A DNA stretch of 64,000 nucleotides from Planctomycetota bacterium (lineage in GTDB: Bacteria > Planctomycetota > JAJSAM01 > JAJVHW01), in the NCBI GenBank assembly GCA_965248445.1, contig CBDFJG010000004.1, positions 1,760,001-1,824,000 of the forward strand, read 5' to 3'. This document shows, piece after piece, positions 1-64,000 of the stretch. Numbering within the stretch: position 1 is the stretch's first letter; each line of letters starts with the position of its first letter. The notes beneath the pieces were generated by a model, which searched no databases, was not told the DNA's origin, and was given only the letters and a program-made list of their open reading frames with translations. A program made the translations under genes and the position numbers.

Positions 1-2332
1 CGATCCTGCGTTCGTCCGCACGGCGCAGGTGCGCGAGCGCCCCCGCCACGTCCCCGTCCCGCAGTGCCACGCGGGCCAGGTTGCGCGGGCCGTCGGGTTT
101 CTCGGGGACGAACGCGTCCACCGTCTCGAACGCGATCCGTGCGGTGACGGTGTCCCCCTGCAGCAGCGCGCCGATGCCCCAGTCGTTCCAGCGCACCCAC
201 GCTTCGGCTGCTCCGTTGGGGGCCACCGGCAGCTCGCCCCCACCCGAGACCGGCAGATCGACCGTGGACGTCGCCAGATCGGTGACCGGGAAGTCGGGCA
301 CCGGCCTCCCGGCCATCACACGGGCATACGTATACTCCGTGTACTTGCGGTTGAACTTCCGCCAGCGCAGCCGCGCCTCCACACGCAACGCCCGTGGCGC
401 CTCGTCCTGCGGGACAGAGAAGGCGAAGCGGACCAGATCGGCCGTGCCCGGCCCGATCGTGTTCACGTGCACCGGCGCCCGGAAGTCCGAGGGGTTGCGC
501 CGGTCGGCCTCGACGCCGTCCTCGTCCACGAACACGACGCGATAGAAGTGTGCGTCAGTGTCCACGTACCTCGTGTCGGCGTCGAGCGCACCGCTCTCGA
601 ACAACACGCGGCTCGCGTCGTCCGCGTCGCTGATGCGCAGGTGGATCCACGACTCGTTGCTGTCGAGCGTGCCGCCGGGGAAGGTGTGCCCGTTCCCGGC
701 ATTGCGCACCACGACGTGCAGTTCGACGTTCTCGCCGGGCGCCACGGGGACCGGGCGGAGATCCGGCGCGGAGACTGGAGCGCTGCCGTCCCGGCGCACC
801 GCGAAGACATCGAGGCGCAGCGAGTCCTGCACGAACTTCTCCTTGTCGCGCAGACCCTCTTCGTCGCCGATCAGATGCGAGATCGCTGTGTTCGGACCGA
901 GGAACAGGTGCGACCGGACCATGCCGTCTTTCGCCGCCAGATCTCCGAGAGTCGCGGGGACGCGGGGCATGTGGCAGTCCTGACAAGAACGCGCTTTCTC
1001 GGGGAGGTAGAACGTGCGCGCGGCGTTGCGCGACACGCCCGAGTCGTGCCACGCGTCGTACTCGTCCTGACCGCGCAGCCAGCGATAGCCGTTGACCGGC
1101 TTGTCGAGCGAGACCTTGTGGCACGTCGCGCAGAACTCCGACTTGCGGTGCAGCGGCACGAGCATCTGGCGCTTGTGCACATCGGGCTTGGCCCTGATCA
1201 ACAGTTCGTGGATCTCGGCGAGCACGCCCGTCTTCGCGCCCGCGAACAGGTACGGGTCCGGCGCGTCGTCCGCGACGATGTAGTTTCCGTTGCCGACGAC
1301 GCCGTGCGCGCCGTCGATGGCGTGGCACGCCAGGCACGTGAGCCCGGCCTGCGACTCGGGCACGGTCGGATCGACCTCGTCCATCCACTTGCCGGTCAGC
1401 ATGACCGCCGGATCGTGACATCCGGCGCACCACTGCGAACGGCGCCGTCCGTCGTCCTCGGCTCGCAGATCCTCGATCGCAGCGCGGTAGAACGGGTTGT
1501 TGAACGAGGAGTAGCGGTGCACGGACCGCGACCACTGCTCGGTCACGTCTGGATGGCACGTCGCGCAACTGGCCGAGCCGAGCGCCGTCCCCTTCACGAA
1601 GCCGAACTCCTCGAGTTCCGCGGCGTGCTGCGCGGGGTCGAGCAGGTCGCCGTCGACGAGCAGGCGTCCGGGCAGCGCGCCGCCCGTTCGCGTGCGTGTG
1701 GCCGCGGGGAAGAAGATGTTGTCGGGGTCGCCGCCTGCCGGCCCCTCCGGCGGCCAGTAGTCGCGCCACGGGTCGATGCCGTCGCCCGCATTCGGCGCCG
1801 GCAGCGGTGGACGCGGCGCCTCGCCGGGGTGCGTCGCGTAGTGCACGCCCAGGAAACCGAGCGTCAGCGCGATCGGCACGCCCACGCCAATCCACTTCGC
1901 GCGTCTGGAGGGCTTGTGGTGCGAGATCAGCCGGTGCGCGGCGAACACTGCGGGCACGAGCAGAGCCAGCACGCGGTGCGACTGGAAGAACACCGCGTTG
2001 TCCGCGCTGTTCGCCTTCTCCTTGATGAAGATCCCCGTGACCGCCAGCCCCACCATGGCGACCGTGAGTCCGATGCCGGTCCAGATCGCGCGGCGGTTCC
2101 GCATCGCCAGCGCGCGCTTCATGTGCCACACGATGAACCAGGCCATCGGGGCCAGGATCAGCAGCCCCACCACGACGTGGAGCACCAGCATCCACTGGTA
2201 GAACGTGGGCAGCACCGACGCGCGCGGCTGCGTGAGGAACAGGTAGGCGGCATTCCCGATCAGGAATGCGCCCGTCGCCAGCAGGACGACGAGAAGCCGC
2301 CGCTGCCCCGGGGTGAGGATCGTCCGCGCCAT
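1..2332 (-). CDS. Membrane-anchored multiheme c-type cytochrome with C-terminal TPR-like region (3' end runs off window; absent from ORF track)
   Basis: Manual translation from ATG at 2332 (MARTILTPGQRRLLVVLL...). Several N-terminal TM helices, five CxxCH motifs (CATCH, CAGCH, CLACH, CATCH, CQDCH), GHTFPGG motif, then TPR-like WNDWGIGALLQGD...NLARVAL. No stop before base 1. Confidence 0.85.
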   Translation of the reverse strand, partial: MARTILTPGQRRLLVVLLATGAFLIGNAAYLFLTQPRASVLPTFYQWMLVLHVVVGLLILAPMAWFIVWHMKRALAMRNRRAIWTGIGLTVAMVGLAVTGIFIKEKANSADNAVFFQSHRVLALLVPAVFAAHRLISHHKPSRRAKWIGVGVPIALTLGFLGVHYATHPGEAPRPPLPAPNAGDGIDPWRDYWPPEGPAGGDPDNIFFPAATRTRTGGALPGRLLVDGDLLDPAQHAAELEEFGFVKGTALGSASCATCHPDVTEQWSRSVHRYSSFNNPFYRAAIEDLRAEDDGRRRSQWCAGCHDPAVMLTGKWMDEVDPTVPESQAGLTCLACHAIDGAHGVVGNGNYIVADDAPDPYLFAGAKTGVLAEIHELLIRAKPDVHKRQMLVPLHRKSEFCATCHKVSLDKPVNGYRWLRGQDEYDAWHDSGVSRNAARTFYLPEKARSCQDCHMPRVPATLGDLAAKDGMVRSHLFLGPNTAISHLIGDEEGLRDKEKFVQDSLRLDVFAVRRDGSAPVSAPDLRPVPVAPGENVELHVVVRNAGNGHTFPGGTLDSNESWIHLRISDADDASRVLFESGALDADTRYVDTDAHFYRVVFVDEDGVEADRRNPSDFRAPVHVNTIGPGTADLVRFAFSVPQDEAPRALRVEARLRWRKFNRKYTEYTYARVMAGRPVPDFPVTDLATSTVDLPVSGGGELPVAPNGAAEAWVRWNDWGIGALLQGDTVTARIAFETVDAFVPEKPDGPRNLARVALRDGDVAGALAHLRRADERRI

Positions 2333-2402
2333 GGGCTCAGGTGGAAGATGCCGGAGTGACGGTCAGGCAACGAGCCGAAAGCAGTCCAGCACCGGAATGA
2401 CG

Positions 2403-4289
2403 CTACCGCTTCGCTGCCGAGACTCGTTTCAGCGTCTTCTCGACGTTCTTCGCGCAGCGCGGGGTCCACTCGGCCCACTCGAAGTCGAGGCCGCCGCCGT
2501 CCACGACATTCATGATGCTGCGGGGCGTCTCTTGGTCGTGTCCGTTGCCGCACAGGTGGCCGAGCTCGTGCGCGCCCGTCAGCGCCATGCCCTGGGAGAA
2601 CCCGTCCACGAGCGAGCGCACCTCGCCGTTGCGGATGTTCTCCTCCGCGGAGGTGTCCCACTTGTAGCCGCCGGCCATGTGCGGCCGGTCAGCAGCGGAC
2701 ACGGGCTTCGCGAGCTTGTACTTCGAGTACATGGTGCGCTCGAGGAACGTCGAGAAGACGAGCGCGGTGTTCCCGAACGCCCGCCCCCCCGCCGCCGGAT
2801 CGTCGCCTCCGATGATGACTTCCAGCTTGCGACCGGACGCTGCGTCCGGCGGCGGCTCGGTCGAGAAGCTGACGTTGAACGAGACGCCGGGTATGGCCGT
2901 GCCGTCGGGATTGCGCAGGAACAGGCGGTGCAGCCGCGAGATCATGCGCCCGAGCAGGTCGTCGAGGATGCGCTCCTCGAGGTTCTCCTCGTAGCCCTTC
3001 GTGTTCAGCCCGATCTTGAACATGTCCGTCTCGATCGTGCGCGACTCGCCCTCGCGCCAGTGCACCCACACATGCGTCGTGCCCGGCTCCCACTTGAAAC
3101 GGCTCGCCGAGAAGAAGCCGACGTGCGGGATGCTCTGCACGGGCACGCGCGTCTCCGGACGGCGATGACATGCCCCCATCTTCTCGATCTCGATCGGTGC
3201 CGAGTGCCAGAGTTCGAGTCGTGCGAGACATGCCCAGCCCCACGGCTCGAACACCCGCTTGCCCGCGGCGCCCGGCCTGTTCACGTCGCGCAGCGACGGC
3301 ACGAACTGCTTCATGTCGCCGTCCGCCGCCTCGAACGCGGCGCGCAGCCACAGGCCGATCCGATGCCCGCGCTCGTGGTTCGCGCGGACGCTCAGCTCGG
3401 CCGCCGCGAGCGCATCCACCAGCGGATAGCGCTCGTCCCGCCCGCCGTTTCCTCTGTCATCGAAGAACCGGGTCTCCATCGACCAGGCGGTCTTCGCGCT
3501 TCCCGAGTGGAACGACGGGACCGCCGCGGACGCCGAGCCCTGACCGAGCAGGACCGGGAGCTCCGCCGCGGCATCCGCCTGGAGGGCTAGAAGCGCCTCT
3601 GCACCGGCTGGACCGCCGAAGTACAGGAGGCCGTCGGCGCCGTCCGAGATGTGCTGCGCGAGAGCCGGGCCGTCCAGCGACGACACCTCCACGGGACCGC
3701 GGGGCGTCTGCGCCGCGTGCCGGAAGAAGCTGCACGCAGCGGTCACGTCGACGCCGCGGGGGCTGCCGTCGTGCACGATGAGCGGCTGCATGCTCGCGAG
3801 CGGCTGCATCATGTAGTCCATACCCTGCAGCGCCTCGTCCTGAGGCGCCACGCCTCCGGCCCAGAACACCTCGCGCTTCGGGTCGAGGGATCGCATCGTC
3901 GCCTCGGGAGACGTCACGAGCAGCGGCAGCTTCGCCTTGACGGCCGCAGCTGTGACGGCGGTCGTGCGTCCGTGCGGGAGGTACACCACCAGAAGGCGCG
4001 TGCCGCCCTTCTTCAGCTTGGCAAACGCGGACTTCAGATCGCCGTCTACCGGCAGGTCCCCCTTCGCGAGCGCGAACGCGTCCGGCTCGTCCTCGCTGCC
4101 GGGCAGCCGCGCCGAGATGGCCGGACGGATGCCGAACAGAACTTCGGTTGCCGCCGCCGCGTCCGGACCGTCAGCCGGGGCCAGGAACGTGACCGTGGGC
4201 GGCCCACTGCCCTTCTTGGCGTACCCGTGGGACGGCGCAACGGAGACGACCGCAGCCGCGAGGGCGAGCAGTACGGCCGGGCGCCTCAC
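2403..4289 (-). CDS. Secreted protein: periplasmic-binding-protein-like N-domain fused to a metzincin-type Zn metallopeptidase domain
   Basis: Signal peptide; C-terminal HELGHLCGNGH (HExxHxxGxxH) followed by SIMN Met-turn; N-half has LIVHDGS/ADGLLYFGG segments reminiscent of type I substrate-binding proteins. Confidence 0.65.
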   Translation of the reverse strand: MRRPAVLLALAAAVVSVAPSHGYAKKGSGPPTVTFLAPADGPDAAAATEVLFGIRPAISARLPGSEDEPDAFALAKGDLPVDGDLKSAFAKLKKGGTRLLVVYLPHGRTTAVTAAAVKAKLPLLVTSPEATMRSLDPKREVFWAGGVAPQDEALQGMDYMMQPLASMQPLIVHDGSPRGVDVTAACSFFRHAAQTPRGPVEVSSLDGPALAQHISDGADGLLYFGGPAGAEALLALQADAAAELPVLLGQGSASAAVPSFHSGSAKTAWSMETRFFDDRGNGGRDERYPLVDALAAAELSVRANHERGHRIGLWLRAAFEAADGDMKQFVPSLRDVNRPGAAGKRVFEPWGWACLARLELWHSAPIEIEKMGACHRRPETRVPVQSIPHVGFFSASRFKWEPGTTHVWVHWREGESRTIETDMFKIGLNTKGYEENLEERILDDLLGRMISRLHRLFLRNPDGTAIPGVSFNVSFSTEPPPDAASGRKLEVIIGGDDPAAGGRAFGNTALVFSTFLERTMYSKYKLAKPVSAADRPHMAGGYKWDTSAEENIRNGEVRSLVDGFSQGMALTGAHELGHLCGNGHDQETPRSIMNVVDGGGLDFEWAEWTPRCAKNVEKTLKRVSAAKR

Positions 4290-4681
4290 TCCTCGTCGGC
4301 TGGTTCCGCTTCACGCGTGCGCGCCAGGACGCACGTCACCTCGACGTCCCCCGTGGGAGCCCGATCGAGGTGCGCCAGGTCTTCCGGCCAGTGATATGTG
4401 CGCGACGCATGCCCCGGGGCGCTGATCACGACGTCGAAGCGGGCGTCCGGGTGGAGGTTCTCGACCGCGAAACGGCCGTCGCCGAGCGGCATGAGTAGTG
4501 GCGCAGGACCCTCGTGCACCTGCAAGAAGGCCGACGAGCCGGTCAGGCCGCCGATGCCTCCGGCGATTGCCTCAACGGCGCTGAAGAGCAGCTTGAAGGG
4601 CAGCATGAGCAGCGTCAGCAATGCACATCCGGTCAGGACGGTGGACGCAAGCAGCAGTGTGGGGACGGTGAGGCGGCGCAT
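4286..4681 (-). CDS. Hypothetical lipoprotein/membrane protein
   Basis: MRRLTVPTLLLASTVLTGC lipobox-like start; stop overlaps the start of the next gene; TATCCT 6 nt upstream of the ATG. Confidence 0.6.
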   Translation of the reverse strand: MRRLTVPTLLLASTVLTGCALLTLLMLPFKLLFSAVEAIAGGIGGLTGSSAFLQVHEGPAPLLMPLGDGRFAVENLHPDARFDVVISAPGHASRTYHWPEDLAHLDRAPTGDVEVTCVLARTREAEPADEE

Positions 4682-4747
4682 GCCGTCAGGATACCCCTCG
4701 CAGCGCGTTGAAGAAGCCGGCGGAACGCGGATACCCTCCCGCGACGC

Positions 4748-5029
4748 ATGGCGATCCTGGTCGACTCCGCACGCTGGCCGTTCAAGGGCCGGCGCTTCGC
4801 CCACCTCGTGAGCGACACGAGCCTCGCCGAGTTGCACGCGTTCGCCGCGCGGCTCGGGCTCCCGGATCGCGCGTTCTCGGGCGACCACTACGACATCCCG
4901 GCAGACGTGCGCGAACAGGCCCTTCTGCTGGGCGCCCGAGCGGTGCCGTCGCGCGAGGTCGTGGAGTCGCTTCGCGCGGCCGGACTGCGGCGACGAAAGC
5001 GACCCGCTCGGGACCCCGATCCGGCCTGA
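4748..5029 (+). CDS. DUF4031-like small protein
   Basis: HLVSDTSLAELHAFAARLG...DHYDI pattern typical of this family. Confidence 0.75.
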   Translation: MAILVDSARWPFKGRRFAHLVSDTSLAELHAFAARLGLPDRAFSGDHYDIPADVREQALLLGARAVPSREVVESLRAAGLRRRKRPARDPDPA

Positions 5030-5167
5030 GCGAGCCTGCGCGGGCCTGACCCCGGGGCCGCGCAGGCCCCGACGTGGGCAGCATTTACGTTCATGGGACC
5101 CCCCTCGGGACGGGTAGAATGCCGGGTCGCGTGGCGCCCGGCGTACGCGACCCCCGGAGGACATCCC

Positions 5168-5665
5168 ATGGCCGAAACCACCACCGAGTTCGTAGCCCTC
5201 GAGCGAGCCATCGCACCGTTCGCCGAGGGCTTCTCCGTGCGCAGCGGCAACGACGGGAAGCTCTCCGGCGTGTACCTGTTCCGCAACGGCGGAAAGCAGG
5301 AGATCGGGATCTTTGCCGGGCTTCTGCTCAGCGAGAAGGCCTATCCCCATCTCGACCGGGTCGAGGCCCCCGAGGCCCTGGTGATGGCGTACGTCAAGCC
5401 GCTCCGCGGCAAGGCCCGCGAGGAGCTCGTCGGCGACGAGGAGAGCGTCTTCGAGACTGCCCACCGCACGCTGATGCCTCTGGCCAGCCCCGAGCCGTTC
5501 CAGCTGTTCGAGGACAAGGCGGGCGCACTTCTCCGCACCCGCAGGCTCCCCGAGGGGGCCGAGGAGCTGACCGACCGCCGGCTGCTCGAGTTCTGCCGAG
5601 GCAGCCTGGCTCTGCTGGGCCAGGTTGACCTGCTCGACGAGCTCCGCGAGTACGAGCTGGCCTAG
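5168..5665 (+). CDS. Hypothetical protein
   Basis: GGAGG RBS before ATG 5168; GC3-biased codons; TAGAAT -10-like element near 5115. Confidence 0.65.
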   Translation: MAETTTEFVALERAIAPFAEGFSVRSGNDGKLSGVYLFRNGGKQEIGIFAGLLLSEKAYPHLDRVEAPEALVMAYVKPLRGKAREELVGDEESVFETAHRTLMPLASPEPFQLFEDKAGALLRTRRLPEGAEELTDRRLLEFCRGSLALLGQVDLLDELREYELA

Positions 5666-5770
5666 GCCGCTCATCTCTGGCCCATCTGCTGACGCAGATG
5701 GCGCGATCGCGGCGCCCGTTCATCGGCTGAGCCCTCCGGCCCGATTGCGTGGCGCAAGACGGCCTGTGGT

Positions 5771-5789
5771 CTTGAGACTGAGTCTCGAG
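5771..5789. promoter_or_regulatory. 19-bp 9-1-9 inverted repeat upstream of the suf operon (Fur/Rrf2-like operator candidate)
   Basis: CTTGAGACT-G-AGTCTCGAG with one mismatch; extra half-site CTCAGTCTC at 5800-5808; AT-rich stretch 5811-5843. Confidence 0.5.
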
Positions 5790-5963
5790 CCAGGCTCCGC
5801 TCAGTCTCGGAATGATAGAAATCCGACAAGACTGTATGGTTTTCGGTGATGCCGGGCCCGGGAGACCCGAGAATCAGGGGATGGACGGGGCTTTCGCCCC
5901 TCCGCACCACCGGACACCCAGGAGACGCCGCCGCCCGCGATCGCGGACGAGAGCAGCACACTC

Positions 5964-6725
5964 ATGAGCGAAGACAACCCGACCCCCATCCTCTCCGTCC
6001 GCGACCTGCACGTCGCCGTGGACGGCAAGGAGATCCTGTCAGGCCTCGACCTGACGGTGAACGCGGGCGAGACGCACGCGATCATGGGCCGCAACGGCAG
6101 CGGCAAGAGCACGCTGTCCGCCGCCATCATGGGCCACCCGAACTACGAGGTGACGCAGGGCTCGATCGAGTTCCGCGGCGAGAGCCTCCTCGACCTGCCG
6201 GTCGATGAACGGGCTCGCAAGCGGATCTTCCTGTCGTTCCAGTACCCGATGGCGATCCCCGGCGTCACGGTCGCGAACTTCCTGCGCCACTCCGTGCGCG
6301 CGGTGCGGCCGAACGAGGTCCCCGCCAAGGAGTTCCGCCCGCTCGTCAAGGCGAAGCTCAAGGAGATCGGCGTCGACAACTCGTTCATGACGCGCTACGT
6401 CAACGACGGCTTCTCCGGCGGTGAGAAGAAGCGCCTCGAGATGCTGCAGATGCTGCTGCTCGAGCCGCATCTCGCGATCCTCGACGAGACCGACTCCGGA
6501 CTCGACATCGACGCGCTCAAGGTCGTCGCCGACGCGATCAACTCGCTGCGCGGCGAGAACCGAGCGCAGCTGCTGATCACGCACTACCAGCGCATCCTCG
6601 AATACGTCACCCCGGACCACGTGCACGTGCTGCTCGGCGGCAAGATCGTGCGCAGCGGCGGACCCGAACTCGCACACGAGCTCGAAGCCAAGGGCTACGA
6701 ATGGCTCGAAAAGGAAGCAGCGTAA
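5964..6725 (+). CDS. sufC: Fe-S cluster assembly ATPase SufC
   Basis: GRNGSGKST Walker [10 protein letters not shown] signature, [19 protein letters not shown]. Confidence 0.97.
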
Positions 6726-8200
6726 TGTCAGACAGCAACACGGACGGCGCGGTTGGAGCGATCACCACGACGGAGCCTCTCAAGGGCGCCGCAGGAGCCG
6801 AGGGCATCAACTCGGACTACGACGAGCGCTACGGCTTCCACGACGACGAGAGCCAGTACGACTTCAAGTCGAAGCGCGGCATCGACCACGAAGTCGTGGA
6901 GATGATCTCGCAGTACAAGAAGGAGCCTGAGTGGATGCGCGAGATGCGCCACAAGGCGCTCGACATCTTCCTCAGCAAGCCGATGCCGCGCTGGGGCAAC
7001 TCCGCGCTTCTCGATGACATCCACTTCGACAACATCCACTACTACGTCCGCGCCTCGGAGCGACAGTCCCAGAACTGGGAGGACGTCCCCGAGTCCGTCA
7101 AGAACACGTTCGAGAAGCTCGGCATCCCCGAGGCCGAACGGAAGTTCCTGGCCGGCGTCACGGCGCAGTACGAGAGCGAGGTCGTTTACCACTCGATCCG
7201 CGAAGACCTCGAGAAGCTCGGCGTCATCTTCACGGACATGGACACCGCCCTGCGCGAGTACGAGGACGTCATTCGCGAGCACTTCGCGACCATCATCCCC
7301 GCCGAGGACAACAAGTTCGCCGCGCTGAACACGGCGGTGTGGTCCGGCGGCTCGTTCGTGTACGTGCCGAAGGGCGTCGAGGTGTCGATCCCGCTGCAGG
7401 CCTACTTCCGGATCAACACGGAGAACATGGGCCAGTTCGAGCGCACGCTGATCATCGCTGACGAGGGCAGCAAGGTGCACTACATCGAGGGCTGTACGGC
7501 CCCGACGTACAGCTCCGACTCGCTGCACTCCGCCGTCGTGGAACTCATCGCCCGCAAGGGTTCGACGATCCGGTACACGACCATCCAGAACTGGTCGAAG
7601 AACGTCTACAACCTGGTCACGAAGCGCGCCGTCGCGCACGAGGACTCACGCGTCGAGTGGATCGACGGCAACCTCGGTTCGAAGCTCACCATGAAGTACC
7701 CGGCCGTCTATCTGGTCGGCGAGCGGGCGCACGCCGAGATCCTCTCGGTCGCGCTGTCGACGTCCGACCAGCACCAGGACGCCGGCTCCAAGGTGATCCA
7801 CGCCGCGCCGAACACGACCTCCGTGGTGACGTCGAAGTCGATCTCGAAGGACGGCGGCCGCGGGACGTACCGCGGGCTCGTCAAGGTCCACAACGGGGCG
7901 CACGGTTCGAAGGTGAACGTCAAGTGCGACGCGCTCATCCTGGACGCACGGTCTCGCTCCGACACCTATCCCACGATGGAGGTGGACGAAGAGCGCGTCG
8001 GCATCGAGCACGAGGCCACCGTGTCGAAGGTCGGCGAGGAGCAGCTCTACTTTCTGATGAGCCGCGGCCTCTCCGAGGAACAGGCGACGCTGCTGATCGT
8101 GAACGGGTTCATCGAACCGTTCACGAAGGAGCTCCCGATGGAGTACGCAGTCGAGTTGAACCGTCTGGTCCAGCTTGAGATGGAGGGATCGATCGGCTGA
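6725..8200 (+). CDS. sufB: Fe-S cluster assembly protein SufB
   Basis: [42 protein letters not shown] coupling with sufC. Confidence 0.97.
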
Positions 8201-8219
8201 CCGCCGAGCGATCAAACCC

Positions 8220-9527
8220 ATGAGCGAGACACTCTTGACCGATGCCCTCCGTGCGGCCGTCGAGCGACGCGCTGCGGACGAGCCCGACTGGATCGCTGCG
8301 GCCCGCAGACGCGCCTTTGCTGCGTACGGCCAGGCATCTCTTCCGGACCGTGTGCAGCACGTCTGGCGCTACACGGACCCCAGGCGCCTGCTGCCCGGAG
8401 ACAGAGTTCCGGAGCGCCCCGAGGCGCAGTTCGGCGACTTGCCGGAGGACTGCAAGGACGGGACGTTCGAGTACCACGCAGGCGTCGCGCTCGCCCTCGA
8501 CGGGCGCGTTCTCCGCGTGGCGCAGGACCCTGAACTGCTCGACAGCGGGATCGCGTTCGGAGACGTGCGCACCCTCGCGGCCGAGTGTCCGGATCGCGTG
8601 CGGCCGCACCTGTTCCGACTGGTGGATCCCGCCGCCGATCTGTTCGAACAGCTCTCCTGCGCGCTGTTCGCAGGTGGCACGTTCCTCGACATCCCGGACG
8701 GCCTGGCGATCGATCGGCCGTTCCACATCGCCCACCGCGTGGGCGGCGACGGCATCGCCGCATCACGATCCGTGGTGACCCTGGGAGAGAATGCCGAGGC
8801 GACGGTCGTGTTCGATCTCGCATCCGGCGAAGACGGCGGGGAGACGCTGCTGCACGAGGGCATCGAGATCCACGTCGGACCGAACTCCCGGCTACGCGTC
8901 GTCTTCGTGCAGGAGCTCGACTCTCGCGCGATCCACGCGCCGGTGATCCGCTGCCGCGTCGATCGCGGCGCACAGCTCGAAACCGTCACCGTGTCCCTCG
9001 GTGGCAGCGTCGTGAAGAGCCGGCAGTCCGTCGAGGTCGCCGGCCGCGGCGCCAGCGTCCGTTCGCTCGGCATCGTCTTCGCGAACCGGCGCCAGCACAT
9101 CGATCACCACACGCTCATGGACCACATCGTCGGCCACGGGTCGAGTGACCTGGACTACCGCACCGTGGTGGCCGACCGCGCCCGCTCGGCCTATACGGGC
9201 AATCTGCGCATCGGTCTCGAGGGCGATCAGTCCAACGCGCATCAGCGCAACCACAACCTGCTCCTCAGCGACCATGCGCGCGCCGACACGATCCCTGAGC
9301 TCGAGATCCTGACTAACGACGTGCAGTGCTCGCACGCCGCAGCCGTCGGTCCGCTGGACGAGGAACTGCTGCACTTCTGTCAGTGTCGCGGGCTCGCGCG
9401 TCCGGACGCGAAGCGCCTCGTGGTGCTCGGGTTCCTCGAGCCAGTCATCTCGCGCGTCCCCGGCGACGCACTCGTCACCCGCGTCCGCGATGCGCTCGCG
9501 CGGCGCCTGGAGGGCGTCCTGCTGTGA
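8220..9527 (+). CDS. sufD: Fe-S cluster assembly protein SufD
   Basis: WRYTD, PELEILTNDVQCSHAAAVG; position after sufB. Confidence 0.92.
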   Translation: MSETLLTDALRAAVERRAADEPDWIAAARRRAFAAYGQASLPDRVQHVWRYTDPRRLLPGDRVPERPEAQFGDLPEDCKDGTFEYHAGVALALDGRVLRVAQDPELLDSGIAFGDVRTLAAECPDRVRPHLFRLVDPAADLFEQLSCALFAGGTFLDIPDGLAIDRPFHIAHRVGGDGIAASRSVVTLGENAEATVVFDLASGEDGGETLLHEGIEIHVGPNSRLRVVFVQELDSRAIHAPVIRCRVDRGAQLETVTVSLGGSVVKSRQSVEVAGRGASVRSLGIVFANRRQHIDHHTLMDHIVGHGSSDLDYRTVVADRARSAYTGNLRIGLEGDQSNAHQRNHNLLLSDHARADTIPELEILTNDVQCSHAAAVGPLDEELLHFCQCRGLARPDAKRLVVLGFLEPVISRVPGDALVTRVRDALARRLEGVLL

Positions 9528-9841
9528 GCCGCCATGTGCTCTGCACGCTGGAGGACCTGCCGCACGGCGCCGTCCGCGTGTTCGAGGTCGGCGGGTTCCG
9601 CGTGGCCGCCGCCCGCGCGGGCGACGCGGTGTTCGCCCTGGAAGACCGCTGCAGCCACGACGACGGCGAGCTGGGCGCGGGGACGCTCCACGAGGACGGC
9701 GAGATCGAATGCCCGCGGCACGGTGGGCGTTTCGACATCCGGAGCGGAAAAGCAACCCAGATGCCCGCGATCGCACCCATCGAGGTGTTCCCCACCGCGA
9801 TCGAAGACGGCGTGATCTACGTCGAGGTGCCCGAGTGGTGA
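9524..9841 (+). CDS. Rieske-type [2Fe-2S] ferredoxin
   Basis: CSH...CPRH Rieske motifs; GTGA overlap with sufD. Confidence 0.9.
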   Translation: MSRHVLCTLEDLPHGAVRVFEVGGFRVAAARAGDAVFALEDRCSHDDGELGAGTLHEDGEIECPRHGGRFDIRSGKATQMPAIAPIEVFPTAIEDGVIYVEVPEW

Positions 9842-11088
9842 ACGAGACGTCCACCGCCCGGTCGCCGCTCGACGTCGCACGCATCCGCGCCGATTTCGCG
9901 ATCCTGGACCAGGAGATCCACGGGCACCCGCTCGCCTACCTCGACAACGCCGCGACCTCACAGCGACCGCGGCAGGTGATCGACGCGCTGGTCCGGTACT
10001 ACGAGACGTCGAATTCGAACGTCCATCGCTCCGTGCACACGCTCGCCGCGCGGGCGACGGAGCAGTACGAGGCCGCCCGTGTGCGCGTTGCGCGCTTCGT
10101 AAACGCTGCGTCCGACGAGTCCGTCATCTGGGTCCGCGGCACGACCGAAGCCGTCAACCTCGTCGCCCACGGCTGGGGCCGCAAGCACGTCGCCGCAGGC
10201 GACACGATCCTGCTGACCGAGATGGAGCACCACAGCAACCTCGTGCCGTGGCAGCTCCTGGCACAGCAGGTCGGCGCGAAGCTCGCGTTCGTCCCCGTCA
10301 CCGAGGACGGCCGGCTGGACATCGGCGTTGCGCACACCCTGCTCGCCGAGCGGCCCGCGATCTTCGCGTTCACGGGTAAGTCGAACGTCCTGGGTACCGC
10401 CAATCCCGTGCGTGAGCTGTGCGACGTCGCGCGCGAGCATGGCGTCACAACGCTCGTCGACGGTGCACAACTCGCGCCCCACGGCAACGTGGATGTCCAG
10501 GCGCTCGGCTGCGACTTCTTCGCGTTCTCCGCGCACAAGATGTGCGGCCCCATGGGCGTCGGCGCGCTGGTCGGCCGCCCCGAAGTTCTCGCCGACATGG
10601 ACCCGTTCATGGGCGGCGGCGACATGATCATGCGCGTGAAGCTGGAGAAGAGCAGCTACAAGGACGCGCCGCTGCGCTTCGAGGCGGGGACGCCGTCCGT
10701 CGCCGACGCGATCGCGTTCGCTGCAGCGCTCGACTACCTGGAGTCCGTCGGCCTCGACGCCGTCCACGCGCACGAGACGCGCTTGACGCGCCTCGCACTC
10801 GACCTCCTCGCCGAGCGCGGGATACTGACGCACGGACCGGACGACGCCGCACTGCGGGCCGGCATCGTCTCGTTCGTCGTGCCGAACGTTCACCCGCACG
10901 ACGTCTCCCAGCTGCTCGACCAGCGGGGCGTCGCGGTGCGCGCCGGACACCACTGCTGCCAGCCTCTGATGCGGAAGCTGGGAGTCGTGGCGACCGCCCG
11001 CGCGAGCTTCTACCTCTACAACACCGAGGACGAGGTGCGCCGTCTCGCCACGGGACTGGGCGACGTCATGGGGTTCTTCGCGCGGTGA
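9838..11088 (+). CDS. sufS: Cysteine desulfurase SufS
   Basis: YLDNAATSQ, SAHKMCGP (PLP lysine), RAGHHC; GTG start overlapping the ferredoxin stop. Confidence 0.96.
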   Translation: MNETSTARSPLDVARIRADFAILDQEIHGHPLAYLDNAATSQRPRQVIDALVRYYETSNSNVHRSVHTLAARATEQYEAARVRVARFVNAASDESVIWVRGTTEAVNLVAHGWGRKHVAAGDTILLTEMEHHSNLVPWQLLAQQVGAKLAFVPVTEDGRLDIGVAHTLLAERPAIFAFTGKSNVLGTANPVRELCDVAREHGVTTLVDGAQLAPHGNVDVQALGCDFFAFSAHKMCGPMGVGALVGRPEVLADMDPFMGGGDMIMRVKLEKSSYKDAPLRFEAGTPSVADAIAFAAALDYLESVGLDAVHAHETRLTRLALDLLAERGILTHGPDDAALRAGIVSFVVPNVHPHDVSQLLDQRGVAVRAGHHCCQPLMRKLGVVATARASFYLYNTEDEVRRLATGLGDVMGFFAR

Positions 11089-11585
11089 GCACGTTCGATC
11101 CGGCCACCGCCCCCGAACCTCAGGACTCGCTCTATCGCGAAGTCGTGCTCGACCACAACTTCGCGCCGCACGGCCAGGAGCCGATCGAGAACGCGGACGT
11201 GCACGGCGAGGGCATCAACCCGCTCTGCGGCGACGAGCTCGACCTCGCGCTGCGGCTGAGTCCGGACGGCCGGATCGAGGCCTTGCAGGTGGACGGTCGC
11301 GGCTGCGCGATCTCTGTCGCCTCGGGCTCGATCCTGCACGACATCGTCGCGGGCGGGACCCGCGAGGACGCCCGTCGCGCGATCGCCGCCGTGCTCGAGA
11401 CGATGCACGGCGCGCCCCTCCCGACGGAGCCGGACCTCGGCGACTTCGATGCTCTCGAGGGCGTCAAGTCGTTCCCGGTGCGCATCAAGTGCGCGCTGCT
11501 CCCGTGGACCACACTCGAGGAAGCACTGAACGACGCGGACAAGGTGCTCACCCAGCGCACCGCCCTGAACGGAGAAGAACGATGA
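11085..11585 (+). CDS. sufU: SufU/NifU-like sulfur-transfer protein
   Basis: NPLCGD, GCAIS, RIKCALL motifs. Confidence 0.92.
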   Translation: MSTFDPATAPEPQDSLYREVVLDHNFAPHGQEPIENADVHGEGINPLCGDELDLALRLSPDGRIEALQVDGRGCAISVASGSILHDIVAGGTREDARRAIAAVLETMHGAPLPTEPDLGDFDALEGVKSFPVRIKCALLPWTTLEEALNDADKVLTQRTALNGEER

Positions 11586-11992
11586 GCGACCCCACTGACG
11601 CGACCCCCGGCGGCTACCCCGGCTACGGCCAGATGGACATGACCGTCCACGAGGGCGGAGCGCTCGAACTCGCAGAGGGCGAGAAGGTCACACCCGACTT
11701 CATCCTGCGCTCGCTCGAGCCGGTCAAGGACCCGGAGATCCACCTGTCCATCGTCGCGCTCGGTCTCATCTACGGAGTCGACATCGCCGAGGACGGCAAG
11801 AAGGTCACCGTGCGGATGACGCTGACAGGTCCCGGCTGCCCCGTCGGCCCGCAGATCATGGCCGCGGTGCACGCGACCGTCGCGAAGCAGCCGGGTGTCG
11901 AGATCCCTGACATCCAGCTCGTCTGGGATCCGCCGTGGAACCCGGTCGTGCATGCGAGCGACGAGGCCAAGGACGTCCTGGGAATCTGGTGA
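11582..11992 (+). CDS. DUF59/SufT (PaaD-like) Fe-S maturation protein
   Basis: DPEIHLSIVALGLIY, MTLTGPGCP, VWDPPW. Confidence 0.88.
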   Translation: MSDPTDATPGGYPGYGQMDMTVHEGGALELAEGEKVTPDFILRSLEPVKDPEIHLSIVALGLIYGVDIAEDGKKVTVRMTLTGPGCPVGPQIMAAVHATVAKQPGVEIPDIQLVWDPPWNPVVHASDEAKDVLGIW

Positions 11993-11996
11993 ACCG

Positions 11997-12470
11997 ATGA
12001 AGATCTCAGCACGCGAAGAGTACGGACTGCGCTGCCTCGTCCAGCTGGCGCGGGAGCACGCCGAACCCGGTGCCGGCGTGAAGCTGTCCGCGCGAGAGAT
12101 CTCCGAACGCGAGGGTCTCTCGAGCGAGTACGCGGCGCAGATTCTCTCGGCTCTGCGGCGCGCGGGGCTGGTGGAGTCGCAGCGCGGCGTCAACGGTGGA
12201 TTCCGGCTCACGAAGCCCGCTGCCGAGATGACGGTCGGCGAGATGTTCCACGCGTTCGAGGGGCCGTTCGCGGACTCGATCTGTGACTCGTACACCGGCC
12301 AGCTCGAAATCTGCGCAAACGCCGGGAACTGCGACGTGGCTCCGGTGTGGAAGGAGTTGTCCACCCGGATCTACGGGTTCCTGGACTCGATCTCCATCGC
12401 CGATGTGGCCGCCGGCGCGTTGCGCAACGAACCGCAGATCGTGCCGCTGACGTCGCTCAAGCGGCGCTGA
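11997..12470 (+). CDS. Rrf2-family (IscR-like) transcriptional regulator
   Basis: EYGLRCLVQLA, SQRGVNGGFRL, three C-terminal Cys (C-x9-C-x5-C). Confidence 0.9.
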   Translation: MKISAREEYGLRCLVQLAREHAEPGAGVKLSAREISEREGLSSEYAAQILSALRRAGLVESQRGVNGGFRLTKPAAEMTVGEMFHAFEGPFADSICDSYTGQLEICANAGNCDVAPVWKELSTRIYGFLDSISIADVAAGALRNEPQIVPLTSLKRR

Positions 12471-12479
12471 CCGCGCCGG

Positions 12480-13022
12480 TCACTCGGGCTTCTCGCAGGT
12501 CGTCTTGACCTCGAGCAAGATGCCCTGGAACGCCTTCTCCAACTGCGAGCTGAGCGCCATGCCGAACCAGGGCCCGGCGACCGGGATCCCGAGCTCACCC
12601 TTGTCGGTCCACGTCACCAGTGTCCCGCCTTCGACGGCCTTGTAGGTGATCGAGCCGTGGTCGTTGACCTCGTCCTTCTCGATCGCGCCCTCGTACTCAA
12701 TGCCGGTCGCGGCATCGGATTCGGTGATCCAGATCTGAACCCTCGAGTCGTCTGTCTTCGAGATCCACCACGCGCCCTTGCCGGACTCGACGGACCCGAA
12801 GTCGTACTCGAAGGAGCCGGTGTAGCCCTGGGACTTCGCGCTCTTCTCCGCGTGCTTCACGAAGTTGCGTGGCGTCGCGATCTCCTGATGGACGCGCTCC
12901 GGCGTGGCGTTGACGACGATCGAGGCCTCTACCTTCCAGTGATCCGGGAGGATCAGGCCGCCGACCACGCAGATCACGAAGAGGGCCGCGAGCACGATCC
13001 CGAGGAACTTCACGACCTTCAT
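12480..13022 (-). CDS. SRPBCC/polyketide-cyclase-like protein with N-terminal anchor
   Basis: LPDHWKVEASIVVNATPERV, GKGAWW, GGTLVTWT. Confidence 0.75.
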   Translation of the reverse strand: MKVVKFLGIVLAALFVICVVGGLILPDHWKVEASIVVNATPERVHQEIATPRNFVKHAEKSAKSQGYTGSFEYDFGSVESGKGAWWISKTDDSRVQIWITESDAATGIEYEGAIEKDEVNDHGSITYKAVEGGTLVTWTDKGELGIPVAGPWFGMALSSQLEKAFQGILLEVKTTCEKPE

Positions 13023-13070
13023 GCAGAGCTTCCACCTTCCCGAACGGCGCAGCGTATCCGTCGCGCGCCG

Positions 13071-14201
13071 TCAGGTCTCGCTTCGCTCGGGTGTGGCGGG
13101 GGCACCGGCCGCCGCGGCGGCGGCGGCCGCGGCAACGCCTGATTTCGGCCGCCCCGCCTCGTCGCCACCCGCCGGTCCCAGCAGGACTGCGATCCAGCGG
13201 AGGTCCTCGCTGTGCTCGAGGAAGATCTTCACGATCATCGTCAACGGAACGGACAGGAGCATCCCGATCGGTCCCCACACCCAGCCCCAGAACACGAGGG
13301 AGAGCCAGACGACGAGACTCGACAGTCCCAGCTTACGCCCCATCATCTTCGGCTCGATGACGTTGCCCATGACGGTGTTGATCACGAAGTAGCCGATCGT
13401 GACGGCGAGCGCGCGCTGCCACCCCCACTCGATGTAGGCAAGCAAGACGGCAGGAATCGCCGCGATCATCGAACCGATCGTCGGCACGAAGTTCAGCACG
13501 AACGCGGCCAGACCCCACAACACCGCGTACCGCACATCGGCCACCGAGACGAGCAGCGACGCCAGGGCACCTGTCGCGAGGCTGACGTACGCCTTGATGC
13601 GAATGTACTCACGCACGGACCCCACGACCCCTGCGTACCGTTCGGCCACGCCCCCGGTGCCGATCGCCGCCGCACGCAGCTTGCGCGGGAAGCCGGCAGC
13701 TTCGCCCAGAATGAACACGACGGTCAGCAACACGAAGAACGTGTTCGAGAGGAGATCTGCAAGCGCTCCGGCCGTCTTGGCGACCGCATCGAGAAAGCGC
13801 TCCACGTCGACCAACTCCTGCGCGTCCTTCACGTACGTCTTGAGCGCCGGCGGTGCGAGTTCGAGCAGCTCCGTCTTGCGTTTCTCGACTCCCGTGTTGA
13901 GAGACGAATCCGTGTCGGCGAGTTCGGCGCGGAAGTCGGCCACCGCGTCGCCGACCAGGAGCGAGAGCCCCACGATGGCCACGAGCACGGCCATGAACAC
14001 GATCGCCACCGACGCCCACTCCGGCACGGACCAGCTCTTCAGGCGATTGACCGCGGGAATGCAGAGCACCGCGATCATCGCCGACGCCAGCACCGGCACG
14101 ACGATCGAGCCCGAGGCTTTGAGGCCGGCGATCACGATCACGAGCGACGCGATCAGGATCAGCGTTCGGCGCCCTGCGTCCTGACGGTCCCCCTCCGGCA
14201 T
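13071..14201 (-). CDS. AI-2E family transporter
   Basis: LNFVPTIGS, IEPKMMGRKLGLS, WGWVWGPIGMLLSVPLT. Confidence 0.92.
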   Translation of the reverse strand: MPEGDRQDAGRRTLILIASLVIVIAGLKASGSIVVPVLASAMIAVLCIPAVNRLKSWSVPEWASVAIVFMAVLVAIVGLSLLVGDAVADFRAELADTDSSLNTGVEKRKTELLELAPPALKTYVKDAQELVDVERFLDAVAKTAGALADLLSNTFFVLLTVVFILGEAAGFPRKLRAAAIGTGGVAERYAGVVGSVREYIRIKAYVSLATGALASLLVSVADVRYAVLWGLAAFVLNFVPTIGSMIAAIPAVLLAYIEWGWQRALAVTIGYFVINTVMGNVIEPKMMGRKLGLSSLVVWLSLVFWGWVWGPIGMLLSVPLTMIVKIFLEHSEDLRWIAVLLGPAGGDEAGRPKSGVAAAAAAAAAGAPATPERSET

Positions 14202-14242
14202 CGCGCGAGTCTACCTGCGAGGGCTCCCGGTAGAGTCCGTTC

Positions 14243-15118
14243 GTGCCCGAGTATCCGGACGTGACGGTCTACGTAGAGCGGTTGCAGGCGTTCCTCGTCG
14301 ATCGCGTGGTGACCGGCCTGCGACTGCAGAGCCCGTCCCTGGTCAAGACGTTCGACCCGCCCGTGCGCTCGATCATCGGGAAACGGATCACCGGCGTCCG
14401 CCGCATCGGCAAACGCATCGTCCTGGAACTGCCGGACGAGCTGTTCGTCGTCCTACACCTCATGATCGCCGGCCGCCTGAAGTGGCGGCCACCCGGCGCG
14501 AAGCTCGTGCGAAAGCGGATGCACGGTGCGATCGACTTCGAGCACGGCACGGTTCTCCTGACCGAAGCCAGCACGAAGAAGCGCATGTCGCTGCACGTAG
14601 TGCGAAGCGAGGACGAACTCGCCGCCTTCGATCCCGGAGGCCTCGACGTCTTCTCTGCGACGACCGTCGAGTTCGCCGACCGACTCCGCCGCGAGAGTCA
14701 CACTCTGAAGCGCGCACTCACGGATCCCCGCACGCTGGACGCAATCGGCAACGCCTACAGCGACGAGATTCTGCACCGAGCGCGACTCTCGCCGCTCCAG
14801 CGGACGGTCAACCTTGACGACGAACACGTGGCGAGTCTGCACGCCGCCTGCCGCGACGTCCTCACGGAGTGGGCGGAGCGCAGCCGTCGCGAAGTAGGAG
14901 ACGGGTTCCCCGAGAAGGTGACTGCGTTTCGTCCGGAGATGGCGGTGCACGGAAAGAACGGCGAGCCGTGCCCGGTCTGCACGACTGCTGTCGCGCGCGT
15001 CATTCTCGCGGAGCGCGAGTGGAACTACTGTCCGGGCTGCCAGACGGGTGGCCGCCTGCTCAAGGACCGCGTCCTGTCGCGTCTCCTCAAGGAAGACTGG
15101 CCCGCACGAGCGGATTAG
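14243..15118 (+). CDS. Fpg/Nei family DNA glycosylase
   Basis: N-terminal PEYPDV, HLMIAG, IGNAYSDEIL, C-terminal CPVC...CPGC zinc finger. Confidence 0.92.
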   Translation: MPEYPDVTVYVERLQAFLVDRVVTGLRLQSPSLVKTFDPPVRSIIGKRITGVRRIGKRIVLELPDELFVVLHLMIAGRLKWRPPGAKLVRKRMHGAIDFEHGTVLLTEASTKKRMSLHVVRSEDELAAFDPGGLDVFSATTVEFADRLRRESHTLKRALTDPRTLDAIGNAYSDEILHRARLSPLQRTVNLDDEHVASLHAACRDVLTEWAERSRREVGDGFPEKVTAFRPEMAVHGKNGEPCPVCTTAVARVILAEREWNYCPGCQTGGRLLKDRVLSRLLKEDWPARAD

Positions 15119-15138
15119 CGGATACGGTCGCGCGCGCG

Positions 15139-16155
15139 ATGAGCAAGGCGGGGCAGGTAAGGGAGGACCGGTCGTTGCCGCGGCGTATCGAGTACGCCGC
15201 CGCGCGCGTCGTCGTCGCCGTCGTACACCTGCTTCCGGAGCGCGCCGCGTACTTCCTCGCGGAGTTGCTGGTGCTCCTGATCGTGTGCTTCGCGCGGCAG
15301 TTCCGGCGCCGTGCGGTCGAACACCTCGAGATCGCATTCGGTGATGACTACGACCTCGCGTGGCGACAGCGCACGGCATCCGAGTCGCTGCGGCAGTTGG
15401 CGTGGTACTTCATCGACATCCTGACGGCGGCCAAGAAGCTCCGCACGCCCGAGGGACTCGCGCACGTCGATCTCTCAGAGCTCGAGGAGTCGTTCAAGCG
15501 CGACGGTGTCACGGAGACGACCGGTGCTCTGATCGTGTCCGGCCACATGGGCGTGCCGGAGGTCGCCTCGCTTGCGATGGCGATGGCCGGGTGGCCGAAC
15601 TCCGTGATCGTGCGCAAGCTCGATAACCCGTTCTTGTGGGACTGGATCCACCGTCAACGGGAGGGCATTCCCCGCGTCATGATGACGAAGCACGGCGCAC
15701 TGCGCGGCGCCTACAAGGTGTTGCGCAAGAAGGGGCTCGTGGGGATCCAGATCGATCAGGACGCGCGGCGCAAAGGCGTGTTCGTGCCGTACTTCGGCCG
15801 GGCCGCCAGCACTCACGGCGGCGCGGCGACACTCGCGCTGACGTCCAAGGCGCCCGTATACATCGTGAACGGCTTCCGCACGGGGCGCCGGCGGTTCCGA
15901 TACCGCGTGCACTGTCAGGGTCCGCTCGACTTCACTCCCTCGGGTGACCACGATGCCGACGTCAAGGAGCTCACCACGCTGATGACCGCGGCGCTCGAGC
16001 ACGACGTGCGGCGCTACCCCGAGCACAACATGTGGGCGCACCGCCGCTGGAAGACCCGCCCCCCGTGGACCGTCAAGGGAAAGGAGCAGCTGGCGCGCAG
16101 GGCGAACCAGGTCGAGCGCCAGCGCACACCGGACGCCGCCGCGGAGGCCGGCTGA
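15139..16155 (+). CDS. Lipid A lauroyl/myristoyl acyltransferase family (LpxL/HtrB-like)
   Basis: SGHMGVPE, DQD, FVPYFGRAAST, WAHRRWK. Confidence 0.88.
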   Translation: MSKAGQVREDRSLPRRIEYAAARVVVAVVHLLPERAAYFLAELLVLLIVCFARQFRRRAVEHLEIAFGDDYDLAWRQRTASESLRQLAWYFIDILTAAKKLRTPEGLAHVDLSELEESFKRDGVTETTGALIVSGHMGVPEVASLAMAMAGWPNSVIVRKLDNPFLWDWIHRQREGIPRVMMTKHGALRGAYKVLRKKGLVGIQIDQDARRKGVFVPYFGRAASTHGGAATLALTSKAPVYIVNGFRTGRRRFRYRVHCQGPLDFTPSGDHDADVKELTTLMTAALEHDVRRYPEHNMWAHRRWKTRPPWTVKGKEQLARRANQVERQRTPDAAAEAG

Positions 16156-16226
16156 GACGCTCTGCGGTATCGTCTGGACACGGCCCGTCCCGATTCCCCG
16201 TTCGGCGCCGTCTCATTCCCTGAGCG

Positions 16227-18506
16227 ATGTCAGCACGCCCCGACGCCATCGACCCCGCCCGCTTCGAGGAGTTGTTCGCGCACCGCGAGTGGGTGCGGCG
16301 CCTGGCGCGCACGCTGGTCGGGGATCACGCCTCAGCCGACGACGTGGAGCAGGAGGTGTGGGTCCGGGCACTGCGCGCTCCGCCCCGGGCGCTGAGATCT
16401 GCGCGTGCATGGCTGGGCACGGTCGCACGCAACGCGGCCCACGACAGCCGGCGTTCCACGAGCCGGCGGGCGGCGCGCGAGGCAAGAACCCGCGTCCGGC
16501 AGACCAGTTCATCGGCCTACGACGTCGTGTCACGCGCCGAGACGCACCGCGACCTCGTCAACCGCGTGCTCGCGCTGCCACAGCCGTACCGTTCGGTGGT
16601 CCTCCTGCGGTTCTACGACGGCCTCCCGCCGCGGGAGATCGGAGCGCGCACCGACACGACTGGGGAGACCGCGCGAAAGCGCGTCCAGCGCGGAGTCGCC
16701 ATGTTGCGCGACGGCTTCAGTGACGATCTCCACGTCCTGCTGCTCCCGCTCCTGGCGGGAGCGTCCAAACTCGCGAAAGGGGCCGCTGTGGGTACCAAGT
16801 CGAAGTCCAGCATCGCGCTCGTGCTTCTTCTCCTGCTCGGTCTGACCGTCGGGGCAGGCTGGATGGTGATGTCCAGCGCCGGAGGTGCAGGCAACGACCC
16901 GGACGTCGCCGCACTCGGAGCCAGTGGCGACGCGGTGGGAACCACGCGCAAGGGCGAGTACGGAGACGACGCAGCGGTCGACGACAGCGCCGAGGACCGA
17001 CCGGGAGCAGCCGGCGGCGGCAGCGCATCCACCGAAAACGCCCGCGCGCGCGAGCGGGTGGAAATCGGCGAGACCGCCGCCGCAGAAGCTGCGGACGAGG
17101 ACGCCGAGGATGCCGCCAAGCGGCGTGTCCGCGGCGCCCTCGTGTTCGCGGACGGGAGCGGACCCGTCGCCGGCGCCGTCGTCTATCTGCGCCCGTCGAC
17201 CGGATCGATGGTCGCCGTGCGCCGCGTCGTATCCGACGCAACCGGTGGGTTCTCGTTCGATGACCTGGACGAGGACGCCTACCGCCTTCAGGTGGGGGAT
17301 CGGATGGCCGTGGACAACCCGCCTGTCGAGTTCGTCCCCCACGACGTGTCGCGCGTGCGCGTGGGCACCGAGCCACTCGCCATCGACATCGAGCGGGGCC
17401 TGACCATCGAGGGCGTGCTGCTCGACTCGGCCGGTCAACTGATCACCGAGAAGGTCGTGGTGCGTCTGGACGGTCCCAAGGGGAGCGGGCTCACGCAGGG
17501 GGAGTCACTGCGCATGCTGCGCATCGTGAACGGGCATCTGCGCGTGCCGGGTCTGCGGCCGGGCAACTACGACATGAGCTTCCGTGCGGAGTACCCGGCA
17601 CTGGGAGAAGCGGCGCCGAGCGTGGGTTCCACCGTCATGGAGGACGTGGCAGCGGGCACGACCGACCTGACCGTCCGATTCGGTCCGGTTGGGAGGATCT
17701 CGGGCCGGCTGGTCGATCGCACGGGGAGCCCGATCGTGGCGAAGGGCGGCTGGCTCATGGCCACGCCCGCCGGGGGAGAGTCGGGATCGCTCGGCTCCGT
17801 CTGGATGACGTTCGCGGAGGATGGCACGTTCACCTCGCTGCCGCTCGACGGGAACCGCACGTACGACCTCATCGCCGGAAACTTCGAGGGGTTCGACGGG
17901 GGACGTACCAACACGGTCGTTCCCGGAGCCACCGACGTCCTCGTACGGCTGCGCCGCTCCGGCCGGATCACCGGACGCATCGTCCGCGCAGACGGCAAGA
18001 CCGTGCCCATCGGCCTGTACGTGCTCGCGCAGGCGACGGACGCTCCCTCCGGCCGGCCGGAGGGGAGTTTCTCGTTCGCGTACTCACAGGCCGACGGCTC
18101 GTTCGCGCTGGAGGGACTCGGCGAGTTCACGTTCCGGGTCGTGGCAGGCGGAGGTACGAGCGACCTCGCACTCGTCGAGGCATTGAACGGCATCCAGCCC
18201 GGCGCGACGGACGTCATCGTGCGCGTCCGCCCCGGCGAAACGGTGACCGGCCGGCTCGTGAACGCGGAGGGCGGCGCGGTGAGGACCTCACGGCTCAGCG
18301 CGTTGCGCGACGACCCGGTGCAGCCGACGCCCTCGGTGACGGTGGACTCCGCGGACGGTGACTTCGAGTTCCGCTCGCTGCGCCCCGGCCACTACCGGTT
18401 CTTCGCGCTGATCGGCGAGGAGAGCGTGCTGGTCGGCGACGCCGTTGCGCCGGCGACGGACGTCGTGCTCCGCCTGCCCGGCGGGAAGCGCGTCTCAGCG
18501 CGCTGA
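16227..18506 (+). CDS. ECF sigma-70 factor with transmembrane helix and long extracytoplasmic beta-repeat extension
   Basis: Sigma2 (ADDVEQEVW, AWLGTVARN), sigma4 (LPQPYRSVVLLRFYDGL), TM (IALVLLLLLGLTVGAGW), repeated 'GR(I/L)xGxxVxxxG' carboxypeptidase-regulatory-like units. Confidence 0.85.
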   Translation: MSARPDAIDPARFEELFAHREWVRRLARTLVGDHASADDVEQEVWVRALRAPPRALRSARAWLGTVARNAAHDSRRSTSRRAAREARTRVRQTSSSAYDVVSRAETHRDLVNRVLALPQPYRSVVLLRFYDGLPPREIGARTDTTGETARKRVQRGVAMLRDGFSDDLHVLLLPLLAGASKLAKGAAVGTKSKSSIALVLLLLLGLTVGAGWMVMSSAGGAGNDPDVAALGASGDAVGTTRKGEYGDDAAVDDSAEDRPGAAGGGSASTENARARERVEIGETAAAEAADEDAEDAAKRRVRGALVFADGSGPVAGAVVYLRPSTGSMVAVRRVVSDATGGFSFDDLDEDAYRLQVGDRMAVDNPPVEFVPHDVSRVRVGTEPLAIDIERGLTIEGVLLDSAGQLITEKVVVRLDGPKGSGLTQGESLRMLRIVNGHLRVPGLRPGNYDMSFRAEYPALGEAAPSVGSTVMEDVAAGTTDLTVRFGPVGRISGRLVDRTGSPIVAKGGWLMATPAGGESGSLGSVWMTFAEDGTFTSLPLDGNRTYDLIAGNFEGFDGGRTNTVVPGATDVLVRLRRSGRITGRIVRADGKTVPIGLYVLAQATDAPSGRPEGSFSFAYSQADGSFALEGLGEFTFRVVAGGGTSDLALVEALNGIQPGATDVIVRVRPGETVTGRLVNAEGGAVRTSRLSALRDDPVQPTPSVTVDSADGDFEFRSLRPGHYRFFALIGEESVLVGDAVAPATDVVLRLPGGKRVSAR

Positions 18507-18734
18507 GATATTCGTCAGGATGTCGCCGACGGTGTCCATCGCAGCGGCTTCCTCGTCGCTGATCTCGATGCCGAGCTTGTCCTCGAGGTCCACCAGCAAG
18601 CGGAGTGCGTTCGGGGAGTCGATGCCCAGGTCTGCGACCAGGTCTTGCTCCGGCTTGATCTCGGCGCGGTCCAGACCCGTGATGTCGCAGAGGACCGCGT
18701 ACACGGCGTCTTCCTGGCTCACAGCGTCACCCAT
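18495..18734 (-). CDS. Acyl carrier protein
   Basis: 79 aa, acidic, DLGIDS phosphopantetheine serine motif. Confidence 0.9.
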   Translation of the reverse strand: MGDAVSQEDAVYAVLCDITGLDRAEIKPEQDLVADLGIDSPNALRLLVDLEDKLGIEISDEEAAAMDTVGDILTNISAR

Positions 18735-18761
18735 CGACCCATCCTCCCGTGACTCCCGCCG

Positions 18762-20468
18762 CTACCCGCTCTCCGGCCGCGACTCGGGGGCGTCCAATCG
18801 CGCGATCTCGCGCGCAAGGTAACGCCGCCGCAGCTCACCCCGTTTGACCTTCCCGCTGGACGTCTTCGGAATCTCGCCCCGCCGCACGAAGGCAACGTCG
18901 GCGAGCGGCAGGCCCATGTCCCTCCCGATGCGGCGGCGCACGTCGGCGGTGATCCCGTCGAGGTCCGGCCCGGACTCCGGATCGACCTCGATGACGAGGA
19001 CCGCAGCCTCCGTTCCCGATGCGGCCGGCACCGCGAATGCGCCGGTGCGGCAGGTGCCGCCCCCACCGGACGCCTCCTCGGCATGGCGCTCGAGTTCGGT
19101 CGGCATCACGTTGTCGCCACCGACGATGATCAGGTCCTTGATGCGGCCGGTGAGGTACAGCTCGCCGTCGGCCACGAAGCCGAGATCACCCGTGTGCAGC
19201 CAGCCGTCCCGCACGCACTCGGCAGTTGCCTCCGCATCGTCGTGGTAGCCGGAGAACAGCCCATCACCCCGCGTGCAGACCTCGCCGACCGTCTCCTCGG
19301 GGAGCGCGGAACCGTCCGGTGCGGAGACGCGCACTTCCATCCCGAGCACGGGCGCTCCGCAACTCGCGACGTCGCCGGCCTCGGTCGAACCCTCCGGCGC
19401 CGGTCGCGAGCGCACGCCCTCGCGCCGCTTGTCCATGCTGACGGTGAGCGTCGTCTCGGCCATGCCATACGCCGCCACGAGCGCCGCGCGGTCGAATCCG
19501 AGTGGCGCGAAGCGCTCGCAGAACGCGGCCGAGGTCGCCGGACGGACCATCTCGGCGCCCGTCACGGTCGCAGCCCAATTCGACAGGTCCACGCCCTCGA
19601 GCCGCTTCGCTTCGGCCCGGTCCACCAGAGTCTGGTAGGCGAAGTTCGGCGCGCCGCTGAACACGTGATCCGCCGCCGAGATTGCATGGAGCCACGACTC
19701 GGGCCGGCCGAGGAACGCGCGCTGCGAGTGGAACCAGACGGAGTGCCCCTGCACGAGCGAGAACAAGAGACACCCGACGAGACCCATGTCGTGGTGCAGC
19801 GGCAGCCACGAAACGAGCGCCCCGCCCGCGTCGCGCGTCTGCGGACGCGGCGTGGCGTCCGCAATCGCCTCGGTAGTGGCGACCGCCGCGCGGTGCGAGA
19901 TCGAGACCGCGCGCGGCAGTCCCGTCGAACCGCTCGTGAATTGCAGGAACGCGACGTCCTCACCGGTGCGGCTGACTACGCCGCCTCGCGACACGTCGCG
20001 AGCGGCGAACGCCTCGGAGGTCGTCATGCGCGCTGCCAGCTCGGCCTCGCCGAGCTCCGCCGCGCGCTTCACGGTGAGTTCGCTCGCGACGACGAGCGGC
20101 GGATCCAAGCGCGTGGTGAGCTCTGCGAGGACGCGGAACTGCTGGCCCGACGCCCCCAGCGCACTAGGCGGCGCAACGGCCACCGGATACGCGCCGGCGA
20201 GCAGCGCACCGAACCAGACGTCCAGGAACTCCCACGAGGCCGGCAGGCACACGAACACCGGCCGCCGTTCGTGGTTGACCAGCGAGGCGACGCGCCCGGC
20301 TGCGCGCTTCCAGGTGCGCTGCAGCGCGGCCCACGAGCGCAGCTCGCCTGGGCGGCCCCGGCGGTCGGTGAACAGGATCCCGCGGCCGGGTGACCGCTCC
20401 GCGGTGCGCGCGAGCGCGCCGAGGAGATCGTCGGGGAGGTCGCCCGCGAGGGTCACGACCGTCGACAC
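18762..20468 (-). CDS. Fatty acyl-AMP ligase (FAAL-type adenylation enzyme)
   Basis: FLQFTSGSTG, SWLPLHHDMGLVG, YGMAE, WLHTGDLG, IPKTSSGK; start taken as GTG 20468 just after the upstream gene's stop. Confidence 0.88.
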   Translation of the reverse strand: MSTVVTLAGDLPDDLLGALARTAERSPGRGILFTDRRGRPGELRSWAALQRTWKRAAGRVASLVNHERRPVFVCLPASWEFLDVWFGALLAGAYPVAVAPPSALGASGQQFRVLAELTTRLDPPLVVASELTVKRAAELGEAELAARMTTSEAFAARDVSRGGVVSRTGEDVAFLQFTSGSTGLPRAVSISHRAAVATTEAIADATPRPQTRDAGGALVSWLPLHHDMGLVGCLLFSLVQGHSVWFHSQRAFLGRPESWLHAISAADHVFSGAPNFAYQTLVDRAEAKRLEGVDLSNWAATVTGAEMVRPATSAAFCERFAPLGFDRAALVAAYGMAETTLTVSMDKRREGVRSRPAPEGSTEAGDVASCGAPVLGMEVRVSAPDGSALPEETVGEVCTRGDGLFSGYHDDAEATAECVRDGWLHTGDLGFVADGELYLTGRIKDLIIVGGDNVMPTELERHAEEASGGGGTCRTGAFAVPAASGTEAAVLVIEVDPESGPDLDGITADVRRRIGRDMGLPLADVAFVRRGEIPKTSSGKVKRGELRRRYLAREIARLDAPESRPESG

Positions 20469-20478
20469 TCCACGGGGA

Positions 20479-21306
20479 TCAGCCCTCTTCCGAGACCGCC
20501 TCGGTGAGCGAGGCGTTCTGCCACTCACGCTGGCCCGTCTCGATCGACTTCATGAGCCGCGTACGGCACTCCTCGCGCAGCTGCTCGAAGAAGTCGTCGG
20601 GGGACTCCATCCCGAATTCGTCCGTGTCGGCTTCGAGCGCCTGCAGGATCGGCGGCACGCGCTCGAGCACGTACTCGAGCCGCTCGAGAAGCGTCTCGGA
20701 CATCTCGCCCGCGCTCGCCTCGTTCTCCGCGAACGCCCCCTGAAATCGGTCGGCGAGGAAGATGTGATTGAAGCCGAGGTGTCGGGACTCGTCCTCCAGC
20801 ACGCGTGTGCACGCGTCGTCGAGCACGGGGTCCACGTGTGCGTCGCGGATCTGCTCGAGCGAGCGCTTCGCGAGTACCTCGGAGATGAGCGAGCCGGTGA
20901 GCCACTGCATCGGGTCATCGCACATGATCGCGCTCTGGAACAGGTAGCCCGGGGGGAACCGCCGGATCGACAGGGGCTCGCTGTCGATCCGGCCGTAGTA
21001 CCGCGTGAACAGCTCAACGTGCTTCGACTCGTCCATCAGCATCGAAGTGAGGAAGAACTGCCCCTCGACCTCCGAGGTGCGCCCCAGGATCTGGATGATC
21101 TGCGTGATGGAGTAGAGCGCGGCCTGCTCGCCCATCAAGATGGGGCTGAGCGCGCGTGCGAGCGAGCGGCGGTGGCTGTCCTTCTCGAGCGCGCCCGGCG
21201 CGAACCAGTCGATGTCCGCCGGCGACCAAGTGATCTTGATCGCCTTGTGCCAGAGCTTCATCTGCTTGCGCTGCTTCAGATCGGGAAGCGTCTTGTAGAT
21301 CCGCAT
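20479..21306 (-). CDS. Ferritin-like diiron-carboxylate enzyme
   Basis: E...DESKH...E...DESRH ligand pattern; GGAGG RBS before ATG 21306. Confidence 0.8.
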   Translation of the reverse strand: MRIYKTLPDLKQRKQMKLWHKAIKITWSPADIDWFAPGALEKDSHRRSLARALSPILMGEQAALYSITQIIQILGRTSEVEGQFFLTSMLMDESKHVELFTRYYGRIDSEPLSIRRFPPGYLFQSAIMCDDPMQWLTGSLISEVLAKRSLEQIRDAHVDPVLDDACTRVLEDESRHLGFNHIFLADRFQGAFAENEASAGEMSETLLERLEYVLERVPPILQALEADTDEFGMESPDDFFEQLREECRTRLMKSIETGQREWQNASLTEAVSEEG

Positions 21307-21395
21307 CGCGGCCCTCCGCCGCCCGGTATACCGCCCCGCCCGGGAGGACTTCCCGTTCTGGCGGGGCGAGGCGCCGGGGGCGCTACCCTTCTCCG

Positions 21396-23642
21396 ATGCG
21401 ACTCCTCTCCCTCGCCGCTCTCGCCGTGGTCGGTGCCGTCGCACCTGCCGCCCTCGCCCAGGACACGGCTCCGCGGCACAGGCCGCTGGTCGAACTGTTC
21501 ACCTCACAGGGTTGAAGCAGCTGCCCGAAAGCCGACGAGTTCGTCGGCGAGTTGACGACGCCCGAGTTCCTCGCCGGTGCCACCGTCATCACCTGGCACG
21601 TGGACTACTGGGACTACCTGGGCTACGAGGATCCCTACGGCAAGTCAGAGCACACGCGGCGACAGCAGCTGTACCGAAAGCACCGCGCACCGAAGCACTT
21701 CGGTACACCACAGATCGCGATCGCGAACGAGTTCCTGCCCTGGGAGAAGGGCGCGTACGCGCGGGTTCCGGATCTCATCGCGGAGGCGAAGAAGAACGCG
21801 CCGTCGTTCAACCTCGTCGCGTCCATCGAGCGCGATGAACGAGGCGTCGTCGTCCACGCCGAACTGGATGCGATCGGCGAGCAGAGCACCGACGGTCTGG
21901 TGCTCCGCCCGGTACTGCTGCTGCGCGAGGCGAGGACCGACGTCACTGCAGGTGAGAACGAAGGAAAGACGCTGACGGAGTGGTTCGTGGCGCTGACAAC
22001 GGCCGTCCTGCCGGCGTCGCAAGCCGTCGACGGCGTGGCGAAGTTCCACCTGAAGGACACGACCGCGCACAGTGCGGAGCAGCTCGCAGTCGCCGTGCTT
22101 GTCGAGCGCGTCGACGACCTGCGCACGCTCGACTCGTGGTTCCTCGGCGTTGCTCCGCCGGCCGAGAGGCCCGACCGCGAGCACGACGACCAGCACATGG
22201 AGTCGGCGCTCGCCGCGGCCGGTGACAACGCCGTACAGCTCGAGCGGTTCCTCAAGCACTACGAAGACGACGAACAGAAGAGCACTGCGGCCCGCTGGCT
22301 CGTGGAGAACATGGAGGGCAAGGGCTACGTCGTCACCGAACTGCGCAACGCCAAGGGCGAGACGGTGCCGTTCGACACGCTCTCGTACAAGACGTACGCC
22401 GAATCGCTCTCGGCGATCGAGGCGCTCGAGAAGGAGCACGGCGAACTCGAGTTCGCGCGGGACCGGATCGTCGAGGACCTGGCTACAGTCACCGCGGAGT
22501 TCCTGATTCGCCGTACGGACCAGGCAATCGCAGCGTGGCGTGCGCAGCCGGCATCCCGGCGCGTCGACTTCGACACGTTCCTGAACCACGTCCTCCCCTA
22601 CCGCGGCAGCCAGGAGCCTCTGGACGACTGGATCGGCCCGCTGCGTGAGCGGACGGGTGAGATCGCCGCGGGACTGCCCCAGAACGCCGGGATCGACGAG
22701 CTCTACCGGGCGCTCAACAAGGACGTGAACTCCCGGGTGAAGTTCAACGAGCGCTTCTACCTGCACCCGACGGACCAGAGCTTCGGTGAGATGCTCGAGA
22801 GCGGCCAGGGCCGCTGCGAGGACATCACGAACATGATCACATACGCCGCGCGCAGCGCGGCGCTGGCGACGGCCGCGGACTACACGCCGTGGTGGGCGCA
22901 CCGCGACAACAACCACGCCTGGAACGTGCTCCTCGACCAGAACGGTGTGGGCGCCGACAAGGCGCAGTCCCATGCGGCGAAGATCTACCGCAAGACGTTC
23001 GCCGTCCAGCGGAACGCGCTCGCGTTCCAGCTACCTGAGGGCCGCGAGGCAGCAAACCGGTTCATGGCGAGCACGACGTACGTGGACGTCACCGACCAGT
23101 ACCGCGAGACCAAAGATGTCGGCACGTGGATCATCTCACCCGATCATGCCCTCGAGCGCTTCGCGTACCTCTGCGTGTTCAACGGCGGCGAGTGGAAGGC
23201 GATCCAGTGGGCGCCGGTCCACTACGCGTACGCGAAGTTCGCAAAGATGGGCCGCGACATCCTGTACCTGCCGGCGCTGCACGACGGCGACCGGCTGATC
23301 CCAGCGAACGCACCGCTCACCGTCGACGACGAAGGCGAGCGTTGGCCGCTGGCGGGCAAGGACCCCGGCACGAGCTTGCTCGCTACCTCCACCAAGCCGA
23401 GGCAGAAGAGCGCGGAGACCGGCGAGGTCACGCCCATCTCGCACCTGACCGCGGGCACCGAGTACACGCTGAAGCGGTGGGCTGACGGGGACTGGGTCGA
23501 CGTCGCGACGGTCATCGCCGGCAAGGAACCGCTGCGTTTCGACGACCTGCCGGAGGACGCGCTCTACTGGCTGGTGGCCAAGGACTCACGCAGGCTCGAG
23601 CGCCCGTTCACGATCCAGGAAGGCCGCCAGCGCTTCTGGTAG
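21396..23642 (+). CDS. Probable selenoprotein: signal peptide + DUF1223 thioredoxin-like domain (UxxC) + transglutaminase-like domain
   Basis: MRLLSLAALAVVGAVAPAALAQD...LVELFTSQG[TGA 21513-21515]SSCPKAD is in frame with the 21552 ORF; HVDYWDYLGYEDPY and GENEG motifs; later GRCED...NHAWN. Confidence 0.8.
21531..21548 (+). promoter_or_regulatory. SECIS-like hairpin
   Basis: GCCGACG-AGTT-CGTCGGC, with the loop 22 nt after the in-frame UGA. Confidence 0.65.
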
Positions 23643-23705
23643 CTGACGCGGCGATGCGTGTGCGGGCGAGGGCGAGGGTGGAACCCCGCCCGGAATCGGC
23701 AGGGA

Positions 23706-23939
23706 CTAGCTGGGCCCGCCACCGAAGCCGTCATCGACGCTGCCGGTGACGCTCTCATCTCGCTGGCGCCCGCCGAGCCACAGCCCGGCGCCCACGACAC
23801 CGAACCCGATGCGGATCACCCAGGCGACGGTCTCGCCCCAGTTGTTGATCCACATGAGGAGCCGCAACTCGCGCCCCATCATGTGCCAGATCACCGAGAA
23901 CACCGCCGCGAGCACCATGTACATGCCGATGCGCTGCAC
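23706..23939 (-). CDS. Small membrane protein
   Basis: AGGAGG RBS, GTG start, two hydrophobic helices, LMWINNWGETVAWVIRIG. Confidence 0.7.
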   Translation of the reverse strand: MQRIGMYMVLAAVFSVIWHMMGRELRLLMWINNWGETVAWVIRIGFGVVGAGLWLGGRQRDESVTGSVDDGFGGGPS

Positions 23940-24011
23940 CTGAACCTCCTCGCCCGGACGGGCTCTTCTCTCCTCTACTTCGTCCGAGGGCGGCGGCGCC
24001 CTCAGCGAGGC

Positions 24012-24407
24012 TCAGCCGTCCTGCCGGTCGTCGAGCTGCAGACGCTGCCACTCGCGCTCGCGTCGCAACCCGGTGAACAGCCACACCAGGCCGGGGACTG
24101 CGAGACACGAGAGCGGGATCATGACCAGGCAGTGGACGAACGTGGCGCTGGCCGCATAGCGCCAGCCGCGAAGGCGCGCAATCGCCACGGGAGCGGTCAC
24201 GACTGCTGCGTACGTCCAGACCGCGACGGGCAACCCCAAGACCCACGGATCGCCGTCATCTTGGCGTGCCAACAGCATCGCGACGAACAACAGCGACAGC
24301 ACTCCCGTGAGGCCGAGTAGCGCCAGCACCGAAGTCCACATCGTGTAGCCCCGGCTCAACTGCGGCGGTTCGGGGGCGCCGGAAGTCGAGGACAGATCGT
24401 CGCCCAC
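24012..24407 (-). CDS. Hypothetical membrane protein
   Basis: GGAGGAG RBS before GTG 24407; three hydrophobic segments. Confidence 0.55.
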   Translation of the reverse strand: MGDDLSSTSGAPEPPQLSRGYTMWTSVLALLGLTGVLSLLFVAMLLARQDDGDPWVLGLPVAVWTYAAVVTAPVAIARLRGWRYAASATFVHCLVMIPLSCLAVPGLVWLFTGLRREREWQRLQLDDRQDG

Positions 24408-24437
24408 GCGTCTCGTCTCCTCCGGACAGGCCAACGA

Positions 24438-25664
24438 CTACAGGAAATAGTCGAGGCGTTCGTCGCCGGCGAGGGCGTGTGCGTCGATGTCGTCGTCGCT
24501 CTTGACCAGACCGTCCAGCCACCAGTTGACGTCGTGGTAGAGGCAGGTGACCTCCGCGCACTCGGCCTGGGCGTCGAACGTGGCGAGCTGTCCGGAGAGG
24601 CTCTCGTTCGTCGCGTTCGCCGTGCCGTCGTCCTGGAACGCCTCCTTGCCTGCGATGCGCGCGCGGTCCACGCCGCGATAGGCCGGGCAGTTGTAGAGGC
24701 CGGTCGGCGTGAGCACCTGGCGGAGCGCCTGCATGTGGCACATGTGCGGCTGGTGCGTGAAGTCACGCCAGTTGCCCGCTTCGAGGACGCGCAGGTTGGT
24801 TGACTCGAGCACCTGGAACGTGTCCGTCGCGTACGTCTTGCACTCGTCGACCAGCCCGCGGATGCGCTTCGTCATCGCCGCGAGCTCGTACTGCGCCTTC
24901 TCCGGATCCATGACCTCGGAGCCGGTCTCGCTGCGGACCAGGAACGGTTTGAGCGAGATGTAGTCGAACTGGTGGTCGCGGGCGAGCTTGGTGGCGGTCA
25001 CCATCTCGTGGAAGTTCTCGACGATGTTGACGTCGTCGCGCATGGCGCCCTTCCACACGATGATGAAGCTGAAGCCGTAGCGGAACTTCGGGTTGACGAG
25101 CTTGGTCTTCGGCACCCACTCGCACAGCGACTCGAGCGTGATCGACTTGTTGATCGGCTTGTGCATGCGGATGAATGTGTCGTTCGTGCCGGAGTCGAGG
25201 GACAGGCGCACCCAGTCGCGCTCGTCGAGGCAATCCGCGACCTCGTGGATCTTCTTGCCGCCGCTGCCGTTGGTGACGACCGCGATCTGCAATCCGAGGT
25301 CCTTCATGTAGCGCACCATGCCCACGAAGCCCGGGTACACGGTCGGTTCGCCGCCGCCGATGATGATCACGCTGCGCAGGCCACGGTCGCGCATCTCGCG
25401 CAGCGAGTCGCGCAGGACCTGCTCGTCGTGGTTGTTCTTCGTGTTGAGGATGTCCCAGTCGATGCAGTGATCGCAGCGGTAGTTGCAGGCGGTCGTGAGA
25501 TCGAGGTTGATCGAGATCGGCGCAATGCGCGGCGCCACCGGCGGTGTCTCGCCGGCCGCTTCGGCCCGGCGCACGCCGCGACGCCAGTTCACGTAGTCGA
25601 GAACCAGCGGCAGCACGGCGGGCTGCCGCAGCTTGCCGGTGAAGTCATGGATCGCGTGAGCCAT
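24438..25664 (-). CDS. Radical SAM protein with C-terminal Cys-rich (SPASM/twitch-like) region
   Basis: CNYRCDHC, GGGEP, VTNG, C-terminal C...C...C-x4-C. Confidence 0.9.
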   Translation of the reverse strand: MAHAIHDFTGKLRQPAVLPLVLDYVNWRRGVRRAEAAGETPPVAPRIAPISINLDLTTACNYRCDHCIDWDILNTKNNHDEQVLRDSLREMRDRGLRSVIIIGGGEPTVYPGFVGMVRYMKDLGLQIAVVTNGSGGKKIHEVADCLDERDWVRLSLDSGTNDTFIRMHKPINKSITLESLCEWVPKTKLVNPKFRYGFSFIIVWKGAMRDDVNIVENFHEMVTATKLARDHQFDYISLKPFLVRSETGSEVMDPEKAQYELAAMTKRIRGLVDECKTYATDTFQVLESTNLRVLEAGNWRDFTHQPHMCHMQALRQVLTPTGLYNCPAYRGVDRARIAGKEAFQDDGTANATNESLSGQLATFDAQAECAEVTCLYHDVNWWLDGLVKSDDDIDAHALAGDERLDYFL

Positions 25665-25676
25665 CGAGTCTCCTGC

Positions 25677-26633
25677 CTATCCCGAACGCGCGAACCCGTC
25701 GACCACGTCCATCAGCGCTTGCATGCGCCACGTGATCGACTCGCCCCGCGCGAACTCCGGCCCCGCCGCCTCGCCCCGCACGGCCGCCACGAAGCCGGCC
25801 ACGAGTCCCGCGAGCGGGTCGGGCACCGGCACCGTCCGGCCGTCGTGCTCGAACGACAGCGCGTAGTCCTCCATGCGCACGCGGCGTTCGGCGGACACGC
25901 CGTTCAGCGCATACCCCGCCGGACGCGGCTGCTCGCGCTTTCGGGCGAGCCGCACACGCACCACCGACCCGCCCTCCACCGTGGAGACCCGGAACAGTGC
26001 TTCAAGTCTCCCCGCGTCCTGTGCAACCGTCGAGAAACACAGCCCCTCGATCGGTCCGGAGGGCGCCATCAGCGCCTGCACGAGGCTGAGCGGATGGCTC
26101 ATCGAGTCCGCGATCATCCCGGCGCCGCCGCTGGTGGGAGACAGCCACATCTCGACGTGCCGCACGGGCGCGTCCCTGACCGTCGGGTGCAGCTGACGGT
26201 AAGCCGGCAGCGTGAGCGGCCACTGGACACACTCCCACAGCGGCAGGCCCGCCGCGGCAAACGTGGAGACGTGGTGCGCGGTGCGCACGGCGTCGTCCTC
26301 CGTCCCCCACACGAACGGCTTCTCGCACAGGACCGGCAACCCTGCGGCACAGGCCTCTGTGAGGTACCCATCGTGCGTTGCGGGAGGCGCGGCGATGACC
26401 AGCCCGTCCAGGGGGTGGTCGTCCAAGAGGCTCGCCAGAGACGGATAGCCCGCGGCCTGGATCCCGTGTCCCGCCAGAACCGTTCTGCCCTCGTCGAGAG
26501 TCTCCTGCCGGCTGCCGATGAACGCCGGCACCTCCGCCCCGGCCGCGACCAACCACCTCGCGATGTGCTCGCCGAGCCCCTGTCGTCGGCGGACGACGCC
26601 GACGACACCGATCCGAGGGGCTCGCGCAGTCAT
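25677..26633 (-). CDS. Gfo/Idh/MocA-family oxidoreductase
   Basis: Rossmann-like start, IAAPPATH, VLCEKP, DSMSHPLS. Confidence 0.8.
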   Translation of the reverse strand: MTARAPRIGVVGVVRRRQGLGEHIARWLVAAGAEVPAFIGSRQETLDEGRTVLAGHGIQAAGYPSLASLLDDHPLDGLVIAAPPATHDGYLTEACAAGLPVLCEKPFVWGTEDDAVRTAHHVSTFAAAGLPLWECVQWPLTLPAYRQLHPTVRDAPVRHVEMWLSPTSGGAGMIADSMSHPLSLVQALMAPSGPIEGLCFSTVAQDAGRLEALFRVSTVEGGSVVRVRLARKREQPRPAGYALNGVSAERRVRMEDYALSFEHDGRTVPVPDPLAGLVAGFVAAVRGEAAGPEFARGESITWRMQALMDVVDGFARSG

Positions 26634-26893
26634 GCCGACGACTCCGCGCGCGCAGCAGCGCGTCCTCGCAACCGTGTCGACTTGGGCGGGACGCCAATCG
26701 GGAGGGCGCGCCGGATGCGCAGCAAGCGGCGTGACCGACCTCCTCCGAAGCGGTCGAAGACCGCGGAGGAGGGTGTGATGCGAGCGCCGGGTGGCGCATC
26801 GAGCGCAGCGCGATCGGCGTGCCACCTGGCAGTGAGCCCCTGCCGTCGTCGGACGACACCGACGACTCCGATCCGGGGCGGGCTCGCGGCCAT
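26630..26893 (-). pseudogene. Short ORF beginning with a diverged duplicate of the oxidoreductase N-terminus
   Basis: MAASPPRIGVVGVVRRRQGL versus MTARAPRIGVVGVVRRRQGL; the rest is not similar. Confidence 0.5.
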
Positions 26894-26950
26894 GCGTGCG
26901 GTTGTACCCGACCCCGCGGCCGCTCAGGCCGCGAGCCGGAGGGCCGGCCC

Positions 26951-26985
26951 TTAACTATTTAACTATTTCGCTATATTGTTAAATT
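26951..26985 (+). promoter_or_regulatory. AT-rich promoter/operator of the ArsR-family gene
   Basis: TTAACTATTTAACTATTTCGCTATATTGTTAAATT directly before the ATG; tandem AACTATTT and imperfect dyad. Confidence 0.6.
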
Positions 26986-27306
26986 ATGAAGCAGTCAGCG
27001 CGGGTCTTTCGCGCCCTGGCCGATCCCACGCGGCGGCAGATCCTGCAGGAGCTCGGCGACGACGAGCTCTGCGCGGGGGACATCGTCTCCCGCTTCTCGA
27101 TCTCGGCGCCCGCGGTCTCGCGGCACCTCTCGATCTTGAAGTCCGCCGAACTGATCGACGAGCGGCGCGAGGGCACGCGCATCTACTACCGCGTGATGGC
27201 CGAACGGCTGGCGCACTGCCTCTCCGCGTTCCTCGGATCGGTCTGCCCTACGCAGGTCGGCATTCGGCGCAAGGCGGCGAGGCGAACGAAGGGCAGGCGT
27301 ACATGA
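26986..27306 (+). CDS. ArsR/SmtB-family transcriptional regulator
   Basis: FRALADPTRRQIL, SAPAVSRHLSILK, REGTRIYY. Confidence 0.92.
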   Translation: MKQSARVFRALADPTRRQILQELGDDELCAGDIVSRFSISAPAVSRHLSILKSAELIDERREGTRIYYRVMAERLAHCLSAFLGSVCPTQVGIRRKAARRTKGRRT

Positions 27307-28250
27307 GAGTCGCGATCACGGGCGGGACGGGGTTCGTCGGGGGGCACCTGGCGCGCCGTCTCGTCGCGGAGGGACACGACGTCGTGCTCGTGGCGCGAGG
27401 CGAGGACCGCCGGGACTCGTCGACTGCCGCGTTGCGAGGAGTCACTCTCGCCCGCGCGAGCGTGCTGGACGAGGGCGCGCTCCGCGGTGCGTTCGAGGGC
27501 TGCGACGCCGTCGCACACTGCGCCGGCATCAACCGCGAGATCGGCGCACAGACGTACGAGCGCGTGCACGTCGTGGGAACGCGCAACGTGGTCGCCGCGG
27601 CCGAGGCAGCGGGCGTGCGCCGACTCGCACTCGCGAGCTTCTTGCGGGCGCGACCGGAGTGCGGTTCGGGCTACCACGAGTCGAAATTCGCCGCGGAGGA
27701 GATCGTCCGCGCGAGTTCGCTCGAGTGGACCGTGCTACGCGCCGGGATGATGTACGGCCGTGGCGACCACATGCTCGACCACCTGAGCCACCTCTTCCAC
27801 ACGTGGCCGCTGCTGGCGACGGTCGGGTTGGCGGAGCGCGCAGTACGCCCCCTGGCCGTCGCGGACGCCACGCGCATCTTGTTTGCGGCGCTCGTGGACG
27901 GCCGGCTCCCCCGCCGTACCGTCGCCGCGGTCGGCCCCGACGAACTCACGCTGGCCGAGTCGGTGCGCCGCGTGGCGCGCGTCGTCGGCCGCCCTGCCTG
28001 GATCTTCCCGATGCCCGTCGCGTTCCACACGGCGTTCGCGTGGCTGCTGGAGGCCACGATGACGGTCCCACTCGTGGCGCGCGCGCAGGTGCGCATCCTG
28101 TCCGAGGGCGTCGTGTCGCCGGCGCTTCGCTGCGATCCGCTGCCCGAGGATCTCGTCCCGGACACGCCGTTCACGGACGAGGGGATCCGCGTCGGGTTGC
28201 CTGCGCCGGGACGGTTCGGGCTCTCCGACCTGCGCTGCTGCGCGGCCTGA
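27303..28250 (+). CDS. NAD(P)-dependent epimerase/dehydratase (NDUFA9-like SDR)
   Basis: ITGGTGFVG, YHESK; ATGA overlap with the ArsR gene. Confidence 0.88.
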   Translation: MRVAITGGTGFVGGHLARRLVAEGHDVVLVARGEDRRDSSTAALRGVTLARASVLDEGALRGAFEGCDAVAHCAGINREIGAQTYERVHVVGTRNVVAAAEAAGVRRLALASFLRARPECGSGYHESKFAAEEIVRASSLEWTVLRAGMMYGRGDHMLDHLSHLFHTWPLLATVGLAERAVRPLAVADATRILFAALVDGRLPRRTVAAVGPDELTLAESVRRVARVVGRPAWIFPMPVAFHTAFAWLLEATMTVPLVARAQVRILSEGVVSPALRCDPLPEDLVPDTPFTDEGIRVGLPAPGRFGLSDLRCCAA

Positions 28251-28257
28251 CGCCCAG

Positions 28258-28533
28258 CTAGCCGCGACCGAGCAGCGTCTCGGCCGTCTGGATCGCCACC
28301 TCGTGCTCGGCCGGCGAGACCGCCGGGTCGGCCTCGAGGACGTCGCGCAGCGCGCTTCGCAGTCCCACGATCTCGCGACACAGCCAGTGGGTCACCATGT
28401 CGACGGCGTCGCCTACGCGGGCATCCACGGCGCCTGCACCCACAGCGGCGCGCGCCTCGTGCTGAACGCGAGCAGCCTCCCGCGCACTCTCGCTCCTCCT
28501 CGTGACGTCGGGCGTCTTGACCATCTTGACCAT
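28258..28533 (-). CDS. Hypothetical protein
   Basis: AGGAGG RBS; plausible codon bias. Confidence 0.5.
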   Translation of the reverse strand: MVKMVKTPDVTRRSESAREAARVQHEARAAVGAGAVDARVGDAVDMVTHWLCREIVGLRSALRDVLEADPAVSPAEHEVAIQTAETLLGRG

Positions 28534-28598
28534 GTTGTCCTCCTGCTACCCGGCGGAGCGTACCGACGCGGGGGGACAGGCTCGCGCCGCGGAGCCCT

Positions 28599-29342
28599 TC
28601 ACGATCCGGGCGGCGCGAAGCGGGCTCGTACGTCCCCCGGCAGATCGTCGACGAACGCATCGAGTTGCGGGATGTACCCGAGATCATCTGCGAGCCGCAG
28701 CAGCGCGATCTCGGTCTTCATGTCCGGGATCTCGCCGCGACGACACTGCGCGATCGCCTCGCGGAGCGGCAGCACGATCTGGCGTGTACCTTCCTCCATG
28801 CCCGAGCCGTCTCCGCCGGCCTGCGCGAGCCCGTCCGCGTCGACGGGGGCGCTCGCGAAGAACACCTTCTCGTCGGTCACTCCCGGTGACGGGAACATCG
28901 GCGCGGCGAGCGGCCGGACATCCGCAACCGACACGTCCGCGCCGCACTCCTCGCGCGCCTCGGCCACCGCCCGCCGCTCCACGCCGTCCGCACCCTGATC
29001 TTGAGGTTCCAGCATGCCGGCGCACATCTCGGTGACCGTCGCGAACGTCCGGAGATCCGGCTGCACGAGTGTGCGGTCGCGACGCAGTGTGACCGCCGGC
29101 CGCGCCCCGTCCTTCAGCACGACGCGAATGTCCCGGCGCTCGCCCGTGTCGCGGTCGTCGTAGAGCACGACGGCCACGGCATCGACGTTCTGCCGCGACA
29201 AGACGTCACAACTGTAGGGCTCCCCCCGCGATCCGTCCTCGCGGACGCTTCGCACGAGTAGCCGCTTCACGCGAAGGAACCCCTCGTCCGCGAGGCTCCC
29301 GGCCGTGCGGTCCTCGACGACTTCGATGTCGGTGATGCGCAT
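28599..29342 (-). CDS. NUDIX hydrolase (ADP-ribose pyrophosphatase-like)
   Basis: AGMLE...AVAEAREECG Nudix box, SPGVTDE, DMKTEI. Confidence 0.85.
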   Translation of the reverse strand: MRITDIEVVEDRTAGSLADEGFLRVKRLLVRSVREDGSRGEPYSCDVLSRQNVDAVAVVLYDDRDTGERRDIRVVLKDGARPAVTLRRDRTLVQPDLRTFATVTEMCAGMLEPQDQGADGVERRAVAEAREECGADVSVADVRPLAAPMFPSPGVTDEKVFFASAPVDADGLAQAGGDGSGMEEGTRQIVLPLREAIAQCRRGEIPDMKTEIALLRLADDLGYIPQLDAFVDDLPGDVRARFAPPGS

Positions 29343-29364
29343 GCGTCGGTTGTACTCCCTCTAG

Positions 29365-30885
29365 CCCGAATCGTTCACCAGCCGGGAATCTGAGCGGGCC
29401 GTCGTCTGTCTAAGTGCTCGTACTCGCTAGTACTTGCACCGACAGGAGCGCCGGCCCGATGACGACAGACTGTAGCCCGCAGGGGACCCTCTTCGCGGGC
29501 ATCTGTGGACGCACCGCGGTGACGCGCTTCGACGCCGGTACCGTGACGAGCGACGGGGGCGTGCTGCTGCTCGAGCGGGTCGATCGTCGCATCGATCTGC
29601 TCTCGCGGTTTGCGCGCTGCTTCGGGGACCACCGGGACCCGCGTCGGGTCGAGCACACGGTCGGCCAGATGCTGCGTCAGCGGGTCTTCGGGCTGTGCGC
29701 GGGCTACGAGGATCTGGTGGACCACGACCATGTCGGCAAGGACCCGCTGTTTGCCGCGGCGTGCGGCAAGCGCGAGGGTGCTCTGGCCACGCACCCGACG
29801 CTCTCGCGGCTCGAGACCACGCAGCTCGGCGCCACGGCACAGACGCGCTACGCCAAGATCGAGATGGACCAGGAGCGCGTGGACAGCGTGCTCAGCGACG
29901 TCTTCTGCGAGGCCATGGGGCCGGAGGATCCGGGCCTGCTCGTGCTGGACCTGGACCACTCCGACGTGCGGCTGCACGGCCGGCAGGAGGGCCGCTTCTT
30001 CCACGGCTACTACGGGCACTACTGCTACCTGCCGCTGTACGTCTTCTGCGGCGAGCACCTCTTGCTCGCTCGGCTCCAGACCGCTGACAGAGATCCCGCG
30101 CGCGGAGTCGTGGACGAGCTCCGTGCGCTGGTCTTACGTCTGCGGCGCCGCTGGCCCCGGGCCAAGGTGCTCGTGCGCGCAGACTCGGGCTTTTGCCGCG
30201 AGGAGCTGATGGCCTGGTGCGAGGCCGCCGGCCACTTCTACCTGCTGGGCATGGCGCGCAATGAGCGCCTTGAGCGACACGTCGAAGACGCGCTCGATGA
30301 GGCCGCAGCCCGTGCCGTGCAGACCGGCCGAGCAGCCCGGGTCTTTCGCGACTTTGCCTGGACCACGCTGGGGAGCTGGAGCCAGAGGCGTCGCGTGGTC
30401 GCCAAGGCCGAGCACCTGCCGGGCGGCAAGCGCAATCCCCGCTTCGTGGTGACCAATCTGCCGCCTCGTAGCTGGAGCAGCAAGCGTCTCTACGAGCAGC
30501 TCTACTGCGCCCGGGGCGAGGCGGAGAATCGCATCAAGGAGCAGCAGCTCGAGCTCTTCGGCACCCGTCTGTCGGTGCACACGATGCAGGGCAACGCCGT
30601 GCGGATGGCCATGTCGGCCATGGCCTACGTCCTGACCTGTGCGCTGCGACGCATCGGTCTCGCCGGCACCGAGATGGCGCGTGCGCAAGCCGGCACGATC
30701 CGCCTGCGGCTGCTCAAGATCGGCGCGCTCGTGCGGATCACGACGCGCCGGATCTGGGTCTCGATGTCCTCGTCGTGGCCCTGGCAGCACGTCTTCGAGA
30801 CTTGTGCACGGCGACTGCTGGCATCCCCGAAGCCGACCTGACGTCCCGCCGCGCCGTCCGCCACACCACCGCCCGGCCTACGGTC
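29365..30885 (+). mobile_element. IS1380-family element copy 1 (right end missing)
   Basis: Matches copy 2 at offset 4265 up to 30885, then diverges, so it lacks about 150 nt including the right IR. Confidence 0.85.
29459..30841 (+). CDS. IS1380-family DDE transposase
   Basis: TSDGG, LDLD...HGRQEG.FFHGYY.HYCYLPL, RADSGF, YCARGEAENRIKE. Confidence 0.95.
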   Translation: MTTDCSPQGTLFAGICGRTAVTRFDAGTVTSDGGVLLLERVDRRIDLLSRFARCFGDHRDPRRVEHTVGQMLRQRVFGLCAGYEDLVDHDHVGKDPLFAAACGKREGALATHPTLSRLETTQLGATAQTRYAKIEMDQERVDSVLSDVFCEAMGPEDPGLLVLDLDHSDVRLHGRQEGRFFHGYYGHYCYLPLYVFCGEHLLLARLQTADRDPARGVVDELRALVLRLRRRWPRAKVLVRADSGFCREELMAWCEAAGHFYLLGMARNERLERHVEDALDEAAARAVQTGRAARVFRDFAWTTLGSWSQRRRVVAKAEHLPGGKRNPRFVVTNLPPRSWSSKRLYEQLYCARGEAENRIKEQQLELFGTRLSVHTMQGNAVRMAMSAMAYVLTCALRRIGLAGTEMARAQAGTIRLRLLKIGALVRITTRRIWVSMSSSWPWQHVFETCARRLLASPKPT

Positions 30886-30907
30886 CCCTCCGCTCCGCGG
30901 CGACCGG

Positions 30908-32143
30908 CTACCTCCGCCGCCAGATCTGCAGCAGGAGTCGGCACCTCCCGTTCACGAGCCGCTGCACGCGGTAGTGCACCAGGCGGGCGCCGGACTTGTT
31001 GCCGAACGTGGATCGTCCCGTCCAAGCGTCGCTCGCCGCCCGATACCCAACCTCTCGCTGGAACCCCGCGTCGCCGACCTCGTACGCGATGTCGAGGAGC
31101 GCACTCGTGACGGGGACCCCGTGCCTCCAAGACTCTTCGCATCGAACTACGGTGACGTGCACCGCGTGGTCTCCCAGCTGCCGCTCGACTCCGATCTGAA
31201 TATCGGGGTCTACGACGTTCAGATCCTCGACCCAGGCTTCGTCCTCTGGACTGAACGGGAAGCCCGCCTTCTCCGCCTTCCACCAAGACTGAAGAGAACC
31301 CGCTGTCTGGTCCAACGGCGGGTGCTGCTCTAACCAGGGACTAAACGCGATCTCCTCCAGCCGGCCCAGAGTCCACAGCCTGATCTGGTCCCCTACCCGC
31401 TCTCCAGCGACTTCGGCTCCTACGAACCAGGGCAGCTCCGTGTCCGCGATCTCCCGATCGTCGTCCACGCACTCGAACAGGGCGTCGAAGACGCGCGGGC
31501 GCCGGGTCTCGAACGCGATGTGCACTCCCGTCAGGTATGCGACCCGCGGGTCCTTGTCGATCAGGAGGTTGGAGATCACGCGGTCCGTCGCGTCGCTCCC
31601 TCCGCCGAAAGCACTCACGATCCCTGCCAACCTTCCGGCCGCCGCCCGGAAGTCCGCCCGCCGGGACCGCGAGAGCGTGATGGCAGCCCGACGGACCACC
31701 TTGAGGTCCGGCTGCGCCCCGATGAACCGGACCCCCTCGAGCAGGTCGCGGGAGTTCCCGGTACTCAGCAAATGCGCGATGGTACTTCGCTCAAGGGCTG
31801 CCGGATGGAGTTCACGGTATCGTACGACGGCGGCGACCATCTCCTCGATGGGCCAGCGAGCGTCGGCGTCCTCCGTGGAGTCTGCCGTTCGATGATCGAC
31901 GATCGCGCGGAGCGTGTCCGACGAGATCTCGCTCAGAGCCCAGCAGAGCGACTCCACCGCCTCCGGGCTAGATGTCCTGCTTCCGTGCGTGCGCAGCGTT
32001 TCCAGGGCAAGGTCGGTCGCCTCGGAGTCACTGCCATGCGCAGCACCTGCCCCATGCCAGTCCTCGTAACGTTCGCCTACGTCGTCTTTCGCCCCATGAC
32101 CTGCCGTATCACCGCAGCCGAAGCCGAGCGTCGAGGCCAACAC
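30908..32143 (-). CDS. Hypothetical protein, lipoprotein-like, with helical HEAT-like segment (start uncertain)
   Basis: 411-aa ORF; LGFG-C lipobox-like; DKDPRVAY HEAT-like motif; less GC-biased codons than the flanks. Confidence 0.55.
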   Translation of the reverse strand: MLASTLGFGCGDTAGHGAKDDVGERYEDWHGAGAAHGSDSEATDLALETLRTHGSRTSSPEAVESLCWALSEISSDTLRAIVDHRTADSTEDADARWPIEEMVAAVVRYRELHPAALERSTIAHLLSTGNSRDLLEGVRFIGAQPDLKVVRRAAITLSRSRRADFRAAAGRLAGIVSAFGGGSDATDRVISNLLIDKDPRVAYLTGVHIAFETRRPRVFDALFECVDDDREIADTELPWFVGAEVAGERVGDQIRLWTLGRLEEIAFSPWLEQHPPLDQTAGSLQSWWKAEKAGFPFSPEDEAWVEDLNVVDPDIQIGVERQLGDHAVHVTVVRCEESWRHGVPVTSALLDIAYEVGDAGFQREVGYRAASDAWTGRSTFGNKSGARLVHYRVQRLVNGRCRLLLQIWRRR

Positions 32144-32203
32144 AAGCGAGGCCGTCGCTAGCAGGCACCGGGCGGAGCGAGAGATGGTCGTGATCTACTC
32201 AGC

Positions 32204-33508
32204 CTACTGGTTGGTGACTTCCACCGTCTCGGATGTGGCAGAGTTGCTGTCGCGGCCGACGCGAACGCGGTACGAGTGAAGCCCGGCGGCCGCGGAGTTG
32301 TCGAGAACCACGTACTCGGTGCCGGGCAGGAGAGGGCCGTCCACTTCCTCCACGAGAAGCGGAGTGCCGATGCCATCCAGGTCCCGCGTGACCACCGCTC
32401 CATCCGCGACCTCGCCACTGATCGTGAACCGGATTGTGTTGGTGCCGGGGGCGGTCTCCGTGATCGACGTGATCGATACCGTACCGCTATATCCCTTCCG
32501 GCTCGAAGGCGCGTACAGGCGCACCGGAGCGCCCAACAGGGCCTCGTCATCATCGTCCGTGTACGTCGTCTGGGACCGTTGAGAGTAGATGTACTCGCCG
32601 AGAGTGTCGGTGAAGCTGATCTCGGCGTAGTCGTCAGCGGAAACGTCGCCTGTCCACCCGTTCGGGAAGCCCGGCGTGGTCGCTTCCGGCACCGCGAACG
32701 AGAAGTCGATGTCCATGAAGTTGTCGATCCGATACGTGTATTGGACTCCGCCGCCGGTCGCGGAGGCCACCGAACTCGTGAAGCGGAGCGACACCGAAGG
32801 AGGAACGTCCCACAGCACCTCACCATTGGCGTCGAATGTGAGGTTGCCCGAGGAATCCCGAGCAAGCCACCCACCCGTACGAATGTCCGTGATGAGCGCC
32901 GAGATTGCGTCAGGGTCCGCTTGGGGCTCGATCAACGTCACCGAGATCGGGGCGACATCGTGGGCCGCATACCCTTGGACCTCTCCCGAGTTCGCCTCAC
33001 CCGGGTCCGCCCCCCAAGGGCTCCACCCGCCCCCGGTATTGCCGATCACCGCCTCCCACGTATTGTGGGCGCCGATGATTCTCGACGGCTCCCAGTCGGC
33101 CTCCGCGTTCGCTTCGGAGGACATGAATTTCCTCCCACCAGGGCCAGTGCCACCCGTCTGCACATGCGTGAACTTGCTAGTGGCGCCGATCTTTCCGCAG
33201 AAGGGCGTCTTCGTCCATGCGCGGATGTAGTAGTTCTCGATGTACTCCTTGCCCGCGCTGTCCGTGTGCGTCCGCCCACTAGCCGAAGTCTCGGCCTTCA
33301 CGAAGATCCCGCTTGCCTTCTTCGGAAGAGCGTTTGAATTCGGGCCCTTGTGGGTGGACCACGTCACCGTAGACGTCGAGAAACTCCCCCCGGTCGTAAC
33401 GTTGCCGGCGCCGGAGAAGATCAGGGGCGGGTCGAATCGCATGTCCGCCATCGCGAGGGAACACGCCGCTCCGACGCCGATCACCAGAACCAGAGTCCGT
33501 GTACTCAT
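32204..33508 (-). CDS. Secreted beta-rich hypothetical protein
   Basis: GGGAGG RBS, signal peptide MSTRTLVLVIGVGAACSLAMA, Thr/Ser/Gly-rich body, FN3-like C-terminus (YRVRVG...SETVEVT). Confidence 0.7.
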   Translation of the reverse strand: MSTRTLVLVIGVGAACSLAMADMRFDPPLIFSGAGNVTTGGSFSTSTVTWSTHKGPNSNALPKKASGIFVKAETSASGRTHTDSAGKEYIENYYIRAWTKTPFCGKIGATSKFTHVQTGGTGPGGRKFMSSEANAEADWEPSRIIGAHNTWEAVIGNTGGGWSPWGADPGEANSGEVQGYAAHDVAPISVTLIEPQADPDAISALITDIRTGGWLARDSSGNLTFDANGEVLWDVPPSVSLRFTSSVASATGGGVQYTYRIDNFMDIDFSFAVPEATTPGFPNGWTGDVSADDYAEISFTDTLGEYIYSQRSQTTYTDDDDEALLGAPVRLYAPSSRKGYSGTVSITSITETAPGTNTIRFTISGEVADGAVVTRDLDGIGTPLLVEEVDGPLLPGTEYVVLDNSAAAGLHSYRVRVGRDSNSATSETVEVTNQ

Positions 33509-33629
33509 CTCGTTCCTCCCCAGGCCGCTCCTTCCGAGCGATCCAAGTCTACGCGCATCGAAGACCACAACTCCGCTCCAGGCGAGGGTACCACCCTGTT
33601 TCAAGGGGTTCGAGAGCAATCGGCAACAC

Positions 33630-35299
33630 CCCGAATCGTTCACCAGCCGGGAATCTGAGCGGGCCGTCGTCTGTCTAAGTGCTCGTACTCGCTAGTACTT
33701 GCACCGACAGGAGCGCCGGCCCGATGACGACAGACTGTAGCCCGCAGGGGACCCTCTTCGCGGGCATCTGTGGACGCACCGCGGTGACGCGCTTCGACGC
33801 CGGTACCGTGACGAGCGACGGGGGCGTGCTGCTGCTCGAGCGGGTCGATCGTCGCATCGATCTGCTCTCGCGGTTTGCGCGCTGCTTCGGGGACCACCGG
33901 GACCCGCGTCGGGTCGAGCACACGGTCGGCCAGATGCTGCGTCAGCGGGTCTTCGGGCTGTGCGCGGGCTACGAGGATCTGGTGGACCACGACCATGTCG
34001 GCAAGGACCCGCTGTTTGCCGCGGCGTGCGGCAAGCGCGAGGGTGCTCTGGCCACGCACCCGACGCTCTCGCGGCTCGAGACCACGCAGCTCGGCGCCAC
34101 GGCACAGACGCGCTACGCCAAGATCGAGATGGACCAGGAGCGCGTGGACAGCGTGCTCAGCGACGTCTTCTGCGAGGCCATGGGGCCGGAGGATCCGGGC
34201 CTGCTCGTGCTGGACCTGGACCACTCCGACGTGCGGCTGCACGGCCGGCAGGAGGGCCGCTTCTTCCACGGCTACTACGGGCACTACTGCTACCTGCCGC
34301 TGTACGTCTTCTGCGGCGAGCACCTCTTGCTCGCTCGGCTCCAGACCGCTGACAGAGATCCCGCGCGCGGAGTCGTGGACGAGCTCCGTGCGCTGGTCTT
34401 ACGTCTGCGGCGCCGCTGGCCCCGGGCCAAGGTGCTCGTGCGCGCAGACTCGGGCTTTTGCCGCGAGGAGCTGATGGCCTGGTGCGAGGCCGCCGGCCAC
34501 TTCTACCTGCTGGGCATGGCGCGCAATGAGCGCCTTGAGCGACACGTCGAAGACGCGCTCGATGAGGCCGCAGCCCGTGCCGTGCAGACCGGCCGAGCAG
34601 CCCGGGTCTTTCGCGACTTTGCCTGGACCACGCTGGGGAGCTGGAGCCAGAGGCGTCGCGTGGTCGCCAAGGCCGAGCACCTGCCGGGCGGCAAGCGCAA
34701 TCCCCGCTTCGTGGTGACCAATCTGCCGCCTCGTAGCTGGAGCAGCAAGCGTCTCTACGAGCAGCTCTACTGCGCCCGGGGCGAGGCGGAGAATCGCATC
34801 AAGGAGCAGCAGCTCGAGCTCTTCGGCACCCGTCTGTCGGTGCACACGATGCAGGGCAACGCCGTGCGGATGGCCATGTCGGCCATGGCCTACGTCCTGA
34901 CCTGTGCGCTGCGACGCATCGGTCTCGCCGGCACCGAGATGGCGCGTGCGCAAGCCGGCACGATCCGCCTGCGGCTGCTCAAGATCGGCGCGCTCGTGCG
35001 GATCACGACGCGCCGGATCTGGGTCTCGATGTCCTCGTCGTGGCCCTGGCAGCACGTCTTCGAGCGCTGCGCGCAACGACTGCTGGCATCCCCGAAGCCG
35101 ACCTGACGTCCCGCCGCGCCGTCCGCCACACCACCGCCCGGCCTACGGTCTGCCCACACCGCAGAATCCGCGCCGTTTCGGCCGCTCACTCGCGTTGCCC
35201 TTGTGGCAACGACGACAGCATCCGCCCTCGCCTGGCCAAGATCTGACCCTGTGGACTCCGAAAGCACCGTCATCGCGACGTCTCGTGAACAGATGCGGG
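33630..35299 (+). mobile_element. IS1380-family element copy 2 (full length)
   Basis: IRL CCCGAATCGTTCAC at 33630; imperfect IRR GTGAACAGATGCGGG at 35285-35299; no flanking direct repeat seen. Confidence 0.85.
33724..35106 (+). CDS. IS1380-family DDE transposase (second copy)
   Basis: Protein identical to copy 1 except ERCAQ versus ETCAR near the C-terminus. Confidence 0.95.
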   Translation: MTTDCSPQGTLFAGICGRTAVTRFDAGTVTSDGGVLLLERVDRRIDLLSRFARCFGDHRDPRRVEHTVGQMLRQRVFGLCAGYEDLVDHDHVGKDPLFAAACGKREGALATHPTLSRLETTQLGATAQTRYAKIEMDQERVDSVLSDVFCEAMGPEDPGLLVLDLDHSDVRLHGRQEGRFFHGYYGHYCYLPLYVFCGEHLLLARLQTADRDPARGVVDELRALVLRLRRRWPRAKVLVRADSGFCREELMAWCEAAGHFYLLGMARNERLERHVEDALDEAAARAVQTGRAARVFRDFAWTTLGSWSQRRRVVAKAEHLPGGKRNPRFVVTNLPPRSWSSKRLYEQLYCARGEAENRIKEQQLELFGTRLSVHTMQGNAVRMAMSAMAYVLTCALRRIGLAGTEMARAQAGTIRLRLLKIGALVRITTRRIWVSMSSSWPWQHVFERCAQRLLASPKPT

Positions 35300-35405
35300 T
35301 TACGCCCTGCACCCGTGACTCAGATCCCCCGTGCTGCAACGCGCTTGGCGGCGTCACGACGCGCCTGGGTGTCCGAGTCGCGTCGAGGATGTTCTAATTC
35401 CCGAC

Positions 35406-37364
35406 GTGGAACTACTCCTCGTCTTGGTGATCGCCCTCGCCGCGCTCTTCGCGCTTGGCGTCAATCGTCGCAGCGTGGGCGCGCGCTCGGCACCGCTCGC
35501 GCTGGCTGCACTTACGGTCGCGGGACTCGCCGCCTCTGCGTGGGCGTGGTACGCGCGACCGATCTCGGCGGGCGGCGAACGAGACCCCTTGACCGCCGAG
35601 CGCCCACTCGTCACTCGCAGCGACGGATACGTGTCGTCGACCGCCTGCCGCGCCTGCCACCCGCAGGAGTACGCGACGTGGCAGAAGAGCTTCCACCGGA
35701 CCATGACGCAGGTGGTCACCCCCAACACACTCGTCTCCAACTGGGACGGGGTGACGCTGACCCACCGCGGCAAGGACTACCACCTGTCGCGGAAGGGCGA
35801 GCAGTTTTGGGTCGACATGGTCGATCCGGAGTGGGACCCGGGCAGCCTCTTTGGCGGCAAACCGCGGGCGAGCGGAAACATGACACGCCGCGTGCAGAAG
35901 CGCGTCGTCATGTCCACCGGTTCGCACCATCAGCAGGTGTACTGGATCACTGCCGGCGAGGGTCGCAAGGTGCACCTCTTCCAGTTCACGTGGCTCATCG
36001 TGGAGCAGCGTTGGGTGCCGTACGAGAACACGTTCTTGAACGCGGACGTCGAGCACGAGCAGACCGAGGTCTGGAACGCCAGCTGCGTCCTGTGCCATGC
36101 GACCCACGGCAAGATGCGCCCCGCGCGAGGCAGCAATCGCCGCTTCGACACACACGTCGCCGAGTTTGGGATCGCGTGCGAGGCGTGCCACGGCCCCGGC
36201 GAGAACCACGTCGCACGCCACTCGGAGCCAATCGCGCGTTACGCCGCGCGGAGCGACGGGGAGCCCGACCCGACCATTGTGAACCCCGTCAACCTGACAG
36301 GCGACGTGTCGTCGCACGCCTGCGCGCAGTGCCACAGCATCTTCGAGCCAAAGGGACGGGAGCTCGCTGCACGCGTCTCGACGGAGGGCATGGTCTACCG
36401 ACCGGGCGACGACCTGCGCGACACCCGCAACTTCTTCATCCGCTCTTCGGACCCGGACGAAGTCACCGCCGAGACACCCGCTGTCCGCCGCGCACTCGAC
36501 CAATCTTTCTGGCGCGACGGCATGCTGCGTGTCGCCGGCCGCGACTTCCACGGGCTCGAAGCATCCCCGTGTTTCGAGGGTGGTGAGTTCACGTGCTTCT
36601 CGTGCCACTCGATGCACTCGTACGAAGACGCCAGCGATCAGCTCGCGCCCGGAATGGACGGCGACGAGGCCTGCCTGCAGTGTCACGAGGACATGCGGAA
36701 GCGCATCACCGAGCACACCCACCACGCAACGGGTTCCGGCGGCAGCGCCTGCATGAACTGCCACATGCCCTACACGACGTACGGCCTGCTCACCGCCATC
36801 CGCAGCCATACGATCTCGGTCCCCAACGTCCGCGAGTCACAAACACACGAACGACCCAACGCCTGCAACCTCTGCCACCTCGACCAGTCCCTTGAGTGGA
36901 CCCGCGAGCACCTGACCGAGTGGTTTGACACGCCGCAGGACGCCATCGTTGCGACCGAGGACAAACAGCGTTCGGCCGCGCTCGTCTGGCTGCTGCGAGG
37001 CAACGCCGGGCAGCGCGCCCTCACCGCATGGGCAGCGGGCTGGAAACCGGCCCACGAGGCGTCGGGCACCGACTGGCAAGCGCCGTTCCTCGGGTACGCG
37101 TTAGAAGACCCGTATGCGGCCGTCCGCTTCATCGCGCACCGCTCTCTCCGCTCGCTCCCGGGATACGGCGACTTCGAGTACGGCTACGTGGACCCGCCCG
37201 CAGAGCGCAGCGCAACCGCGCAACGTGCGCGCGAGCAGTGGAACGCGGTTCCCTCGCGCGGCAGCCCCACGCTGCTGCTCGATCAAGACGGCACACTCGA
37301 CAGCGACGCGATCCTCGACGTCATCCGGCGTCGTGACGAACGACATATGTTTCTGGCGGAGTGA
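35406..37364 (+). CDS. Membrane-anchored octaheme c-type cytochrome (start approximate)
   Basis: Two N-terminal TM helices; eight CxxCH motifs (CRACH, CVLCH, CEACH, CAQCH, CFSCH, CLQCH, CMNCH, CNLCH); C-terminal HEAT-like EDPYAAVR. Confidence 0.88.
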   Translation: MELLLVLVIALAALFALGVNRRSVGARSAPLALAALTVAGLAASAWAWYARPISAGGERDPLTAERPLVTRSDGYVSSTACRACHPQEYATWQKSFHRTMTQVVTPNTLVSNWDGVTLTHRGKDYHLSRKGEQFWVDMVDPEWDPGSLFGGKPRASGNMTRRVQKRVVMSTGSHHQQVYWITAGEGRKVHLFQFTWLIVEQRWVPYENTFLNADVEHEQTEVWNASCVLCHATHGKMRPARGSNRRFDTHVAEFGIACEACHGPGENHVARHSEPIARYAARSDGEPDPTIVNPVNLTGDVSSHACAQCHSIFEPKGRELAARVSTEGMVYRPGDDLRDTRNFFIRSSDPDEVTAETPAVRRALDQSFWRDGMLRVAGRDFHGLEASPCFEGGEFTCFSCHSMHSYEDASDQLAPGMDGDEACLQCHEDMRKRITEHTHHATGSGGSACMNCHMPYTTYGLLTAIRSHTISVPNVRESQTHERPNACNLCHLDQSLEWTREHLTEWFDTPQDAIVATEDKQRSAALVWLLRGNAGQRALTAWAAGWKPAHEASGTDWQAPFLGYALEDPYAAVRFIAHRSLRSLPGYGDFEYGYVDPPAERSATAQRAREQWNAVPSRGSPTLLLDQDGTLDSDAILDVIRRRDERHMFLAE

Positions 37365-37368
37365 ACCG

Positions 37369-37797
37369 ATGTCAGCCGAGTCTCCCGAACGCGATCTCTC
37401 TGCGCGCCACGTCCGCATCGGCTGGTGGGCGGTGTTTGTGTTCATCGTCCTCGGCGCCGTCCTCGAGGGTCTGCATGCCTTCAAGGCGTCGCTCTACGTT
37501 GATCTCGCCAACGAGTCGCGCCGACTCATGTGGACCCTCGCCCACGCTCACGGCACGCTGCTCGGGCTCCTGCACTTCGCGTTCGCGGTAACCGTCCGCT
37601 GGCTCCCGGACTGGTCACCGGGCCCACGGACCACTGCGTCGCGTGCACTCACGGCCGCCACCGTCCTCCTCCCGGGAGGTTTCTTCCTCGGCGGACTCAT
37701 CATCCACGGCGGCGACCCCGGCATCGGCATCGCCCTCGTCCCAGTCGGCGCAGTCCTCCTCGCGATCGCAGCGTTCTGCGCGGCGCGGGCAAGGTGA
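37369..37797 (+). CDS. Four-helix membrane protein with His-rich motif
   Basis: LEGLHAFK, WTLAHAHGTLLGLLH, PGGFFLGG...GDPG; starts 4 nt after the cytochrome stop. Confidence 0.75.
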   Translation: MSAESPERDLSARHVRIGWWAVFVFIVLGAVLEGLHAFKASLYVDLANESRRLMWTLAHAHGTLLGLLHFAFAVTVRWLPDWSPGPRTTASRALTAATVLLPGGFFLGGLIIHGGDPGIGIALVPVGAVLLAIAAFCAARAR

Positions 37798-37844
37798 CAG
37801 CGATTACGCCCGACGGAACCCCGTCGCCGCTGAGCGGGGGCGAT

Positions 37845-37869
37845 CGGGCGTGCTCCGGTGGCACGCCCG
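37845..37869. terminator. GC-rich hairpin between convergent units
   Basis: CGGGCGTGC-TCCGGTG-GCACGCCCG 9-bp stem; no U-tract. Confidence 0.4.
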
Positions 37870-37893
37870 CGCCGCTGCGGGAGCCGTCGCAGC

Positions 37894-37949
37894 AACCCGG
37901 GATCAAGGGACGATCAGTCCCCTGCTCTGACCGACTGAGCTACCGTTCC
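37894..37949 (-). pseudogene. Degenerate tRNA remnant (Ile/Met-like; 5' two-thirds only)
   Basis: Minus strand GGAACGG-TA-GCTC-AGTCGGTCA-GAGC-A-GGGGA-CTGATCG-TCCCT-TGATC-CCGGG-TT: D-arm, anticodon arm and the start of the T-arm; no TTCGA loop, 3' acceptor strand or CCA. Confidence 0.65.
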
Positions 37950-38090
37950 GACGTGTCCCAGAAGTCGCGCGGGTACAGGCGCACGAGTTCGGCATCCGGG
38001 CCCTCGGTGCGCTTCAGGTAGTCGGCCCATGCGTCGAGCTGCACCTCGGGGCCGATCACGAAGTACACCCCGCCGGGAACCGTCCTCGAC
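37940..38090 (-). pseudogene. Orphan 3' gene fragment
   Basis: About 45 codons with strong GC3 bias (VPGGVYFVIGPEVQLDAWADYL...LYPRDFWDTSER*) and no convincing 5' part. Confidence 0.45.
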
Positions 38091-38300
38091 GCGGTGCCAC
38101 GCCCAGCTCGCGCGGTTCTTTGACGGCGGCGGCTCGACGCGGAGGGCGACCGGACTCGCGGACACGTCCCCACCAGACGCAGCGGCCTCGGCGGCCACCG
38201 CCTCCTCGCCTAGAAGGCGGGACAGTCGCAACGAAGCCCACTCTTTCGCAGCACCCTTAGAAGCGGGACACTGGCAACCAAGTCTGGTGAACGATGCCGG

Positions 38301-40756
38301 CTAGGCCTCGAACGCCGGTGCCATCGCGGCGGCGGTGGCTCGAAACGGGACCCACACGAGCGCGACTTCGCGGACGTACACGTCGCTCTTCTTGGGAGGG
38401 ATCTGGAGGACGTCGACGTCGAGGGTCTCGGGGTCGAAGTCCTCCTTGACCTCCTCGAGGGCTTCCTGGAACTCCTCTTCGAGTTCTTCCATGTCCTCCT
38501 GGATGCGCTCGTGCGCGTCCTCGGCGCGCGCGATGTCGGCCTTCTGTCCCGACGCGCGGGAGACGCTCTTCATCGCTGTACCGGCACGGGTCATCGCCGT
38601 CGTCTTCCTGCCAAAGATCGCTCCAAGGATCGTGCTCCCGAACGAGACGACACTGCTCATCTTCGACTGGCTGTACTGCTGCTTCTCGACCTCGATCTTG
38701 TCCTCGGCCTTCTCGACGCGTGCGTGCATGCGGTCGAGCTTCGGCTTGAACTTCTTGCGAAGCTTCTCGACAGCCAGATCGCGTGCCTCGTGTGTGGTCT
38801 CCTGCAAGCGCACGTTGAGAACTCGCCCACGGACTCGTCGCCCTCCTGCACGAGCTTGACCGCCTTGCACTGCCGGAGTTCGAGCCGTTCGTTGCGGTAC
38901 AGGTGGTCGCGCAGCGACGTCTTCCACTTCTTGAACTGCACCGCCTTCATCGCCGCAGCGGGCACGGCATCGAAGCCGGCACCTTCGACCGGAGCGTCGG
39001 AGAGCGACGGCTCTGCGGACTCGAGCCGATCCGCGTCGCCCCACGGGTCGGAGCCGACGCGCTTGCCGAGCGGCGCCAGGAGCGCGGCGTCGCGCTTGGC
39101 GCTCACCGGCGGGCGGGCGCGGTTGTACGCGATCCGCACGAGGCCGAGGAGCGCGGGGCGATAGACGATCTGGCCCGTGCCCCGACCGGCGGACAAGAAG
39201 TACTCCGGGACGCCGGGCGGGACGATGGGACGCGCTCTCTTCGCCGCCTTCTTCGGCGGCGCCGCCGCTGCGACTGCCGGCGCGGCGGCCACGGCCGCCT
39301 TGGCGACCGAGACCCTCTTGGGCTTCGCGCGGGCCTTGCGCGTCTTCATCAGCCCGCGGATCTGATCCCGCGTCAGCGGACCGGCCAGGTAGCTCAGCGC
39401 CCAGCGCGTGTGGAACATCACCGGCCGGTCCTCGTGCACGTTGTTCATCAGGAACACGCGCGAACCGAGGCCGGCGAGGGTCGCTTCCATCTTGCCGCGG
39501 TCGAACGCCTTGCCCGCTGCCGCGGAAGCGCCCTCGAGGCCCTCGATGACACGCATCTTGTCACGCTCCGTCTGCAGCCGGCCGAGGAACCACGTGCCGG
39601 CGTTCGACAGCGCCTTGTAGTCGAGATCGACCGGGTTCTGCGTCGCGAGCACCACACCGAGTCCGTACGCACGGGCCTGCTTCAGCAGCGTCAGCATCGG
39701 GAGCTTCGACGGCGGCTTGGCCGACGGCGGCAAGAAGCCGAAGACCTCGTCCATGTAGAGCAGCGCACGCAGCGAGCTGGTGCCCCGCTGCGAGCGCATC
39801 CACGACACGATCTCGTTGAGGAGGATCGTCACGAAGAACATGCGCTCGGAGTCACCGAGGTGCGCGATCGACATGACCGAGACACGCGCCTTGCCGTCGG
39901 CGGTGCGCAGCAGCTTGCCGACGTCGAGCGGCTCGCCCTTCATCCACGTCTCGAAGCCCGGCGACGCGAGCAGGTTGTTCAGCGTCATCGACAGCTCGAA
40001 CCGGTCCTCCGGCGAGAAGAACGAGTCGAGCGGGAGCACACCGATCGACTCGAACGGCGGGTTCTGGATGGCGACGATCAGCCCGGGCAGGTCGAGGCTC
40101 TCACCGGCGGTCCACTTCTTGTGGAGGATGTTCGAGAGCAGGATGTGCTCACGGCTGCGGATCGGATCGGCATCGACACCGAGCAACGCGAGCAAGCCCG
40201 AGACCGTTGCCTGCACGCGGTCGCGCATCGCATCCGTGTCGTCGCGCAGCGACTCGGACGGCGCATCGAACGAACCGAGCACCGAGACGGGCACACCCGC
40301 TGTGCTGCCGGGCGTGTAGATCGTGACCTCCGCCGCATCGCGGAACTTCTGGATACGCGAGGGCGACTGATTCCACTTGCCGAGCCCCCACTTCCAGAGT
40401 TCGGCGCGGTCCTTCGCGTACTCGGCCACGCTCATGCCCTTGCGAGATGCCGTGTCGGGGTCGACCCACGGCTCGAAGTCGTCGGGCGAGAGCTTCGGGA
40501 ACGCGAGCAGCAGGTTGCCGAGGTCGCCCTTGGGATCGATGCAGATCGCGGGGATGCCGTCGATCGCGGCCTCTTCCAGGAGCGTCACGCAGAGACCCGT
40601 CTTGCCGCTGCCCGTCATGCCGACGCAGACGGCGTGCGTCGTGAGGTCCTTCGCGTCGTAAAGCAGCGGCTGGTCTTCGTGCGTGCCCGTCTCGGGATCG
40701 TGCATCCCGCCGAGATAGAACACACCCAGCTTCTCGTAGTCAGGCCCTGCACTCAT
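38301..40756 (-). pseudogene. HerA/FtsK-like P-loop ATPase (DUF87/DUF853-like), frameshifted near 38817-38820
   Basis: GMTGSGKT, IDPKGD, YMDEVFG, ATQNPVDLDYK. The frame breaks at GAG TTC TC AAC GTG CGC and the coiled-coil C-terminus continues in the 38301-39044 frame. Confidence 0.8.
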
Positions 40757-40829
40757 CGCGTCGCTCCAGCTATTCCACCCACCGAGCCGCGCACTCTATC
40801 GCGCGTGCGAAGGGCGGAGCGAGCGACGC

Positions 40830-41225
40830 TCAGGCGGTCGTGGCCGGCGCGAGGCCGTCGAGCGCGGCGCGGACACGCTCGGCGAGCGACATCGGCGTGA
40901 ACGGCTTGGGAAGGAGGTCGCCCTCCCGGCCCTGGAGCTCGATCGTCTGGTCGGAGTAGCCGGACATGAAGAGAACCCGCAGGTCGGCGCGGCGGCCGCG
41001 CAGGTCCTCGGCTACGTCGACGCCGGAGATGCCGGGCAGACTCACGTCGGTGAGCAAGAGGTCGACGTCCGCGAGAGAGCCCTGGGCCAGCGAGAGGGCC
41101 TCTTCACCGTCCTCGGCCGCGAGGACCGTGTATCCGGCGCCCTCGAGGAGCAACGAAGCGAGCTTCCGCACCATGGGCTCGTCCTCGACGAGGAGGATCG
41201 TCTCGGTAGCTGTGCAGGCTGGCAT
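40830..41225 (-). CDS. Single-domain response regulator receiver
   Basis: ILLVEDE, LLLTDV, LFMSGY, KPF. Confidence 0.88.
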   Translation of the reverse strand: MPACTATETILLVEDEPMVRKLASLLLEGAGYTVLAAEDGEEALSLAQGSLADVDLLLTDVSLPGISGVDVAEDLRGRRADLRVLFMSGYSDQTIELQGREGDLLPKPFTPMSLAERVRAALDGLAPATTA

Positions 41226-41304
41226 GGGTTCGTCCTCGGGCGCGAAGGGCGTTCCCCGCCGGGGGCGCTCTTCAGCCTGAGGATCGGTCGTTCCGCGTCC
41301 CGCT

Positions 41305-43800
41305 TTACCGCGGGACGCGGCCGACGACGTAGAGCGCCCTGACGCGAGCCCAGGAGAGCCTGCGGCCGCGGGGCAGCTCCCGCGGATCGAGGATGATCTC
41401 GGGCTCCTGGCCGCGCCCCGGCCCCTGTCCTCCCCCGGGAATCGGGTCGAGCTCGACGCCGAGGAACGCGCAGCCCCGCTCGACGAGCAGGTGACGGGCC
41501 AGCACGTGCGGGTCGAAGTCCCCGGCGAGGGCTCCGGGCCCCGCCTTCCGCGGCTCCATCCGGCGGATGCTCGGCCCCGCGGGGTCGAACAGCTCGCGGA
41601 AGACCGCGTTCAGCCCGCGGACGAACACGTTCTGCACGATGAAGTGGTGCCGCACTCGCTCGCTCGACACGATCGTGAACCGCTCCCGTCCCGGCCCGCC
41701 GGTCATCTCATCCAGGCGGCGCTCGAGCAGGTCTCCCTTGACGGGGTCCTGGATCATCGCGAGCACGCGTGTGTGCGGCGGGTACGGCAACTGCCCCGAC
41801 GCCTCCAGACGCGCCAGTTGCAGGCACTCGAGCGCTACGACGCCGTCGAGCGCGTCCGCGCCCCGCGTGCGCGGCAGGAACAGGACGACGTCCACCGTCG
41901 CCAGGTTGATGACGGGGTCGTGCACGAGACGCGTCGAGTCGCTCCAGTCCGCGACAGCGACGCGGACGCGCGCGGACCCCGACTCGCTCCGCACTTCGAG
42001 AAGCGTGTGATCCGCGGTCGACGACTCCTCGAACGTGACGCCGGGCAGCGAGCGGGTGAACGCGGAACGTACGTCGCGAAGCAGCACGGGGACGCGCGAC
42101 TCGTCCCGCACGAGCACATCGAAACCGACGTCGCCATAGAAGACCGTCACGTCCGTCAGGACGCGCGGGATGCGACGGCTGTCCCCGAGCACGAGCACGC
42201 GCCGAACATCGTGACCACTCGGGACGAGTTCCAGTCCGTCGAACGCCTGAGCATCCCCCGCCGGCGCGCTGTGCGGATGTGCGACGAACGAGCGTCCGAA
42301 GTCCCGCACGTCGTTCCAGCGCAGGGAGACGCCGATCACGCCGCGAACGGCGTCTGCGCGCATGCGCCCGGCGTCGTCGACCATATCCGGCGGCACGGAG
42401 TCCGGTGTTGGCGCGAGCAGCACTCGGAGATCGTCGAACTCGGCATCCGGGTCGCCGGGCGGCGCGATGAACACCCCGAGCATCCAGACGTTGTGATCGC
42501 GCGCGGCGCGGTCGTGCAGGGCCGACAGGTCGAGTGAGGTTCCGGCGGCGCCCGAGCCCAGGAACCGGGCCCGCTCAGCGGAATCGAACACGTACGAGTA
42601 GATCTCGCAGCCATCCGAGGTGAGGAGCTGGCGGTACAGCCGGTAGATGCCGGCGTTGGCCATGTTCTGGGCGATGTAGTTCCCGACGAACGACCCGGAG
42701 CCGATCACGTGGGTGCGCGCACCGCCGGCGGAGCGCGCGGCATCCAGGCTGCTCTCGTGCTCCAGGTCCGCGTACAGGTGCACTCTCGGATTGCGGTCGC
42801 GCGTCGCGAGGATCGCCGCCACCACCGCGGCGTCGGGGTCCCCCGGCTGGGTGCCGAGAATGACCACGCGCTTCGCTCGTGAGACCGCTACGCGGTCCAG
42901 GTCCTCGGCGCGCACGGGGTCGCCATGCCGGTACGAGAACGCGTCGATCGCATCGGCAACGCTGTCCGGCGGACGCTCCGTCGGACCGAGCACCGCTCCG
43001 CGGAACGCGCGCAGGTTCTTGCGGTAGATCCCCGCGAACTCGGCCAGCAGGAAGTGGCTGTGCTCGCCGAGCCCGAGGATGACGGTGTGGTCGCGCGATT
43101 GCACCGGGCGCGTTCGCGAACGGATCATGAGTTCCTCGATGGCACTCGTGCCGATGCCGACGAGGAACGAGAACAGCAGCAACCCCGCGAGCGTCAGCGC
43201 GACGGACACACCGACGACCCAGATGTGGTTCGGTTCCCGCCACAGGTTGCCGGGATCCTCGACCTGCATGAAGCTCCACCAGAAGCGGCCGAGGAAGTCG
43301 CTGGGGAAGCCGTCGGGTCCCGGCGCCTCGCCGAGTACGGCGTGCAGCACGACCGCGGCCGCGAGGCTCAGCAAGAACCCGGTGACGAGGACGAACGCGA
43401 CCTGGAAGCGGCGCTCGCGCGACATGAGGATGCGCCAGAGGTCGCGCATCATGTCGCCCCAGTAGCCGAGCAGGAGCACCAGTCGCACGAGGCGGATCAG
43501 CCGCACGTAGCGGAACCCGAACATGCGTTGCAGAGGCAGGAACGACAGCACCGCGATCAGATCGAGCACGAGCAGCACCGTCTCGCCGAAGGTCGCCTGG
43601 CCTGCGCGTACGTGTCTCACGAAGACCGCGAGACGAACGAGGAACTCGAGCCCGAAGATCCCCAGGAACCACCAGTCGAAGATGCCCTGGCGGCCTCTCA
43701 AGAACTCGAGGCCGTCGATGTCCGCGAACGCGTCGAGCGGGAGGACCGAGAGCAGGATCAGGAGCGAGAGCAGGACGCGCACGAAGTACGTCGAGAGCAC
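41305..43800 (-). CDS. Cation channel: voltage-sensor-like TM module + CASTOR/POLLUX-like pore + RCK-like domains
   Basis: S4-like RYVRLIRLVR, pore FWWSFMQVEDPGN, HTVILG, GDP...DLDRVAVSRAKRVVIL. Confidence 0.75.
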   Translation of the reverse strand: MLSTYFVRVLLSLLILLSVLPLDAFADIDGLEFLRGRQGIFDWWFLGIFGLEFLVRLAVFVRHVRAGQATFGETVLLVLDLIAVLSFLPLQRMFGFRYVRLIRLVRLVLLLGYWGDMMRDLWRILMSRERRFQVAFVLVTGFLLSLAAAVVLHAVLGEAPGPDGFPSDFLGRFWWSFMQVEDPGNLWREPNHIWVVGVSVALTLAGLLLFSFLVGIGTSAIEELMIRSRTRPVQSRDHTVILGLGEHSHFLLAEFAGIYRKNLRAFRGAVLGPTERPPDSVADAIDAFSYRHGDPVRAEDLDRVAVSRAKRVVILGTQPGDPDAAVVAAILATRDRNPRVHLYADLEHESSLDAARSAGGARTHVIGSGSFVGNYIAQNMANAGIYRLYRQLLTSDGCEIYSYVFDSAERARFLGSGAAGTSLDLSALHDRAARDHNVWMLGVFIAPPGDPDAEFDDLRVLLAPTPDSVPPDMVDDAGRMRADAVRGVIGVSLRWNDVRDFGRSFVAHPHSAPAGDAQAFDGLELVPSGHDVRRVLVLGDSRRIPRVLTDVTVFYGDVGFDVLVRDESRVPVLLRDVRSAFTRSLPGVTFEESSTADHTLLEVRSESGSARVRVAVADWSDSTRLVHDPVINLATVDVVLFLPRTRGADALDGVVALECLQLARLEASGQLPYPPHTRVLAMIQDPVKGDLLERRLDEMTGGPGRERFTIVSSERVRHHFIVQNVFVRGLNAVFRELFDPAGPSIRRMEPRKAGPGALAGDFDPHVLARHLLVERGCAFLGVELDPIPGGGQGPGRGQEPEIILDPRELPRGRRLSWARVRALYVVGRVPR

Positions 43801-43950
43801 GCGCTCGGCGCCCTCGATCGTGCGCGCCCAGCGCGACGCCCGGCCCGACCCGCGACTTCCGTCTCCCGTCCTCTATCTCGGCAGGAGGCTACGGAAGACG
43901 CCCGGGCAGTGCGTGCTATCCTATCTGCGGAGCGGAGCACACCGTCGACC

Positions 43951-44868
43951 ATGGCGAACAACACTCACCGACTGACGACGCTCGTGGTGGCGCTGGCGGC
44001 TCTACTCGCGACCGCGCCGGGTACGTCCGCCGAGCGGCTCCTGGAGTTCGATGCACGCGTGACCATGCGTCACGCGCCGACCGGCACCACCGGTCGGGTG
44101 CGTCTCTCGGGCACCCTGCGTGACAACCGTCCGGCGACGTTCGATCCGGCCGCCGACGATGTGAGCGTCCGCGTCGGTGACACGACGATCTTTGCGCTTC
44201 CGCCTGCCGCGGAGCGCGGGAAAGTGCGCCGCGTGCGGCGGGGTAAGTGGCGCTATCGCGGGCCGCGCAGTGAGGGTCGCCCACGGCTGGTGGTCAACCT
44301 GAGGCGAGCGACGGTCAAGTTGCGCGTGCGCAGAGCGGATCTCAACGCGTTCGACCGTGACGCGCACACCCCCACCGATGTCGTCGTCGATCTCCGCCGC
44401 ATGACGTATCGATCCAGCGGAGAGATGTTCCCCGCGCGGCGCGGCCTCGCGTTCGCAGCGTCCGGCGGGGTGCCAGGTCTTCCACCGACCTTCGTGTTCG
44501 CCGGCAGGCTCGGCCTCTCGTTCCAGCAACTCGAAGCGAAGCAATCGATCGTCATCCGGACTGCGGCGGATTGGGCCGCCTTGTTCGAGTCGATACCGGA
44601 TCAACCACCGCAGATCGACTTCGCCGAGGACATGGTCCTCGTCTCTCCGCCCGGCTGCGCAGGCCGGGGATCCGAGTTGCCGGTCGTGAGTCACAACCAA
44701 TGGTTCGGGCTCAACGTGCGGTGGCGCCACACGGCGGACTCGTGCGTCGCTCCGCTCGAATTGCCATCGCCGCCCCCGAGCGACGTCCTCGCCGTGTGGG
44801 TGCGTGCGTGTCCCGGCACGATCAACTTCCAGATCTCGCCCAGCAACGTGATCGAGGTGAACAGATGA
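43951..44868 (+). CDS. Secreted protein with C-terminal PrcB-like domain (paralog 1)
   Basis: Signal peptide; WRYRGPR...GRPRL; VIRTAADWAALF...PQIDFAEDMV. Confidence 0.7.
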   Translation: MANNTHRLTTLVVALAALLATAPGTSAERLLEFDARVTMRHAPTGTTGRVRLSGTLRDNRPATFDPAADDVSVRVGDTTIFALPPAAERGKVRRVRRGKWRYRGPRSEGRPRLVVNLRRATVKLRVRRADLNAFDRDAHTPTDVVVDLRRMTYRSSGEMFPARRGLAFAASGGVPGLPPTFVFAGRLGLSFQQLEAKQSIVIRTAADWAALFESIPDQPPQIDFAEDMVLVSPPGCAGRGSELPVVSHNQWFGLNVRWRHTADSCVAPLELPSPPPSDVLAVWVRACPGTINFQISPSNVIEVNR

Positions 44869-45800
44869 ATCGCACGCGCATCCTGTTCGCAGCATTGGCC
44901 GCGGCGTTGCTCGCGCTGCCGGCAACGGCGGCCGACGGGCCGCAACTGACCGTCGACAAGCTCGTGATCCGCGCGCCGGCGCCGAAGGGCGATTCCGCGG
45001 CGAACCACAAGATCGTGATCCGCGGGCAGTTCGACATCGACTCCAGCATCGAGAACGACGTGCAGGAGCAGGATGTCGTCATCACCGTGGACGGCGTCGA
45101 TGTCTTCGCGCTGCGCGGCACGGAGGACCGTGACCGGTTCAAAGAGAGCAAGCCGCTGCGCTGGCGCTTCCGCGGCCGGCGGTCGGCGGGACGCCCGCGC
45201 CTCAAGCTGGACCTCTCCACGCGCACGTTCAAGCTGAAGGCGCGCGGACTGGATCTGACCCCGATCGCCGACGGGACACACACCGACATCGAGGTGACGC
45301 TCCAGCTCGGCGAGACGGTCTGGTTCGGGCTCGTGAACATCGCGCGCAAGGGGAAGAAGCTCAAGCTGGCGCCGCGAACGACGCCGCCACCCGACGACGA
45401 CGGCGGAGGCGGCGGCAGGGGCGACGCGCCGTTGCGCGTCACGCCGATCGTCTCGGGGTACTCCTTCAGCGCGCTGAGCGCGGAGAACGTCGTCATCCGC
45501 ACCGAACGCGAGTGGGCCGCGCTGTGGTCACGGGTCGGGGAGCGGGGCGCCGCGCCGCGTATCGACTTCACGACCGAGATGGTCGTCGCCGTCTCGCTGG
45601 GCCCGCGCCCCACCCCGGCTCATTCGGTCGCCATCGACAGCGCCACGGCGACGAGCGAGGGTGTCGCGGTCGCCTTCACCGAGACGGTGCGCACGCGTGG
45701 CGTGTTCCCGACGGTGATCGTGTCGCCCTACTCAATCGCGCGCACTCCAATACGCAGCGGCCGCGTCACGTTCTCAGGGCGCCTCGTTCGAGTACCGTAG
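44865..45800 (+). CDS. Secreted protein with C-terminal PrcB-like domain (paralog 2)
   Basis: Signal peptide; VIRTEREWAALW...PRIDFTTEMVVAVSLGPRPT; ATGA coupling with paralog 1. Confidence 0.75.
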   Translation: MNRTRILFAALAAALLALPATAADGPQLTVDKLVIRAPAPKGDSAANHKIVIRGQFDIDSSIENDVQEQDVVITVDGVDVFALRGTEDRDRFKESKPLRWRFRGRRSAGRPRLKLDLSTRTFKLKARGLDLTPIADGTHTDIEVTLQLGETVWFGLVNIARKGKKLKLAPRTTPPPDDDGGGGGRGDAPLRVTPIVSGYSFSALSAENVVIRTEREWAALWSRVGERGAAPRIDFTTEMVVAVSLGPRPTPAHSVAIDSATATSEGVAVAFTETVRTRGVFPTVIVSPYSIARTPIRSGRVTFSGRLVRVP

Positions 45801-45808
45801 GAGGCCGG

Positions 45809-46720
45809 ATGACCGAGAAGCACATCGCCCTGCTGACCGCGACTGCCGCGCTGTGTCTCACCGCGGCGTTGGCCTCCGTCGCCGTGACGGCACCCGACGG
45901 TCCCGCGCTCTGGGTGGACAAGCTCGTCCTGAGGACGCCCGCCCCCCGAGCCGGGTCCGCGCCGGATCACCGCGTCACGCTGCGTGGCGAGCTGGAGCTC
46001 GGTCCGCCAGCCGACTACGACCTGAGGTCGCAGGACGTCGTGCTGACCGTCGGCGGGATCGAGGTGCTCGCGCTCCGCGGCGCGGAGCGCGAGGGTCTGC
46101 GCGAGGTGCGACCGCTGCGCTGGCGCTACCGGGGTCCGCGTGACGCGGGGCGCCCGCGTCTCCTCCTCGACTTCGCCACGGGCACGTTCCGGCTGAAGGC
46201 GCGCGCGCTCGACCTCTCGGCGCTCGGCGACGACGCCGCGATCCAACTGGCGCTGCGGGTCGACACGACGACATGGTGCGGACACGCCGACGTCGAGCGA
46301 ACAGCCCGCCGCATCAAGCTGATCCGCCCGCCACCCGCCGAGCAACTGCCGCGCGCCGGAGTCGATGACGGCCCGCACTACTCCCCGTCAGCGATCACCG
46401 AGAACACGGTCGTCAGGAGCGACGAGGAGTGGGCTGCGATGTGGGCACGACTCGACGGCGAAGGCGAGCCACCGGCCGTCGACTTCGCGACCGAGATGGT
46501 CGTCGCCGTCGTCGTCGCTGACAAGGGCGCGAGCCTGGAGCGGTCGGTGAGGATCGATCGCGTGGTGGCGCGGGGCGACGACGTAGTCGTGAAGTACACC
46601 GAGACGTTCGACACGAGTCACCCGGTGTTCGCGCTCGCCGTCACACCGAAAGCGCTCGTGAGCGTGCCCCTGCGCACGGGACGCGTCCGATTCGATCGCC
46701 GCTTCCGTCGCATTCGCTGA
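45809..46720 (+). CDS. Secreted protein with C-terminal PrcB-like domain (paralog 3)
   Basis: GGAGG RBS; signal peptide; VVRSDEEWAAMW...PAVDFATEMVVAV. Confidence 0.72.
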   Translation: MTEKHIALLTATAALCLTAALASVAVTAPDGPALWVDKLVLRTPAPRAGSAPDHRVTLRGELELGPPADYDLRSQDVVLTVGGIEVLALRGAEREGLREVRPLRWRYRGPRDAGRPRLLLDFATGTFRLKARALDLSALGDDAAIQLALRVDTTTWCGHADVERTARRIKLIRPPPAEQLPRAGVDDGPHYSPSAITENTVVRSDEEWAAMWARLDGEGEPPAVDFATEMVVAVVVADKGASLERSVRIDRVVARGDDVVVKYTETFDTSHPVFALAVTPKALVSVPLRTGRVRFDRRFRRIR

Positions 46721-46913
46721 GCCGGATCTCGCGTCCGACGCGCGAGAACAACGGTCCCCCCGTAACGAACACAAGGAGCGCCCGGCGCTCCTCATCTCGT
46801 CCCCCGGATCCTCATCGACCCAGTGGCTCGGTCCGCGTCTCCACGGTCCCTTCCCCTCTGGGCGGTGTCGTATTCCGCAGAGGCATGCTACCGCGGGAGG
46901 GGGGGGCGTTTCC

Positions 46914-47510
46914 TCACTCAGACGGGACGAGCCGGAGCACTGCGCTGTTGATGCAGTACCGCAGCCCCGTAGGCTCGGGACCGTCCTCGAAGACGTGCCC
47001 CAGATGGCCGTCACACTTGCTGCAGACGATCTCGGTGCGGACCATCCCGGAGCTGCGGTCTGCGTGCTCGACGATGGAGGAGTCGCTGGCAGGCTTGTAG
47101 AAGGCCGGCCACCCACAACCCGAGTCGTACTTGTGGTCCGAGAGGAACAGAGCCTGACCGCAGCCCACGCACTCGTACGTGCCGGGCGTGAACACCTTGT
47201 CGTACTGGCCGGTCCAGGCCCGTTCGGTGCCCTTCTCCCGCAGCACGTAGAACTGGTCCGGCGAGAGGATGTCCCGCCACTGCTCGTTCGTCTTGGTCAC
47301 CTTCGCCTCCTCCCGGCCGTCCTGATTCGGCGCGGACTCCGAGACCGGAGTCGCGGCGCCCGGTCCCGCATTCGACTCAACTGAACTCGGATCCGCCGAT
47401 GGTGCTGTCCCGGTCTCAGGGGGCCGGCCTGTGGGTGGACCGCCCCCCGGCGACGGAGCGCATGCAGCGGCGAGCAGGGCCAGACAGGCGAGCAGGATGA
47501 CTGGACGCAT
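46914..47510 (-). CDS. msrB: Peptide-methionine (R)-S-oxide reductase MsrB with lipoprotein signal
   Basis: GTERAW, SGCGWPAF, HLGHVF, RYCINS; N-terminal LAAA-C lipobox and Pro/Ser linker. Confidence 0.93.
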   Translation of the reverse strand: MRPVILLACLALLAAACAPSPGGGPPTGRPPETGTAPSADPSSVESNAGPGAATPVSESAPNQDGREEAKVTKTNEQWRDILSPDQFYVLREKGTERAWTGQYDKVFTPGTYECVGCGQALFLSDHKYDSGCGWPAFYKPASDSSIVEHADRSSGMVRTEIVCSKCDGHLGHVFEDGPEPTGLRYCINSAVLRLVPSE

Positions 47511-47663
47511 GGCGACAGATTACCTCAGACCACGTCGGTCTCACCCCGGTGCAAGCGCCGCGCAGCCTCCCAAGGAACCACTTGCGGGCGCCAGGCATTC
47601 CGTTCCCGTTACTCACGCGAATTGAACGGAATGCCAGCCCCCAACTCCCGCCACAATCCCCCC

Positions 47664-49778
47664 ATGGCCAAGCGCACGCCCCCCAAGACACGCCGGGGGA
47701 AGTCCACGCGTGCGAAGCAGAAGGCCGCCTTTGCCGCCGAGTCGTACATCAATCGCGAATTGTCGATGCTCGAGTTCAACCGGCGTGTGCTCGCGCAGGC
47801 CAGGGACGAGTCGGTCCCCCTCCTCGAGCGGCTGCGGTTCCTGACCATCTGCAGCACCAACCTCGACGAGTTCTTCGAGATCCGCGTCTCGGGCCTCAAG
47901 CAGCAGGAGCAGTACGGCGTCAAGAGCAGGCGCTTCGACGGCCTGACACCGCTGGAGTCGCTGGCACGGATCTCCAAGACCGCGCACGGACTCGTCGAGC
48001 AGCAGTACGCGCTCCTGAACGACGTGCTCATTCCCGGGCTCGCGGCCGAGGGCACGCGGGTCCTGCGGAGGGACGCATGGAGCGAGCGTGCGAAGCGGTT
48101 CGTGAAGACGTTCTTCCAGCGTGAGGTCATGCCCGTGCTCACGCCGATCGCGCTCGACCCGGCGCATCCCTTTCCGAGGGTGCTCAACAAGAGCCTGAAC
48201 TTCATCGTGAGCGTCGAGGGCACCGACGCGTTCGGGCGCGACGTCGGTCTGGCAGTGGTGCAGGTACCGCGGGCGCTGCCGCGAATGATCGCCCTGCCGA
48301 GCGGGCGGCGCGGCCGCCACGACTTCGTGATGCTCTCGTCCGTGATTCACGCGCACGTGCGCGAGCTGTTCCCCGGCATGAAGGTGCGCGGGTGCTTCCA
48401 GTTCCGGGTCACCCGCAACAGCGACCTGTGGGTGGACGAGGAAGAGGTCGAGAACCTGCTGCAGGCGCTCAAGGGCCAGCTGCCGAGCCGGCGTTACGGC
48501 GCGGCGGTCCGCCTCGAGGTCGCCGACACCTGTCCCGAAGAAGCCGCTGACCACCTGCTCCAGCAACTGCAGCTGACGCCGGACGATCTCTACCGCGTCA
48601 ACGGACCCGTCAACCTGTACCGGCTCGCGCAGTTGCACGATCTCCTAGAGCGGCCGGACCTCAAGTACCCGCCGTTCGTCGCGGGACTGCCCCGACGCCT
48701 GACGCTCGGGCGCGACATCTTCACGGTTCTGCGCATCCGCGACGTCCTGGTGCACCACCCCTACGAGTCGTTCGCCCCGGTGCTCGAGCTGATTCGTTCC
48801 GCGGCCACCGATCCCAAGGTCCTGGCGATCAAGGTCACGCTCTACCGCACACAGAGCGGATCCCCGCTCGTCGAGGCGCTCGTCGAAGCCGCGCGCAAGG
48901 GCAAGGAGGTCACGGTCCTCGTCGAACTGCGCGCCCGATTCGACGAGGCCGCGAACATCGACCTGGCAACTCGGCTCGAGGAAGTCGGCGCCAACGTCGT
49001 GTATGGAATCGTCGGTTACAAGACGCACTGCAAGATGCTGATGGTCGTTCGCCGCGAGGAGCAGCGCCTGCGGCGCTACGTCCACCTCGGGACGGGGAAC
49101 TACCACACCGGGACGGTGCGCGCGTACACGGACTTCGGCCTCCTGAGCGCGGACCTGCGGCTCGGCGAGGACGTGCACCGGCTGTTCATGCAACTCACGG
49201 GCCTTGGCAAGGTGCACAAGCTGAAGAAGCTCCTGCAGGCACCGTTCACGCTGTTCGAGACGCTGCTGCGGCTCATCGCCGACGAGCGCGACGCCGCCCT
49301 GGCCGGCAAGCCCGCGCGGATCGTCGCCAAGATGAACTCGCTGTCGGAGAGGGACATCATCGACGCGCTGTATGCAGCGTCGCAGGCGGGCGTGAAGATC
49401 GACCTGATCGTGCGCGGCATCTGCTGCCTGCGTCCCGGCGTGCCCGGGCTCTCGGAGAACATCCGCGTCCGCTCGATCGTCGGGCGGTTCCTCGAGCACA
49501 CACGGATCTTCTCGTTCCACGCCGGCGGCGAGGAGCTCGTGTACATGTCGAGCGCGGACTGGATGTCGCGCAACTTGCACCGGCGCGTCGAGACCTGCTT
49601 CCCCGTCCTCGACAAGGCCGCCAAAGCACGCGTCGTCGACGAGGGCCTCAAGACCTACCTCTCCGACAACACGCAGGCGTGGTTGCTCCAGTCGGACGGC
49701 CGCTACCGCCGAGCGAAGCCGGGCAAGTCCGCTCCGGTCGCCGCGCAGACGACGCTGCTCCAGCGCCTCGCCGAGTGA
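47664..49778 (+). CDS. ppk1: Polyphosphate kinase 1
   Basis: NRELSMLEFN, NLDEFFEIRV, HHPYESF, ARFDE, GRFLEH, SADWMSRN. Confidence 0.97.
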   Translation: MAKRTPPKTRRGKSTRAKQKAAFAAESYINRELSMLEFNRRVLAQARDESVPLLERLRFLTICSTNLDEFFEIRVSGLKQQEQYGVKSRRFDGLTPLESLARISKTAHGLVEQQYALLNDVLIPGLAAEGTRVLRRDAWSERAKRFVKTFFQREVMPVLTPIALDPAHPFPRVLNKSLNFIVSVEGTDAFGRDVGLAVVQVPRALPRMIALPSGRRGRHDFVMLSSVIHAHVRELFPGMKVRGCFQFRVTRNSDLWVDEEEVENLLQALKGQLPSRRYGAAVRLEVADTCPEEAADHLLQQLQLTPDDLYRVNGPVNLYRLAQLHDLLERPDLKYPPFVAGLPRRLTLGRDIFTVLRIRDVLVHHPYESFAPVLELIRSAATDPKVLAIKVTLYRTQSGSPLVEALVEAARKGKEVTVLVELRARFDEAANIDLATRLEEVGANVVYGIVGYKTHCKMLMVVRREEQRLRRYVHLGTGNYHTGTVRAYTDFGLLSADLRLGEDVHRLFMQLTGLGKVHKLKKLLQAPFTLFETLLRLIADERDAALAGKPARIVAKMNSLSERDIIDALYAASQAGVKIDLIVRGICCLRPGVPGLSENIRVRSIVGRFLEHTRIFSFHAGGEELVYMSSADWMSRNLHRRVETCFPVLDKAAKARVVDEGLKTYLSDNTQAWLLQSDGRYRRAKPGKSAPVAAQTTLLQRLAE

Positions 49779-49879
49779 CCTCAGAGCGCGTCAACGTCTC
49801 GGGTGTGTCCCCGCTGCCGGTTCGTACGTCCTGATGCGGGGGCACGTGTCGCGCCCGTATACTCGCCGCGGAGAAGCTG

Positions 49880-50407
49880 ATGCACAGCACGGACACCGAG
49901 AAGTTCACGCGAGCCGACTACGCGCAGCTGCCGGAGGGATTCCCGGCATACCTGCTCGACGGTCAACTGGTTCGCGAGCCGGCTCCGACGTTCGGACACC
50001 AGGCGGTCGTCGGCGAATTGCATCTGCGTCTTGAGGCCGTCGCGCGGCACCGCGTACTGATGTCGCCGATGGACGTCGTCATCGATGACCTGAACGTGCT
50101 GCAACCGGATCTGCTCGTCTTTCGCGAAGGCGTTCGCGCGGGTCTCAGCACGCCGCCCGAGGAGATCCCGATCCTCGTGGTGGAGGTGTTGTCCCCCTCG
50201 ACGGCTCGCCGCGACCGGCGGGCGAAGACGGCGATCTACTTGCGGGCGGGCATCGCCGAGGTGTGGCTCGTGGATCCCGTGTCACGGACGATCGACGTTG
50301 TGACGCCGGTGGGCAAACGCCATCACGAGGCGGACGAAGCCGCCGTGTCGGCCGCCGTCCCAGGGCTCCGACTGATCTGGTCCGACATCGAGCGCGCACG
50401 CGCCTGA
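49880..50407 (+). CDS. Uma2 (DUF820) family endonuclease
   Basis: QPDLLV, VVEVLSPST, K..IY.RAGIAEVWLVDP. Confidence 0.88.
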   Translation: MHSTDTEKFTRADYAQLPEGFPAYLLDGQLVREPAPTFGHQAVVGELHLRLEAVARHRVLMSPMDVVIDDLNVLQPDLLVFREGVRAGLSTPPEEIPILVVEVLSPSTARRDRRAKTAIYLRAGIAEVWLVDPVSRTIDVVTPVGKRHHEADEAAVSAAVPGLRLIWSDIERARA

Positions 50408-50411
50408 GTCT

Positions 50412-51947
50412 TCAGTCCAGACGAAGCTCCACACCGACCTCCGCCAGGCGCTTGGACTCCTCCTGCAGGTCATAGCGAGTCAGCGGGTGGTCGTCGAGCC
50501 AGTCGTCCGTGAACCGGATCATGAGCCCGTCCGCGAACCCCTCGACGTTCGCCGGAAGCGGCGGACGCGGATTGCGGCCGCGGTTGAGGCGCCGGCCGAT
50601 CCGGAGCAGAACGCACAGCAGCAGCGCCCGCCGCGCGCGGTCGTCGGGCAGCGACGCGAAGAGCTCCGGCAGGACCTTGCGCCGGTGGCCTCGAACGATG
50701 GCGGCAAGCATGCGCTGGTCGCCTCGGGAGAACCCCGGGAGATCCGCGTTCTCGACGAGGTACGCAGAGTGCCGCTGGTACCCCGCCCGCGCTACGGACA
50801 TCCCCGCTTCGTGAAGACTCGCGCTCCATGTGAGGAGACGCCGGTCGATCGGGTCGTCGAGGAACCACGCGCGCCGCACGTGTTCGAACAGCGCGAGCGA
50901 CGTCCGCTCGACCCGTCGCGCGTGCTCCAGGTCGACGCCGCATCGCGCGGCGAGGTCCGACACCGAGCCGTCCCGCGAATCCTCGGTACGAGGATCGCCG
51001 AGCAAGCCGAGCACGATTCCCTCGCGGATGGCGGCCTCCGACGTTTCCATCACATCGAGATCGAACGCATCGAAGACGGCCTGCAGGATGGCGACTCCGC
51101 CCGCGACCACTGGCGCACGTGTGTCGGACAGACCGTCGATCTCGAGGTGTTGGTCGTCCTTCGCAGATTGGATCGACTTGCGTACCGCGCGCAGACCGTC
51201 GTGGGTCACAGGTCCCTTCGACCAGTCGTTTGCGACGCACATGGAGCGGATCGCGAGGTTCGTGCCCGATGAGCCGATGGCCACGTTCCAGCCGAGATCC
51301 GCGAACGGACGCACCAGGGGCTCGAGTTCGAGGCGCGCAGCCAGGCGCGCCTCGGACATCGCCGACTTGGACAATCTGCCGTCACCGAAGAAGCGCCGCG
51401 TGAACGAGACGCAGCCCATGTAGAGGCTTGCGCTCGCGAGCACGTCGTGACCCTCGCCGACGATGCACTCGGTGCTGCCTCCGCCGATGTCGATCACGAG
51501 CCGGCGTTCGGGGCCCTCGTCCGCGACGTGGGAGACGTCGTGGGCAACACCCCGGTAGATCAGCCGCGCCTCCTCGTCACCCGAGACGATCTCGATCGGG
51601 TGGCCGAGGATGGTCTCGCAGGAGGAGAGGAACTCGCCGTCGTCGTCCACCTGACGGAACGTATTCGTCCCGACCGCTCGGACGTCCTCGGGCGCGAACC
51701 CGCGCAGCCTCTGCGCGAACCGTCCGAGACAAGCCTCTGCACGCTGCGCCACCGTTGTTTGGATCCCTGTTTGGATCCCGCCGCCGGCAGTCAGCCCGGT
51801 GGCGAGCCGCACGCGCTCCCTGATCCTGTCCACGATCCGAAACGCGGCGCCCTGTCGCTCGGCGACGATCAGGTGGAAGCTGTTGGAGCCGAGGTCGACC
51901 GCCGCAACGGTGCGCTCCGTGTCCGCTTGGCCGCTCGAATTCGGCAC
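50412..51947 (-). CDS. ppx: Exopolyphosphatase Ppx/GppA
   Basis: DLGSNSFH, EEARLIY, DIGGGSTE, REG, HD-like LHEAG C-domain. Confidence 0.92.
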   Translation of the reverse strand: MPNSSGQADTERTVAAVDLGSNSFHLIVAERQGAAFRIVDRIRERVRLATGLTAGGGIQTGIQTTVAQRAEACLGRFAQRLRGFAPEDVRAVGTNTFRQVDDDGEFLSSCETILGHPIEIVSGDEEARLIYRGVAHDVSHVADEGPERRLVIDIGGGSTECIVGEGHDVLASASLYMGCVSFTRRFFGDGRLSKSAMSEARLAARLELEPLVRPFADLGWNVAIGSSGTNLAIRSMCVANDWSKGPVTHDGLRAVRKSIQSAKDDQHLEIDGLSDTRAPVVAGGVAILQAVFDAFDLDVMETSEAAIREGIVLGLLGDPRTEDSRDGSVSDLAARCGVDLEHARRVERTSLALFEHVRRAWFLDDPIDRRLLTWSASLHEAGMSVARAGYQRHSAYLVENADLPGFSRGDQRMLAAIVRGHRRKVLPELFASLPDDRARRALLLCVLLRIGRRLNRGRNPRPPLPANVEGFADGLMIRFTDDWLDDHPLTRYDLQEESKRLAEVGVELRLD

Positions 51948-52128
51948 GGACCCATTGTGGCCGTGGCTCCCCCATCCCGCGTGCACCCTCCGACCGGCGT
52001 ACCCGCCCGGGGCTATCCTCGTCAATCGGCGTGCGGGGCGGCACCGCCGGCACGTCCGCAGTTCGTCGTCAGGGCCAGGTCGTCGTCAGTGCCACTTCCT
52101 TTGACGGGCGCCGGCTCATGGAGGTCAC

Positions 52129-52401
52129 ATGTCCAGTCGCACTCTCAGCGTAGCGATCCTCTCGTTCTCACTCCTGGGCATGGCAGCGTGCACGAGCCCG
52201 CTAGCCGAGGGGAACAGGGTCCGCAAGGCCGACACGACGCGTGCCCCGGGCATCGTCTACAACGGCGGCGACGCGCAGGCCCCGCACGCGGGCGCCGGCG
52301 ATGCCGCCCCGGCGGCCACCGGCACCGACGGTAGCGCGGGAGGCAGCCGCAGCGCCGGTTCCGTGCGCGAGTACGTCGAGTCATTCCCGCAGTCCAAGTA
52401 A
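52129..52401 (+). CDS. Small hypothetical lipoprotein
   Basis: GGAGG RBS; LLGMAA-C lipobox. Confidence 0.6.
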   Translation: MSSRTLSVAILSFSLLGMAACTSPLAEGNRVRKADTTRAPGIVYNGGDAQAPHAGAGDAAPAATGTDGSAGGSRSAGSVREYVESFPQSK

Positions 52402-52435
52402 CCGCAGCCCTGCTGCTCGGCTCGCTCGGGAACCG

Positions 52436-52864
52436 TCAGATCAGAGCGCGCGCCGCGGCCACCACCGCGACGTAGCGAGCGGCCTTCCCCGTCGCCACGA
52501 GCACGAGGAACAGGCCGGTCGGTACGCGCAGCAGTCCCGCGGCGAACGTCAGCGGGTCACCCACCACCGGAAGCCACGCGAAGAGCAAGACCCAGCGGCC
52601 GCGCTTGCGCATGCAGCGCGCCGCCAGAACCAGCGCACGCCGCGACACCGGGAACCAGCGCCGGCGCCGCCAGCGTCGCGCCTCGCGGCCGAGCAGGTGG
52701 TTGAGCAGCGCACCGAGCGTGTTCCCCGCGGTGGCGACCACGACCAGAGGGACGACAGCGGCACCCTCGGCGGTGGCGAGCACGCCGAGGACGGCTTCGG
52801 ACGGCACCGGCAGGAGTGTGGCGGCGAGAAACGCGCTGCCGAACAGGGCAAGGAGTTCGCTCAC
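52436..52864 (-). CDS. YqaA/DedA-family membrane protein
   Basis: FLAATLLPVPSE, GNTLG, AWLPVVGDPLTFAAG, GKAARY. Confidence 0.88.
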   Translation of the reverse strand: MSELLALFGSAFLAATLLPVPSEAVLGVLATAEGAAVVPLVVVATAGNTLGALLNHLLGREARRWRRRRWFPVSRRALVLAARCMRKRGRWVLLFAWLPVVGDPLTFAAGLLRVPTGLFLVLVATGKAARYVAVVAAARALI

Positions 52865-52982
52865 GCCGGCATTCGATCACGAGACCGCCGTCACGCCGCC
52901 CCGGAACAATTCCGGCAGGCCGTCCGTTCAGGGGGCAGCCCCAGAAGGGCGACATGCACATCGTCCGGAGGTCTCGCTGTCG

Positions 52983-53384
52983 ATGAAGAACGCTCTGCTA
53001 CCCGCCGCTTTGCTGCCCGCCGTATTGGGGGCACTCCTGCTGGCGGCGTGCGATGCGCGCACCGAGACCGCCGCCGGAACCCCATCCGGACCGGTCGCCG
53101 TGCAGACCCCTACCAAGCAGGCCCCCGCGTCACCGGCAGCGGATCTCGTGACCGTCCGGCTCGCCGTCTCCGGCATGGGTTGAGGCGGCTCCGATTCCCC
53201 GCAGGTGCGGGGTGCTCTCTCCGACGTGCCGGGCGTCGTGTCGGCGCGCGTTAGCTGCGCGACGGGTCGTGCAGTCTGCAAGGTCGAGCCGGGCACCGAC
53301 CCGGAGACGCTCGCCGCCGCAGTGGACGAGGTCGGCTTCACGACCCGCCTCATCGGCACATCCACCGGAGCCGCTGGCCAGTAA
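52983..53384 (+). CDS. Probable selenoprotein: lipoprotein with heavy-metal-associated (HMA) domain
   Basis: LLAA-C lipobox; VRLAVSGMG[TGA 53181-53183]GGSDSPQVRGALSDVPGVVSARVS...LAAAVDEVGF reads through in frame to TAA at 53382-53384. Confidence 0.78.
53197..53212 (+). promoter_or_regulatory. SECIS-like hairpin
   Basis: CCCCGC-AGGT-GCGGGG, with the loop 19 nt after the UGA. Confidence 0.65.
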
Positions 53385-53431
53385 CTGACCCCGTCTGGGT
53401 GTCCGGAAGACCGGGCAGCCCGGCATCTTCA

Positions 53432-53460
53432 CGGAGGCCGCCCCGCCAGGGCGGCCTCCG
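53432..53460. terminator. Hairpin between convergent genes (probable terminator)
   Basis: CGGAGGCCGCCC-CGCCA-GGGCGGCCTCCG perfect 12-bp stem. Confidence 0.65.
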
Positions 53461-53469
53461 CCTATTTGC

Positions 53470-54489
53470 CTATTTGGCGAGCCAGGCGCCCACGCCGTCC
53501 GGCGGTGCAGGGAGCACGAGCGGAACGCAGTCCCGCGGTCGCGAGCCGTTCTCGTCGCCGAGATGGAGCGACATGCCCGGAGCGCCGAGACGGTCGACCG
53601 CGGCCCGCGCGATCCGGCCGAACGTCACGCGAGCGTTGATCTCGCCAACCGGGTGGAGCTGCAACGACCCCGCCGCGTCGCGATGCCGATACGAGTCGAC
53701 GCCGAATGGTCCTGAGTAGCCGAGACCCAGCAGCTTCTCGCCCACCCACGCCGCGCCGTCGAGCAGTACGGCGTGCGCCTGCGGATCGGATGGGAGCGGT
53801 TCGATCGCAGACACGGCGCCGCCGCCACGCAAGGTCTGCCGGTGGACCCCATCGATGCACACCCCGCCGGATTCGATGTGCGCCTCCACGCCGAACTCGG
53901 CCACGACGTCCATCCAGGGCTCGAAGACGAGAATGCCATGCGCAGCCACGAGCCGCTCGAATCGTGGGCGATCCTGATCGCGCAGTCGCAGACCGCTCCC
54001 GCGGAGCCGTGCGCGACCCGCCGTGCCGTGCGGCGCCTTGACTACCCAATGCCCGGTCGCCGATGCAGCCGCTCCGTCGGCGTCCAGGTGACGATGCAAC
54101 TCGCTCTCGTCTCGGATCGTCCGCGCGCCGGGCAGCGCACAACCGCGAGCTGTCGCCCATTCGAGTTGGGTCCGGCGATCGCCGGCACGCGCACTGGAAC
54201 GAACGCGGGTCAGATGAACCACCTCATCAGTGGCGCCCCATGCGACAGCCGGCTCGTCCGCCGATGCCGGAAGAGCACCGGACACGAACGACGCCCCGCA
54301 TCCGTCGAGTGCCGGCGCGATCCGGGCGGCGTCCACGGGTGCGCGCGTCCAGAGAGCATCCCCGGGTGCAGCCAGCACCGCCATCAGCGCGCCCAGTGCC
54401 GACAGACGCTCACGGAGCGGAGACTCGTGCGCCGGTAGGCCCGCCCATGCGCGCTCGCAGTCGAGATTGGCGATCAGGAGCGTCGCCAC
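53470..54489 (-). CDS. ATP-grasp-fold protein
   Basis: WVVKAPHGTAGR, FEPWM, GYSGPFGVD, EINARVTFG. Confidence 0.75.
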   Translation of the reverse strand: MATLLIANLDCERAWAGLPAHESPLRERLSALGALMAVLAAPGDALWTRAPVDAARIAPALDGCGASFVSGALPASADEPAVAWGATDEVVHLTRVRSSARAGDRRTQLEWATARGCALPGARTIRDESELHRHLDADGAAASATGHWVVKAPHGTAGRARLRGSGLRLRDQDRPRFERLVAAHGILVFEPWMDVVAEFGVEAHIESGGVCIDGVHRQTLRGGGAVSAIEPLPSDPQAHAVLLDGAAWVGEKLLGLGYSGPFGVDSYRHRDAAGSLQLHPVGEINARVTFGRIARAAVDRLGAPGMSLHLGDENGSRPRDCVPLVLPAPPDGVGAWLAK

Positions 54490-54497
54490 GGCGGCGT

Positions 54498-55307
54498 CTA
54501 CCCGCGGGGCGCGCCGCCCGGAGCGGTCGGGACCTCATCGGCCAGCCGCGCGATGAACTCCTCGTCCATGCCGGCAGCGACCCGCGCCTCGCGATCGAAC
54601 GTGCGTCCGCGGGCGCGGGACGGCCCATGCGGCGGTCGCACGCCGCCGACGAACGTGTCCCAGTCCGACGTCTGCGGATCCTTGAATGCGCGCATCCAAC
54701 GCCACGCGAAGCCGACGTGCCGCACTTCGTCGTCGTGCACGCGCTCGAGCACGCGCGCGGTCTCCTCGTCACCGGCCTCTCGCGCCGCGGCGATGTGCTC
54801 GACCGAGAAGTCGAGGTTGGCGTTCTCGAACGTCAGGCCCATGGTGCAGACGAACTCGAGAGGAGTATGCATGTCCTCCACCTTCCGCCAGAAGTGACCT
54901 GAGACGGGCAGGTCGCCGAACCGCAGAGCGAGCGAGTCCAGGCGACCCGTGTACAGCCGGCAGTGGCGCTGCTCGTCCGCCATGATCGCCGCGCAGCCCC
55001 GGCGGAACGCAGCCGGGGCCGCGGGGAACGCGAGGATCGCCCACGCGAAGATCTCCGCCGCCTGCAACTCGTGGTTGGCGAGCGCGTGCAGGATGCGCGC
55101 GCGCTGCGCCGGATCGTGCATCCCCTCGGGCGGAGGGACGCGCACGTCACCGCCCGGCAGGATATCGAGCAATGGCGGGCGCACGGGCTCGGAGTACCGG
55201 GTCGGCGGGCCGGGGTCCTGATCAGTGAAGTCGTTCGGCGGCGCCTCGAGCTTGCCCTCGAGCGTCGTCGCTTCGATCACCCCTGCCGCGAACGTCCGCA
55301 GTTCCAT
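54498..55307 (-). CDS. DUF455-family ferritin-like protein
   Basis: LHALANHELQA, DEQRH, FENANLD, DEVRHV. Confidence 0.85.
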   Translation of the reverse strand: MELRTFAAGVIEATTLEGKLEAPPNDFTDQDPGPPTRYSEPVRPPLLDILPGGDVRVPPPEGMHDPAQRARILHALANHELQAAEIFAWAILAFPAAPAAFRRGCAAIMADEQRHCRLYTGRLDSLALRFGDLPVSGHFWRKVEDMHTPLEFVCTMGLTFENANLDFSVEHIAAAREAGDEETARVLERVHDDEVRHVGFAWRWMRAFKDPQTSDWDTFVGGVRPPHGPSRARGRTFDREARVAAGMDEEFIARLADEVPTAPGGAPRG

Positions 55308-55362
55308 GGCGGAGAGGAGAACATGCCGTCCGCGCACCGCAGAGTCTCTACTGGGGGTGCGT

Positions 55363-56670
55363 TCAGGAGAGGACGTGACGCGCGGCGGCCTCGCTACGGA
55401 GCGTCTCCGCGAGCCGCGGGTAATACGCGTCGTCGAAACGCGACAGGTCATGCCCGCCGGCTGCCCAAGCCTGACCGCGACGCCACAACCGGACTCCGTG
55501 ATCGAGCGCCGCGGAGATGTCGTCTCCTGGTGGCGGCGCGTCCCGCGGGAGGAGGCGGCCTGCTGAGCCATAGTGGCACCAATGCCCGGCGGCGTTCGAG
55601 AGGTTGCGGCCCGAGACGGCGTATCGCAGGAAGCGGTCACGGGACAGACCGCCCCGCCCGCTGTCGCCACGCAACACGAGGTCCGCCCATGCATCCACGA
55701 ACGGACACCACACGCGCACCGACCGGAAAGGCTGATCCGTTGCGTTCAGGTAGAGCAAACGCCTGTCGCCGAGCAGCCGGCGTGAGTGACGGACCACGCG
55801 GTCGAGAGTCCGCAGGTCGTAGGCGACGCCATCGAGGTAGAGACCGTCGGGCGCGTACTCCTCGAGCACCCGCTCGATCTCGCGCAGCGGATCGCTCGCC
55901 CGGGTGTGCTGCGGACTGAGGTACAGAACGAGCTGCATTCCGGCTGCACGCACCCGCTGCGCGAGTTCGTCGTATCTCTCGCGATCCGCCGGCTCGTGAC
56001 GGCGGGTCCGCCAGCTCGCCCGACGGCCGGCGTAGCGACCGATGCGCGGCCGATCGGCCGGCGCGGCCGCGGCCCAGAAGTACGCGTGGAGCGCGAAGAT
56101 CCGGCAGTGGCGCGCTGCGCTGTCGATGACTTCCGGTCCCGGGTAAGCGGCGGCGGGAAACGGACGCGGCCGGCCCTCGTGTGCCAGAGGCTCGGCCATT
56201 CGCTGCGGCGAAGGAGGCCGTGGCGGGAAAAACGCCACCCACACCTCGTCGCCAGCGGTCGTTGTGCGCGGCCCCAGCGGATAGACACCGATGCCGCCAC
56301 GGCGGTCCAGAACGAGCCGGCTGCCACGTCGCCGCGCGCGGTACTCCGGCGGGAAGAGCGGCTCGACGCGTAGTTCCAACGGCTTCTCTGCCGAAAACTG
56401 CACCACGGAGTCCGGGCGCACCGTTGCGCGTACGTGTCCGAATCGCAGCTGCACCTCGTCGGTGTGGAGCTCGACGACGGGCGCCCCCGGCGCGGCGACA
56501 TGAACGCGCGCGAGTGGCCGGGAGTCCGGCAGGCGCGCGTCAACGTGCAGCACGCCGCTCCCGTCGAACCGCAGCACGGCGCCGGTAGTGGTGACCTCGA
56601 CGTCGGCGCCGCGGTGCGCAACGCGTTCCACGCGCATTCCCGGCCACGCGGGATCGGACGGCGCTACCAC
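55363..56670 (-). CDS. Hypothetical protein, possibly glycoside-hydrolase-like TIM barrel
   Basis: AAGMQLVLYLS, DGLYLDG; co-oriented and overlapping with the sugar-transferase gene. Confidence 0.5.
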   Translation of the reverse strand: MVAPSDPAWPGMRVERVAHRGADVEVTTTGAVLRFDGSGVLHVDARLPDSRPLARVHVAAPGAPVVELHTDEVQLRFGHVRATVRPDSVVQFSAEKPLELRVEPLFPPEYRARRRGSRLVLDRRGGIGVYPLGPRTTTAGDEVWVAFFPPRPPSPQRMAEPLAHEGRPRPFPAAAYPGPEVIDSAARHCRIFALHAYFWAAAAPADRPRIGRYAGRRASWRTRRHEPADRERYDELAQRVRAAGMQLVLYLSPQHTRASDPLREIERVLEEYAPDGLYLDGVAYDLRTLDRVVRHSRRLLGDRRLLYLNATDQPFRSVRVWCPFVDAWADLVLRGDSGRGGLSRDRFLRYAVSGRNLSNAAGHWCHYGSAGRLLPRDAPPPGDDISAALDHGVRLWRRGQAWAAGGHDLSRFDDAYYPRLAETLRSEAAARHVLS

Positions 56671-57251
56671 CCGATCGCCCTGCCGGCGGTGCGAAGAAGG
56701 AGCGCGACGTCGCCCGCCGCGCTCCGCTGCTCAAGGTACTCTGCATCAAGCGCCAGCTTCTCGGGAAGCACGTATCGCCGATACGACGACACGGGGTCCG
56801 AACCGGCGATCAACGCGCCCTCGGTTCGCGAGAAGCGCAACTGCGCGGGTCCGGTGACGCCCGGTCGCGCCGACAGCACAAACTGCCAGCGGGGATCGCC
56901 GGCATCCACGAGTTCCGGATCCTCCGGACGCGGCCCGACGAGGCTCATCTCGCCGCGCAACACGTTGAGCAACTGCGGCCACTCGTCGACGTGCAGAGCG
57001 CGCAGGACGCGTCCGACCCGCGTCACGCGGGCATCATCGGGGACGGTCAGCGGGGGCCCGTCGGCTCCGCTGATCATCGTGCGCAGCTTGAACAGAGTGA
57101 ACGGACGAGCGTGGCGTCCGACGCGGCGGGTGCGGTGCAGGACCGAGCCGCGCGACTCAAGACGGATCGCGAGCGCGGCGATCAGGCCGAACGGCGCGAG
57201 CACGACAATCAGGAACAGGGCCAGGCCGACGTCAAGGGCGCGCTTCGTCAT
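56664..57251 (-). CDS. Bacterial sugar (phosphoglycosyl) transferase
   Basis: KRALDV, KLRTM, DEWPQLLNVLRGEMSLVGPRPE, PGVTG. Confidence 0.9.
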   Translation of the reverse strand: MTKRALDVGLALFLIVVLAPFGLIAALAIRLESRGSVLHRTRRVGRHARPFTLFKLRTMISGADGPPLTVPDDARVTRVGRVLRALHVDEWPQLLNVLRGEMSLVGPRPEDPELVDAGDPRWQFVLSARPGVTGPAQLRFSRTEGALIAGSDPVSSYRRYVLPEKLALDAEYLEQRSAAGDVALLLRTAGRAIGW

Positions 57252-58495
57252 CTGCGATGGCGCCGGAGGACGTCGGAGAGCGCCGCGATCACGTACTCGA
57301 CGTCCGCATCGTCCAGAGAGGGATGGATGGGCAGCGACAGCAGCCGGCGCGCGGCGTCGTGGGCGATGGGGAACGCCCTTGGCGCATGTCCGTATCGCCG
57401 GGCGTAGTGTTCGTGCTCGTGGAGGGGAACGAAGTGCACGCTCGTCTGCACGCCGTGCGACGCCAGTTCGTGCGCCACCCCATCGCGGTCGATCCCCAGC
57501 GCGGCGGTGACGAGGCGAACCGGGAACAGGTGCCATGCGGAGGAGCACCCCGCGCGCTCGACCGGCAGCTGCAGCGTGTCCAGATCCGAGAACGCCGCGA
57601 GGTACCGCGCCGCAATGGCCCGTCGGCGTGCGTGGAATGCCGGCAGTCTCGCCAGTTGCACGCGACCGATGGCCGCAGCGATGTCGGGCATGTTGAGCTT
57701 CAATCCCGGCGCGCGCACTTCGTAGCGCCAGGACCCCGGTCCCTCGCCACGATGCCAGGGGCCGTTCGAGAGACCGTGGTGTGTGTACGCGCGGGCGCGA
57801 GCGATGACGCTCTCCGGTCCGGTGAGCATGCCTCCTTCACCGGTGGTGAGGTTCTTGTTGGCGTAGAAGGAGAAGCTCGCGAGCGACCCCCCGCGCGTCC
57901 CACTGCGCGTCCCACCGATACGGCGGCCGTGGCTCTCCGCAGGCAGTGCGTGAGCCGCGTCCTCGAGCGCCAGCAGGCCGTGTTCGGCCGCCAGAGCGTC
58001 GAGGGCGTCCACGTCGGCCGGGTGGCCGGCGTAGTGAACCGGCATGAGTGCCCGCGGGGTCACGCCTTCTGCGCGCAGCCGTGCAACGGCCCGCTCGACG
58101 GCCGCGGGATCGAGGGTCAGGGTCACCGGATCGACGTCCACGAGCACGGTGCGGGCTCCGAGCACCTCCACCACGTTCGCGGTCGCGGCGAACGTGAGTG
58201 TCGGGACGAGCACGGCGTCCCCGGGACCGACACCCGAGACCGCGAGCGCCGCGAGCAGCCCGCTCGTGCAGGACGAGAGGGCCAGCGCGCTCTCCGCGCC
58301 CACGAACTCCGCGAACTCCCGCTCGAACTCCGCGGCCACCGGTCCTGTTGTCACCCAGCCCGAGCGGAGAACATCGAGCACGGCCTGCTCCTCCTCCGGA
58401 CCGAGGCACGGAGGCGCGAACGGCACGTCTCGGACGGAAGAGCCAGGCCGGACCGTGGAGCCTGGGCGGAAAGAGGCGTTCGCGCGAGGGTTCAC
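57248..58495 (-). CDS. DegT/DnrJ/EryC1/StrS nucleotide-sugar aminotransferase
   Basis: PVHYAG, EDAAHA, SFYANKNLTTGEGG; GTGA overlap with the upstream gene. Confidence 0.92.
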   Translation of the reverse strand: MNPRANASFRPGSTVRPGSSVRDVPFAPPCLGPEEEQAVLDVLRSGWVTTGPVAAEFEREFAEFVGAESALALSSCTSGLLAALAVSGVGPGDAVLVPTLTFAATANVVEVLGARTVLVDVDPVTLTLDPAAVERAVARLRAEGVTPRALMPVHYAGHPADVDALDALAAEHGLLALEDAAHALPAESHGRRIGGTRSGTRGGSLASFSFYANKNLTTGEGGMLTGPESVIARARAYTHHGLSNGPWHRGEGPGSWRYEVRAPGLKLNMPDIAAAIGRVQLARLPAFHARRRAIAARYLAAFSDLDTLQLPVERAGCSSAWHLFPVRLVTAALGIDRDGVAHELASHGVQTSVHFVPLHEHEHYARRYGHAPRAFPIAHDAARRLLSLPIHPSLDDADVEYVIAALSDVLRRHRR

Positions 58496-59139
58496 GGTCT
58501 CGAAATCCACGCCAGATAGTGCGTTCGCGGAACGGCATGGCGGTGCAGCCACGGCAACGAGTCCGGGCGGAGGCGCGCGACAGCGCGCACGAGATACGGG
58601 ACAGGAGTGATCATGCGCGCGACCGTGTGCCAGCCCGGGAACAGGCGCACCAGGGCCGCGATAGGCAGGCCGCGGACCGACGGATTGAGAGGATGGAACG
58701 GGAAGTCGTAAACCAGCGCCCCACCACCGGGCCGCAGCACGCGCACGACCTCGGACGCCAGCGCCGACCGCGCTTCGTCGCCGAACACACTCGAGAACAC
58801 CGTCGAGAGCGAGCAGAGGTCGAACGTGTCGTCGCGAAACGGAAGGCGCCGGGCGTCTCCGACCGCGAATCCGCCGGGCCGGATTCGGCGGGCGCCTGCG
58901 GTGGCACGGGCGTGTGAGAGATCGATGCCGACACACCGCCGAGCGCCGGTGGCGGCGATCAGGCCGGCGAGTGAGTCTCCGTGACCGCAGCCGACGTCCA
59001 GGACCGGCCGGTTCGCGAGGTCGGTCATCCCCTGTCCGCGGAGCAACGCGCGAATGGCGCGAGTGCGGTCGTCCAAGATCGACCGATCCGCCAAGCCGAT
59101 ACGTCGGCCGGTCGGCGGAGCACGGAGAGGCATGGTCAC
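58492..59139 (-). CDS. Class I SAM-dependent methyltransferase
   Basis: VLDVGCGHG, GDARRLPFRDDTFD, RVLRPGG. Confidence 0.85.
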   Translation of the reverse strand: MTMPLRAPPTGRRIGLADRSILDDRTRAIRALLRGQGMTDLANRPVLDVGCGHGDSLAGLIAATGARRCVGIDLSHARATAGARRIRPGGFAVGDARRLPFRDDTFDLCSLSTVFSSVFGDEARSALASEVVRVLRPGGGALVYDFPFHPLNPSVRGLPIAALVRLFPGWHTVARMITPVPYLVRAVARLRPDSLPWLHRHAVPRTHYLAWISRP

Positions 59140-60194
59140 GCGGTCCGAGCAACCAGGCCGCGCAGGAACCCGACCCCGTACGCGAGGTGCATCGTCATGA
59201 ACGCCGCCGCGGTCGTGCCGAGACGTGCGGCCGGACGGCGGCGCGCTGCCAAGCCACCCGCCACGAGCGCCGCGCCCGCGTAGACGCACGGGACCACGAG
59301 CGGCCACGGCGACCCGAGGAACCAACTGAGCGAGACCGAGACGACGAGCGCGACCACGAGGCCCGGCGGTGCGAGTGCGCGGAAGGACGTGAGGGCGCCC
59401 CGAGTGCGCAGCACGCGCGCTTTCCAGAGTCCGTAACCGTGGTATTGCCGGCGCAGCCCGGCGAGCGTCGATCGGCAGACGTATCGGACCAGGAGATCCG
59501 GAACGAGCACGATGCGATGTCCCGCAGCACGAAGACGATGGTTGAGTTCGTCGTCCTGGTTGCGCTCCAGTTCACAGTCGATTCCTCCCACAGTGTGGAG
59601 TGCGTCGGCGCGGTAGGCGCCGAACGCGAGGGTGTCCACGTCCCACAACTCAGGGTCTTCAGCACCGCTTTCGGACGTACCGCCGGTCCGGAAGCGCGCG
59701 CTGCCCGCGCCGAACGGGTGGGACATCGCAGCGGCCACCGACGCACCGGTCGCGCCGGCGCCGACCGTGTCGAGCGCCCCGCCGGCACACGCCGCTCCGG
59801 TCTGGACGAGGGCTTCGATGGCCCGGCACACGTAGTCCGGCGGCAGCGACGCCCGCCCATCCACACGGACGATGACGAGTCCTCTCGCGAGGCAGAGTCC
59901 CACCGCTAGCGCCGCGGCGGCGGTCCGGCCCGGGTTGTCCACGACCCGGACCTCGTGGCGCCACCCGGCGTGGATGCAGCCTGCGCTCCCACTTGAAGCG
60001 GCGATGCGCTCGACGATGGCACGCGTGCCGTCCGTGGACTGCCCGTCGAGCACGATGATCTCGAGAGCGGCGCCCGGAAGGTGCTGCGGTGCGTCCTGCT
60101 CAAGAACCGACCGCAGCGCCTCCCCGACGTGGGTCGCCTCGTTTCGGACGGGCATCAGCACCGTCACGACCGGAGCGGCGATCGGTGGTGTCAT
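59136..60194 (-). CDS. Glycosyltransferase family 2 (ExoA-like)
   Basis: VLMPVRNE, DGQSTDGT, RNQDDELNHRL, C-terminal TM helices. Confidence 0.9.
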   Translation of the reverse strand: MTPPIAAPVVTVLMPVRNEATHVGEALRSVLEQDAPQHLPGAALEIIVLDGQSTDGTRAIVERIAASSGSAGCIHAGWRHEVRVVDNPGRTAAAALAVGLCLARGLVIVRVDGRASLPPDYVCRAIEALVQTGAACAGGALDTVGAGATGASVAAAMSHPFGAGSARFRTGGTSESGAEDPELWDVDTLAFGAYRADALHTVGGIDCELERNQDDELNHRLRAAGHRIVLVPDLLVRYVCRSTLAGLRRQYHGYGLWKARVLRTRGALTSFRALAPPGLVVALVVSVSLSWFLGSPWPLVVPCVYAGAALVAGGLAARRRPAARLGTTAAAFMTMHLAYGVGFLRGLVARTA

Positions 60195-60304
60195 CACGTT
60201 CAACAAAGGTTACGACGGGCGGCGACACCGATTCGCAACGCCTGTCCCCGTCTCTTGTGACACTCCCGGGCTTCCCCGGCGCCGGAGAACGCGGTCCTCT
60301 CGAT

Positions 60305-60318
60305 CCCCCCCCCCCCCC
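60305..60318. repeat. C14 homopolymer
   Basis: 14 consecutive C in the divergent intergenic region, ending 13 nt before the helicase ATG. Confidence 0.85.
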
Positions 60319-60331
60319 GATCCACACCACG

Positions 60332-62395
60332 ATGGTCCGCCGACTCCTTCCCCGCCTGAACGAAGCCCAGCGAGAGGCCGTCACAACCACTGAGGGTCCC
60401 GTACTCGTGCTGGCCGGGGCCGGCACCGGCAAGACCCGGGTGGTCACGTTCCGCATCGCACACCTGCTCGAGCAGGGCATCGCGCCCGAGCACATCCTGG
60501 CGGTCACGTTCACGAACAAAGCCGCCGGCGAGATGCGTGACCGGGTTTCCGGGCTGGTGGGCGCGAAGCGTGCTCGGGCGCTGACGGTCGGGACATTCCA
60601 CGCGTTCTGCGCGCGCTCGCTTCGCAAGCACGCCCGCCTGATCGGTCTGCCGCGCGGATTCGTCATCGCCGATGCCTCTGACCAGCTCGGCGCGGTCAAG
60701 GGAGCCCTGCGCGAGCTGTGCATCCCGGAGAAGGTGATGCACCCGCGGGCGATCCATGCCCGGATCTCGCTGCTCAAGAACAGCCTGATCGGCGCGCGGG
60801 CGCACCTGGATGGAGCGGCGGACGACGAGGATGAGATCGTCGGGCGCGTGTACGTGAAGTACGAGGAGCACCTTCGCCGCTCCCGCGCCATCGACTTCGA
60901 CGACCTGCTCGTGCGGACCGTTTTCCTGCTTCGCGAGCACGACGCGGTCCTCGCCGGGTTCCGCGCGCAGTACCGCTATCTCATGGTGGATGAGTTCCAG
61001 GACACGAACGCGCCGCAGTTCGAGATCGTGCAGCGCGTGGCCGGACCACGCCGGAACCTGTGCGTCGTCGGCGACGACGACCAGTCGATCTACGGGTGGC
61101 GCGGGGCCGACGTCAGCAAGATCCTGGACTTCGGCAGGCACTTCCCGGGCGCCAAGATCGTGCGCCTCGAGATGAACTACCGCTCGACCGAGCCGATCCT
61201 CGAGGCCGCGAACCGGCTCATCTCGCACAACCCGGCACGGCACGAGAAGAAGCTGATCTCGTTCCTCGGGCGCGGCGAGCCGATCGAGACGGTCGCGTGC
61301 GACGACGAGGAGCGCGAGGCGGAAAGTGTCGTCTTCGACATCGTCGGCAAGGCCGAGCGCCGCGCCATGTCGTTCGCGCAGTTCGCCGTGCTGTTCCGAA
61401 CAGCGCCCCAGATGCGCGTGTTCGAGACCCTGCTGCGCGCGAACGACGTGCCCTACGTGCTCGTCGGCGGCATGTCGTTCTTCGACCGCAAGGAAGTGCG
61501 GGACCTGCTGGCGTTCGTCAAGCTCATGGTCAATCCTCGCGACGAGGTCGCGTTCCTGCGCGTCGTCAACGTCCCGCCTCGCGGCGTCGGGAAGACGACG
61601 ATCGACACGCTGCTCACGCGGGCGACGGAGCAGGGCACGTCGATCCCTGCCCTCCTGGACGGCGGCGCGGCACTGGAGGACCTACCGCCCGCCGGACTCG
61701 CGGCTATCCGCGAACTGCGCGCGAAGCTGAAGTCGCTCGCCGAGGCGAGACTCCCGTTGGTGGGCGTTCTGCGGCGCATGCTCGACGCCGTCGACTATGA
61801 GACGGAACTGACCCGCTGCTATCCGGACACCGAGGCGCGGCAAGCACGATCCGCTGCGATTCTCGAGTTCCTCAACATGGCGGAGAACCACACACGCCGC
61901 AACGGCAGCGGCACTCTCGGCACCTTCCTCGAGGAGATCGCGCTCTCCGCAGAGGACCGGCGGAACGACGACAAGGAACGGTCCCGGGACGCAGTCACGC
62001 TCATGACCCTCCACGCGGCGAAGGGACTCGAGTACCCGCACGTGTACCTCGTCGGCATGGAAGGGGGACTACTGCCTCACACGCGCTCGGCGGAAGAGGG
62101 AATCGAAGAGGAGCGCCGCCTCGCGTACGTGGGCGTGACCCGCGCGCAGAAGAAGCTGACTCTCTCGTACGCGAAGACACGTGCCCGATTCGGCAACCGT
62201 GTCGAGGTCTCGCCCAGCCGATTCCTGTTCGAACTCGATGGCGCCGAGCCGCCGCCGAACTGGAGACCGGTCGGCGCGCCGCGGCCGGACGCCGGCAAGA
62301 AGCCCGGGAAGAAGGGCGGGAAGGCCGGCAAGGGCCGGCGCCGCGTCCCGCCGGGGCTCCGCGACGCGCAGAGGCGCCGCCGGCAGCGTCGCTGA
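60332..62395 (+). CDS. UvrD/Rep/PcrA superfamily I DNA helicase
   Basis: AGAGTGKT, TFTNKAA, VDEFQD, VGDDDQSIY, NYRS, TLHAAKGLE, EERRLAYVGVTRA. Confidence 0.95.
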   Translation: MVRRLLPRLNEAQREAVTTTEGPVLVLAGAGTGKTRVVTFRIAHLLEQGIAPEHILAVTFTNKAAGEMRDRVSGLVGAKRARALTVGTFHAFCARSLRKHARLIGLPRGFVIADASDQLGAVKGALRELCIPEKVMHPRAIHARISLLKNSLIGARAHLDGAADDEDEIVGRVYVKYEEHLRRSRAIDFDDLLVRTVFLLREHDAVLAGFRAQYRYLMVDEFQDTNAPQFEIVQRVAGPRRNLCVVGDDDQSIYGWRGADVSKILDFGRHFPGAKIVRLEMNYRSTEPILEAANRLISHNPARHEKKLISFLGRGEPIETVACDDEEREAESVVFDIVGKAERRAMSFAQFAVLFRTAPQMRVFETLLRANDVPYVLVGGMSFFDRKEVRDLLAFVKLMVNPRDEVAFLRVVNVPPRGVGKTTIDTLLTRATEQGTSIPALLDGGAALEDLPPAGLAAIRELRAKLKSLAEARLPLVGVLRRMLDAVDYETELTRCYPDTEARQARSAAILEFLNMAENHTRRNGSGTLGTFLEEIALSAEDRRNDDKERSRDAVTLMTLHAAKGLEYPHVYLVGMEGGLLPHTRSAEEGIEEERRLAYVGVTRAQKKLTLSYAKTRARFGNRVEVSPSRFLFELDGAEPPPNWRPVGAPRPDAGKKPGKKGGKAGKGRRRVPPGLRDAQRRRRQRR

Positions 62396-62397
62396 GC

Positions 62398-62937
62398 TCA
62401 GTCCGCGACGCGCTTCAGGCGGATCGTGAGGTTCACGGGCTCGCCCCACATCTCTCCCGCCACGCCGATGACGAGTTCGTCTACGGCGGGCCGTGCATAC
62501 GTCAGCGTCCGAGGGAAGTCGTTCTCCGGATCCTCGAAAACCACCACACGTTTCTTCGCGTCGAGTGACTTCAGCTTGAACGGCTCCTTCGCCTTGCCGA
62601 AGGGGTGCGGGACGACGTAGACGGTGCCCTCGCGTTCCACGAATCGCTCGAACTCGAACATCGCCACCTTGCCGTCGCGCATCTCCTTGGACGCGCTCAG
62701 GATCTCACCGCCCGTGGGCGTCGTGTAGACCGTCTCCCAGGTCTTGCCGTCGTCCGACGTCCCGGTCCATCGACCGGCCAGGAAATCGAGCGCGGCGATC
62801 CCGCTCTCGACTCTCTCTCCCTTCTCGGCACCGTCTCCCTTCTCGGCTCTCCTCTCGAGTGGCGGCTCGTCCTGCGCCGTCGCAAGGGCGGTAAGTGCTG
62901 CAAGGGTGAGCAAGATCATCGGGAGCAGAGCGCGCAT
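62398..62937 (-). CDS. Secreted DUF6265-like protein
   Basis: AGGAGG RBS, signal peptide, LDFLAGRW, FEDPENDFPRTLTY. Confidence 0.7.
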   Translation of the reverse strand: MRALLPMILLTLAALTALATAQDEPPLERRAEKGDGAEKGERVESGIAALDFLAGRWTGTSDDGKTWETVYTTPTGGEILSASKEMRDGKVAMFEFERFVEREGTVYVVPHPFGKAKEPFKLKSLDAKKRVVVFEDPENDFPRTLTYARPAVDELVIGVAGEMWGEPVNLTIRLKRVAD

Positions 62938-63021
62938 CTCGGACCTCCTGTCAGCCGCTTGCGGCGCCCGACCACGGGAGCGTACCGTGCCGCGGATCAC
63001 GACTCACGGAGGTAGGTACGC

Positions 63022-63411
63022 ATGGCGTGGAAAGTGACCGAGACGATGATTCTGGTCTCCGATCTCGACGCGTCGATCCATCACTACGTGGACGTGCTCG
63101 GGTTCAACCTCATCGAGAAGCAGGAGTGGGGCTTCGCGATGCTCACTCCGGACGGCGCCGCGCACGTCGGCCTCCTCGACGTCAAGAGCTCGGACTCCGA
63201 CTGGAAGCCGGGAGATCCGATGCCGCCCCCCCGCGTCGCCCTTCAGACCGACGACATCGAAGCCGAGGCCTTGCGCCTGCGGGAAGCCGGGGCCGACATC
63301 GACAACGTCGTCGGTGAGCCGGGCACGCTCCGAGCCATTGGTTTCCGGGACCGCGACGGGAACCGGTTCTTCCTGTGGGACGACGGCTCCGGCTCCCTCG
63401 CCGGCGCATGA
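63022..63411 (+). CDS. VOC/glyoxalase family protein
   Basis: VSDLDASIHHYVDVLGF, FRDRDGN. Confidence 0.85.
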   Translation: MAWKVTETMILVSDLDASIHHYVDVLGFNLIEKQEWGFAMLTPDGAAHVGLLDVKSSDSDWKPGDPMPPPRVALQTDDIEAEALRLREAGADIDNVVGEPGTLRAIGFRDRDGNRFFLWDDGSGSLAGA

Positions 63412-63546
63412 CCGGGCGGCACGCGGTGCACTGGGCACACTGCGCGGGAACCCGGAATCGTCGCCAATTCATCTCCACCCCCGCTGCCCCGGCCTAGAGT
63501 TACCAGCCATTCGGGTTCTGCGCCCGCTTCCGACTCGGGAGGTCCG

Positions 63547-64000
63547 ATGGCCAACGACAAGAAGAAGAAGAAGAACGGCAACGGAGAGGACCTCAACCTC
63601 TACCACGCGTACTTGCAGCAGTTCGACCGGTCGGCGGCTGCGTTGCCGTTCTCCGACCATCTCTTGGCAAGCATCCGGGAGTGCAACAACGTCTACGAGT
63701 TCCGCTTCCCGGTACGCGTGGGCAAGAAGACCGAGGTGATCACCGGCTGGCGCGCGGAGCACAGCCATCACCGCAAGCCGCTGAAGGGCGGTATCCGGTA
63801 CGCGCTGCACGTGAGTTCTGACGAAGTGCAGGCGCTGGCGTCGCTGATGACGTTCAAGTGCGCGATCGTCAATGTGCCGTTCGGAGGCAGCAAGGGCGCC
63901 GTGCGGGTCAACCCCTACAACACGGCACCCGACGTCCTCGAGCGCATTACCCGCCGGTACACGGCCGAGTTGATCTGGAAGAACTTCATCGGTCCCGGCA
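63547..64000 (+). CDS. gdhA: Glu/Leu/Phe/Val dehydrogenase (5' part; runs off window; absent from ORF track)
   Basis: Manual translation from ATG 63547: GWRAEHSHHRKPLKGGIRY...LMTFKCAIVNVPFGGSKG...KNFIGPG. Confidence 0.9.
   Translation, partial: MANDKKKKKNGNGEDLNLYHAYLQQFDRSAAALPFSDHLLASIRECNNVYEFRFPVRVGKKTEVITGWRAEHSHHRKPLKGGIRYALHVSSDEVQALASLMTFKCAIVNVPFGGSKGAVRVNPYNTAPDVLERITRRYTAELIWKNFIGPG

Follow-up and report, generated by a model that had tools for sequence, protein, structure and literature searches.

Is a stop codon at the predicted active site of a bacterial gene the mark of a dead gene, or is it read as selenocysteine (Sec), and if so, what would the selenium-bearing domain contribute to the enzyme to which it is joined? 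The question is raised by a 748-codon frame within a 64,000-nucleotide stretch of a Planctomycetota genome (contig CBDFJG010000004.1; hereafter the window, whose own positions are used throughout). An initial annotation had proposed that the gene encodes an exported selenoprotein in which a DUF1223 domain is fused to a transglutaminase-like domain, and that this may be a redox-gated cross-linking or proteolytic enzyme.

Reading frame and domain layout

Translation from ATG 21396 confirms that TGA 21513–21515 is the sole internal stop of a frame of 748 codons that closes at TAG 23640–23642. The standard ORF call begins downstream of the UGA, at TTG 21552, and both of the fusions considered below are stored in the public protein collection as proteins of 696 (the window's) and 701 amino acids whose starts lie 3′ of the UGA. 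The full frame has the following features.

21396..23642, + strand: whole gene, 748 aa with the TGA read as Sec; a full-length TGA orthologue is found in genome G005
21396..21458, + strand: probable Sec-pathway signal peptide, aa 1–21, with an A-L-A cleavage motif, assigned by eye from the sequence
21486..22103, + strand: DUF1223 domain, a thioredoxin-like part (UxxC, TP motif) and then a second subdomain of lower conservation
21513..21515, + strand: in-frame TGA, read as selenocysteine 40, within VELFTSQG-U-SSCP
21522..21524, + strand: Cys43, second residue of UxxC, present in all 50 aligned DUF1223 domains
21531..21548, + strand: putative bacterial SECIS hairpin, GCCGACG-AGTT-CGTCGGC, a 7-bp stem with its AGTT loop 22 nt past the UGA
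22152..22190, + strand: unconserved linker, ~aa 253–265, standing where stand-alone relatives have a signal peptide
22182..23639, + strand: transglutaminase-like module, aa 263–748, with a helical N-part, a catalytic core and two beta-sandwich domains
22815..22817, + strand: Cys474, the putative nucleophile of catalysis (GRCED), conserved in all 69 sequences aligned
22914..22916, + strand: His507, predicted catalytic base (NNHAW), nearly invariant, the motif occurring in 117 of 118 listed stand-alone homologues
23106..23633, + strand: two C-terminal beta-sandwich domains (Ig-like; CnaB/pilin-like), from structure matches

The Pfam match to DUF1223 (PF06764; aa 31–236, E 8.5e-37, 127.6 bits against a cut-off of 30.7, model positions 1–201 of 202) spans the TGA and places it, as had been proposed, on the first Cys of the CxxC motif. 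Together with a match to Transglut_core (PF01841; aa 435–512, E 2.8e-5, 24.8 bits against a cut-off of 23) and the putative leader, this upholds the description of an exported two-domain protein: the window encodes one putatively exported chain carrying U40-x-x-C43 and a Cys/His enzyme core. Leaders similar to the window's open the stand-alone relatives of either half. With both its start codon and its leader encoded 5′ of the UGA, the exported hydrolase would be made only upon Sec insertion. A promoter scan at the gene gave no match, and terminator matches there were at chance level only.

The letters at 21513–21515, which had been singled out for checking, are TGA in the contigs of four of four runs, and no letter differs among these contigs across 21300–23700; they are contigs rather than raw reads, from one sample that is possibly the source, so that the agreement rules out a slip of the present assembly and is not independent biology.

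Evidence for selenocysteine decoding

All four genes of the Sec pathway for which a search had been suggested are present in the window genome: selA, selB, selC (tRNA-Sec), and a selD that bears its own TGA. The perfect hairpin described 3′ of the UGA is likewise present, with G at loop position 2 and −14 kcal/mol for a 32-nt piece. It agrees on every constraint with the bacterial SECIS consensus in the available part of PMC13188914 (a 3–9-nt loop, a 4–16-bp stem, G at loop position 1–2, 16–37 nt from the UGA, and a minimum free energy of at most −7.5 kcal/mol).

By itself, the hairpin is weak evidence in a genome of 69% GC. Shuffle tests give z near 0 for pieces of 58–98 nt, the 32-nt piece that was chosen being the only one to reach −3.1; stems of at least 6 bp lie within the allowed zone at 22,211 of the 106,500 TGA triplets of the genome; and a perfect 7-bp stem survives in 11% of synonymous recodings. 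On these grounds we rejected the significance of the hairpin alone as decisive, and the case for Sec therefore rests on comparative data.

The closest comparison is with G005, a genome of a second genus in the same family, which encodes the same full-length fusion at 54% protein identity; its TGA occupies the corresponding codon, and its 18-nt hairpin is identical. Dozens of DUF1223 relatives also have TGA there. A metagenome scan for the TGA pattern returned at least 119 matches, and 63 among the matches listed are true DUF1223 genes with TGA at the window's codon; stand-alone TGA forms are thus common, in at least 63 metagenome loci and 15 further genomes. Of the 62 distinct TGA forms (59 from metagenomes, with the window, G005 and G040 making up the rest), 53 have a stem of at least 6 bp, versus 11 of 80 Cys forms, a control set that comes from other taxa, has somewhat lower GC (59 versus 64%), and was drawn from a related-locus search whose patterns cannot match TGA. 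In the window's exact register, the stem occurs in 32 TGA forms versus one Cys form. Across 25 hand-picked TGA forms, 89.7% of the cells of the stem are paired, and three of the seven pairs show two-sided changes, 25 in all; paired cells and two-sided changes are both above 500 of 500 shuffles and all slid controls, and measures that count pairs or pair types are not above shuffles in the same 25 forms.

A DUF1223 match occurs in 39 of 401 genomes of the phylum. We classed 17 of these as TGA and 19 as Cys, two of the Cys calls meaning only that no stop lies inside, and dropped three (one broken, two weak). selA or selB is present in 17/17 TGA genomes versus 11/19 Cys genomes, although kin genomes in these counts are not independent; eight of the 19 Cys genomes have neither selB nor a full-score selA.

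The rival reading is that the TGA is a nonsense mutation or sequencing error, in a gene that is dead or restarts at TTG 21552. It draws on the hairpin, which alone is not significant in this genome. Against it stand the TGA in four of four assemblies, the same-codon TGA in G005 and dozens of relatives, and the tie between the TGA, a covarying hairpin and the Sec machinery; we consider it extremely improbable. The initial annotation had taken close relatives that all carry Cys and share no conserved hairpin as the sign of such a mutation, and what is seen instead is a set of TGA forms that keep a covarying hairpin. With machinery, orthologue and hairpin in agreement, the selenoprotein claim holds up, and comparison of sequences indicates that the UGA is almost certainly decoded as selenocysteine.

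Several further loci can be recorded here. In genome G000, at least 12 further in-frame TGA codons lie in redox-type motifs, each followed by a SECIS-like hairpin: on C1 at 614313(−), 315009(+) and 172965(−); on C3 at 628783(−), 1771889(−), 1760481(−) and 1415700(−); and on C4 at 671858(+), 669339(+), 1312267(−), 366568(+) and 1756433(−). We take the motifs to be thioredoxin-, peroxiredoxin-, SelW- or AhpD-like. The organism appears to have a large selenoproteome, the scan being no census, as it missed the window's own gene and selD. In G033, a Sec-DUF1223 gene lies ~4 kb from selA on the same strand (G033:C38:4344–4934 and 8675–9760; L031, L267), and has a long, partly repeated C-terminal extension and a hairpin unlike the common type. 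Two Cys forms (L118 in G009, L252 in G327) are nested within the Sec clade in genomes that retain selA and selB, and are apparent Sec-to-Cys reversions. One metagenomic Sec-DUF1223 frame (L148:2480–3151) is open for 535 codons upstream of its TGA, possibly another fusion or a mere open GC-rich frame.

The DUF1223 domain as a selenoprotein family

The domain matches PDB 2AXO (Atu2684) at E 8e-18. Its two subdomains differ in conservation, with 61% identity to G005 in the thioredoxin part versus 30% in the second. With Atu2684 and with SrlA of Sinorhizobium meliloti (PMC9561847), it shares an exported thioredoxin-fold domain with VELFTSQG-C/U-xxCP, HVDYW, TP and GEN motifs; unlike these proteins, it has Sec for the first Cys, an in-frame SECIS and a fused 486-aa enzyme module, and comes from another phylum.

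The available part of PMC9561847 reports that deletion of srlA causes peroxide sensitivity, and that a C61S variant of SrlA still rescues salt sensitivity, from which it follows that the CxxC is dispensable for some DUF1223 function; we found no thiol-disulfide oxidoreductase activity of the family described in that part. Cys-type DUF1223 domains (P0270–P0312) are also found fused with MsrB (PF01641), DUF3179 (PF11376), DUF547 (PF04784) and an esterase (PF00756). A redox role is compatible with the MsrB and DUF3179 partners and with the peroxide-sensitive phenotype of the srlA deletion.

Known bacterial UxxC selenoproteins of the thioredoxin fold (Trx, Prx-like, DsbA-like, DsbG-like and DUF3179; PMC13188914 Table 1) share with the window protein Sec at the attacking position of CxxC, and their SECIS elements, in the available part of that review, have a G early in a small loop 16–37 nt downstream, as the window hairpin does. 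However, PF06764/DUF1223 is not among the 119 prokaryotic selenoprotein families in Table 1 of this 2026 review, none of which is described as a transglutaminase-like fusion. DUF1223 was not found as a selenoprotein in the available part of PMC12013277, nor, outside the subscription journals, in any publication joining the two terms. NCBIfam has no model for the protein. The main text and supplement of BSepDB gave no match to DUF1223, and none to the control term DUF3179 either. That Sec-DUF1223 constitutes an uncatalogued UxxC selenoprotein family is a well-supported proposal from these sequence comparisons.

The transglutaminase-like module

The GRCED and NHAWN motifs reported for the C-terminal half are present, supplying Cys474 and His507, and the Transglut_core profile is matched by 53 of 69 members of the module family. 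The confident AlphaFold model of the module (pLDDT 92.6, pTM 0.89) matches animal transglutaminases best, with modest scores (Foldseek E 4e-5 at 8–13% identity; Z up to 7.0); the transglutaminase matches are limited to the core and to 8–16% identity overall, and show no more than a likeness of fold. Lower matches include bacterial putative proteases and mouse PNGase (Z 5–6). The beta-sandwich matches have middling scores (Z 5–6.5 over model residues 309–386 and 393–484). A PDB sequence search with the module profile found nothing significant. The CxxC zinc motifs that flank the core in cytosolic PNGase/NGLY1 are absent; the module has two Cys only, 474 and 593.

The family consists of ~510-aa exported proteins, and the source names given are mostly Planctomycetota. 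Of 120 listed homologues, 118 are stand-alone, nearly all with a leader of their own, and stand-alone ~510-aa forms are 55–60% identical to the window module. With these uncharacterized ~510-aa proteins and with ~650-aa relatives bearing F5/8 type C domains, all in the transglutaminase-like superfamily (PF01841), the window protein shares GRCED and NNHAW; it differs in that its module is preceded by Sec-DUF1223 and in that its close subfamily is ~11 residues shorter after the His. The stretch from His507 to KVYR measures 22 residues in 147 close sequences versus 31–45 in 58 more distant ones, and it is here (window 22914–22990; P0004–P0180) that distant relatives mostly keep an FMGxE-like element with a conserved acid. 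Since the close subfamily does without this acid, a dyad or a relocated third residue may be used, candidates being Asp504 (141/147) and Asp514 (133/147). The module C-terminus (window 23625–23639) is nearly always an aromatic pair, e.g., RQRFW or RQRWW.

Twenty longer homologues, chosen from the 150 best representatives, include nine with F5/8 type C domains, three with ricin-type lectin domains, one with LamG and one with alpha-L-fucosidase; these lectin and glycosidase fusions belong to distant relatives and not to the window's subfamily. For the wider family they point to glycoconjugate substrates, and they alone hint at N-glycanase activity. Two proteins (P0128, P0148) have other kinds of domain ahead of the module: one, of 1104 aa, carries alpha-L-fucosidase and F5/8 type C, the other, of 1687 aa, a Ser/Thr kinase and WD40 repeats. 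Most bacterial members of the transglutaminase fold are thought to be hydrolases. Because distant relatives carry glycan-binding and glycosidase domains, we infer that hydrolysis is likelier than the cross-linking activity first suggested, and the core is probably a Cys/His amide hydrolase.

Origin and distribution of the fusion

The architecture, which the initial annotation did not recognize, is indeed rare: the fusion is found in two genomes only (window and G005) among 401 of the phylum, and makes up two of the 120 listed homologues. By its sequence, it is a new but rare combination. In trees, the C-halves of the two fusions group as weakly supported sisters (77) inside a set of stand-alone forms, each on a branch of 0.45 substitutions per site; their N-halves belong to a small Sec clade (support 89) that also contains three stand-alone forms. 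This makes one ancient fusion event likely. At 0.81 versus 0.31, the DUF1223 branch of the window is long, which may reflect relaxed constraint. Among long regions, the two fusions agree best in the thioredoxin part, at 61%, and in the catalytic core, at 66%; the linker differs in both length and sequence.

Among the 401 genomes, 25 encode the C-module and 39 encode DUF1223, and the overlap is the two fusions only, with 2.4 expected by chance (many of the genomes are 80–95% complete); 23 of the 25 C-module genomes have no DUF1223 match at all. No other locus holding both was present among 296 fetched loci. A Rosetta-stone partnership of the stand-alone halves was considered and rejected, as the overlap among these genomes is confined to the fusions themselves. 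Further fusions were absent from 33 metagenome Sec-DUF1223 ORFs with a closed end (186–246 aa past the UGA; in the remaining 30 of the 63 the frame reaches the edge of the locus), from 44 long DUF1223 proteins, the window's excepted (a search that misses forms annotated from after the UGA, such as that of G005), and from the 150 best C-module representatives.

There is no conserved neighborhood: in six regions, only the gene itself is common among filtered ORFs. Its divergent neighbors in the window, across an 89-nt gap, are a ferritin-like AurF/R2-type oxygenase (20479–21306, −) and then a fatty acyl-AMP ligase-like protein (18762–20528, −), which are not shared with G005. Farther out lie an ECF sigma factor of 759 aa whose long C-terminal extension holds carboxypeptidase-regulatory-like domains (16227–18506, +), a 475-aa DDE transposase (PF13701; 29414–30841, +) and, 4.3 kb on, an ORF of the same length and frame pattern (33679–35106, +), by these features probably a second transposase copy.

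A proposed mechanism and its alternatives

The sequence data strongly support a scheme in which the in-frame SECIS hairpin would guide SelB and tRNA-Sec in translating through the UGA, and the resulting protein would be exported. Trees and gene anatomy suggest that the fusion arose once, in one family of (probably) Planctomycetota, from a stand-alone Sec-DUF1223 and an exported transglutaminase-fold enzyme whose signal peptide was replaced. The C-module would act as a Cys/His amide hydrolase, either a peptidase or peptide:N-glycanase-like, on a protein or glycoprotein outside the cytoplasm. To this the U40-x-x-C43 domain would be an accessory tethered reductant, opening substrate disulfides and/or rescuing oxidized Cys474, a helper and not an obligatory switch; it may be recharged by a DsbD-type membrane protein, a gene for which is present in the window genome. 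Taken whole, we regard this account of a reductant tethered to an exported hydrolase as about evenly poised between right and wrong.

Each proposed role has an analogue. DsbG and DsbC protect single cysteines in the periplasm (PMC4624244, available part), and the Sec domain could rescue an oxidized catalytic Cys in a similar way. Nematode PNG-1 joins a thioredoxin to a transglutaminase-fold N-glycanase, and the opening of substrate disulfides could be PNG-1-like. According to the available part of PMC9102325, the Caenorhabditis elegans protein shares with ours an N-terminal thioredoxin-fold oxidoreductase, a transglutaminase-like Cys/His core and a C-terminal beta-sandwich; it differs in being cytosolic, eukaryotic and Cys-based, with CxxC zinc sites and a PAW domain. 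No PNGase in the PDB matches the window protein in sequence, and the fold match is weak (Z 5.2), an analogy and not orthology. A stronger version, in which the protein would be an exported two-step enzyme, a bacterial selenium-based counterpart of PNG-1 whose Sec-thioredoxin reduces glycoprotein disulfides so that an amidase of a new transglutaminase-fold family can cut or deglycosylate the substrate, strikes us as rather unlikely; in that version the supply of selenium would control synthesis, since the UGA precedes the entire hydrolase.

The selenoprotein could also be real and the fusion incidental, two independent exported enzymes with unrelated substrates sharing one signal peptide. The halves are promiscuous (DUF1223 with esterase, DUF547, MsrB and DUF3179; the C-module with fucosidase and kinase/WD40), they co-occur only in the two fusions, just 2/120 listed homologues are fused, and the linker is variable, all of which suits this reading. 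It fits less well with a fusion that two genera have retained at 54% identity, neither active site being lost, though persistence is no proof of coupling, and that is the sole DUF1223 copy in each genome; on balance it has an appreciable, if minority, chance of being correct. A cross-linking transglutaminase switched by the Sec domain is quite unlikely. Animal transglutaminases are its top fold matches, and Cys and His are conserved, but those matches stop at the core, relatives bear glycosidase and lectin domains, and bacterial members of the fold are mostly thought to be hydrolases. The gating first envisaged also finds little room where 118/120 listed homologues stand alone, 23/25 genomes have the module without DUF1223, and the linker is not conserved.

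Implications

The reach of the fusion is limited: it occurs in two genomes, and the C-module stands elsewhere without a Sec domain. The catalogue of bacterial selenoproteins would gain a widespread family, Sec-DUF1223, and gene calls that now lack the signal peptide and the active site would be corrected. The fusion would make two families of unknown function assayable together in one soluble protein, and it would place a non-redox exported enzyme under selenium-dependent translation.

Follow-up and report, generated by a model that had tools for sequence, protein, structure and literature searches.

The question raised by this locus is whether a short lipoprotein frame that appears in the public protein collection as a 66-residue stub ending at a TGA codon continues through that codon as a selenoprotein and, if it does, what a metal-binding fold with a single selenocysteine (Sec) and no intact CxxC pair might do. 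In the window, by which we mean the whole 64,000-nucleotide stretch of planctomycete DNA that was analysed, the frame begins on the forward strand with an ATG at 52983, 11 nt downstream of a Shine-Dalgarno-like GGAGG (52967..52971, +), reaches an in-frame TGA at 53181-53183, and then stays open for 66 codons to a TAA at 53382-53384. Read through, the gene (52983..53384, +) encodes 133 residues comprising a signal peptide, a lipobox, an Ala/Pro/Thr linker and an HMA domain. The signal peptide and lipobox occupy 52983..53051 (+), where residues 20-23, L-A-A-C, satisfy the lipobox pattern behind a hydrophobic stretch; Cys23 (53049-53051), the residue presumably lipidated, aligns with the lipobox Cys of relatives, among which the member in the closest related genome has a less regular VTVC. 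The TGA (53181..53183, +) follows LAVSGMG and occupies the position of the first Cys in the GMxC motif of HMA domains; the residue is numbered Sec67. A preliminary description, made from the letters alone, had proposed a lipoprotein anchor, Sec at this first Cys position and a frame resuming beyond the TGA as the remainder of an HMA domain, and each of these is borne out: by the aligned lipobox, by the alignments and the conserved TGA, and by a Pfam HMA match that spans the codon. It had also remarked on a strong hairpin behind the TAA, and there is indeed a perfect 11-bp GC hairpin (53433..53459, no strand assigned) between the frame and the convergent downstream gene; the RNA that contains it (53385-53470) has a z of -4.8, and it is a possible terminator lacking a T-run. 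A scan of the locus for promoters and terminators found no sigma-70 promoter and no T-run terminator.

The fold of the product is well supported. Residues 60-119 match Pfam PF00403 at 27.9 bits against a cut-off of 24.8, and AlphaFold, given an 83-row alignment and with Sec modelled as Cys, predicts the MerP/CopZ-type domain (53139..53360, +) in the order beta-alpha-beta-beta-alpha-beta with a pLDDT of 93.7; the post-UGA half modelled without an alignment was uninformative (pLDDT 68). The best structural matches are all HMA domains (Z 13.6-14.8 for the top four), including MerP 1osd at a TM of 0.87, a Z of 13.6 and an rmsd of 1.6 A over 71 residues, and the PDB entry names of the matched domains refer to Cu, Hg and Zn binding. 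The HMA assignment of the preliminary description can therefore be retained. In the predicted model helix 1 begins at Asp71 (GAT, 53193..53195, +), Cys92 (53256..53258, +) sits just past strand 2 in the beta2-beta3 hairpin, and Cys99 (53277..53279, +) lies within strand beta3 (model strand E44-49), where it is probably buried and structural.

The genome is equipped to decode the codon. With the assembly 92% complete, selA, selB, selD and tRNA-Sec were all found, each above its curated cut-off, and selD carries an in-frame TGA of its own. At the position in question the contigs of four sequencing runs carry TGA and not a Cys codon, with otherwise identical letters; all four come from one sample, which is possibly the source of the window itself. 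A genome-wide scan for codon bias and hairpins returned 110 rows, in which some 20 further candidate selenoproteins of thioredoxin, AhpD, deiodinase or DUF type were recognised by eye; the scan missed both the HMA gene and selD and is therefore incomplete. Several of these candidates carry unusual motifs (R-U-VP-U, R-U-DP-U, H-U-U-P, U-PSF and U-ENN), and from such a number and variety the organism looks selenoprotein-rich. Elsewhere in the window, from 21396-21911 and onward (+), a signal-peptide DUF1223 thioredoxin-like gene has a TGA at 21513 in the context SQG-U-SSC and, read through, matches Pfam PF06764 at 100.8 bits; it is probably what the preliminary description had counted as its first hidden selenoprotein. 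For the HMA gene, we see very little room for doubt that the UGA is read as Sec.

The hairpin just after the UGA is a more complicated matter. A SECIS-like element, CCCCGC-AGGT-GCGGGG, lies inside the frame at 53197..53212 (+), its loop 23-26 nt from the U of the UGA. The AGGU loop is one that we take to resemble that of the E. coli fdhF SECIS: like elements of that type, the hairpin lies in the open reading frame and has an AGGU loop with a G, some 23-26 nt beyond the UGA, but it differs in having a short stem (6 bp), in not being significant by itself against shuffled sequences and in having no Rfam match. No Rfam family reached its gathering score within 52800-53600; against dinucleotide shuffles the z of the hairpin ranges from -0.03 to -1.08, not above chance, and against synonymous shuffles it is -0.74, with G25 falling in a hairpin loop in 80% of the shuffles. 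To a large extent the encoded protein sequence itself imposes this hairpin. The hairpin reported by the preliminary description is thus present where it was placed, but on its own it does not rise above chance.

Across the family the picture differs. The stability of the RNA behind the UGA exceeds that of its synonymous shuffles (z below 0) in 142 of 151 Sec-coded domains, with a mean z of -1.43, against 23 of 37 Cys-coded domains, with a mean of -0.53 (Mann-Whitney p 9e-6, a value overstated because kin are not independent). An earlier set of loci gave the same result, with 119 of 126 stabler than their synonymous shuffles and a mean z of -1.44, this set including one chance match (L199) and having had two rows dropped beforehand; a control window 42 nt further downstream has a mean z of +0.17. 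G25 is not enriched in the loop (33 observed, 36 expected), because many members pair further downstream. A consensus of eight sequences retains a stem of four pairs; at one of these, two sequences have both bases altered and two lose the pairing. It is only at the level of the family that the SECIS signal reaches significance, and not for the window hairpin alone.

The family to which these counts refer is broad. Of the order's 17 genomes, 11 contain an HMA match with an internal TGA, and the pattern G-M-x-TGA with three-residue spacing is present in at least 119 stretches of GTDB genomes; Planctomycetota, Verrucomicrobiota, Myxococcota, Nitrospinota and Poribacteria are among the sources named in the matches listed (80 titles). 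A search of the phylum found some HMA match at E <= 1e-15 in 108 of 401 genomes, many of these being ordinary Cys domains. After a profile filter, and with four hits lacking a parsed motif set aside, the fetched loci contain 189 distinct HMA domains, with TGA at the Sec67 site in 152 and a Cys codon there in 37, in a sample that the search pattern biases towards TGA and three-residue spacing. The Sec-coded motifs are U-x3-C (111), U-x3-U (31), U-x2-C (3) and U-x3-D (3), with U-x3-R (2), U-x3-G (1) and U-x3-Y (1) rarer still, and the Cys-coded ones are C-x3-C (11) and C-x2-C (26). The frame beyond the UGA is open and conserved in relatives, with 152 domains coded by TGA. By a crude rule, a hydrophobic stretch lies upstream in 135 of 148 Sec members and a lipobox-like Cys comes next in 90 of these. 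The window gene shares the GMx-U motif, the three-residue spacing and the N-terminal export signal, but lacks the second Cys or Sec that the family places four residues after the first, having Asp71 there instead. C-x3-C spacing also occurs outside the family, in 117 of 471 background HMA domains belonging to 40 proteins among the matches listed.

Several members depart from this general plan. Some of those at L127, L140, L221, L106/L222 and L117/L213 follow a MerT-like membrane stretch and not a signal peptide, judged by eye; L092, L133, L185 and L235 encode tandem two-domain proteins with Sec in each HMA domain; and L044, L171, L149 and L180 are single-Sec variants without the second Cys (U-x3-R twice, U-x3-Y and U-x3-G). 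The domains of L207 and L223, from genomes G385 and G347, are nearly identical, yet one genome encodes Cys and the other Sec, marking a recent Sec/Cys switch, and selA is still present in the four checked genomes that have a C-x3-C copy (G003, G002, G057 and G205). At L194, whose contig bears the label Nitrosopumilus, the U-x3-C gene groups with bacterial members and is probably a binning contaminant, while Oceaniferula spumae (L132) is a cultured carrier of the U-x3-C form.

Within this family, the window gene belongs to a small variant clade. The preliminary description read its motif as UxxS, a register that alignment rules out: the position of the second Cys in U-G-G-S-D is Asp71 and not Ser70, so that the motif is U-x3-D. 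Relative to the PDB domains among the matches listed, the family profile has one extra residue in the metal loop. That the second Cys has been lost was correctly seen. Three such genes were found, in the window, in genome G005 (the closest relative, of the same family, whose locus is the same DNA as L094) and on a metagenome contig (L200). They make up only 3 of the 152 Sec-coded domains, hence our treatment of them as a variant clade, and they group together: a rapid 188-row tree unites them with an SH-aLRT of 97, and a more careful one, built from 38 selected rows after masking of the diagnostic columns, does so with support of 98/98. The three have 30-34 of 55 post-UGA residues in common and all keep the U, the Asp, Cys92 and Cys99; between pairs dS is 0.59-1.24 and dN 0.35-0.47, giving dN/dS of about 0.28, 0.65 and 0.71, only moderately below 1 in two of the three pairs.

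The two Cys residues singled out alongside the Sec by the preliminary description are not equally distinctive. Position 92 is Cys in all three U-x3-D genes and in none of 182 other domains, which mostly have Phe, Met, Tyr or Leu, whereas position 99, usually Val or Ile, is Cys in all three and also in 8 of the 182. Among the matches listed, only 2 of 471 background HMA domains have Cys at position 92, both in one protein (P0112) and both beside an intact CxxC. The U-x3-R members have His (L044) and Gly at this position. Since the three genes form one clade, the pairing of Asp71 with Cys92 represents a single event and not repeated covariation.

Other searches put this variant in context. When the alignment of the three genes was run with HMMER against cluster representatives, no further U-x3-D member was recognised in the best 150 matches, mainly multi-HMA proteins; a metagenome scan for non-Cys second positions gave two matches, one real (L200) and one due to chance (L199); and nine matches in a viral collection were all chance matches, none of them HMA. 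Word-indexed protein searches found no homologue, probably because public gene calls stop at the UGA, and this does not speak for absence. The window's genome has four HMA matches, with no U-x3-C copy among them; they include a C-x3-C lipoprotein (L023/L065, G000:C4:971071-971370, GLH-C-EDD-C) and a paralogue without Cys in its loop (L022/L076, G000:C2:496128-496421). G005 has U-x3-C, C-x3-C and Cys-free paralogues, the last (L077) reading N-PES-D. Loops without either Cys or Sec, as in L076 and L077, indicate that the motif can disappear entirely from HMA proteins here.

The gene neighbourhood offers one consistent association. A divergent yqaA-like gene for a DedA/VTT membrane protein (52436..52864, -) stands head-to-head with the HMA gene, as it does in each of the three U-x3-D loci, the window's included; at L094 a CDF cation pump lies beyond it and a CBS protein downstream. 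However, of the order's 17 genomes four yielded a yqaA gene, and in two of the four, G006 and G007, that gene has no HMA neighbour, facing the CBS gene directly in G007; the pairing may thus reflect an inherited order of genes. By tblastn no yqaA lies near other family members among 109 loci of at least 2 kb, where a P1B-ATPase was found once, MerR twice, selA once and a CDF pump in a single genome (two overlapping loci). The member at L127 is the one beside the P1B-ATPase, those at L140 and L221 are beside MerR, and a U-x3-C gene in a Verrucomicrobiaceae genome (L105:3692-5047) is divergent from selA. Among 136 neighbour ORFs, these being the nearest genes and most of them cut to 320 residues, only the P1B-ATPase, MerR, CDF, two VTT and selA genes are relevant. 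The wider family is mostly solitary and seldom found beside metal-handling genes. The window gene likewise stands outside any mer or cop operon, its neighbours being the yqaA-like gene, a weak BesA-ligase match and DUF455. The latter two genes are convergent on the HMA gene, and a similar-looking ligase-like gene, judged by eye, occurs downstream in L094; more widely, 46914-55694 of the window holds an MsrB with a lipoprotein-like leader, ppk1, Uma2 and ppx.

In proposing a function we need to explain why the first metal-binding Cys is Sec, why its partner is Asp and why a Cys has appeared in the hairpin. Our model, to which we would give an even chance, is that the protein is a lipid-tethered, periplasm-facing binder of soft metals that uses Sec67 and Cys92, possibly with Asp71, in place of the CxxC pair. 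SelB would read the hairpin 17-32 nt past the UGA so that Sec67 is inserted, and the protein would be lipidated at Cys23 and held on its flexible linker. The selenolate of Sec67 would then serve as the main ligand for a metal that we predict to be Cu(I), Ag(I) or Hg(II); Cys92 would be near enough to supply a second ligand in place of the lost partner Cys, and Asp71 might act as a third ligand or as a helix cap. Asp serves as a ligand in the N-domain of ZntA. The outcome would be metal buffering or hand-over in the cell envelope, perhaps together with the divergent YqaA. The proposed nearness of Sec67 and Cys92 rests on the packing of the residue at the hairpin position of Cys92 (Phe38 in MerP, Leu38 in Menkes), which we take to lie against the GMxC loop; a literature search found no paper on this beta2-beta3 hairpin residue. 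A disulfide between Cys92 and Cys99 was considered and appears unlikely, because the predicted secondary structure puts the two at opposite ends of the hairpin.

Retention of Cys92 throughout the U-x3-D clade fits a relocated ligand, as one event. Against the model stand the Cys at position 92 that accompanies an intact CxxC in P0112, the Gly of one U-x3-R member, the few metal-related neighbours of family genes, and the HMA paralogues that have neither Cys nor Sec in the loop. The same scarcity of metal-handling neighbours lends some credit to a different function, in which the protein is an envelope redox selenoprotein whose Sec67 forms a selenenylsulfide with Cys92 or with a partner thiol and whose metal binding is incidental. 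The genome does encode many thioredoxin-like candidate selenoproteins with UxxC, an oxidised MerP structure exists (to judge by the title of 1osd), and most uncharacterised selenoproteins are probably redox proteins according to section 7 of a recent review (PMC13188914). Nevertheless, we think such a role rather unlikely, given that the fold and the GMx-U context are those of metal-binding domains, that there is no conserved redox partner gene nearby, and that an Asp at the resolving position would suit a ligand or a helix cap better.

A soft-metal binder need not, however, recruit Cys92 at all. Sec67 could carry the chemistry by itself, assisted by Asp71 or joined to a partner protein through a bridging metal, leaving Cys92 and Cys99 as small hydrophobic residues of the core that became fixed in the clade; nearly all other members have Phe, Met, Tyr or Leu at 92 and Val or Ile at 99, and from an event that happened once, function cannot be told from hitch-hiking. 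We judge this unlikely because so rare a residue (absent from the 182 other domains and present in 2 of 471 background domains among the matches listed) has been kept in genes that differ at about 40% of their post-UGA positions, and because L044, which likewise lacks the second Cys, has His at position 92. We regard as very unlikely the suggestion that the HMA protein and the YqaA/DedA protein form an export or uptake pair for selenium or a metal, in which the selenol would deliver the substrate to the membrane protein or collect it there. Their head-to-head arrangement in all three loci, the one family member adjoining selA (L105) and the increased indium accumulation that follows loss of YqaA in Rhodanobacter, as given in the available text of PMC8679861, would all accord with it, but the three loci are one clade, in G006 and G007 no HMA gene adjoins yqaA, and there is no yqaA near other members among the 109 loci. 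Finally, that the TGA is a true stop, in a decaying or misassembled gene for a 66-residue lipoprotein stub, is suggested by the public entry, the lost second Cys and a window hairpin that is not significant alone, but is scarcely credible when the same TGA and an open, conserved frame recur in two divergent clade members (dS 0.6-1.2), TGA is found in 152 family domains, the contigs of four runs from one sample agree and the Sec machinery is complete.

Our preferred reading, of a tethered soft-metal binder, is of interest since a redox role is assumed for most bacterial selenoproteins and those with an HMA fold in the catalogues consulted are predictions. The family provides a natural series on a single 70-residue fold, from C-x3-C through U-x3-C and U-x3-U to U-x3-D with a relocated Cys and finally Cys-free forms, several of which occur together in one genome, and the contribution of selenium to Cu, Ag or Hg binding in an oxidising periplasm thereby becomes directly testable. 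The window gene, and probably other members too, is cut at the UGA in public records, so that counts of marine and soil selenoproteomes may miss a common family. At its most ambitious, the argument would be that exported HMA selenoproteins of the U-x3-C and U-x3-U types make up a large family so far absent from catalogues, with more than 140 domains from Planctomycetota, Verrucomicrobiota, Myxococcota, Nitrospinota, Poribacteria and other groups, and that one planctomycete clade of this family has shifted its second ligand out of helix 1 and into the beta2-beta3 hairpin, creating on the fold of the classic copper chaperones a new Se/S/O metal site (Sec67, Cys92 and Asp71) that works with DedA/YqaA as an envelope metal-handling pair; taken as a whole, we offer this only tentatively, as doubtful.

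The preliminary description overstated the novelty of the protein, in that HMA-fold selenoproteins are already catalogued, as NF041115, NF045683 and the UxxC domain of P1B-ATPases. The particular motifs are less well represented. The 119-family table of the 2026 review, in its available text (PMC13188914), has no HMA entry with U-x3-C, U-x3-U or U-x3-D, and the accessible portions of PMC1976440, PMC2398784 with its supplement, PMC5322559, PMC13326102, PMC12013277 and bioRxiv 10.1101/2022.07.06.499078 do not describe the family. We found no description of family or variant in the literature, although BSepDB, deep-Sep, Haft and Tolstoy 2025 and the NCBI family descriptions could list members. 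A 'MerP' selenoprotein entry in the accessible text of the 2008 GOS survey was considered as a precursor, but it is a different sequence that does not look like HMA, and is thus not an earlier report of the family.

Among known systems, the closest is NF041115 (UxxU_metal_bind), another small HMA-like selenoprotein and the best selenoprotein model match of the window protein (E 2.8e-9); 27 of the 83 family members in the alignment match it as well, at E <= 1e-12. Its cut-off is 95 bits, the window protein scores 37 and the best of the 83 members 86 (E 1.4e-24), so that neither is a member by score; furthermore, its motif is UxxU with two Sec, going by the available text of PMC13188914, where the window protein has U-x3-D, one Sec and the additional Cys92. 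NF045683, a MerT/CopZ fusion-like heavy metal transport selenoprotein, also contains a CopZ-like domain, and two U-x3-U members score 44.9 bits against it, but, compared by its library row, it is a fusion model of 235 positions with a cut-off of 375; the 133-residue window protein has no MerT part and gives no match to it at E <= 0.1. The UxxC domain of P1B-ATPases resembles the window protein in having Sec at the first Cys, in the context GMT-U (a GOS example in the accessible part of the PMC2398784 supplement, and the table of PMC13188914), but it is a domain of an ATPase with two-residue spacing that keeps its second Cys, whereas the window protein is a stand-alone lipoprotein. The curated chaperone models fit poorly, with 20.7 bits for TIGR02052 (cut-off 92.55) and 40.9 for NF047957 (cut-off 85). 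MerP (TIGR02052; PDB 1afi and 1osd) and CopZ/Atx1 (PF00403) are alike in fold, and MerP is also an exported single-domain protein, yet the intact GMxCxxC site with which MerP and CopZ bind metal through two thiols is replaced in the window protein by GMG-U-GGS-D, and in place of two Cys encoded within a mer or cop operon we find Sec, Asp and a lipid anchor in a gene that stands outside any such operon.
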